Source: a virus
Taxonomy: Duplodnaviria; Caudoviricetes
IMG/VR virus record: IMGVR_UViG_3300049192_000032
Span: 1 to 36,346 of that record
Reading direction: 5' to 3' (one strand)
Length of the DNA stretch: 36,346 nt
The notes under the pieces were generated by a model. It was not told where the DNA came from and made no database searches. It saw only the letters and a list, made by a program, of their open reading frames with translations. Position numbers and translations under genes: made by a program. Every line of letters starts with the position of its first letter. Position 1 is the stretch's first letter. This document shows, piece after piece, positions 1 to 36,346 of the stretch.

Positions 1-127
1 CATCTTCTACCGCGTATCCGGCTGCGTGAACGCCGAAGGCCTGCAGACAAGCATCTGCGTGCATCCAGACCAACTCGCTCGACTTCAGAAGTTCGCGTAC
101 AACGACGTCCGCACCCTGAACACAGCT
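1..127. repeat. Terminal overlap, identical to 36220-36346 (circular contig)
   Basis: Exact 127-bp match from catcttctac to cacagct at both ends. 127 is a common assembler k-mer length. Confidence 0.95.
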
Positions 128-328
128 GTTCGCAATGCTTCGCGCGACCTCTACACGCGCGGTCAACTGCCGACAGTCCGTAGCTGGTCACAGGCTGTTG
201 TTGACAAAGCCCTCTCGAAACTTACCGGCGCCTACGACCCGGTCAAGGCTCAGGAGTTCGAGCAGGCTCGCTTGGCAGCAGAGAAGCTTGCAGCTGAGAA
301 CAATGCTGCGTGGGCTGAGGTGGCGTAA
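1..328 (+). CDS. Hypothetical protein spanning the circular junction (start ATG 36209, about 112 aa, MRKTIFYRVSGCVNAEGLQ...)
   Basis: ATG at 36209 follows aagaaag and reads in frame across the overlap to TAA 326-328. It is preceded by a GATAAC...GGCTATACG motif at 36131. Confidence 0.75.
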   Translation, partial: IFYRVSGCVNAEGLQTSICVHPDQLARLQKFAYNDVRTLNTAVRNASRDLYTRGQLPTVRSWSQAVVDKALSKLTGAYDPVKAQEFEQARLAAEKLAAENNAAWAEVA

Positions 329-492
329 TGGACACACTACTGCGCCACCTCAGCATGATTGTTGGCAGCGGCTTCCTGCTAGGCGCTATGCAACTCACGC
401 ACGCCCAGGGCTACTCGGGCCTGGCACTGTTCGACCTAGTGTGCGGCATCTGGCTGTACCTGGGGTCCACACTTGTGCAGCCTTCCGACTGA
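328..492 (+). CDS. Small membrane protein (54 aa, MDTLLRHLSMIVGSGFLLG...)
   Basis: TAATG coupling to the upstream ORF, two hydrophobic segments, terminator at 500-520. Below the ORF-track cutoff. Confidence 0.6.
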   Translation: MDTLLRHLSMIVGSGFLLGAMQLTHAQGYSGLALFDLVCGIWLYLGSTLVQPSD

Positions 493-647
493 CACACTTG
501 CCCGCTTGCGCGGGCTTTTTGTTTGCAGCGCTCTGCGGAGCGCTGCGTGCCGCTTCGCGTCACTTGAACCAGCGCTCCGGGAACGGGGCCTTTTGAAATC
601 CGGAAAGGTGCTTGGACGTACCCCGTGCCACCTGGCTGGCGCTGCGG

Positions 648-2282
648 CTACTGCGCAGAACTATCACCCGTCTCCAGCACTTTGGTGAAGGTAAGTCCGG
701 GAAGCGCGGCATCCATGCGGAGCGGTTGCACTACGGGAGTATCTCCACCACGGAGAAACACACGGATGAAGCCTTCTGCCTGGTGGACTACCACCTTCTC
801 GATGACACGAGACAAGTCCTCCCGGAGTGCTGCACGAGCATCCAGGCTGTCCACTGACTTAATGGCCTTGACGATGTTTGCGAATACTGTGTCAGAGTCA
901 CCTTCCAGGTCCGCCAACTCCGCACGCGCCGCCCGCATCTCTTGCTCACGCTCTGCGGCTTCTTTCTCCGCATCAGCCAGGCGTTGCATCAGAGCAGGGA
1001 TAGGAGCATTGCTCGCACCGATGGCCTCCACAAACCGGTCGCGCTTCTGCTTCGCTGCTGACAAATCCACCTCGAGCACCTCGATGCGCGCCTTCAGCGT
1101 CTCCATGCGTGCCGTGCCTTCGAAGTACTGCGGCGCAACATGCGACACCACATGAATGACGGCATTCTCGAGTTCTGACGCACTTGCACCCGGGCACTGA
1201 GTAACACCACGATTGCGAGCAGTGCAGTAGTACCGCGCGTACTCCGGCTGTGCTTTCGAGTCTTTGTTCTTGCGCACAAAAGATTGACCACAAGTGCACT
1301 TCAACAGGCCCTGCAGCCAGTTCCGCAGAGACGCATCGCGTCGGCCCGGAAAGGCTCCCTTGCGGTCAGCGACTGCTTGTGCACGGAGAAAGGTTTGCTC
1401 GTCAACAATCACCGGGTAGTAGTTCTGGATGGGGTCGCCCACAGGAACCCGCTTGCCGTCGGGGTCGTACTTGCACGGCTGGTACTCACCAAGCACTGCA
1501 CGGCTCTTGAGCAGCCGGCCAACCAGTGACGTGTGCCAGGTATCACCTTTTCCGGGCACCGGCCATTTTTCTTTGTTCGCCAGGTTGACGGTACTGACCA
1601 CGCCATAGCCGGAAATCTTGCGAGCGAACACCTTCCGCACGCTCTCAGCTTTGTCCTCGAGCACTTCCCACGCGGTCTTGTCTTCATTCGCACGCAGCCA
1701 CTTCGGACCTTCGCTCGTCACCAGCTTGCCACCTGGCGTGCCGGCCTTGCTCTTCTTCTGGTGCCAGACGTGCGAGAGGCGCTCGGCTTTCATCGCGCTC
1801 TCGTTGTTTGCACGCGACATGAACACGATGGCGAGGATGAGGTTGCCGATGTCTTTGACGCTGTCCTTGTCCCAAACCTTCCCATCAACCAGCGTCACAA
1901 GCTTGATTCCGGCGTGCACAAGGTCGAGCAGTAACTTCAGAGCGAAGTCGACGTCATCCCGCGAGAGTCGGTCGAACTGCTCGATGACTAAGTAGCTGCC
2001 AGCAGTCACTTTTCCGGTGCGCACAGCCTCGATGAACGACGCAAGGGCGCCTTTCTGGACGTTCGCACGCTTGAACGCTGACACGCCCAAGTCCCGGTAG
2101 CTGTCTTCGTGCAGTTCCAGGCCGTGCTTGTCGCAGTACGCCCGGGCCATCTCGACCTGGCGCCGGAGGCTGTCACCAAGTTCTTGCTTCGCAGTGCTGA
2201 AACGCACGTAGCTGTATGCCACCGGCTTGGGAGTAGCGGGTGTCTGGGTCTCTTCTCCGGAGAGCGCGTCGTCTATGTGCAT
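648..2282 (-). CDS. Large serine recombinase (integrase)
   Basis: N-terminal resolvase domain YVRFST with catalytic Ser and DRLSR, a recombinase domain, a Zn ribbon (LLKCTCG...YYC...C) and a coiled coil. Confidence 0.93.
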   Translation of the reverse strand: MHIDDALSGEETQTPATPKPVAYSYVRFSTAKQELGDSLRRQVEMARAYCDKHGLELHEDSYRDLGVSAFKRANVQKGALASFIEAVRTGKVTAGSYLVIEQFDRLSRDDVDFALKLLLDLVHAGIKLVTLVDGKVWDKDSVKDIGNLILAIVFMSRANNESAMKAERLSHVWHQKKSKAGTPGGKLVTSEGPKWLRANEDKTAWEVLEDKAESVRKVFARKISGYGVVSTVNLANKEKWPVPGKGDTWHTSLVGRLLKSRAVLGEYQPCKYDPDGKRVPVGDPIQNYYPVIVDEQTFLRAQAVADRKGAFPGRRDASLRNWLQGLLKCTCGQSFVRKNKDSKAQPEYARYYCTARNRGVTQCPGASASELENAVIHVVSHVAPQYFEGTARMETLKARIEVLEVDLSAAKQKRDRFVEAIGASNAPIPALMQRLADAEKEAAEREQEMRAARAELADLEGDSDTVFANIVKAIKSVDSLDARAALREDLSRVIEKVVVHQAEGFIRVFLRGGDTPVVQPLRMDAALPGLTFTKVLETGDSSAQ

Positions 2283-2400
2283 GGCTGGGCGTAGGCGAGG
2301 GTGGTTCCATTATCGCCCAACGGTGTTGATAGTCGGGCGGTATTAGCCTGGACGCCCCGTCTTCAACAAAACCGGGCACCAAGTGCTAAATACTGGTGCC

Positions 2401-2428
2401 ATTATCGACCGACTATCGTCATTGTCAA
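2401..2428 (-). promoter_or_regulatory. Sigma70-like promoter facing the recombinase gene
   Basis: Minus strand reads TTGACA-16 nt-GATAAT, about 120 nt upstream of the ATG at 2282. Confidence 0.55.
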
Positions 2429-2561
2429 GCAGTATGTGCACCGCGTTGCCATCAAGACTATCTGTGGGGCATTAACTGCCCGACGGATTCTTGTGAACAG
2501 GTTCTGGTAGCAGGCGCTTTTCGGACTAGCTGCCGATTGGGAGGGCTTTACAGTTGCTACG

Positions 2562-2852
2562 GTGAAAGCAACCAAAGCAGTCATCTACGCGAAGGGTCCA
2601 ACCGTGCTGAACGAGTACATGTCGTTCGGGCCGTACTACCTTAGTCCGTTGCTCCCCAATGGGCTGCCCAATAATGAGTGGGGCCGGCCTGCTGCATTCA
2701 TCAGCCTCGAGCATTTGGCCATATATCTCCTCGAGAAGGACCTGGAGCCTATCCCCATCCCTAACGAAGAAGGCTGGGCAGATGACATCCAGGACCTGGA
2801 CGAGGCACACTGGAAAGCCCTCAACGAGTTGTTGACCGGCAAACCGGCTTAA
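2562..2852 (+). CDS. Hypothetical protein
   Basis: 96-aa ORF with protein-like composition, followed by a terminator at 2918-2941. Confidence 0.55.
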   Translation: MKATKAVIYAKGPTVLNEYMSFGPYYLSPLLPNGLPNNEWGRPAAFISLEHLAIYLLEKDLEPIPIPNEEGWADDIQDLDEAHWKALNELLTGKPA

Positions 2853-3005
2853 CCCATAGCGCCTTTACTCTGTCCCTAATTAACCAGTACTGTTGCCAAT
2901 CTGGCAACTGATAGCAGGCCCACCCTCGAGGTGGGCTTTTTGTTTGCAGGTGCGGATTTCTGGTGCCTATACGGATAACACAACCACCCGTAAAGGAGAT
3001 TCACC

Positions 3006-3304
3006 ATGGACACCTCACCAATCCTAGAAATCGTGCAGCAGCTTGGAGTAGCCCAGGCAAAAACAAAGACGACCTAATCACGGCCGCATTCGAGCGCCTA
3101 ACCGGTCGGCAGCTAGATATGGTTGCCGACAAAGACCGGTTGCACCGGGAAATCATCTACGACAAGGAGTTCTACTTCTTCAACAACAAGCCTTTTGTTG
3201 TCATCATGGAAGTATTTCCTGAGCCAACTGAAGATGAAGCAGGCCGGATTCTGCTCACGCCACAGATTAAGAGCGCATACCTAGGCGATATGCAACTGCC
3301 CTGA
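3006..3304 (+). pseudogene. Hypothetical gene split by a frameshift at an A5 run (about 3059-3063)
   Basis: Strong RBS AAAGGAG with ATG 3006 gives only 23 aa. The -1 frame continues NKDDLITAAFERL... to TGA 3304. Confidence 0.55.
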
Positions 3305-3521
3305 TTGCATTTGAATTGCTCACAAGCCCTCTTCGGAGGGCTTTCTTATTTGCAGGTACCGAATGCCCAAGCCCTTCTTTGGTCCGCTGATTTTAGAGTA
3401 TTCCTTCTAATATTTCGAAAAACATATAAAGAATGACCGTCATTCGGATAACACGTGCCTATACCTTGTAAGCCCAGGTGATTTGCCGGGGTCCAACACA
3501 CAACCACACGGAGATATCCAA

Positions 3522-3944
3522 ATGAACACCAAGACTAACGCACCATACACCGTAAGCAGCTGGGATGCTGCAATGGCAAATATCGGAAAAGAGCCGTATA
3601 CGGTCAGTAGCTGGGATGCTTTCCTCGCTGAGAACAAATTGCATGCCAACAAGGTCGCTGCCATCAAGACCCTCTGCGAGCAAAGCCGCTTGTCGCCATC
3701 GAGCCGCTTCTACATGGACAACCTGGCCAAGAACGCCGAGCAGCAGGGCATCACCTTGGATGCGCTGGAGTTCGCGATGGGTGAACTTGCTGAGGCTGAC
3801 TTGGAGGCTATCCAGTCGTGGGACCTGGCCGAAAAAGATGGCCAACCACCAGCCGTCGCAACCTTCTACTTCGAGACCAACCCAGCTGCCACGTCTGCCG
3901 AGCGCGACGCTGTGCCGGCTCACATGTTGGCTTGGCCGTTCTGA
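3522..3944 (+). CDS. Hypothetical protein with an internal PYTVSSWDA repeat
   Basis: GGAG RBS with ATG 3522, upstream GATAACACGTGCCTATAC motif at 3447. Confidence 0.75.
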   Translation: MNTKTNAPYTVSSWDAAMANIGKEPYTVSSWDAFLAENKLHANKVAAIKTLCEQSRLSPSSRFYMDNLAKNAEQQGITLDALEFAMGELAEADLEAIQSWDLAEKDGQPPAVATFYFETNPAATSAERDAVPAHMLAWPF

Positions 3945-3985
3945 GGTGGGACCGGGCAATGGCAACTGGCGCTACAGTAGGAGCC

Positions 3986-4159
3986 ATGAACTTCCAGGCC
4001 GTTAAAGCGTTGCTTGCGCCCATGTCCGACGAGCAGTTCGAGGCATCACTGCAGGACACGCCTAGGTCCGAGGACGCCGTCACTCTCGCAGACGTAGGCC
4101 TCGAGGTCGTCGCTCGTGAAGTGGTGGCCGAGCGAGACGCCACACCGCCAGGCGCCTGA
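3986..4159 (+). CDS. Small acidic hypothetical protein (57 aa)
   Basis: AGGAG RBS with ATG 3986, hairpin terminator at 4182-4211. Confidence 0.6.
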   Translation: MNFQAVKALLAPMSDEQFEASLQDTPRSEDAVTLADVGLEVVAREVVAERDATPPGA

Positions 4160-4275
4160 CCGCAACACCATCTGCAACCAAGAGCCCGCCCCCTAGGCGG
4201 GCTCCTGCTTTCAGGGGCGGATTACCAAGAATTACGGTGGCGCTACGTAATTACTTGTGAGCAGCTACTTACCGG

Positions 4276-4470
4276 CTAGCCAAGTGAGGACGTGGGCTTA
4301 AGGCGCCGGAGGGGGATGTTGGCGTCTTCCGCTTCGTACAGACCCATGCGCTCGCTGGCGCGTATGACCCGGGTGATGGCTTCGTCCTGCTTCTGCTTCT
4401 GCTTGGCCAGCCGGCGCGCACGCGCCTTGTCATCAAGACGCTTCTTGATTGCACGTGCGCCTGTTTTCAA
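4276..4470 (-). CDS. Small basic hypothetical protein, possibly the C-terminal half of the 4637 ORF
   Basis: 64-aa K/R-rich ORF with a TTG start inside the palindrome, overlapping the upstream stop (TTGA). Confidence 0.35.
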   Translation of the reverse strand: MKTGARAIKKRLDDKARARRLAKQKQKQDEAITRVIRASERMGLYEAEDANIPLRRLKPTSSLG

Positions 4471-4637
4471 CGTTGAAAAAACCGCTTGACCGCTGGAGAC
4501 GGTGTCACGTTGACGCGGACGGTCTTCGTACCTGGTGGCGGTGCAACGTCTGGGCGCTCCACGATGTCAGCACGCAGGCGTTCAGCCATGCGCTGCTCAA
4601 TGCGAACACGCAGTGCTTCAGCGTCTTCGGGAGTCAT
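4467..4637 (-). CDS. Small hypothetical protein (56 aa, MTPEDAEALRVRIEQRMAERL...)
   Basis: Translated by hand. Helical, charged sequence. Its stop codon lies inside the first 16-bp palindrome. Confidence 0.4.
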   Translation of the reverse strand: MTPEDAEALRVRIEQRMAERLRADIVERPDVAPPPGTKTVRVNVTPSPAVKRFFQR

Positions 4638-4734
4638 GACGGCGCTTAGTCGTCATAGCTAGCCATGGTACAGATTTTCAACGTTGAAAACGTGGTGCCT
4701 ATACGGATAACAACAACCACATAGGAGTATCACC

Positions 4735-5058
4735 ATGAAGACCCAAATCACCTTTGCATGCGTGCCTGAAGACAAGAAGCAGGTAGCCAGCTATCTGCAG
4801 CAACTCGACTTCGGCTGCAATTTCGGAGTTCGTGTGCTTATGGAACTGCCAATGCTGTACCAAGGCTGGGAGTGCGATGAATACGCTTGGCTGGTGGAAG
4901 GCGTAAATGACGGTTCCAAGTATTTGGTGGAAACCAGCCATGGCAAGCCGTGCTTCATGCCAACGTCTTCCCTTGAGCGCCAAGTAAAGATGTATCGCCA
5001 CGCCGCGGACTTGGCAGAGAAAGCCATCGCTGCGGTCAAAGCAGGAGGTGCCAAATGA
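4735..5058 (+). CDS. Hypothetical protein
   Basis: AGGAG RBS, first gene of an ATGA-coupled string. Confidence 0.75.
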   Translation: MKTQITFACVPEDKKQVASYLQQLDFGCNFGVRVLMELPMLYQGWECDEYAWLVEGVNDGSKYLVETSHGKPCFMPTSSLERQVKMYRHAADLAEKAIAAVKAGGAK

Positions 5059-5450
5059 ACACCCGTCTCAGAATCCAACTGGCCATTACTGCCATCAATG
5101 AAGCTGTTGCTGCTGGCAACATCTTCCAAGAAGAACTCTCTCCTGAGGTCCGCGGCATCACCCACGGCCTATCCGAGTACTTCCTCGTTGAAACTGTTGG
5201 CGGTTCCACTGCCGCAGTTGGCTACAGCGAAGCCGAGTTGCTCGCAAATCTGATTGTGATGATTCATCCCCTCGAACGGATGCGCTACTTCGATAAGGTT
5301 GCCGGAATGGAGACGTTGCTTAACCAGCAATCAGCTGAAATCGAGTATGTCAGCAAGAACTTTGACTACAGCGTGTTTGCCGGCGCCCAGGGTCCGTTGT
5401 CCGGGAGTGGTTGCCGTGACCAGGTGGAAGTGGAAGGAGGTGCCAAATGA
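5055..5450 (+). CDS. Hypothetical protein
   Basis: GGAGGTGCCAAATGA coupling junction. Confidence 0.75.
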   Translation: MNTRLRIQLAITAINEAVAAGNIFQEELSPEVRGITHGLSEYFLVETVGGSTAAVGYSEAELLANLIVMIHPLERMRYFDKVAGMETLLNQQSAEIEYVSKNFDYSVFAGAQGPLSGSGCRDQVEVEGGAK

Positions 5451-5668
5451 AATACCTCCCACTTCTCATGATGGCCATTGGCCTGGCTGGCTGTAGCAAG
5501 CCTTCCGCTGTCAGCAATACCCAGCCTGAAAACAGCGTCGTTCTTGAAGAGCACTATGCCATCACCACCCGCGTAGTAGTTCTCAAGCTGAACGACGGAA
5601 CCCGTTGTGCCACTACGGACCGCGGCGGTGTCGACTGCGACTGGAAACACGAGGGAGGTGCTCAATGA
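5447..5668 (+). CDS. Small lipoprotein
   Basis: Signal peptide with lipobox LAGC, additional Cys pair, coupled start. Confidence 0.7.
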   Translation: MKYLPLLMMAIGLAGCSKPSAVSNTQPENSVVLEEHYAITTRVVVLKLNDGTRCATTDRGGVDCDWKHEGGAQ

Positions 5669-5847
5669 AGGCGCTCCAATTCATTAAGCAGCTGCTTGGC
5701 TGCCTTCGCCTTGGACACAAGCCGGAGTTCATTCGGAACGTGTACGGCGACGAAATCCGCTACCTCGGCTATGCCCGCTCTATCTGGTGCTGCGCACGAT
5801 GCGAGCGCATTCTGTTCCGTAATCAACTACACCGGGAGGCCAAATGA
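5665..5847 (+). CDS. Small Cys/His-containing hypothetical protein (possible Zn binder)
   Basis: GGAGG with ATGA overlap. C...GH...CARC pattern. Confidence 0.65.
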   Translation: MKALQFIKQLLGCLRLGHKPEFIRNVYGDEIRYLGYARSIWCCARCERILFRNQLHREAK

Positions 5848-6020
5848 AAGCAACAGAACTGATTGCAGTTCTACAGAGCCAAGTAGCCAAGCATGGCGAC
5901 CTCGAGGTGCTTAAGCAAGACAAGACTGACCCCCTTGGCTACTCACTAGCCATAGATGCATGGCTCATCCGGGTGAATGCAGGCGACAAAGGCAAGCTGG
6001 AGGGATTCTTTATCGACTGA
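5844..6020 (+). CDS. Small hypothetical protein (58 aa, MKATELIAVLQSQVAKHGDLEV...)
   Basis: GGAGG with ATGA overlap, typical phage M-x-x-x-ELI-x-x-L start, terminator at 6026-6054. Confidence 0.7.
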   Translation: MKATELIAVLQSQVAKHGDLEVLKQDKTDPLGYSLAIDAWLIRVNAGDKGKLEGFFID

Positions 6021-6093
6021 CAACAGGCCCCGCATTCCGCGGGGCTCTCGTTTTCAACGTTGAAAATCACAACCAACACGGAGACAATGAACA

Positions 6094-6249
6094 ATGGATA
6101 CCTTCCGCAATCTACCGCTGACTCCTAAGCAAAACGCAGAAGTTCTAGCCTACATCGCAGCCAAAGAAGCAACTGGCGAGCCTTGGGATACTCTTGAACT
6201 GTCATACATGCTCAAAGACATGCTGCAGCCTCCTCCACTTTCTCAATAA
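6094..6249 (+). CDS. Small hypothetical protein (51 aa, MDTFRNLPLTPKQNAEV...)
   Basis: GGAG RBS, TAATG coupling to the next ORF. Confidence 0.6.
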   Translation: MDTFRNLPLTPKQNAEVLAYIAAKEATGEPWDTLELSYMLKDMLQPPPLSQ

Positions 6250-6479
6250 TGCGCGCCGACATCACCAACCTCACACCAAGCTTGGTAGCCCGTCTGATTC
6301 CAGTCTTAGAGGCTGCGGAAGTTGCCGGCTGCGCATCTGTGTTCGTGTTTCTGGAAACAGGAGTTGGGTTCCATGCGACCATTGAATGCCCAGACCAAGG
6401 AGAATGGACCATGGATGCACACGAGTTCAGCTACCTGCTTGGTCACATGAAGCAGCACATCGAGACGCTGACTCCATAG
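6249..6479 (+). CDS. Hypothetical protein
   Basis: Coupled start, terminator at 6500-6529. Confidence 0.6.
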   Translation: MRADITNLTPSLVARLIPVLEAAEVAGCASVFVFLETGVGFHATIECPDQGEWTMDAHEFSYLLGHMKQHIETLTP

Positions 6480-6601
6480 ACCAGCCACCTGCAAACAAGA
6501 GGCCGCCCGTGAGGCGGCCTTTTCGTTTTCAACGTTGAAAATTCAGGCGTGGAAGTTTGGTGCCTATACGGATAACACAACCACCGTAAAGGAGTATCAC
6601 C

Positions 6602-7024
6602 ATGAACGACAACACCAACAAACCAACCAGCTGGCCATTCACCGCAAAGATGACTGTCAGCCAGCCTGTCACGGTTGAGTTCAGCAAGGTCGACGACTTG
6701 GTTGGCGCTGACTTGCGGCCTGACCACCAAGTGTTTGCGCCACTCAATAACTACTACGGCCGTCCCTCAGTGTTCGCATACAAAGGTCGCTTCTTCATGG
6801 CACTGGGAGACGTATGCGGTGGTCGCTGCGTTGAAATTAGCAAGCCCCTCTATGACGCCTTTGTTGCAGACTTCGGTGCACTGAGCATTCCAGCGGGTAC
6901 GCAGGAAGAGGACTCGCTCGCAGATGGATTCCAGGTGGTTGACGCTAACCGCGAGGCTGCAGCCATCATTAGTAATCACGAGGCATACCTGCAAATGATG
7001 AAAGACTGGAAGAGCGAGGACTGA
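6602..7024 (+). CDS. Hypothetical protein
   Basis: AAAGGAG RBS, own promoter motif (6560) and terminator (7046-7070). Confidence 0.75.
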   Translation: MNDNTNKPTSWPFTAKMTVSQPVTVEFSKVDDLVGADLRPDHQVFAPLNNYYGRPSVFAYKGRFFMALGDVCGGRCVEISKPLYDAFVADFGALSIPAGTQEEDSLADGFQVVDANREAAAIISNHEAYLQMMKDWKSED

Positions 7025-7235
7025 CATCAACCTATTGCCACCAAGGCCCTCTTCGGAGGGCTTTTTATTTGGGATACCGAATGCCAAACCCTTCCTTGGT
7101 CAGCCTTTGGTTAATTTAAGCCAATCCTAAGAAATATATAAAGATTGACCCTCATTTGGATAACACGTGTGCCTATACACAGTGTACCCCCGTGATTTGC
7201 GGGGATGCATTAACCAACCACACGGAGATATCCAT

Positions 7236-7571
7236 ATGTCGAACATCATCAAAAACCTCGCAGCCGTCGCAGACGCACCGCTGTCCACTCATTCTCTGGC
7301 CTATATCTCGCGCATGCTCTGCAGCGCCGAAAACCGAGACCGCCTGTTTATCGTGGCTCACGGCCATTCCGGAGAGAAATACAGCACCACTGTCTACGAC
7401 GTGCTTGCACACCACCTCTACCGCGCCGTGCACCCGACGAGCATTGGCAGCTGGATTAAAGCTGTCAGCCAAGAAAACAAGAGCATCCAGTTCTTGAAGA
7501 AGAACGAGATTCTCCGGCTGCAAATTGTTGAAGACAAGCGCGTCGAACGTCAGCAACTTATCCGGGTTTGA
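7236..7571 (+). CDS. Hypothetical protein
   Basis: GGAG RBS with ATG 7236. Leader is homologous to the one at 3326-3524. Confidence 0.7.
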   Translation: MSNIIKNLAAVADAPLSTHSLAYISRMLCSAENRDRLFIVAHGHSGEKYSTTVYDVLAHHLYRAVHPTSIGSWIKAVSQENKSIQFLKKNEILRLQIVEDKRVERQQLIRV

Positions 7572-7642
7572 CCGTCAATTTAAGACGACCTGCCTACACA
7601 AAGTCCGACCAACTACACACACCACACACCGGAGAATTTCAA

Positions 7643-8140
7643 ATGTCCACAGCAAATTGGCTCACCCCCAACTATCGCTCCCGTCTTGCTAACAAGGCCG
7701 TCTACGCCTCGGCGCTCGCGACCATCATCGGCTCTCATGCCATCGCCTTGGCCGCCAACCGCCACAAAGACGTACAACTGGCCAACGTCAACCTGGAGCA
7801 CGTGGCTCCGCTAATCGACCAGGCCGCCAATGCCGCAACCCTGCTCATCAACGACAACGCAGCCATCGTCAAAAGCATGAGCGAAGAAGAGGCGAAGTAC
7901 ATGCGGTCGGACGCGCTCTGCCGCACCTACACCCGTGCCTTCGACTTGGCCGAGCAAGGCTGCATCGACCCGGTCGGCGCCCGCGTAGCCGACGAAATCT
8001 TGGAGCGCGCACGCCGCAATGTCGTCTGGCCAGAGCCAGCAAGCACCGCCGGCTTGGCCCAGCTGGACATGTTCCTGGTCGAGATGGCCAATGCAATCAA
8101 GCCGCTGCTGGCAACCCAGCAAGACCTCCTGGCAGCCTGA
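7643..8140 (+). CDS. Hypothetical alpha-helical protein
   Basis: C/A-rich leader, GGAG, ATG 7643, terminator at 8160-8188. Confidence 0.75.
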   Translation: MSTANWLTPNYRSRLANKAVYASALATIIGSHAIALAANRHKDVQLANVNLEHVAPLIDQAANAATLLINDNAAIVKSMSEEEAKYMRSDALCRTYTRAFDLAEQGCIDPVGARVADEILERARRNVVWPEPASTAGLAQLDMFLVEMANAIKPLLATQQDLLAA

Positions 8141-8243
8141 CCAACCCCTCTTGCCACCAAGCCCCGCATTCAGCGGGGCTCCTTTTTTCAACGTTGAAAA
8201 CGTGGTGCCTATACGGATAACACCAACCACCACGGAGACAACA

Positions 8244-8552
8244 ATGAACGCATACCACTGGACCGAAGACGTGCTGCACAGGGAAATCTGGGAAGCCCAG
8301 CATGAGCGGTACGCCAAACAGGCTGCACTGACCGCGCTACTCGAGCGCGCACTCTGGCCTGCTAAAGACCCCGAGGACTTCCAACTTCAGACGTACTGGA
8401 ACCTGGGCTGCCTTTGCATTGCGCAAATCACCATCTGGAACGCAGACAGCGACGACGCACATGTGCAGGCACTGCGGGAGAAGTTGCAAGCCTTGGCCGC
8501 TGAGACCCTTGGCGACTGGGCGCAGGTAGAGGTGTACGGCGACAAGCCTTGA
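8244..8552 (+). CDS. Hypothetical protein
   Basis: Promoter motif at 8205, GGAG RBS, ATG 8244, bracketed by palindromes at 8185 and 8553. Confidence 0.7.
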   Translation: MNAYHWTEDVLHREIWEAQHERYAKQAALTALLERALWPAKDPEDFQLQTYWNLGCLCIAQITIWNADSDDAHVQALREKLQALAAETLGDWAQVEVYGDKP

Positions 8553-8728
8553 TTTTCAACGTTGAAAACGCAGCCCCGTCCCTTCACAGGCGGGGCTTTT
8601 TGTTATCTATACGTTCACAAGGAGCCGGCCGCGGACGGCATCACATCGAGGACCGCGGAGAACAGGACATTGATTGCAACGCACATAGGCGCTCAGCCGG
8701 GGCGATAGACGACCGGTTCGGACTATGA

Positions 8729-9373
8729 ATGTCTTTGAAATCAAGGGTCTTTCTTGCGAGAAACGACCAAATCGACGCCATGTTGGCTGCGGCGTCTCTA
8801 GAAAGTGCGGTGAATGAGGGAGAAGGGTTCCAGTACATCGCAAGCGTGGCTATCCGGCCTCAGGACTGGGATGTGGCTCACGCGATTGGGCTGGCCAGGA
8901 CGAGCATCGCGAAAGCCAACAGCCTGAACAGCAGCAAGTTCCGGCGAGGCGAGAACGACGAGCGCATCGACACAGAGGGCGCGCTTGGCGAGTGGCTCGT
9001 GGCTACGCTGCTAGCAAAGTCGGGTGCCGAAATGGATGTAGCGGCGTTCGTTGAGTACAAGGCACCGAAGGGAGAAGTCGACCTGGTGCTAGCTGGCCAA
9101 CGGATTGACGTGAAGACCATCGGCCAGGCTGGCGGACGCAACTGCAACATCAACCGAGAGCAGCACTTCGCCAAGAAGCCAGCGGCCTATCTCGTAGTGC
9201 ACCTGGTCAGCGGATTGGTTGCGGATTTGTACGTCGTCCGAGCCGCCGAACTAGAAGTAGCCAAAGAGAACGGTGGGCGCTGGCAGCTTCGCCAAGGATG
9301 GAGCCCGTACTACAACGCATACATGCCAAAGCAGCTGGCCAACTTGGAGGAACCTGAAACCGCAGCAGCCTGA
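8729..9373 (+). CDS. Putative PD-(D/E)xK restriction-endonuclease-fold nuclease
   Basis: GALGE helix followed by VD...IDVKT (E...D...DxK pattern). Confidence 0.55.
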   Translation: MSLKSRVFLARNDQIDAMLAAASLESAVNEGEGFQYIASVAIRPQDWDVAHAIGLARTSIAKANSLNSSKFRRGENDERIDTEGALGEWLVATLLAKSGAEMDVAAFVEYKAPKGEVDLVLAGQRIDVKTIGQAGGRNCNINREQHFAKKPAAYLVVHLVSGLVADLYVVRAAELEVAKENGGRWQLRQGWSPYYNAYMPKQLANLEEPETAAA

Positions 9374-9516
9374 TTCACTCATTCAAGCCCCGGCAAATCG
9401 CCGGGGCTATTCTTTGTGCGCAGCCGTTTTCAACGTTGAAAACGCAAGAGGCGCTCGTTTTTCAGGAGAGATAACACCAGTGCCTATACGAGGTTCCACA
9501 CACAACGGAGCCTCTA

Positions 9517-10629
9517 ATGGACACCAACAACAACACACCCTTCCCGGTCATCAACCACATCGACGACCTGCTGCCTCACATTGCCAACAAGCCTGAAATC
9601 CTGGTACGTCCTGGTCCGCTTGGCTCGACTGTCGTCTGCTACCAATTCCAGGACAACGACACGTTCGACAGCGCCTGGGCGGCTGAATGCCGCGGCATCG
9701 TCTTCGACCGCGATGGCAAGGTGGCAGCACGTCCGCTGCACAAGTTCTTCAACGTCGGGGAGCGTCCAGGCACACAGCCTGATTTGGCCAGCGCCGTACG
9801 AGTCATGGACAAGCGCGACGGCTCCATGATTCACACCGTCTGGCTCGATGGTCAGCTGCTGTTGAAGTCCAAGAAGGTATTCAAGAACGCCCAGACCGAC
9901 ATGGCTTGGGAGTGGCTGCGTCGCCCAGAGAATGCTTGGGTGCTGGACTTCTGCCACAACATGGCCAGCCAGAACGACACCTGCATCTTCGAACTGACCA
10001 GTCCATCTAACCGTATCGTTGTTGGCTACCCAGACACAGACATGCGGCTGCTGCACGTTCGCAAGAACGACACCGGCGAGTACTACAGCGGCGAGGCGCT
10101 GCGCATGATTGCCAAGGGCGTCTACGATGTCCGCCTGGTCGATGAGTACAACGGCATTGCGGACATCGGTCAGACTCTCGCTGACATGAAGGACGCTGAA
10201 GGCTTTGTGCTGCAGTTCGCCAACGGCGACATGGTCAAAGCCAAGTGCCCTTGGTACCTGAACCTTCACCGCACGCTGTCGTTCACCCGTGAACGCGACA
10301 TCGCGGAAGCCGCTCTGGAAGAACGCCTCGACGACATCAAGAGTGCTTTGACGACAACAGGTGTTGACCTCACCGCAGTCAATCGCATTGAGAGCCTGGT
10401 GAAGACCATCCTGCTCCAGACTCAGCAGCACATCACCGTGGTGCTCAATGACGACAAGGACCTTGACCGCAAGGACTTTGCCATCAAGCACAAGGGACAC
10501 CCTGCTTTCGGGATGCTGATGGCCGCCTACCAAGGCAAGGAGCCTGACTACAAGGACTGGTTCCGCAAACACGTGCTCAAAGAGGCGTTCAGCCTCGAGC
10601 CCGTCGGTGCAGTGGTTGCCGATGACTGA
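9517..10629 (+). CDS. T4 Rnl1 (RnlA)-family RNA ligase
   Basis: ECRGIVFD, RPLHKFFN, motif I KRDGS, FELTSPSNRIVV, EGFVL, VKAK. Confidence 0.9.
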   Translation: MDTNNNTPFPVINHIDDLLPHIANKPEILVRPGPLGSTVVCYQFQDNDTFDSAWAAECRGIVFDRDGKVAARPLHKFFNVGERPGTQPDLASAVRVMDKRDGSMIHTVWLDGQLLLKSKKVFKNAQTDMAWEWLRRPENAWVLDFCHNMASQNDTCIFELTSPSNRIVVGYPDTDMRLLHVRKNDTGEYYSGEALRMIAKGVYDVRLVDEYNGIADIGQTLADMKDAEGFVLQFANGDMVKAKCPWYLNLHRTLSFTRERDIAEAALEERLDDIKSALTTTGVDLTAVNRIESLVKTILLQTQQHITVVLNDDKDLDRKDFAIKHKGHPAFGMLMAAYQGKEPDYKDWFRKHVLKEAFSLEPVGAVVADD

Positions 10630-10746
10630 CCGTTTTCAACGTTGAAAACGCAGGCCCCTCCCCGGGGCCTTTCCTTTTTCAGGTGCAGATAACTGGTTGC
10701 TACACGTAGTGCAGCACTTCCGCTGCTCACACAACGGAGAACAACC

Positions 10747-11220
10747 ATGAAACTCACCCCTGACTACATCGCTTCCCAGGTGCTGACCTGCGCCTTTGAA
10801 TATGATGGCACGCACACCACTTGCCGCATCACGACCCGCCACGGCTCTCGGCACACCGGCGAGTCCGCCTGCCTGGACCCTGCCAACTACAACCGCGAGA
10901 TTGGCGAGCAGATTGCGCACAAGAACGCGCTCGACAAGCTGTGGGACTTGGAAGGCTACTTCATCAACAAGCTGGGCCTGTGCCATGTTCCGGGTCAGCT
11001 GACAGACGCCGATGACCTGCACTTTTACACGGACGAAGGCTACCCGCTGGGCGACGGTCTGCATCACAGCCAGGTGACGGTGCGCTTGGTAACCAAGACA
11101 GAGCCAAAGCCTGCGAACCAATACGTCATCCAACACGGAGACCTGGAAAAGTCTCCTGAGTTCGGACGCATGGTCGTAGAGGCCATCCTGGCAAACAAAG
11201 GACGTCTCGGCGTTCGCTGA
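10747..11220 (+). CDS. Phage gp49/gp66-family protein with a C-terminal extension (candidate Acb4-like nucleotide sponge)
   Basis: Family signature GESACLDPANYNREIGEQIAHKNALDKLWDLEGY. Confidence 0.75.
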   Translation: MKLTPDYIASQVLTCAFEYDGTHTTCRITTRHGSRHTGESACLDPANYNREIGEQIAHKNALDKLWDLEGYFINKLGLCHVPGQLTDADDLHFYTDEGYPLGDGLHHSQVTVRLVTKTEPKPANQYVIQHGDLEKSPEFGRMVVEAILANKGRLGVR

Positions 11221-11368
11221 ACCACCACTGACAACAAGGCCCGCTTCGGCGGGCTTCTTCATTTTCAACGCCCGTTTTCAACGTTGAAAAAGTGTTGAAA
11301 ACCGCCCTCGGCCCGGACTTATCTGTTTGGCTACACGAAGCACCAACAACAACACAAGAGGTGCTGCC

Positions 11369-11890
11369 ATGAACCATCTGTCCGAAGTCTTGCTGACAAA
11401 TATGCCCTGGGGGCTGCGTGCAGCTACCGGCCACTTCCTGCCGCTTCTGCTGGCGCTGATTTCACTTGGTCAGCTGCTGCCTCACTGGCGTAGCAAGCAC
11501 ACGCCGGCGTTCGTAGGCGGGATGATTCTGGCGGGCGGACTGCTGTACCTCACCTCGAGCATCTCCATCAAGTACATCGGTGGTGGCCACTTCTCGATTG
11601 CCGTGCTCATGATGCCCTTGGCTGCTGCTTGCATCGCCGGCGCGATTGCATTTACCTGCCAGGAACGCATTCCAGCCACGGCCGTCTGGGCCGGAGCCTT
11701 CTTCCCGGTCTATGTGGTCGACCTCATCCGCACGAATCAAATCTTCAAAGAGTTCTGGACAGGCATGCATGGCGTCGGTGGTGCCGGACCTCTGGACGCA
11801 CTGCTCTTCACGCCGGCTCTTGCTGTCGTCGGATGCTTGGCGTTCCAGTTTGCAGCTAAGACATGGAACCGGGTCGTGCTGAAGTCCTGA
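11369..11890 (+). CDS. Polytopic membrane protein (weakly DUF1614-like)
   Basis: About five hydrophobic segments and a C-terminal GVGGAGPLDALLF motif. GAGG RBS with ATG 11369. Confidence 0.65.
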   Translation: MNHLSEVLLTNMPWGLRAATGHFLPLLLALISLGQLLPHWRSKHTPAFVGGMILAGGLLYLTSSISIKYIGGGHFSIAVLMMPLAAACIAGAIAFTCQERIPATAVWAGAFFPVYVVDLIRTNQIFKEFWTGMHGVGGAGPLDALLFTPALAVVGCLAFQFAAKTWNRVVLKS

Positions 11891-11980
11891 CGCGTTTTCA
11901 ACGTTGAAAACGGAGCCCTCTTCGGAGGGCTTTTTCTTGCCTGTTAGCTACACGAGGCATCTACCCACAAGGTGCCTCCA

Positions 11981-12223
11981 ATGACTTCTGCTCGCAAATC
12001 CTCTTCGCGCCTGAGCGCAAAACTCTCTGCTGCCAAGCGCAGCTTCACGGCTTGGTTCTCTGTGTCCGTGCCCATCGTGCTGGCCGCTGCTGAAGCGCTC
12101 AAGGACAACCTTGGCAGCCTCGATGAGTACCTGAATGGCTGGGGCAAAGTCGCAGCTGCCTGCGTCGTGTCAGCCATCGTGGTCGCTCTGCGCGTGCGTG
12201 CGGCCGGCAAGTCGGAGGACTAA
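11981..12223 (+). CDS. Putative holin
   Basis: About 80 aa, basic N-terminus, two hydrophobic segments, directly upstream of the spanins. Confidence 0.6.
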   Translation: MTSARKSSSRLSAKLSAAKRSFTAWFSVSVPIVLAAAEALKDNLGSLDEYLNGWGKVAAACVVSAIVVALRVRAAGKSED

Positions 12224-12642
12224 TGCCTTTCGTGTTCGCAGGCTATGTCATGTCAGCGCTGAAGTCTGCCCTCGGCTCCTGGCGGCTCTGGCTGGCGCTC
12301 GGTGTCGCTGCTGCATTCGCAGTGGTGGCCGGCACCGCGTATCTGCGCGGCAAGGACATTGAGACGCTCAAAGCCGAGAAGGCAACCTTGGCTACCAAGC
12401 TGGAAGCTACTGGAAAGTTGCTTTCTGAGCAGAACCGAGCCGTCGCCAACCTCAAGGCCGCCTCCGACGAACAAGCCGCACGCGCTGCCAACGCTGCCAA
12501 GACTGCGCAACGCGCCATCGGCGCCGCCAACGCACGCATTGCCGTCCTGCAACGAGCCACGGTCCCCACCGCGTGCCCTGATGCACTGGAGTGGCTTCGT
12601 GACCAAGCTTCCAGGTCCGCACTTCCTCGGGAGGCTCAATGA
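12223..12642 (+). CDS. Inner-membrane spanin (Rz-like)
   Basis: N-terminal TM, long Ala-rich coiled coil, C-terminal Cys. Confidence 0.75.
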   Translation: MPFVFAGYVMSALKSALGSWRLWLALGVAAAFAVVAGTAYLRGKDIETLKAEKATLATKLEATGKLLSEQNRAVANLKAASDEQAARAANAAKTAQRAIGAANARIAVLQRATVPTACPDALEWLRDQASRSALPREAQ

Positions 12643-12929
12643 CTTCGCGCAAACATCTTTTGGTCGCAATCGTAGCTACCAGCTTGGCCCTGGCGGGCTG
12701 CGCTTCGACTGGCCCTCAACTTCCAGAGCGCGTCCTCATTCCGGTGGCTGCCGAGTGCCCAGTTCCAGACATTCCAGCACAGCCGACCCCTCCGGCGGCG
12801 CTACACGATAAGAGCGCACCGGATGCAGAGAAAGCCCGGGCGCTCGCCGTTTACATCGACCAACTAACCGGCCACATCGACGCACTCACAGCGCTGCTGC
12901 GTGGCTACCAACCGAACACACACAAATGA
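12639..12929 (+). CDS. Outer-membrane spanin (Rz1-like lipoprotein)
   Basis: Lipobox LAGC, Pro-rich region with second Cys, 4-nt overlap with the i-spanin. Confidence 0.75.
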   Translation: MTSRKHLLVAIVATSLALAGCASTGPQLPERVLIPVAAECPVPDIPAQPTPPAALHDKSAPDAEKARALAVYIDQLTGHIDALTALLRGYQPNTHK

Positions 12930-13201
12930 GCGAGCCAAACAACGACATCGCCATCGCGCGGATGCAACTGCAGCTGGAGCACGTCATCGGCAGTCTCGAT
13001 GAAATCAAAGCCGGCCTGAAAACAGACATTGCCGACCTGCGCCAGCGAGTCAGCGTCCTGGAGCGCGAGCGCATCCAGCGTGAGGCTGAGATGAAAGCGG
13101 CGGTGCGCACTGGGAAGTTCTTCTGGTCGGCAATCGTGGTTGTGTCCGGCTTGGCCTGGTCGTTGGTGCAAGTCGCAGCCAAACACCTCGGGTGGTTCTA
13201 A
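12926..13201 (+). CDS. Coiled-coil protein with C-terminal TM (holin or antiholin-like)
   Basis: Heptad pattern then FFWSAIVVVSGLAWSLV, located in the lysis cluster. Confidence 0.6.
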   Translation: MSEPNNDIAIARMQLQLEHVIGSLDEIKAGLKTDIADLRQRVSVLERERIQREAEMKAAVRTGKFFWSAIVVVSGLAWSLVQVAAKHLGWF

Positions 13202-13299
13202 TGCCTACCGTCATCTTCTTGGCCCATGTAGCAGTCGCCTTCGGATGCATCGCGCTTCCGGTGCTGCTGGCGCTGCTTGCCATCACCGCACGCCGCTGA
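13201..13299 (+). CDS. 32-aa single-TM peptide (MPTVIFLAHVAVAFGCIALPVLLALLAITARR)
   Basis: TAATG coupling, hydrophobic, followed by a hairpin near 13322-13345. Confidence 0.45.
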   Translation: MPTVIFLAHVAVAFGCIALPVLLALLAITARR

Positions 13300-13388
13300 C
13301 ATCCACCCTGGTCAGCTACGGTCCCTGCAATCTGCGGGGGTTTCGTGCTTCGCCGCCTTAGCCGTCTCTGTTAGCTAGACAGAGAACA

Positions 13389-13964
13389 ATGGCTAAGAAA
13401 AAACACACCCCAAAAACTCGCACGCACTCCGGCCCTATGTCCTCGACGGGGCCTGTTGCTGTTCGTGCCGAGGTTCTGCGCTCTGAAGCGCTACGGATGC
13501 GCCGTGCTGGCATGTCCTGTCCCGATATCGGCACCGCTCTTGGCGTGACACGCGTCCGGGCCTGGCAGCTTGTCGTCGAAGCTATGGACGAACTGCGGGC
13601 CGAGACGCTGCAGGAAGCCGCGGACTGGCGCATCGACCTCACCGACGAGCATCGCGAGAACCTGAAGCGCGCCAAAGAACTGCGAGACAACGTCGACCCA
13701 GACATTGCGGCCAAGGGCATTGCACAGGGCACGGCCATCCTGGGCAAGCTGGCCGACCTATGGGGCGCCAACGCTCCAACCAAGATTGCAGCCACCAACC
13801 CAGACGGCACGGCGTCCGCAGTGTTTGCCGTCCCTGTGGCCATGGCCATGGGCGACTGGGCAAGCCAGGCGCAAATCGTCCTCGAGCAGGGTGAGGAGGC
13901 CGCAAAACAACTGACCGAGAGCACGTCCGATGGTAGTGGCGCCGACAACAGCACTACCGTCTAA
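13389..13964 (+). CDS. terS: Terminase small subunit (HTH)
   Basis: HTH ALRMRRAGMSCPDIGTALGVTRVRAW, overlaps terL. Confidence 0.75.
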   Translation: MAKKKHTPKTRTHSGPMSSTGPVAVRAEVLRSEALRMRRAGMSCPDIGTALGVTRVRAWQLVVEAMDELRAETLQEAADWRIDLTDEHRENLKRAKELRDNVDPDIAAKGIAQGTAILGKLADLWGANAPTKIAATNPDGTASAVFAVPVAMAMGDWASQAQIVLEQGEEAAKQLTESTSDGSGADNSTTV

Positions 13965-15393
13965 GGCTCCGACGGCTGCTGCTTTCGATGTCATCTGGAA
14001 GCCGCTACCGAAGCAAGCCCTGGCCATCTCATGCCCCGCGGACATCGTGCTGTTCGGCGGGGCTGTTGGCGGTGGCAAGACAGACTGTCTGCTCGGCAAG
14101 TGGGTAGCACACGCACTCGAATACAAACACTGGGCCTATGGCCTCATCGTGCGCCGAACGATGCCGGAACTGCGCGAGGTCATCAAGCGCTGCAAACGGC
14201 TGTTCCCAAAACTTGGAGCCACTTGGCACGGTGACTCGAAGACCTGGACCTTCCCAAACGGCGCAGTCCTGCAGCTGGGCTACCTCGAGAACGAGGATGA
14301 CGCCAGCCGGTATTGGGGTTCGGAGTACACGTTCATCGGCGTTGACGAGGCCGGCTACTACCCGGACCCATCGCCAATTGACAAGGTGGCAAGCCGTCTG
14401 CGTTCGGTGGCTCCGCCTGAAATCAATGTTCGCTGCCAGCTGTACCTGACGGCCAACCCTGGCGGTTCTGGCCATGCCTGGCTGAAGACTCGCTTCATCG
14501 AAGGCAAGCTGCCATGCGTGCCTTGGATTGACAGCGTCACGGGGCTTTCGCACGTCTATATCCCGTCCTACCTGACTGACAACCCATGGTTGATGCGGGA
14601 CAAGACCTACGTGGGCCGCATCAAAGGCTCCGGTCCATCGTGGTTCGTCCAAGCCCTGCTTCGTGGCGACTGGTCTGTATCGGTCAATGGAAAAATCTTC
14701 CTGCGTGAGTGGTTCTCTGACAACCGCTATGCCAAGGAACCGCCCCCAGGCTCAGTCCTGCAAGTCATCCAGTCGTGGGACTTGGCCAACAAGGACGGCG
14801 AGAAGAACGACCGCAGCGCATGCACTACCTGGGCCATCACCGAGAAGGCGGCCTACTTGGTCCACAGCTGGGCCGGACGCATCTCGTTCCCGGAGCAGGT
14901 TCGCAAGATGAAGGACCTGGCTGCACGCCAGTTCTGTGGACAACGGCCGGCGGTTGTACTCGTCGAAGACAAGGGCAACGGCATTGCCCTCATCCAGCAA
15001 CTGAAGCGGGAAACGTCGCTGCCCATCATCGCCATTGACCCGGGCCGAGTGGCCAAAGAAGCCCGTGCCATCGCGCAGTCGCTGCACTTCGAAGCCGAGC
15101 CACGGACCATCCTGTTCCCGCAACAAGCTGAGTGGCTGGATGAACTGGTCGAGGAACTGTGCGCCTTCCCGAAAGTCGCTCACGACGACTTGGTGGACAG
15201 CGTGGTGCAGGCCATCGCCTACATCTTCAAACGCTTCAACCTGTCCGGAGTGGCGACCGCTCTCGGTCTGGCTGTGGTTGGAAAGCCAATCCCTGGCGCG
15301 AAGACCAAGCCATCACGCGAGGCAGCACGAACGGCAGCTGAGTACGAGTCTTACGACGACCACGAGACAGCTAGCGAGCCCTGCGGCTTCTGA
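13930..15393 (+). CDS. terL: Terminase large subunit
   Basis: Walker A GGAVGGGKT, Walker B IGVDEA, TANPGG, nuclease motifs QSWD and FPKVAHDDLVD. Confidence 0.93.
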   Translation: MVVAPTTALPSKAPTAAAFDVIWKPLPKQALAISCPADIVLFGGAVGGGKTDCLLGKWVAHALEYKHWAYGLIVRRTMPELREVIKRCKRLFPKLGATWHGDSKTWTFPNGAVLQLGYLENEDDASRYWGSEYTFIGVDEAGYYPDPSPIDKVASRLRSVAPPEINVRCQLYLTANPGGSGHAWLKTRFIEGKLPCVPWIDSVTGLSHVYIPSYLTDNPWLMRDKTYVGRIKGSGPSWFVQALLRGDWSVSVNGKIFLREWFSDNRYAKEPPPGSVLQVIQSWDLANKDGEKNDRSACTTWAITEKAAYLVHSWAGRISFPEQVRKMKDLAARQFCGQRPAVVLVEDKGNGIALIQQLKRETSLPIIAIDPGRVAKEARAIAQSLHFEAEPRTILFPQQAEWLDELVEELCAFPKVAHDDLVDSVVQAIAYIFKRFNLSGVATALGLAVVGKPIPGAKTKPSREAARTAAEYESYDDHETASEPCGF

Positions 15394-15493
15394 GCAGGGG
15401 CTTATCCGGCCGCTAGACCTGGCTACTCTCTACACGGGGAAGACGTCAACAGGTCGCTGTTGACACGTGCTGTTGACAACTCTTCCCCGCCAA

Positions 15494-17251
15494 ATGACCA
15501 ACCGAATCCACACTGCTAAAGCGCTTCGAGATGAAGGCGCTACCTACTCCGCCATTGGCGATGCCTTGGGCGTCAGCCGTCAGCGCGCCTATTCGATGGT
15601 GCGCCAAGCTGAGAACCTAGCCAGCTTCACCAACGTGAACGACCCGGCAGTTCCTCGCAAATCAGGAGAACTTCTTGCGTCGCCAACGGCCCCGTATGAA
15701 GGCGGCAAGCCCATCACTGTGGAAGGCACGCGCCTGGCCTATGACATCACACCCGCGGGAAGCTGGACGTTCACCAAGCTTGTTGCTGTTCTCGAGCAAC
15801 TGCGCCAGGGCTACGACCCATTGCAGTACTACGCCCTTGGCGAAGAAATGCTGGAGCGCGACAGCAATTTGCGCTCGTTGCTGGATATCCGTGTCTCTCA
15901 GACCGCCAACCAGCCACTGATTGCAGACGTATCAACGGCCAGCCTGCTACGTGAGAAGAAGAAGACGCAAGAGGGCATCGACATGCTCCTGGCTGCGGGA
16001 CTGCGCGAACTCATGCCGCAGATTCTGGCTGCCCGTCATTACAGCGTGTGCATTTTGGAGGCCGAATGGGAACTGACACCGACCGCACGCACCATCAAGA
16101 AATTGCACTGGCGCGACCCTAAATTCTTCGTCTTTGACCGGCAAGACCCACGCAAGCTGTACATCAAGCCGTCCGTGCCGAACGGCGAACTGGTAGAGGC
16201 CCCAGCTGGTCGCTTCATCGTCGTGTTCGCCAACGGCAAACCAGGCACTCCTGTCCGGTCGGGCCTGGCATTGCCTGCGGCATGGGAGTACGTGAAGAAG
16301 AGCATCTGCGAATTCGATTGGACGCGCTTCTTGAATCGCTACGGCAAGCCGACGCCGGTCATTACCGTGCCAGAGGAGCGCAAGCAGATGACTCCGAAGG
16401 AGCGTGCAGCCCTTCGCACGTTGGCCATGCAGCTGGGTACAGACACGGTGGCCATCCTCGAGGGCGGCATCACTGTTGACTTCCCCAAAGACAGCAGTGT
16501 TGCCGGCTCTTCCGACGCTTTTGAGAGCAAAGTCCGCTACCACGACGAGCAAGTTTCAAAGCTGTACTTGGGCGGGGCTCTGTCGAACGGGACGGGCAAC
16601 ACCGGCAGCGGTGGTAGCCAGGCCTTGGGCAGCGTGCATGCTGAACTGCGCTACGACCTGCAGAAGGCCGACGCGCAGCTGGTAGCCAGTGCGGCCAACG
16701 AAGCCTTGTTCTGGTGGGCCGTCTTCAACGGCGGTCCTGAGGCATTCGTGCCCAAGGTCAAGCTGGAACTCGACGAGCCAGAAGACAAGGTGGCTGCGCG
16801 TGAGAACGCTAAGGCCGCTCACGAAATGGGCCTGCCGCTGTCCATCAGCAAGACCGCCGAGCAATTGGGCGTGTACTTGGCCGAAACGCCTGAGGACACG
16901 CTGGCGCCCGCTGGTAACGCGCAGCCAAGCGCAGCTGGTGCAGCCTTGTCGGCCGCCATTGGCGCCGCGCGCCCATGCCCAGTCCACACACCGGCGCTGT
17001 TCGCAGCACAAGGTCCCCAGCGCGACGCTATTGACGACCTAGCTGACCAGATGCTGGCCGACTACCAGGCTATCGACGGCGACACCAACGCCCAACTGGC
17101 CGAAGCCGTGCTGAACGCTGGCTCGGTAGACAAGGCGATTGAGGCGCTTCTGAATGTGGTGGAGTCTGGTGACGTTGCGACGTTGCAGGCGCTGTTCACG
17201 TCGAAGCGCACCGCAACCCACGCAGCTGGCAAGCTTGGCGGAGAGGTCTGA
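15494..17251 (+). CDS. Mu gp29-like (DUF935) portal protein with an extra N-terminal HTH
   Basis: EEMLERD, W..F..RYGKP, SKLYLGGALS and GGSQALGSVH motifs. N-terminal GATYSAIGDALGVSRQRAY. Confidence 0.85.
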   Translation: MTNRIHTAKALRDEGATYSAIGDALGVSRQRAYSMVRQAENLASFTNVNDPAVPRKSGELLASPTAPYEGGKPITVEGTRLAYDITPAGSWTFTKLVAVLEQLRQGYDPLQYYALGEEMLERDSNLRSLLDIRVSQTANQPLIADVSTASLLREKKKTQEGIDMLLAAGLRELMPQILAARHYSVCILEAEWELTPTARTIKKLHWRDPKFFVFDRQDPRKLYIKPSVPNGELVEAPAGRFIVVFANGKPGTPVRSGLALPAAWEYVKKSICEFDWTRFLNRYGKPTPVITVPEERKQMTPKERAALRTLAMQLGTDTVAILEGGITVDFPKDSSVAGSSDAFESKVRYHDEQVSKLYLGGALSNGTGNTGSGGSQALGSVHAELRYDLQKADAQLVASAANEALFWWAVFNGGPEAFVPKVKLELDEPEDKVAARENAKAAHEMGLPLSISKTAEQLGVYLAETPEDTLAPAGNAQPSAAGAALSAAIGAARPCPVHTPALFAAQGPQRDAIDDLADQMLADYQAIDGDTNAQLAEAVLNAGSVDKAIEALLNVVESGDVATLQALFTSKRTATHAAGKLGGEV

Positions 17252-17991
17252 TGGCCATTCCAGCTGAACTGCTGCGTGTTGCCAGCACGGAGGCGCTGGC
17301 GTTCCTCGACGTGCTGGGCGTCCAGGTTGACGCAGACGGTGCCGCAGAAGTCGCCGGCATCGCTGTCGACGAGTACGCGCTGGCCAATCTGTCGGCTCGC
17401 CTGACGGTAGTAGACCGAGCACTGCGCCTAGTTGACGCCTTGCGTAAGGCTATCGAGACCGGAGAAATCCCTGCCGAGTGGGACCGCTCGGACCGCGTGC
17501 AGCAGCTGGTCACCACTGAACTGTCGCAATACGACCCGCGGATTGCCTTCCAGGCCACTCTTCGCAGCACGTACAGCGCCGGCCGCTACCAGCGCGGGAT
17601 GGAAAGCATCGACGAACAGCCGTACTTCATCTATCGGACGATGAACGATGGACGAGTACGCAGCAGCCACAAGATTCTGAACGGCGTCTGCCTACCGAAA
17701 ACGCACAAGTTCTTTGACGACCATTTCACTCCGAACGGCTGGCGCTGCCGGTGCAAGATTATTTCGGCTGACCAAAAAGGAGTTGACCGTCTTCAAGACG
17801 CCGGAGTGCCGCTTCAGTTCGAGCCTCCGGAAGAAAAGTTGATTGAGTACAAGGACCAGGTGACCGGCAAGGCATTCAAGCTGCCAGAGTCAATCGAACC
17901 TGGGTGGGATTTCAACCCGGGCACTGCAGAAGGTCCGAAGCGTCTCGCAAAGATGTTGGAGCGTCGCATGCAGCAGCTGGAACAGGCCTAA
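17251..17991 (+). CDS. MuF / SPP1 gp7-family minor head protein (short form)
   Basis: YRTMNDGRVRSSH...PNGWRCRC and GWDFNPG, directly after the portal. Confidence 0.88.
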   Translation: MAIPAELLRVASTEALAFLDVLGVQVDADGAAEVAGIAVDEYALANLSARLTVVDRALRLVDALRKAIETGEIPAEWDRSDRVQQLVTTELSQYDPRIAFQATLRSTYSAGRYQRGMESIDEQPYFIYRTMNDGRVRSSHKILNGVCLPKTHKFFDDHFTPNGWRCRCKIISADQKGVDRLQDAGVPLQFEPPEEKLIEYKDQVTGKAFKLPESIEPGWDFNPGTAEGPKRLAKMLERRMQQLEQA

Positions 17992-18123
17992 GCCATCAAT
18001 TTCTGCTGACTGTACGAACCAGACCCCCGCATTTTGTGGGGGCTGTTTTGCTTTAGAAGGAATCCTCTAATTATTTACCCCTGAATTTTGCAGGGGCGCA
18101 GATAACACGTGCCTATACGGTAT

Positions 18124-18192
18124 GTAAGAGCAAATCGTTCTTACCTGCTGACGAGCAGTAAACCCCGGCTTACCAGTCCGGCCGGGGTTTTC
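18124..18192 (+). ncRNA. Candidate three-hairpin structured RNA or leader
   Basis: gtaaga/tcttac, ctgct/agcag and aaaccccggc/gccggggttt stems in tandem, right after the promoter motif at 18101. Confidence 0.4.
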
Positions 18193-18231
18193 CCGACCAG
18201 CTGACTAGGCCACTTTGCAAAGGACTTGGAA

Positions 18232-18552
18232 ATGGAATTCTTCTCGGATATCGCTTACGGCCTGCTGTTCGCAATTGCTGGTGCTCTGCTCTTGGCAATC
18301 GGCTGGATGATTCTGAAGTTGGTGTTGGCGCTGGTTCCGGCTACGTTCAACGCTTTGGCAGATGTGCGGTGGCTTCGCTGCACGTTCCACGGTCTGCTTG
18401 GTTTTGTAGTGAGTATGCTGGTTGCGCCGCAACTGCCTGTCCCCCTGGCTCTGGCCGCGGGATTCCTGTCGACAGGGCTTGTAGCATTCATCATGCACCA
18501 GCTGGAAAATGTGGAAATCACTCGCAGCGTTCCGGTTCGTGTTCGCCGCTAA
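18232..18552 (+). CDS. Membrane protein (about 3 TM)
   Basis: AAGGA RBS, hydrophobic segments, terminator at 18571-18600. Confidence 0.65.
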   Translation: MEFFSDIAYGLLFAIAGALLLAIGWMILKLVLALVPATFNALADVRWLRCTFHGLLGFVVSMLVAPQLPVPLALAAGFLSTGLVAFIMHQLENVEITRSVPVRVRR

Positions 18553-18561
18553 TTGATTCAA

Positions 18562-18726
18562 TCATTCACGACCCCTGCATTTCGCGGGGGTTTTCTTTTT
18601 GAGCAGCTGCAAAGGGTCAACGTCAAAAGCAAACAGCCACACGCCGGCGATGACACCGAGTGCGGCTGCTGCTGTGATGCTGTCGAAATAGCTGATGCCG
18701 AAGACGGCGCGCCAGCTTTCCAACAT
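18562..18726 (-). CDS. Small membrane protein (54 aa, MLESWRAVFGISYFDSITAAAALGVIAGVWLF...)
   Basis: Translated by hand. Starts 2 nt after the upstream stop. One TM and a basic tail. Confidence 0.4.
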   Translation of the reverse strand: MLESWRAVFGISYFDSITAAAALGVIAGVWLFAFDVDPLQLLKKKTPAKCRGRE

Positions 18727-18728
18727 GC

Positions 18729-18830
18729 TCACTTGAAGTCCCGGGTGGGACTCAGCGACGGGAAAAACAGAGACACGAGCACGCCAACAAGGGTACTGCA
18801 GAAGACGGCTAGTGCGAACTGTGCAAGCAT
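18729..18830 (-). CDS. 33-aa single-TM peptide (MLAQFALAVFCSTLVGVLVSLFFPSLSPTRDFK)
   Basis: GGAG RBS 8 nt upstream of ATG, directly downstream of a near-consensus sigma70 promoter. Confidence 0.55.
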   Translation of the reverse strand: MLAQFALAVFCSTLVGVLVSLFFPSLSPTRDFK

Positions 18831-18857
18831 GGTTTGGGCTCCAAGATGCTGATGTCC

Positions 18858-18885
18858 ATTATAGATAACTCATTTTAGCCGTCAA
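18858..18885 (-). promoter_or_regulatory. Sigma70 promoter divergent from rep
   Basis: Minus strand reads TTGACG-16 nt-TATAAT. Confidence 0.65.
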
Positions 18886-18947
18886 GGTGGCAAGCATAAA
18901 AAGTCGGTGTCTATACCAGATAACACAAACACTCTGGAGACACCAAC

Positions 18948-19766
18948 ATGACAACAGCAGTAGAACTCGGCCAAATCAACGCACAAGTTGAAGATTACGC
19001 CACACGCTCTATTAAAGAGCGCACTTTCGAGCGGCAGCGCGATGCTGAAACAGCTTTAAAGAAGTTGCCAACAAAACTCTACGACCGCAGCTTCGGCATG
19101 GGGCGTTTGGCACTATCTTGCGCATTGTTCGGTTTTGGCCGTGGCGCACGTCAACGTTTCGATGCAAAAGTGCTGGAAACCTACCGCGGAGGCAACATTA
19201 CGTACTCTGGCCCAGAACTGCGCCAAGACGACCAATCTGTTCTGCTGGGCCTGGTGTACTACATCAAAGACACCTTGATTGCAGACGAAATCAAGTTCAG
19301 CCCTCGCGAGTTCTGCCGCTTCATCGGCTGGTCTGGCTGTTCTACAGACGTTACGAAGCTGCGCGACTGCTTGGAGCGCATGACCGAGGCGCATCTGCGC
19401 ATCACCTTTGGCGGCAATAAAGGCGGCATGTTCTCGCTGGTGTCCCAATTCACGTGGGACGGCGATAAGTGGAGCGTGTGGCTGGCTCCGACCCTGCGTC
19501 GGCTGTTTGAAGACGGAACGACCTTCCTGCCAATTGAAGAGCGTGCGGCACTGACGGACGGACTGCAGACCTGGTTGGCGGGCTTCCTGCGCGCTCAATC
19601 GGATGTGTCGACTTTCGGCACTGACGACCTGCACAAGTTCTCAGGCACCGGCGCAAGCATCAAGGAGTTCGGCCGGCAGCTGCGCGACACGATGGACCGA
19701 CTTCAAGAGGTAGGCGTGGTCAAGGGATTTGACTTCGGCCGCGGACGTTTGACCGTGCAGCGTTGA
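18948..19766 (+). CDS. TrfA-like plasmid replication initiator
   Basis: ALFG...ITYSGPELRQDDQSVLLGLV, winged-helix FCRFIGWS...LRDCLERM and second wHTH LHKFSG...FGRQLRDTMDRL. Iterons directly downstream. Confidence 0.8.
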   Translation: MTTAVELGQINAQVEDYATRSIKERTFERQRDAETALKKLPTKLYDRSFGMGRLALSCALFGFGRGARQRFDAKVLETYRGGNITYSGPELRQDDQSVLLGLVYYIKDTLIADEIKFSPREFCRFIGWSGCSTDVTKLRDCLERMTEAHLRITFGGNKGGMFSLVSQFTWDGDKWSVWLAPTLRRLFEDGTTFLPIEERAALTDGLQTWLAGFLRAQSDVSTFGTDDLHKFSGTGASIKEFGRQLRDTMDRLQEVGVVKGFDFGRGRLTVQR

Positions 19767-19819
19767 TAGCAACTTGACAACAGAAGCCCGCCAACCGGCG
19801 GGCTTTTTGTTTGGTGGTC

Positions 19820-20020
19820 GGCGTGAATCTACCCCACCAACGGAGCAAGTTAGGAACGGTCAGGCGTGAATCTACCCCACCAACGGCGTGAATCTACCCC
19901 ACCTATTTTCGAGAAAAGCCAATTAAATCAAGCACTTAATTTTGCTACCTTATACGTGCGGCGGTCGCTGAACGCTCCCTCGGAAATTATCCGACTTTCT
20001 TTTTTGTGGTTCTATAGAGA
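19820..20020 (+). other. Putative oriV: three iterons plus AT-rich tract
   Basis: GGCGTGAATCTACCCCACC(AAC) at 19820, 19863 and 19885 (spacing 43 and 22 bp), then AT-rich sequence from 19904 to about 20020. Confidence 0.8.
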
Positions 20021-20398
20021 GGGGCTTGCCGCCCCCTCACTCGCTAATCCGCCGCCCCGCAGGCGGCTGCTCGTGAGCCTCCCCCGCTACTGGGCCCGAC
20101 AACAGACTCCGCCGGACTGTCTGGAACGCTCTGGACTGGCTTTCGATGGCGGACTGACCTAAGCGCCTCCCCGGCGCTTTTTCGCGCTGAACGCGCGACA
20201 GCCAAGGTTAGGCCTGGCGGCCTTTTAGCCGCACTTTTGACCATTTCCCGCAGTGCGGCCCTGGGCAGGCGCCTCAGCAATCCTCCGCACTTTGGCTAGC
20301 TTTTGTCCGGACATCTGACGGACTGCGGCCCTCTTCCAAGACCTTCTCTGGGGTTGGTCGCTACACGCAGCAACTACTACCAACTTGGAAGACCTCTG

Positions 20399-21463
20399 AT
20401 GTCCAAGCGACTAAAAACCAAACCGAGCCAGGTTTCGCTGGCCGTAGCCGCGTTTGCTGCGCAGACATCTGGCGAAGCAACCCGCTACGAATTGCCAGTT
20501 CTGCCAGCCGGTCCTGATAGCCAGCCTGTCGACGGCCGTCCGACCTTGTTCCACGACAACGCCGCCCTCGCCGCGGCCTTCAACGCTAAGGGTCGCAAGA
20601 TTCCTCTCGACGTCGGCCACTTGACCATGTGGGACGGCGCTGCTCCCGCTGTGGGTTGGGTCACGGAGATGTTCGTCAAGGAAGACGGCAGCCTGTGGGG
20701 CTACACCGAACTCAACGCAGACGGCCAAAAACTTATCGACGGCAAGCTGTTCGGCTTCACCAGTCCAACCGTCCGCGTGCTCGATGTAGACGCCGGCTGG
20801 ATGGTTTCCGGCTTCGTGTCGCTGGCGCTGACTAACAGTCCAGCCCTCGAGATGTCCGCCAACTTCAGCGAAGACACCGCAGAAGAAGACGAGGCTGAGG
20901 TCGCAACTGCTGAAGCTGCTGTTGCCGCCCTGACGTCCACCGAAGCGACCACCGAGACAGCCCCAGCTGCACCAGAAGCCGCTGCCGCCCTCGCCGCCGA
21001 GCCGGCTGCCGACGTAGCTGCTCTGACCGCCTCCGTAGCAACTTTGACTGCTGAGCGTGATTCGGCTCTTGCACAGGTAGCCTCTCTGACGGCCAACACC
21101 GCCACGCTGTCTGCTCAGGTCGCCTTGTTCACTGAGCAAATCGCCGCTCTGACCGCTGAGCGTGATGCCGCGCGCAGCGACCTCGCCGCGTTCACTGCCA
21201 AGGGTGAAGCTGACGCAATCCAGGCCGCCATCGACGAGGCCAACGTGTCTGGCACCGCGTATCCATTCGAGCGCGAGATGTTGACCACCTACGGTGTTTC
21301 GCACGGCCTGGAAAAGTTGAAGGCTTACCTGTCTGCCCGTCCTGCCTTCTCCAGCACCACAGCGGCCACCGCAGCCCCAGCCACCGATGTGCCCGCCGAA
21401 GTTCAGGCCTACCTGGCGCGACACAACCTGCCGCTCGATGCATACCTGCGCGGCCGCGGCTAA
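20399..21463 (+). CDS. Mu gp32 (I/Z)-like head maturation protease with scaffold domain
   Basis: IPLDVGH, APAVGWV, FTSP and SLALTNSPAL motifs, Ala-rich coiled-coil C-terminus. Confidence 0.88.
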   Translation: MSKRLKTKPSQVSLAVAAFAAQTSGEATRYELPVLPAGPDSQPVDGRPTLFHDNAALAAAFNAKGRKIPLDVGHLTMWDGAAPAVGWVTEMFVKEDGSLWGYTELNADGQKLIDGKLFGFTSPTVRVLDVDAGWMVSGFVSLALTNSPALEMSANFSEDTAEEDEAEVATAEAAVAALTSTEATTETAPAAPEAAAALAAEPAADVAALTASVATLTAERDSALAQVASLTANTATLSAQVALFTEQIAALTAERDAARSDLAAFTAKGEADAIQAAIDEANVSGTAYPFEREMLTTYGVSHGLEKLKAYLSARPAFSSTTAATAAPATDVPAEVQAYLARHNLPLDAYLRGRG

Positions 21464-21511
21464 CTACCTACCTATACCAACTACCAACCACCTTTCGAAA
21501 CGGTACGAACA

Positions 21512-22426
21512 ATGAATCTCGCAGAAAAAATCCGCGCCCTATTCACCACTTACAAGGGCGTTTTCCAAGGCGCGCTGGCAGCCTATGTCGGCGAATGGAC
21601 GAAGATTGCCACCAAGGTGCAGTCCAACTCGACCAGCAACACCTACGGCTGGCTGGGCCAGTCCGCGACCTTCCGTGAGTGGGTTGGCGACCGCGTAGCA
21701 CAGGCTATCGCGACCTTCGGCTACACCGTGCCGAACAAGACCAAGGAAATGACGGTCGAAATCAAAAAGGAAGACGTCGAAGACGACAACGTGGGCATCT
21801 ACGACCCGCTCGTGCAAGACATGGGCCAAGAAGCTGTCCGCGACATCGACGCAATGGTGTACGGCGCCCTGAAGACCAACGGCCTCTGCTACGACACCAA
21901 GACCTTCTTCGCCGCTGACCACCCGATGGAATTTGAGACGGACGGCACCCCTTCCGTGGGTTCCGATACCTTCTCCAACATCCTGGCTCCTACGGACCCA
22001 GAAGACGCCGGCCCAGCCTGGTACATCATGGACTGCTCGCGCGTCATCAAGCCTGTGATTTACCAAGAGCGCAAGGCTGCTGTGTTTGTGTCCAAGACCG
22101 CACTGGATGACGAAACGGTGTACCGCACCAATCAGTTCTCCTTCGGTGCTGACAAGCGCGACAACGTGGGCTACACCCTGCCGCAGTTCGCCATCAAGTG
22201 CACGCTGCCACTGAACGCCGAAAACTTCGCAGCCGCTCAGACGATGCTCGAGGACATGGTTGGCGACAAAGGCAAGCCGCTGGGCCTGAAGGCTACTACC
22301 GTTGTGGCACCTCCTGCACTGCGCGCAGCTGGCAAGGCACTGTTCAACACCCAGTTCCTGGCCAACGGCGGAAGCAACCCGCACTACGGCGACGCTGAGT
22401 TCATCGTGACTCCGTACGTCAAGTAA
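21512..22426 (+). CDS. Mu gp34 (T)-like major capsid protein
   Basis: NTYGWLGQ..FREWVGDR, EDDNVGIY, CYD..FFAADHP and KPVIYQERK motifs. Confidence 0.93.
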   Translation: MNLAEKIRALFTTYKGVFQGALAAYVGEWTKIATKVQSNSTSNTYGWLGQSATFREWVGDRVAQAIATFGYTVPNKTKEMTVEIKKEDVEDDNVGIYDPLVQDMGQEAVRDIDAMVYGALKTNGLCYDTKTFFAADHPMEFETDGTPSVGSDTFSNILAPTDPEDAGPAWYIMDCSRVIKPVIYQERKAAVFVSKTALDDETVYRTNQFSFGADKRDNVGYTLPQFAIKCTLPLNAENFAAAQTMLEDMVGDKGKPLGLKATTVVAPPALRAAGKALFNTQFLANGGSNPHYGDAEFIVTPYVK

Positions 22427-22519
22427 TAGGCCGACGGCTTCGGCTACATCAGCCCCGCCAAGCGGGGCTTTTTTACGTGCACTCGCTACACAAGAAGACC
22501 TCTCTAGAAAGGCTTCGCA

Positions 22520-22855
22520 ATGTCCCATACAACTGAGCGCCTTGGCGCGCTAACTCGTCAGCGCAAGATGTGCCCCGCCGGCGAGTCCACCTACATCCTG
22601 CTTGACACGAACGCACAGAATCCAGTGACGGTCTTCATTCGCAACAACGCGTCTGCCCATGCCGTCACTGCGGACATCACTCCCGATGACGCTGCTGACG
22701 AAACGCCCGTGCTGGTTCCTATGAATATCGGAACGGCCGGAAGCATCGACGCCGGTTCCAGCGCTGCATGTGAACTGAAGACGCCCATCCGCGCCGTCAT
22801 CGTGCATGTTCCGGCCGAAGCTTCGGCAGCTGCTGAAATCGTGGTGCTCAAATGA
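22520..22855 (+). CDS. Putative virion structural or decoration protein
   Basis: Beta-rich ORF between capsid and neck genes, with its own GCTACAC motif. Confidence 0.55.
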   Translation: MSHTTERLGALTRQRKMCPAGESTYILLDTNAQNPVTVFIRNNASAHAVTADITPDDAADETPVLVPMNIGTAGSIDAGSSAACELKTPIRAVIVHVPAEASAAAEIVVLK

Positions 22856-23733
22856 CTACCTACTACCCGTTCCCTCCAGGCGAGAACGCCACCGCGGGCG
22901 CAGGTGACGGCACGAACCTGCTTATCGAAATCACACCCGACACCGTCCCAGAACTTGTTGAGATTCCGGTCTACGAGGCATTCGGTGACGCCACTGTTGC
23001 TCGCTATGCGCTGACGGGTGCCAAAGACGGTGACGAGTTGATGGTGACTGCTCACGTCGACGAAGCTATCGCGATGGAGTACTCACTAGTGCTGCCAGCT
23101 GAGTTCACCAAAGGCGTCATTTCCATCAAGAACACGGCACCGTTCTCTGTGTGGCTCGTGACTGCTGACCGCGCCGATGGCCCGTATGTTGACAACTCAT
23201 TCAACGTGCTGCCCGGTGCTGTTCAAGTCATGCCGGACGTGTTGATGCAGTTCCTCGTTCAGACGTCGGTTGTGGACGGCGAAACAATCACGCAGCTGTC
23301 GTCCCTCGGCTCGCGGGTGTTCGCGATTGAGTTGAAAGAGAAGGACCTCACCGCTCCATCAGTCGGCACGCTGTTTGAGTTCACAGTTCCGGGCTCTGCC
23401 AGTGGCAACAAGCTGATGCCGTTTAACCCGCCAACCGCCATCACGACGTTCTCTGATGTGGACGTGTCGCTGAAGTTCGAAGTGTTCGAGTGGAACGCGG
23501 GCACACGGGCGTTTGACTTGTCGGCAGCTGAGTACACGTTCGACAACACTTCGACAGGTGACGTCAACTACGGCAGCATTCTTCCAGTCACATCGCTTCC
23601 CAGCGTGAACATCGGCGGCTTCACGTACCGCAAGCTGCCGGACGCCGGCTCGCTTGTGCGCATCAGCCTCACGTCCGGAACTCCGGCTTTCATCAACCTG
23701 GCAGTCGCGCTGCAGACAAACATCACTCTGTGA
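22852..23733 (+). CDS. Putative virion structural protein (acidic, beta-rich)
   Basis: ATGA coupling, head-module position, terminator near 23740-23762. Confidence 0.6.
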   Translation: MTTYYPFPPGENATAGAGDGTNLLIEITPDTVPELVEIPVYEAFGDATVARYALTGAKDGDELMVTAHVDEAIAMEYSLVLPAEFTKGVISIKNTAPFSVWLVTADRADGPYVDNSFNVLPGAVQVMPDVLMQFLVQTSVVDGETITQLSSLGSRVFAIELKEKDLTAPSVGTLFEFTVPGSASGNKLMPFNPPTAITTFSDVDVSLKFEVFEWNAGTRAFDLSAAEYTFDNTSTGDVNYGSILPVTSLPSVNIGGFTYRKLPDAGSLVRISLTSGTPAFINLAVALQTNITL

Positions 23734-23815
23734 CCAAGGCCCCCGCAAAACGCGGGGGTTTTCTCTACCAGTTCAGACCACCGTAGCAGTCCAGCGCTGC
23801 TAGCTACACGGTGGA

Positions 23816-24223
23816 ATGACTACCACCTACATCACACGTTCCCAGCTTGAGGCGCTCTTTGGCGCCACGGAAGTCGCTCGCCTTGAGTCTGAGGAAACGA
23901 ACATCCAAGAGACGCTTGACACCGTCAACAGCGAGGTTGACAGCTACGTCCGCAGCGCTCGTCCGGAAGGCTTGTCTGAGGTGCCAAAGGCTCTCGAGAT
24001 GGCGGCCGGCAACATCTGCCGCTTCTACCTAAACAAAGGCAACTGCCCTCCGAATATCGAACTGCGCTGGAAGGCTGCCATCAGCTATCTGCGCGACGTT
24101 GCTGCCGGAAAGGTTGCACTGCCCGCCATCGTTGACGACCCGGACACGCCAGAGGACGAAAGCACGCTGACTAGCGGTGTGTGGTCGGCACCGCTGCCGT
24201 GGGACCCACAGGGGTGGGCGTAA
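23816..24223 (+). CDS. Mu gp36-like (DUF1320) head-tail adaptor
   Basis: YITRSQL..FG..E, NSEVDSYV, NICRFYL, RWKAAISYLRDVAAGKVAL. Confidence 0.88.
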   Translation: MTTTYITRSQLEALFGATEVARLESEETNIQETLDTVNSEVDSYVRSARPEGLSEVPKALEMAAGNICRFYLNKGNCPPNIELRWKAAISYLRDVAAGKVALPAIVDDPDTPEDESTLTSGVWSAPLPWDPQGWA

Positions 24224-24675
24224 TGCTGACCGTCAGTCTGGAGGACAGCCGGCTTCAAGCCGTCTTGAACGCTGCCATGGCGACCTTGCGGGACACCACT
24301 CCCGTTATGCGCGCCATTGGTCAGCAGCTGGAATCGAACATCAACACGCGGTTCGCTACCAAGACGGCTCCCAACGGCGCCGCCTGGGCACCCTGGGCCA
24401 AGAGCACCGCTCGCTCACGTGCAGACGAAGGCCGCGGCACGCTGCTTTCGTACACGGGCCGCATGCAAGACAGCCTGACGTTCACTGCGACCCGTGACAG
24501 CGTGACCGTTGGCTTTGGTGTGCCTTACGCGCAGTACCACGAGTACGGAACCGCCCGCATTCCCGCACGGCCAATGCTCTTTGACAACAACAACCTCGGC
24601 GAGGAGGACCTCGCTGACGTACTAGACGCAGCAACCAAGGCTCTGCGCCGTCAGCTGCGCTTGGAGATTACCTAA
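24223..24675 (+). CDS. Virion morphogenesis / tail completion protein (Mu gpG, P2 gpS-like)
   Basis: RF....PNG..WAP, L..TGRM..SL, YAQYHEYG..IPARP. Confidence 0.88.
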   Translation: MLTVSLEDSRLQAVLNAAMATLRDTTPVMRAIGQQLESNINTRFATKTAPNGAAWAPWAKSTARSRADEGRGTLLSYTGRMQDSLTFTATRDSVTVGFGVPYAQYHEYGTARIPARPMLFDNNNLGEEDLADVLDAATKALRRQLRLEIT

Positions 24676-25097
24676 TGGCCGGACTTACTGACTTCTTCCG
24701 TCCAGGTGCCATCATCGTTGAGCGCCTGACTGCCGCACTGCCAGACATTCGCGTCAAGCGTGTCCAGGACTACGACCGTGCGCAGAAGCATGTCTCGGGC
24801 TCCGTGCCTGAAGTCCTGGTGCGCCTGTTGCGTGCCACGCCAACGGACAGTGCCGGCGGCGAGACGCTGTTGGAGCAGCAGTACACGGCCTTCTATGTGG
24901 TGCCTGGCGTTAGCGAAGACTGGGAGCGCGATGGACCCGTGCTCACGACCATGCTGCGGGCGCTGACCGGCTACGACCCTGACGAAGAGCAGTTCGTTGG
25001 CGAGTTCAAACCAGTGGGCTCCATCACGCCCCAGACCTGGGAAGAACGTGGCGTCATCGTTTACCCCGTCGTGTTCAGTGTGCCTGTGCACATCTAG
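24675..25097 (+). CDS. Putative tail terminator
   Basis: Size and position between tail completion and major tail genes. Confidence 0.65.
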   Translation: MAGLTDFFRPGAIIVERLTAALPDIRVKRVQDYDRAQKHVSGSVPEVLVRLLRATPTDSAGGETLLEQQYTAFYVVPGVSEDWERDGPVLTTMLRALTGYDPDEEQFVGEFKPVGSITPQTWEERGVIVYPVVFSVPVHI

Positions 25098-25157
25098 GCG
25101 CTAGAGGCCACTGCTTCCTATACCTAGCATCCAACCCCACTTATCGAGGCTGTCCGA

Positions 25158-25862
25158 ATGAACCAAAAACTATTTGCCCTCAAGGGCGACTTCTACTGGC
25201 GTGCGAAGGGCTCCACGGGCCCGTTCAAGCCATTCTTGAACGCGACTGCCGGAGAAATCGGCATGACCATCGAAACCCAGAAACAGAGGTCCAACGGGGA
25301 CGTGCCGGGCACCATCGCTGAGGACGAAATCAACCGTGAGGCTACGTTCTCCGCGACCTTCCAGTCGCGCCACAAAGACAACATGAAGCACTTCCTTTAC
25401 GCCAACAGCGTGGAGGTGGCTGCCAGTTCCTCGCCTATTGCTTTCACCCTTCCGGCTGGCGTGGATGGCGACACGGTGGACCTCGGCCATGCCAACATCA
25501 CTGATGCGACCTTCGGCAGTCTGGTTGAAGGCACCGACTACACGCTGAAAGCCAACTCGGGCGCTATCGTGTACTTGACGACGGTTGCGGAAACTGAAGG
25601 CACCTTCGAGCATGACGCATACACGCTGTTCGGAGTCTTCTCCGCTGACGCGGTCGAAGTGGAAATCCTGTTCACTTCCGAGAAGTCGGGGCAATCGTAC
25701 AAGCTGTACCGGGTCAAGTTGTCGCCGGCTCAAACGCTGCAGCTGGTGTCTGACGGCACCGAGTACGGTTCGGCACAGTTGACAGGCACTTTGCTCATCG
25801 ACACGACCGCTCCGACAGATGGCACTCTCGGCCAGTACGGACGCGTACGCAGCGTCGCCTAA
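25158..25862 (+). CDS. Major tail tube protein
   Basis: LVEGTDY and LYRVKLSP...LTGTLL motifs, position, terminator after the gene. Confidence 0.8.
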   Translation: MNQKLFALKGDFYWRAKGSTGPFKPFLNATAGEIGMTIETQKQRSNGDVPGTIAEDEINREATFSATFQSRHKDNMKHFLYANSVEVAASSSPIAFTLPAGVDGDTVDLGHANITDATFGSLVEGTDYTLKANSGAIVYLTTVAETEGTFEHDAYTLFGVFSADAVEVEILFTSEKSGQSYKLYRVKLSPAQTLQLVSDGTEYGSAQLTGTLLIDTTAPTDGTLGQYGRVRSVA

Positions 25863-25958
25863 CCGACCTGCGTCACAGCACTCCAGAAGCCCGGCATCGC
25901 CGGGCTTTTGTTCGTCTGCTCGCTACACGAGGTATCCACCACAACAGGAGACCTTCCT

Positions 25959-26366
25959 ATGAGCGACAAGAACAAACTCGTACCCGTGCCCATCGACGTC
26001 ACTGTCGGCGATGAGACCTTCCACATCCTCCCATTTGGCTTTGAGATGCAAGTGTGCCTGTCCGCCAAGCTGGCAGCCGCCTTCGCTCAGGCTGGCTTCA
26101 AGGAGGGTGACACGCTGTCCTTCTCGGACCTCGTTGACCATGCCGGTGATGTGCTGTTCGACGCTGCTGCGGTAGCCATCGGCAAGCCTCGCAGCTACCT
26201 GTCGACCCTGCCGGAGTTCGAAGACGGCATGCGCATCCTGGAAGCCGTCTATGAAGCGAACGCCGAGGTATTCGCAAAAAAAGTCCTGCCGTCTCTGATG
26301 AAGCGTCTGCAGACGATGGCGAGCAACGGCGCGCTCTCCAGCTTGATGAAGTCGTTGCTCGCCTAA
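25959..26366 (+). CDS. Tail assembly chaperone (G-like)
   Basis: AGGAG RBS, between major tail and TMP, slippery A7G at 26276-26283. Confidence 0.8.
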   Translation: MSDKNKLVPVPIDVTVGDETFHILPFGFEMQVCLSAKLAAAFAQAGFKEGDTLSFSDLVDHAGDVLFDAAAVAIGKPRSYLSTLPEFEDGMRILEAVYEANAEVFAKKVLPSLMKRLQTMASNGALSSLMKSLLA

Positions 26367-26620
26367 TTGTGGCTGGCGCGGTGGATTACGCCACCGCTAT
26401 GCGACTGCCTTCGTCGGTACTGCTGTTCCTGTACGAGGTGCAGCAGTCCGTCGAACTAGAACGCCGAGCAGCCGCTACAGACGACGGCGCCTGGTCAGTC
26501 ATCGGCGCCAACAGCAAGGAAGGCCACGAGCAGCTGCGCAAGCGCCTGGCCGTCTTGGAAGCGGCCGCAGCAGGCAAAGCGCCCACTAATCCCGAAAACG
26601 TAGAGCGCATCGAACTGTGA
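26276..26620 (+). CDS. Tail assembly chaperone GT extension via -1 frameshift
   Basis: GCA AAA AAA G. The -1 frame is open from the slip site (SPAVSDEASADD...) into the 26369-26620 ORF. Confidence 0.75.
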   Translation, partial: KKSPAVSDEASADDGEQRRALQLDEVVARLIVAGAVDYATAMRLPSSVLLFLYEVQQSVELERRAAATDDGAWSVIGANSKEGHEQLRKRLAVLEAAAAGKAPTNPENVERIEL

Positions 26621-26627
26621 TTATCCA

Positions 26628-29600
26628 ATGTCCGACCTGACACTTTCATTCAAAATCAATGCAAACACTGCTGCCGCGATGCAGCAGATTGCCGCTCTAC
26701 GCCAGGTGCTGCTAGGCATCGGTGCTACGCCGCTTCCAGACCCCACCAAGAACGTCCGTGCTGGCATCGACGCAACCTCGACTAGCTTGGTTGGCCTGAC
26801 CGCCAAGTTGGCCGGCGCAGCTGCCGCAGCTACGGCGTTCGGGGCCGCCATGAAGAAAGGCTTCGATACCAACGCAGAGTCGGAGAACGTTGCCCTTGGC
26901 CTGAAGGGAATCATTGCCTCGCTGCAAGATGTCCGGGACGCCAGTGGCAAGCCAGCCGAAGGCATGGAGCGCCTGAACATTGCTGGCGTTGAGGCAGAGC
27001 GTCAGCTGAAGCTGCTGCGTGTTGCGGGCATGCAGACCAGCGCCGAGTTCAAAGACCTGGCCAAAGCGTTCCAGACTGCGCTTGGAGCAGGCTCCACCGC
27101 AGGTCTCGGTGTCGACCAAATTCGTGAGTTGACCGTCACGCTAACTCTGGCAGCCAGCGCGTTCAACCTTGCCGGTGACCAGCTGTCGTCCGAAATCCGG
27201 GCCATGCTTTCCGGCGACCAAGTCGACAACAGCCAGATTGCCCAAGGTCTGGGTATCAGCGGTGCACAAATCAAGCTGTGGCGTGAGCAAGGCAAGCTGG
27301 TAGAGGAACTGAACAAGCGCCTCAAGCTGTTCAAGATGCTCGGTGACGAAGCTGGCAAGTCGTGGTCCGCTACGCTTTCCAACGTAGCTGACGGCATCTC
27401 TCTGTTCCTAGGCAAAACCACCAAGGGTGCCTTCGATGAAGTCAAGAAGGCACTCCAGGACGCCCTGGGCGGAGTCTTCGACGAGAAGACAGGTGAAATC
27501 AAGGCGCAGTTCCAAGGTTTGGCTGACTTCGCCTCTCAAGTGTTCAGTGGCGTAGGCTCTCTGCTGGCCGACGGCGTGAATGGTGCAGTAGAAGGCGCTA
27601 AGGAGTTCTCTGCTTGGCTGGAAAAGAACAACCAGACCATCGGCGAGATTTTTGATGCTCTTAGCCGCATTGGCCGTGTATTCGCCGGCTTGATTGGCGG
27701 AGCCTCCGACTTCGCCGGAAAGATGACCGAAGCCGGTGACGGTACCAAGTTTGTGCGGGACCTCCTGAACGGAGTCGCCTTGGTTGTGGCTGCCATCGGC
27801 GACCTGACCAAAGGCCTAGCCGGCGCCTTCGCCTATGTTGGCAGCACCGTGGCCAGCATCCTGTTGGACCCGCTCATCGGCGTCTCGCGTGTGCTGTCCC
27901 GAATCACTGGTAAGGACTACTCAGCAGGCCTGGAGAAAATCAAGGCTGAGACGGAGAAGTTCAAGGCCGCGGCCTTCAAGTTTGGCGCCGACGGTTTCAA
28001 ATTCGACGGCGTGAAGAAGGTAGCCGCCGAACTGCAGGCGGCCTATGCTGCCAGCCCCATCAAGGCTCTGGATACCAAGAACAAGACTACCGCTCCCGGC
28101 GGAACCATCAAGACTCCGGCGCGCAAGCCAAGTGAAGATGCCAAGAAGGCCGCTGAGGCCTACCGCGACGCTCTGCGGGCCTACGAGGATGCCAAAGCCG
28201 ATGCCGACAAGAAGATTGCTCAGGTAGCGCGCAATGCCTCGCTGCGTGACCTCGAGACTTCGCTGAAGGAGCGCTTGATTAGCCAGGAGGAGTACCTGAA
28301 GAAGAAGGCAGCGCTGGACCAGAAGGAAGTTGACCAAGAACTCCAGGCAGCCCGCAACAAAGAAGCAGCCATCCAGAAGCAAATCAATGGCACCGCGGAC
28401 AAAGCCAAGAAGAAGAAGCTGGAGGGAGACCTCGAAAAGGTCAAGGCGGACATTCAGGAACTGGAGGACAAGGGCGCTGCCATTCCAGTGATGCTGAAGC
28501 TTCAGCTTGCTGAGTTCAAGGAGCAGGTGGAAAGCCTGCGTATCGACATCAAAGCGAACATCCTTGATGCGCAAGGTCAGCCATTTGACGCGGCTGTCTC
28601 GCGGCTCAAGAAGGAGACCCAGGACCTGTTGAATGACCCACGAGTACGCGGAAACGCCGACATGGAGTCCCTAGTTCGGCAGCAGTCTGCTGACAAACAG
28701 GCCCGCCTAGAACTGGAGCAGGCCAAGCGCCGAATCGACGAAGAGGCCTCGTACTTCTCCTTGGCTCAACAGCGCATCGCCCGTGAAGTGGAGCAAGGCA
28801 AGAAGACTGAGATTGAAGCAGAGAAGGAACTCCAAGCCGAGCGTGAGAAGACCCGCGCGGGCCTTGAGGAGTACATCGCCACCCTGGAGAAGCTGGCCAA
28901 GGCCTATCCGAACAATAAGGAGTTTGTCCTAGCACTGGCCCAGGCCCGTGACCAGCTTGAGCAACTGAACACGACAGTGGACAAGACGGCAACGTCCATC
29001 AACAGGGCATTCGCGGACAGTGTTGTAGACGGGCTACGCCAGATGCGTACCGAAGCGGTAAGCGTCACCGACTTCCTGCGGAACCTGTTCTTCAAGCTGT
29101 TTGATGACATTGCCAACCGCGCGTTGACGGCGTTGGGCGACGAGTTGTTCAAGGGACTTCAGGGCATGAAAGGCGGCGGTATCGGAGGGTTGTTCTCCAG
29201 CCTGTTCAGCGGCGGTGGGGGCGGTTTTGGCAGCATGTTCTCTAGCTTCTTCTCCGGAATGGGCTCGATGTTCGGCTTTGCCGGCGGTGGCCACGTCCAA
29301 GGACCCGGAACTGGTACCAGCGACAGCATCCCTGCTTGGCTGTCGAACGGCGAATTCGTGTTGAAAGCCTCCGCGGTCCGCCGCTGGGGACTCGGCTTCC
29401 TGAATACGCTGAACGCCGGCGTGATGCCGATGGCTCCTCGCTTTGCAGATGGCGGCCTGGTGTCTGTTCTCGGCCAAGGTGGTGGTGGAACACCTAACGT
29501 GACCATGCAGAACAACAACATGGCCCGGCTGTACCTCGACCCGGCACATGTGGCGTCTGAGATTGGCCGTCAGCCTCAGTTTGGGCGCGATGTCATAAAC

Positions 29601-29645
29601 GTCATCCTTGCGAACAAGGGGAAGCTGGGCCTGAGCCGAATCTGA
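26628..29645 (+). CDS. Tape measure protein
   Basis: 1005 aa, Ala/Gly-rich helical, C-terminal FAGGGHVQGPGTGTSDSIPAWLSNGEFV motif. Confidence 0.93.
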   Translation: MSDLTLSFKINANTAAAMQQIAALRQVLLGIGATPLPDPTKNVRAGIDATSTSLVGLTAKLAGAAAAATAFGAAMKKGFDTNAESENVALGLKGIIASLQDVRDASGKPAEGMERLNIAGVEAERQLKLLRVAGMQTSAEFKDLAKAFQTALGAGSTAGLGVDQIRELTVTLTLAASAFNLAGDQLSSEIRAMLSGDQVDNSQIAQGLGISGAQIKLWREQGKLVEELNKRLKLFKMLGDEAGKSWSATLSNVADGISLFLGKTTKGAFDEVKKALQDALGGVFDEKTGEIKAQFQGLADFASQVFSGVGSLLADGVNGAVEGAKEFSAWLEKNNQTIGEIFDALSRIGRVFAGLIGGASDFAGKMTEAGDGTKFVRDLLNGVALVVAAIGDLTKGLAGAFAYVGSTVASILLDPLIGVSRVLSRITGKDYSAGLEKIKAETEKFKAAAFKFGADGFKFDGVKKVAAELQAAYAASPIKALDTKNKTTAPGGTIKTPARKPSEDAKKAAEAYRDALRAYEDAKADADKKIAQVARNASLRDLETSLKERLISQEEYLKKKAALDQKEVDQELQAARNKEAAIQKQINGTADKAKKKKLEGDLEKVKADIQELEDKGAAIPVMLKLQLAEFKEQVESLRIDIKANILDAQGQPFDAAVSRLKKETQDLLNDPRVRGNADMESLVRQQSADKQARLELEQAKRRIDEEASYFSLAQQRIAREVEQGKKTEIEAEKELQAEREKTRAGLEEYIATLEKLAKAYPNNKEFVLALAQARDQLEQLNTTVDKTATSINRAFADSVVDGLRQMRTEAVSVTDFLRNLFFKLFDDIANRALTALGDELFKGLQGMKGGGIGGLFSSLFSGGGGGFGSMFSSFFSGMGSMFGFAGGGHVQGPGTGTSDSIPAWLSNGEFVLKASAVRRWGLGFLNTLNAGVMPMAPRFADGGLVSVLGQGGGGTPNVTMQNNNMARLYLDPAHVASEIGRQPQFGRDVINVILANKGKLGLSRI

Positions 29646-29660
29646 GCCTTGCGCTATACG

Positions 29661-29735
29661 TGTTGTAGTTCTCCTTGTGTGTTGTGTGTGTGGAGGGGGC
29701 TCTCGGTGCAATGCCGGGGGCCCTTTTCTTTTTTC
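29661..29735 (+). ncRNA. Candidate G/U-rich antisense sRNA (sRNA1)
   Basis: GCTATACG motif at 29653, then tgttgtagttctccttgtgtgttgtgtgtgtggag, then an intrinsic terminator at 29697-29735. No RBS/ORF inside. Confidence 0.55.
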
Positions 29736-29797
29736 AGGGGATAAAACTCTGGTGCCTATACGAGATAACACAGCACAACGCACCCTTGGAGAACGCA

Positions 29798-30157
29798 ATG
29801 ACCACCCCCATTCACCACATCAACTACGAGTTCAACAGCACCGGCCTCTCGCCCGCTGAGTGCTCGTTCCATGCCCGCGATGTCCAGGAAGCCCTGGCCG
29901 AGCATTTCGGTCTGCCCTACGACGCTGTGCGCACAAAGTTCGGTCCGAACCTCGAGCCCGTGGACGTGCGCGTGATGCGCTCCGCTGGCAGCACCCACGA
30001 CTACGACCGGAACATTGAAGCCATGAAGGTGGTCATGCCGCTGCTGCAAGACATCCGGTACAAGCCGGCCGTCGTGGCCGACCTTCGCGCTCCTGGCGCT
30101 GGACACAAAGAGGTGCTCATCCAGCTGGTGCGTCCCCCGCAAATCCTGGGGGTGTGA
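29798..30157 (+). CDS. Hypothetical protein
   Basis: Promoter motif at 29752, GGAG RBS, ATG 29798. Confidence 0.7.
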   Translation: MTTPIHHINYEFNSTGLSPAECSFHARDVQEALAEHFGLPYDAVRTKFGPNLEPVDVRVMRSAGSTHDYDRNIEAMKVVMPLLQDIRYKPAVVADLRAPGAGHKEVLIQLVRPPQILGV

Positions 30158-30399
30158 TGGCCGATGAAGCGCAGAAAGACTACGACTTCGTCGTTATACG
30201 AACAAGGAAGTCAGACGGCACGGTGACGACCATCAGCTGCAAGTCGACCGACTACTTCAAGCTGTGCCGCAACTACCCGAACAACACTGACCGACTTCTT
30301 GCCATCCGGTCCGCCAGCACTCGATACGACGATGAGCGCGCCGCCGGCAAGGCGAAGGGAACCCGCAGCGCCTACATCCGAAAAGCGCTGCTGAACTGA
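30154..30399 (+). CDS. Small basic protein, possible DNA-binding (RHH-like tail)
   Basis: Coupled start. C-terminal GTRSAYIRKALL resembles helix B of ribbon-helix-helix proteins. Confidence 0.55.
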   Translation: MMADEAQKDYDFVVIRTRKSDGTVTTISCKSTDYFKLCRNYPNNTDRLLAIRSASTRYDDERAAGKAKGTRSAYIRKALLN

Positions 30400-30434
30400 A
30401 CGACAAGGCGCGACGCCTACGACGCGCTAGACCG

Positions 30435-30553
30435 CCCGACTAACACCTGAAACACGGAAGCATTCGGGAATCACGGTCAGTATCGTAGGAAGTGGTGGTC
30501 CCTCCTTGCCGCCCACTGGAGCCCCTGTAGAAATGCGGGGGCTTCGCCTTTCT
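30435..30553 (+). ncRNA. Candidate anti-Shine-Dalgarno sRNA (sRNA2)
   Basis: GCTAGAC motif at 30425, no convincing ORF, stem agtggtggt/gccgcccact with loop CCCTCCTT (30500-30507), then a terminator-like hairpin at 30518-30552. Confidence 0.45.
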
Positions 30554-30575
30554 GGACCCGCTCTCTAGACGGTGC

Positions 30576-31052
30576 ATGAACACATGCACACAACAACTAG
30601 ACGACGCCCGTGAAGTCCTCAGAGGCTATGGCCCGCTTCCAACTTGGTTGGAGCCGGAACGGCTCGCCTTTGTCCTGCACCTTGATGAGGCTTCGCCCTC
30701 GAACAACACCATCAAGGCGATGCACTTCCGCGCCTACAAGAAGCTGCGGGAGGACTTCTCGGCCAAAGTGAAGGCGGCCTTAGATGATGCGGAGGCTCCC
30801 CATCTGGAGCACTCGGCGCTGTTCATCGTCCGTCGCTCTGCCGGCACGCTGGATTGGGACAACGCCCTGGGCGGCATGAAACCCATCCTCGACTGCCTAG
30901 TGCAGCCATCCGCCCGTAATCCGTCCGGCTTGCACATCGTCCAGGACGACAACCCCAAGAACATGCCTTATCCGCCGTTCATGCGACAGCTACCGGCCAA
31001 ACGAGGGGAAGGCAGCACCGAAATCTACGTGTTCTCAGTGGACCCGGTATAG
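30576..31052 (+). CDS. RusA-like Holliday junction resolvase
   Basis: PSNN, DWDN...KPILD and DDN acidic motifs typical of the RusA fold. Confidence 0.7.
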   Translation: MNTCTQQLDDAREVLRGYGPLPTWLEPERLAFVLHLDEASPSNNTIKAMHFRAYKKLREDFSAKVKAALDDAEAPHLEHSALFIVRRSAGTLDWDNALGGMKPILDCLVQPSARNPSGLHIVQDDNPKNMPYPPFMRQLPAKRGEGSTEIYVFSVDPV

Positions 31053-31074
31053 GCGCTGTTAGCTAGACGGTTGA

Positions 31075-31932
31075 ATGACAACCGCACAACTCTTCCCCGC
31101 ACACCGAGACGCTTCCACCCCTTGCACCGAATTGCTGGAGTGGCTTACTGACGTCCAAATTGCTCTTGACGGCACAGACGACGCCCGTCGGCAGCTTCGC
31201 GCCTATCCGCGGCACACGTACAGCTATGACGTGGTGCTCCCACCGAGTGCCGACAAGTCGCCTCTTGATGCGCTGCGAACGGCGGAGTCGTTCATCGTGC
31301 CGCTCTGGTGCCATGCGTTCCAGCGTCCTGACCTGGAAGCCACGGCAGGAATCGCCACCACCGACCCAAAGACTGTTGCACTAACAGCAACGTCAGAAGG
31401 CGTGTTGTATGACGCGGACGCGTTCACCTGGCCAGACGACTACTACATCGCGGCACCGGCCGCACTGGCTCGACCAGTAGCGGACACCCGCTCGATTGCA
31501 TACATCACCAAGACCGCGCAGAAGTCCAGCGTTTCATTCCGCCTGCTCGACTTTAAAGAAGTTGTAGAGGACTACGACGGACCAACGGTCGATGGGCTTC
31601 CCAGCCTGGACACCTTCACGCCTTACTGGAATGAGCCAGCAGAGGAAGTGACTGAGGTTGCTGACAAGTTCGACGAGGGCCATCTGACGCTCTATGACCT
31701 GCACTACTTCCAGCGTTCGTTTTCGCTGTCGCTGACCTTGCCATCGCGTGAGGTCATCGAGGAATTTCGCCGCCTCTTGTTCGCCCTTAAAGGTCGTCTG
31801 AATCCGCTGTCCTGGACGGCTCCGCAAGACGAAGACCCGACCACTTGGCGCCTGGCCAGCGATGGCGTCGAACTGACGTTCCTGCGCCCCAACTTCGCGA
31901 CTTGCAAGCTGTCGCTCATCCAACTTACGTGA
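31075..31932 (+). CDS. Putative distal tail / minor tail protein
   Basis: ELLEWLTDV...RRQLRAYPR and LKGRL motifs, first gene of the tail-tip cluster. Confidence 0.7.
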   Translation: MTTAQLFPAHRDASTPCTELLEWLTDVQIALDGTDDARRQLRAYPRHTYSYDVVLPPSADKSPLDALRTAESFIVPLWCHAFQRPDLEATAGIATTDPKTVALTATSEGVLYDADAFTWPDDYYIAAPAALARPVADTRSIAYITKTAQKSSVSFRLLDFKEVVEDYDGPTVDGLPSLDTFTPYWNEPAEEVTEVADKFDEGHLTLYDLHYFQRSFSLSLTLPSREVIEEFRRLLFALKGRLNPLSWTAPQDEDPTTWRLASDGVELTFLRPNFATCKLSLIQLT

Positions 31933-31939
31933 GGGACTG

Positions 31940-32728
31940 ATGCTCTACCTGTACCGTTTTTCGCAGTATTCGCAGCCGAACGCCCAAGGTACGTTGGTGG
32001 CGGAATGGGCCCAAACCAGCTACGAGGACCAGGTCTACGTGGCGGACCACGACCTGACCTACGAACCAACGGCCATCACGCACGGAGAAGTTTCGTACTC
32101 CGGCGAGCAGGTGTCCGGCACGCTGACGCTTCGTGTGGCTCGTGACCATCCGGTAGCCGTGAAGTTCTTGCCGGGCTACCCGTCGTCGAGTGTCTACCTC
32201 CGCGTGTTTGAGATGGACGACCCATCAGACACGCCACAAGTTGTTTGGCGCGGCCGCATCCGGGCTTGTGAGTTCGACCAGCTGACCGCCTCGCTGACCT
32301 GCACCAATGGCCTGGAGAAGCTTGGACGCCTGGCCCTGTCCATCACGCACCCAACGACGTGTCAGTGGGAGTTGTACGGCACTCGCTGCGGGGTGAACCA
32401 GGCCACCTACACGCGCACCGGAACCATCTCCGCCATCTCGACCGATGGCTTGACGCTGACCACCACCCTCTCCGAGGTTAACAACTGGTTCAAGGCGGGC
32501 CTTGTTGAAGTCAACGGGCAGCTACGGACCTGCATCGGCAACACCGGCGGTGCGCTCTTGCTGAATGCGCCGTTCTTCGGAATCAGCGTCGGCGATGGCG
32601 TCAGCGCAGCAAAGGGCTGTGACAAGTCATCTAGCGCCACCAGCGGATGCAAGTCATTCAGCAACTACACGCACTTCTCCGGCGATGAACTGCCGGACCC
32701 GAAAAACTACTTCGCCACCGGGCTCTAA
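31940..32728 (+). CDS. Lambda gpL-like / DUF2163-BR0599-family tail hub protein
   Basis: VVWRGRI, CQWELYGTRCGV and GCDKS...CKSFSN..HFSG Cys cluster. Confidence 0.82.
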   Translation: MLYLYRFSQYSQPNAQGTLVAEWAQTSYEDQVYVADHDLTYEPTAITHGEVSYSGEQVSGTLTLRVARDHPVAVKFLPGYPSSSVYLRVFEMDDPSDTPQVVWRGRIRACEFDQLTASLTCTNGLEKLGRLALSITHPTTCQWELYGTRCGVNQATYTRTGTISAISTDGLTLTTTLSEVNNWFKAGLVEVNGQLRTCIGNTGGALLLNAPFFGISVGDGVSAAKGCDKSSSATSGCKSFSNYTHFSGDELPDPKNYFATGL

Positions 32729-32731
32729 GAA

Positions 32732-35344
32732 ATGGATTTCCTCTCGTACCTGCTGCAGTTCTTCCTGTCGCAGCTTCTCGCCGAACTGTTCCGGCCGAAG
32801 CCGAAAATCTCTCGTCCCGCCGCTGTTGGCCTGAAAGAGTTGGCTTCTCCGACAGCTGACGAGAACCGCTGCCTGCCCTGGTTGATTGGTCGCGCTAAGC
32901 AAGACGCGCCCAACCTCACCGGTACATTCGACTACTTCGCCAACCCGCGGTCCAAGAACATCCGGAACGGGCTTGGCTCTTCGTACTCGCAGCCGCTAGG
33001 CTACGACTACTACCTCGGCATGAGCATGACCCTGTGCGCAGGTTCAGGCGTGCGCCTGCGCGAAATCTGGGCGGGCACGGGTGACGATGCCGTGAAGATT
33101 TGGTCGGGCAACGTGACCACAGGCGGAACCATCTCGCTTAACTATCGCAAGTACGACAAGTCAGACAACGACCACGACTATCCGATGGGCTTCCAGGGTG
33201 TCGTCGAGTTCTACTCCGGCCACACCACCCCCTCGCCGTACCTCGTCGCTAAGCAAGGCGCCGGCAACGTGCCGTCGTGGCCTCACGCCACGTACGTCGT
33301 TCTGCGCGGTGCCTCGACCTCCAGCGGGATGTGGGTCGGCACGACTGGCCAAATGCTGCCGCTGTCGTTCGTCATCGAGCGCTTCCCTGACGCTGCCACA
33401 TACAACCCAGCTGGTGTTTCCCAGCCGGTAGGCGCCTTGAACAACAACGGCACCGATGCCAACGCTGCCTACGTCATCGCTGAACTGCTGACCGATGCCA
33501 CCTTCTGGGCAGGCGAACACCCGGACTTTGTCGACATGACGGCCTTCGGTCAGGCGGCTCTTGGCTGCTCGACAGACGGTCACTACATCGGCACCCTCAT
33601 CGACACGCAACGCACAACCGGTGATGTTGTGCTCGAGTTCTGCCGTCAAATTGGCGGTGTGCTCCAGCCCGACCCGGTGACTGGCCAGCATGCTTTGCGC
33701 CTCATCCGGGCCGGTGATACGCCTGTGCTGGCGCTGGATGACAGCAACGTTGTAGAGGTTGCTTCGTTCTCTCGCAACAGCGTAGACGAGGCAACCAACC
33801 AGCTGTCTGGCAGCTATCTGGACCGCGTCGTATGGCAGAAGCGCCCGCTGACTACGCAACAAGACTTGGCCGCCATCAAGACCGCCGGCAGCATCATTGC
33901 CGGTACGGCTGAGTACTCATCCATCACAGACCCGTCGATGGGCGCAAAGTTGTTGGCCCGTGACCTGCGCGCTTTGTCCTCTCCGCTGGCCAAGGCTCGA
34001 CTGACTGCGATTGTTGAAAAGCGTCAGCGCTTCCTGCCTGGTGACCTGGTGACCTGGACCAACTCTCGCCTCGGGATTGCTGGCCTGGGCATGCGCGTGA
34101 CGTCCGCTCGGTACACCAAGCCTGGCGAGAACCAGTGCGAACTGGAACTGGTTGAGGACGTGTTCGGCGGCGGCCAGAACGTCTACGCCGCACCGCTGCC
34201 GGTTAGCCACGGCCCTGAAAATGTCGGAAGCGAACCGCCTCCATCGGCTCCGCCGGCGGCCATCAGTTCCATGTTGGATGGCACGTTCATCACTTCCGCA
34301 CCCTATGCCCTGACCGGAGATAACGCAGACCACGGCCTGGCAATGTGCTTCCCGCCAAGCAGCGATGCGCGAACCTACGACATCAACTGGTACGTGAACA
34401 GCGACCCGACTGTCCTGTACCAGGCGGAGCGCAAGAACATCAATTTCAGTGTGTACGGCACGCTTGCAATAGCCTTGTCCGCAAGTGGAACGCCTGCATC
34501 CATCACGCTGAACGTGAACGCTGCCAACGCTGCGGCGCTGGCTCGGGTTCAGAGCCGGTCAGTCTTCGTGTCCATCGGTTTCCACAACAGTACCCTCGGC
34601 ACGAGTGAAATGCTCCAGGTTGGCAGCTTCACGCTGACCTCTGGCGGTACCCAGTGCGTGCTGGCTGGCATCACCCGCGGCATCTGGGATACGTGGCCAC
34701 GTGAGTTCGCGGTGAACACTCCGGTGTACATCTGGCTCGACTTCCAAGTCGACGAAATCCCGCTGGCCACCAACATCTACAGCACCTCCCTGACCCTGGT
34801 TGAGAAGTACTCAGGCCAGTCCGCTGTCGGCCTCAAGTCGATGGCACACAACATCCTGGGTGACTCCCCGCTGTCAGGCGCAGTGGACCTTATCCGTGGT
34901 TCGGATGGCTTCTCGTCCGGCGGTCTCAGCTATGCCCGCTCGGCGTATCCGTACGGCCCAGGGAACATCAAACTGAACGGTGTTTTGGGTGGAAGCCTGT
35001 CCACTCCCGCAACTGGTGTGAGCGTTCCTAGCGGTGGCGGCCCTGTGACCGTGGCGTTCAATCCGCGCAATCGCATGGCACGTGGACTGTCGCCGTGGGC
35101 AACTGGTGATGGCCTTGCTGAACCCAATGTAGTCCACGAAGTTTCGATGTACCGCTTCAATGGCACGGGCTGGGACTTCCTCACGGCAGTGGTTGCGGGA
35201 GTGGGAGCCACCAGCGCAACGCTCACGTTCCCAAGCGGAATTCCGCGTCCGGCCAAGGTGCGAATTGACATCACAGCCCAACGTCCATCGGGCTCCACGT
35301 TCATCGCCAGCGCCCCGCAGTCCTGGTACTGGACGGTGACCTAA
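32732..35344 (+). CDS. Tail tip / central tail protein (gpJ-like)
   Basis: PTADENRCLPWLIG, GYDYYLGM, NAAYVIAELLTD, LRLIR, PGDLV...MRV and GITRGIWDT motifs. Confidence 0.85.
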   Translation: MDFLSYLLQFFLSQLLAELFRPKPKISRPAAVGLKELASPTADENRCLPWLIGRAKQDAPNLTGTFDYFANPRSKNIRNGLGSSYSQPLGYDYYLGMSMTLCAGSGVRLREIWAGTGDDAVKIWSGNVTTGGTISLNYRKYDKSDNDHDYPMGFQGVVEFYSGHTTPSPYLVAKQGAGNVPSWPHATYVVLRGASTSSGMWVGTTGQMLPLSFVIERFPDAATYNPAGVSQPVGALNNNGTDANAAYVIAELLTDATFWAGEHPDFVDMTAFGQAALGCSTDGHYIGTLIDTQRTTGDVVLEFCRQIGGVLQPDPVTGQHALRLIRAGDTPVLALDDSNVVEVASFSRNSVDEATNQLSGSYLDRVVWQKRPLTTQQDLAAIKTAGSIIAGTAEYSSITDPSMGAKLLARDLRALSSPLAKARLTAIVEKRQRFLPGDLVTWTNSRLGIAGLGMRVTSARYTKPGENQCELELVEDVFGGGQNVYAAPLPVSHGPENVGSEPPPSAPPAAISSMLDGTFITSAPYALTGDNADHGLAMCFPPSSDARTYDINWYVNSDPTVLYQAERKNINFSVYGTLAIALSASGTPASITLNVNAANAAALARVQSRSVFVSIGFHNSTLGTSEMLQVGSFTLTSGGTQCVLAGITRGIWDTWPREFAVNTPVYIWLDFQVDEIPLATNIYSTSLTLVEKYSGQSAVGLKSMAHNILGDSPLSGAVDLIRGSDGFSSGGLSYARSAYPYGPGNIKLNGVLGGSLSTPATGVSVPSGGGPVTVAFNPRNRMARGLSPWATGDGLAEPNVVHEVSMYRFNGTGWDFLTAVVAGVGATSATLTFPSGIPRPAKVRIDITAQRPSGSTFIASAPQSWYWTVT

Positions 35345-35386
35345 GGCCATTCCCTAGACCCCTTGTGAACAACACAGGGGGTCTCG

Positions 35387-35995
35387 ATGACACCGGAACA
35401 ACTTCAAGCAGCCACCGGCTGCACTGCCGCCGCGGCAGCCAAGTACGCGGAACACCTCACGGCCGCGATGGCCAAGTACGGCATCGCTACCAAGCTGCAA
35501 GTGGCAGGCTTCATCGGCAATTGCGCCGAGGAAAGTGGCCTCTTCACCGTCGTCCGCGAGAACTTGAACTACAGCGCCAAGCGCCTGATGAAGGTGTGGC
35601 CCGCACGCTTCCCCACCTTGGCCAGCACGGCTGGTTGCGTCATGAATCCTGTAGGCCTGGCAGAGCGTGTCTATGCCGGCCGCATGGGCAACACCCAGCC
35701 AGGTGACGGTGGCAAGTACCTGGGCCGCGGCCTCATCCAGCTGACAGGCAAAGACTGGTACAGCCGCTATTCGAAAGCCACCGGAGTGGATGCTGTAGGC
35801 AAGCCAGACCTGCTTCTTGAACCCTTCTACGCAGCTGATAGCGCGGGCTGGTTCTGGAAGCAAGCAGGCTGCAATCCCTTCTGTGATGCTCAAGATTGGC
35901 ACGGCCTGACCAAGCGCATCAACGGCAATCCGGACGCAAACTTTAAAGAGCGCAAACGCCTGATTGACCTTTGCCTGAATGCTCTCGGCGCCTGA
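35387..35995 (+). CDS. Glycoside hydrolase family 19 endolysin
   Basis: ESG.F..RENLNYSA, GDGGKYLGRGLIQLTGK, SAGWFW, TKRING. Confidence 0.92.
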   Translation: MTPEQLQAATGCTAAAAAKYAEHLTAAMAKYGIATKLQVAGFIGNCAEESGLFTVVRENLNYSAKRLMKVWPARFPTLASTAGCVMNPVGLAERVYAGRMGNTQPGDGGKYLGRGLIQLTGKDWYSRYSKATGVDAVGKPDLLLEPFYAADSAGWFWKQAGCNPFCDAQDWHGLTKRINGNPDANFKERKRLIDLCLNALGA

Positions 35996-36219
35996 CCCTA
36001 CACCAGCCCCCTGTTGATTCAGCTAACAACAGGCCCGTCTGCCTCCTAAGCCCCGTTCCAACAAGTTTTGGCGGGGCTTTGTTATCTGCCATCCACCCGA
36101 GGGACTACGCCCGAAATCAAGTCCACGCCAGATAACGCCGGTGGCTATACGAAGCATGAACGAGTGCACGCGGTGTGCACCAACCAAACATAAAAGAAAG
36201 CACACATCATGCGCAAAAC

Positions 36220-36346
36220 CATCTTCTACCGCGTATCCGGCTGCGTGAACGCCGAAGGCCTGCAGACAAGCATCTGCGTGCATCCAGACCAACTCGCTCG
36301 ACTTCAGAAGTTCGCGTACAACGACGTCCGCACCCTGAACACAGCT
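36220..36346. repeat. Terminal overlap, identical to 1-127
   Basis: Exact direct repeat of the window start. Confidence 0.95.

Follow-up and report, generated by a model that had tools for sequence, protein, structure and literature searches.

A conserved phage gene for a predicted small RNA complementary to the leaders of many of the phage's own genes

Directly after the tape-measure gene of a soil phage lies a short unit that, judged by its sequence, is a real, conserved and not previously described gene for an RNA of about 70 nt, with a strong case for translational repression of multiple targets. The best explanation that we can offer is that this RNA is a late repressor of early, accessory and replication genes, which would act by covering the ACA enhancer and the GGAG of their messages, and that virion messages would escape; we give this complete account about an even chance of being correct. 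The more general claim, that under some condition the RNA represses such leaders by base pairing, is highly probable when four readings of the data are taken jointly. Sequence and comparison show a box-seed-terminator unit, its conservation, its complementarity to leaders, and a split between GGAG-led accessory genes and structural genes that are poor in Shine-Dalgarno (SD) sequences. An initial annotation of this DNA had proposed a trans-acting, multi-target, GcvB-like RNA directed against the phage's own leaders, and both the conservation of the unit and pairing above that of shuffled sequences argue for that proposal.

The window, by which we mean the entire stretch of 36,346 nt that was analysed, corresponds to a complete virus record, which carries direct terminal repeats. 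Scans against PHROGs and Pfam identified a serine recombinase, a TrfA-like rep gene, Mu-like head genes, a tape-measure gene (26628-29645, + strand), tail genes and an endolysin. The phage sequence is present in soil metagenome runs; none of the public runs listed as containing it is an RNA run, which is no guide to whether the unit is expressed. Contigs of two public runs cover the RNA unit without a single letter change (X1, 28957-31500, possibly the source; X3, 29646-29796). These contigs, and a layout that runs from a box at 29653-29659 to a terminator, confirm the earlier observation of a non-coding unit with a strong terminator after the tape-measure gene.

Protein alignments yielded five distinct related records (G001-G004 and G406), the relatives examined being 80 of 142 confirmed loci from one such search; the element in a further record, G407, is that of G002 letter for letter, and G004 is a 14.8-kb fragment. 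G001 is a provirus whose capsid protein is identical over 305 residues to one named from Caldimonas thermodepolymerans, and therefore the phage family is taken to infect Burkholderiales. On this sequence evidence, we regard the family as temperate soil phages of that order. At one end of G003 (L049:70-400, - strand) there is an apparent tRNA-Leu gene together with a partial repeat, which marks G003 as an integrated prophage, and the family carries both rep and integrase-type genes.

Other searches defined how widely the unit could be traced. A pattern scan of IMG/VR gave 27 matches, all of which proved on inspection to be chance reverse-strand ribosome sites; a second scan gave 31 matches with one true homologue, G003, and the last pattern recovered only G406. 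Single-protein scans with the tape-measure and tail-tube proteins found no useful relative, and in the genome collection a tail-tube alignment gave 0 matches and a capsid alignment only four distant Mu-like loci. The phage family that carries the unit was not found in genomes sampled from the likely host order or its families (sets of 401, 56, 10 and 68), with one of these scans giving distant matches only. A sequence-only model of the five RNAs, run over 87 sources (1.48 Mb), returned its training sequences and a weak reverse match to a target leader of G002, and the same model, in a search run without a positive control, matched nothing in 151 genomes. No description of such an RNA was found in the open-access literature, subscription papers being outside the scope of that search.

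The unit begins with a promoter-like box, GCTATAC (29653-29659, + strand), of a class that can be written SCTANAC and that would serve as a -10 element. Of 18 start codons that closely follow such a box in six genomes, 17 are 12-13 nt away from the first base of the box. This spacing is consistent with leaderless messages and places the predicted 5' end of the RNA at 29665-29666. The predicted RNA (29665-29735, + strand) comprises an anti-SD core, UCUCCUU (29670-29676), a G/U tract complementary to ACA/CAC-rich enhancers (29677-29691), and an intrinsic terminator with a 16-17-bp stem and a U run (29692-29735; stem 29692-29728, z -3.7). A box of its own with predicted promoter function, a non-coding body and an intrinsic terminator are present in 5/5 homologues (the window and four relatives), in all of which CTCCT is invariant; the mean unpaired probability of the core is 0.70-0.96, and no ATG within the RNA is conserved across the five.

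In the minimum-energy fold of the 71-nt RNA, the 5' 27 nt are all unpaired and the 16-bp terminator contains the GGAG within its stem. The hairpin between CTCC and GGAG that had been thought to expose a G/U loop does occur, as a side state making up 30% of the ensemble, but it is not the minimum-energy structure, and the GGAG is absent in G406, G003 and G001. For a transcript that reads through from the tape-measure gene, folding predicts a sequestered core. G/T-alternating 20-mer tracts occur genome-wide only once on the + strand, in the RNA unit, and three times on the - strand, each time at a target gene (3512, 7631 and 9541), a coincidence that therefore suggests more than chance. No Rfam family reached its gathering score in the window: six weak matches at E <= 10 fell far under the cut-off, the GcvB and c4/CI models were not matched, and the best weak match of the RNA itself was to suhB/MmgR (14.7 bits versus a gathering score of 41). 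A tRNA scan of the window found none, and a sigma-70 consensus scan of 27000-36346 found no promoter.

Box, CUCCU core, G/U tract and terminator occur together in four of the five distinct relatives, whose tape-measure identity falls as low as 38%. At the syntenic place in G004 there is a terminator only, and the RNA unit is missing. Seed identity to the window is 87% in G406 and 86% in G003, whereas four-fold sites in the neighbouring tail gene agree at only 39/106 (G406) and 28/93 (G003), that is 30-37%, and the adjacent spacer at 27%. The seed is unpaired in all five homologues while the hairpins beside it differ; three of the four relatives carry an additional, variable 5' hairpin, and the terminator hairpins of G002 and G001 differ from that of the window. 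Covariation in the terminator is modest, with 3 of 16 pairs changed on both sides among three alignable copies and 38/500 shuffles giving an equal result.

The unit does not depend on the tape-measure gene. It lies 4-10 nt past the tape-measure stop codon in four phages and 1.1 kb away in G406, where a minus-strand gene of about 1 kb intervenes, so the unit is not merely a terminator or 3' UTR of the tape-measure gene. The inserted gene (L106:7388-8377, - strand, about 330 aa) has a canonical TTGACA-17-TATAAT promoter. G002 retains the RNA unit without the downstream gene. Only G002 and G003 have an ATG 9 nt past the GGAG of the minus strand, a distance that might point to an origin of the RNA from an inverted leader. 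It had been suggested that the unit could be the leftover ribosome-binding site of a deleted minus-strand gene, with a decayed ATG; this was not borne out, since the frames in G002 and G003 are unrelated (28 and 50 aa), no frame is conserved, and in both the window and G406 the ACG is accounted for as the promoter box's complement. A type I toxin-antitoxin arrangement was also rejected because an opposite-strand open reading frame exists in only 2/5 homologues, and these two short products are unrelated and by eye not hydrophobic. Self-masking of the tape-measure message, by pairing of its 3' UTR with its 5' UTR, was discarded because the tape-measure start pairs at just -8.0 kcal/mol and the unit is uncoupled from that gene in G406.

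Pairing energies were calculated with ViennaRNA (not IntaRNA) as duplex energy plus opening costs, which replaced noisy raw duplex energies that took no account of accessibility. Gene starts came from our own gene-calling script, after which four of those in the window were placed manually and a further one was introduced; 53 starts were called in the window, three doubtful minus-strand frames were left out to give 50, and contexts were trimmed to the putative transcript starts. At a cut-off of -13 kcal/mol, which like the gene classes was picked post hoc after the data had been seen, 16/50 starts pair with the RNA: 14/27 accessory or replication genes, 0/17 structural genes, 1/5 lysis genes, and the tail assembly chaperone. 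When a fixed, untrimmed context of 70 nt is used, only 9/50 starts pass the same cut-off. Accessory and replication genes differ from structural genes in pairing (Mann-Whitney p 0.015 in the window), and avoidance by structural genes recurs in the relatives with p values of 0.001 (G002), 0.11 (G001) and 0.038 (G003).

The RNA outperforms most dinucleotide shuffles of itself. The mean of its ten best sites in the window is -18.9 kcal/mol, versus -15.7 +- 1.2 for shuffles, and 2/100 shuffles do as well, compared with 1/100 when only the tract is shuffled, 2/100 when only the core is shuffled, and 0/100 with a random tract. The result is repeated in the three relatives that make up the rest of the test set (G406 being outside it), with 0/100 shuffles as good in G002, 2/100 in G001 and 4/100 in G003. 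Shuffled RNAs still reach -14.5 to -15.9, and therefore composition supplies most of the pairing energy and base order adds about 3 kcal/mol. In an unbiased scan of both strands, start regions take three of the four best sites in the window, the three best in G002 and the single best in G001, and 5, 5 and 2 of the respective top 20, against an expected share of less than 2%; G001 has few strong targets of its own by this measure. A phage's own RNA is the best partner for 5/13 orthologous leaders (p 0.34), which gives no significant own-versus-other signal in a comparison to which five low-complexity seeds bring little power.

The best predicted target is the leader of the gene that follows the unit (29798-30157). 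This gene has a separate box, at 29755, and its leader pairs at 29767-29797 (+ strand) with -28 to -29 kcal/mol. The orthologous leader is the top site in G001, and reaches only -10.7 in G003 and -14.6 in G406. The gene itself is conserved in G003, G406 and G001, with a weak DUF932 lead (feature score 0.91). Among accessory genes, predicted target leaders (all on the + strand, energies in kcal/mol) precede the genes at 7643 (7614-7642, -27.4, the top site genome-wide), 3522 (3495-3521, -23.2) and 8244 (8220-8243, -18.1). Further predicted targets are the leaders of a gp49/66-family gene at 10747 (10727-10746, -19.5), the gene at 11369 (11342-11368, -17.8), the RNA ligase gene at 9517 (9496-9516, -16.5), the tail assembly chaperone gene at 25959 (25937-25958, -15.2) and the TrfA-like rep gene at 18948 (18923-18947, -14.8, or -6.3 if the context is left untrimmed). 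Another five leaders, at 2978-3005 (start codon at 3006), 4710-4734, 6068-6093, 6575-6601 and 7213-7235, give -14.2 to -17.5, and gene 12926 in the lysis block gives -16. The leaders of capsid, tube and protease genes pair weakly with the RNA of their own phage in the RNA-bearing phages (0 to -7).

Seven leader motifs had been quoted at the outset as resembling the reverse complement of the RNA. All are present within 1 base of the positions given, and six of the seven are followed 6-8 bases on by a start codon; the motif at 8616 has no start. Target leaders had also been expected to expose a C/A loop, and are instead mostly single-stranded C/A stretches. GGAG stands ahead of 2/17 structural genes versus 19/32 other genes, and in each of eight window duplexes examined the GGAG is covered (8/8). 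Pairing over the SD would therefore act by occlusion, so that of the two roles first considered for the RNA, repressor and hairpin opener, the former is favoured and the latter was rejected.

In the window at 8606-8725, a box is followed by a leader that opens with 9 nt exactly complementary to the RNA core, lacks a start codon and carries five GGA motifs ahead of gene 8726, which is conserved at 41-43% in G001 and G002 and is nuclease-like by eye; this leader is possibly a decoy for the RNA or an Rsm/Csr-type leader. At 2963-3304, a ribosome site and the ATG at 3006 open a short frame only, with a 113-aa frame alongside, and this could reflect a frameshift or a broken gene.

The promoter box offers a view of when the RNA might be made. 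GCTATACG is not confined to the RNA unit, being among 28 SCTAYAC boxes on the + strand versus 1 on the - strand, most of which lie a short way ahead of genes, and a box is found ahead of the RNA in all five homologues. The looser SCTANAC form, which is family-wide, has 34 sites on the + strand and 1 on the - strand (e.g. 2966, 9483, 21471, 23803 and 31062). Its next base is T at 0/34 sites in the window and at 3 in all six genomes, which differs from the standard -10 element, and the box suggests a phage-specific transcription factor. Many structural genes behind such a box are leaderless or SD-less. A motif recognized by eye and picked post hoc, RATAAM, lies beside the box in 11/14 target promoters, 0/9 structural or lysis promoters and 0/5 RNA promoters; because the RNA promoters lack it, as structural and lysis promoters do, the RNA looks co-regulated with virion genes. 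The late timing, which we infer from promoter class alone through this by-eye motif, is the weakest step of the explanation.

According to the explanation that we prefer, transcription from the box would begin late in infection and would yield a stable, terminator-capped RNA, whose U-tailed terminator suggests the use of Hfq. The seed would pair over the ACA-rich enhancer and the GGAG SD of many messages, 30S binding would be lost on those GGAG-led messages, and their translation would be blocked. Capsid and tail messages, most of which lack an SD or a leader, would escape the RNA, and early, accessory and replication genes would be turned down late. Transporter-type messages of the host that share this leader would probably be targeted too. 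The tail chaperone does not fit a pure early shut-off: it is a late gene, yet it is a predicted target in all five phages (-10.4 to -13.3 kcal/mol with the RNA of the same phage in four relatives). Its targeting may be a second job of the RNA that sets the dose of chaperone.

If a phage RNA sorted the genes of its own genome according to their leaders, the early/late programme would gain a post-transcriptional level of control, and the lack of SD sequences in structural genes would have an explanation. A bolder version, which is doubtful though worth stating, is a two-class translation code in which one universal anti-leader RNA silences ACA+GGAG messages, both the phage's own early messages and a slice of those of the host, and virion messages are SD-less and hence immune. 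If true, this would amount to an RNA-only handover of ribosomes from early to late genes and from host to phage, which would also act against related phages. These ideas are directly testable, as one relative is a prophage of the cultured Caldimonas thermodepolymerans.

Host anti-SD sRNAs such as AbcR, cuckoo/CcsR, RsaE and CyaR present an unpaired CUCC-type motif that pairs with the SD of many messages. Unlike these, the phage RNA has a single motif in an open 5' arm joined to a G/U tract, is phage-borne and has no Rfam match. GcvB silences ACA motifs that act as translation enhancers, and the phage RNA resembles it in directing a single-stranded G/U seed at ACA-rich enhancers upstream of the SD, in having many targets (here predicted) and in ending with an intrinsic terminator (PMC3879156). 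In contrast to GcvB, it is phage-encoded, has its seed fused to an anti-SD core so that enhancer and SD would be covered together, has the phage's own genes as predicted targets, and does not match the Rfam GcvB model. At about a third of GcvB's length, it is best described from these features as an RNA that would work like GcvB plus an anti-SD element, yet is not a GcvB member.

The P4 CI RNA is a phage-encoded, trans-acting RNA that pairs near the ribosome-binding site of a message of its own phage. The same can be said of the c4 antisense RNA of P1 and P7, which confers phage-specific immunity (heteroimmunity) by specific pairing and which has one target operon (ant) and sites presented in loops (PMC12197685). 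The phage RNA differs from c4 in its one open seed, a dozen or more predicted leaders, absence of specificity among relatives, its own promoter and terminator, and the absence of an Rfam match. Where c4 and CI have one cognate operon and phage-specific pairing, this RNA has 16/50 starts at or below the cut-off and is the best partner of its own leaders in just 5/13 comparisons (p 0.34), and the likeness to c4 and CI initially proposed therefore fails in both structure and specificity.

PreS of lambda, an Hfq-type sRNA whose targets are mainly host genes (bioRxiv 10.1101/2024.10.31.621285), and VpdS of VP882, a phage Hfq-type sRNA (PMC12197685), are likewise multi-target base-pairing RNAs of temperate phages. 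They favour lytic growth, and in the accessible parts of these sources neither is described as an anti-SD or anti-enhancer RNA that sorts the phage's own genes by leader type. The prophage anti-sRNA AgvB, which mimics a C/A-rich target and sponges GcvB, is another phage RNA built on the GcvB seed/target sequence pair (PMC12197685), with the opposite polarity to the present RNA, which mimics the G/U seed. Few phage trans-acting RNAs have been characterized, and those described in the accessible parts of these sources act on one phage message (c4, sar, OOP and aQ) or mainly on host messages (PreS).

The accessory region of the window also contains elements that could bind proteins. A perfect 16-bp palindrome, TTTTCAACGTTGAAAA, is present in ten copies (4464, 4675, 6051, 6526, 8185, 8553, 9427, 10633, 11275 and 11895), eight of which lie 23-66 nt ahead of a box in an operator-like position; the G001 variant, TTTCGACGTCGAAA, shows symmetric changes. 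Two paralogous small proteins (30157-30399, and 36209-36346 continuing at 2-328), both kept in relatives, have confident models (pLDDT 85 and 93) with a beta-hairpin plus helices. Both show weak ribbon-helix-helix (RHH)-like fold matches (permuted Arc, CopA and RelB, with an Atlas RHH_4 row under its bar), and the second also matches ECF sigma region 2 weakly (Z <= 5.3). Foldseek found nothing for them at E <= 0.001, their best Z scores were 5.3 and 5.2, and no Pfam family was assigned; on their models, they are candidate regulators. Each sits in a transcript whose first leader is a predicted RNA target. With ten palindromes and two weakly RHH-like proteins, control at the protein level is possible. 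Similar extended promoter/leader blocks (ATAAAG..TGACC..CATT..GGATAACAC, box and 5' hairpin) occur in the window at 3420-3521 and 7130-7235, and another precedes the downstream gene in G406 (L106 8625-8670).

The same RNA and the same pairing could instead serve immunity, with the RNA made in the lysogen or plasmid state, where it would silence rep and early genes and also block related phages in the manner of c4 or CI. We consider this unlikely, although several observations are in its favour: rep and the leading genes of most accessory units are among the predicted targets, the RNAs cross-pair with leaders of relatives, the RNA promoter lacks a palindrome or RATAAM site by which the RNA might be repressed, and scans of 50 proteins against PHROGs and of 28 against Pfam gave no classical CI repressor. 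However, the box class of the RNA precedes capsid and tail genes, which presumably cannot be on in a lysogen, the accessory gene inserted in G406 uses a canonical promoter instead, and the palindromes and RHH-like candidates offer protein repression. Moreover, c4 heteroimmunity rests on specific pairing (PMC12197685), and no specificity among relatives is seen here. The initial annotation had placed the RNA in a lysis/plasmid decision made without CI; because the RNA promoter is similar to the ones found before structural genes, a shut-off of early genes late in infection is the better fit.

Equally unlikely, in our assessment, is a GcvB mimic that acts mainly on host messages for nutrient transporters and envelope proteins, with the phage leaders being bystanders that share the host's ACA+GGAG design. 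Two genomes chosen by tRNA match, neither of which is the true host, served as proxies: at or below -13 kcal/mol, 26/259 starts pair in G037 (63% GC, 400 kb) and 7/203 in G071 (48% GC). The G037 proportion is not significantly lower than the phage's 9/50 with untrimmed contexts (p 0.14), and genome-wide such host targets, including the 8/259 at or below -16, would outnumber those of the phage. The best G037 proxy matches include a permease and a tricarboxylate-binding-type protein, identified by eye from their N-termini, and the 5/13 result gives no significant sign of covariation with phage leaders. Against this reading, phage starts are enriched at or below -16 relative to these proxies (5/50 versus 8/259 in G037, p 0.04; 1/203 in G071), and structural genes avoid both GGAG and, in the window, G002 and G003, strong pairing.

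Somewhat less probable again is a dedicated regulator of one or two messages, namely the downstream operon (the 29798 protein and an RHH-like protein) and/or the tail chaperone, for which all other pairing would be incidental. The downstream leader indeed ranks first or second among sites in the window and first in G001, the unit and the downstream gene move together in G406, and the chaperone leader pairs in all five phages; yet G002 keeps the RNA without the downstream gene, the downstream leader is weak in G003 and G406 (energies above), and several other leaders pair equally well or better.

The remaining readings are both very improbable. Rather than regulating mRNA by pairing, the RNA could be a protein decoy, since U-rich single strands bind S1 and Hfq, or one half of a sponge pair with the 8616 leader, whose exact core complement precedes no start codon, but the shuffle tests show that base order matters beyond composition. 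That there is no independent RNA, only a tape-measure terminator or 3' UTR or what is left of the leader of a vanished minus-strand gene, would suit the position of the unit past the tape-measure stop in four phages, the minus strand that reads as a full leader with an ATG at 9 nt in G002 and G003, and the lone terminator of G004, but it is opposed by the unit's own box in all five, its displacement in G406, a seed far more conserved than silent sites, minus-strand frames that are unrelated or absent, and the weak pairing of the tape-measure start.

Additional non-coding elements lie near rep. Boxes followed by apparently non-coding stretches occur between the head morphogenesis gene and rep in the window (18112-18200), in G002 (14055 and 14757) and in G001 (14087), and these are further small RNA candidates on the basis of their layout. 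Just downstream of rep, at 19825-19900, the window has three iteron-like repeats of GCGTGAATCTACCCCAC, and G001 and G002 carry repeats of their own at the same place.
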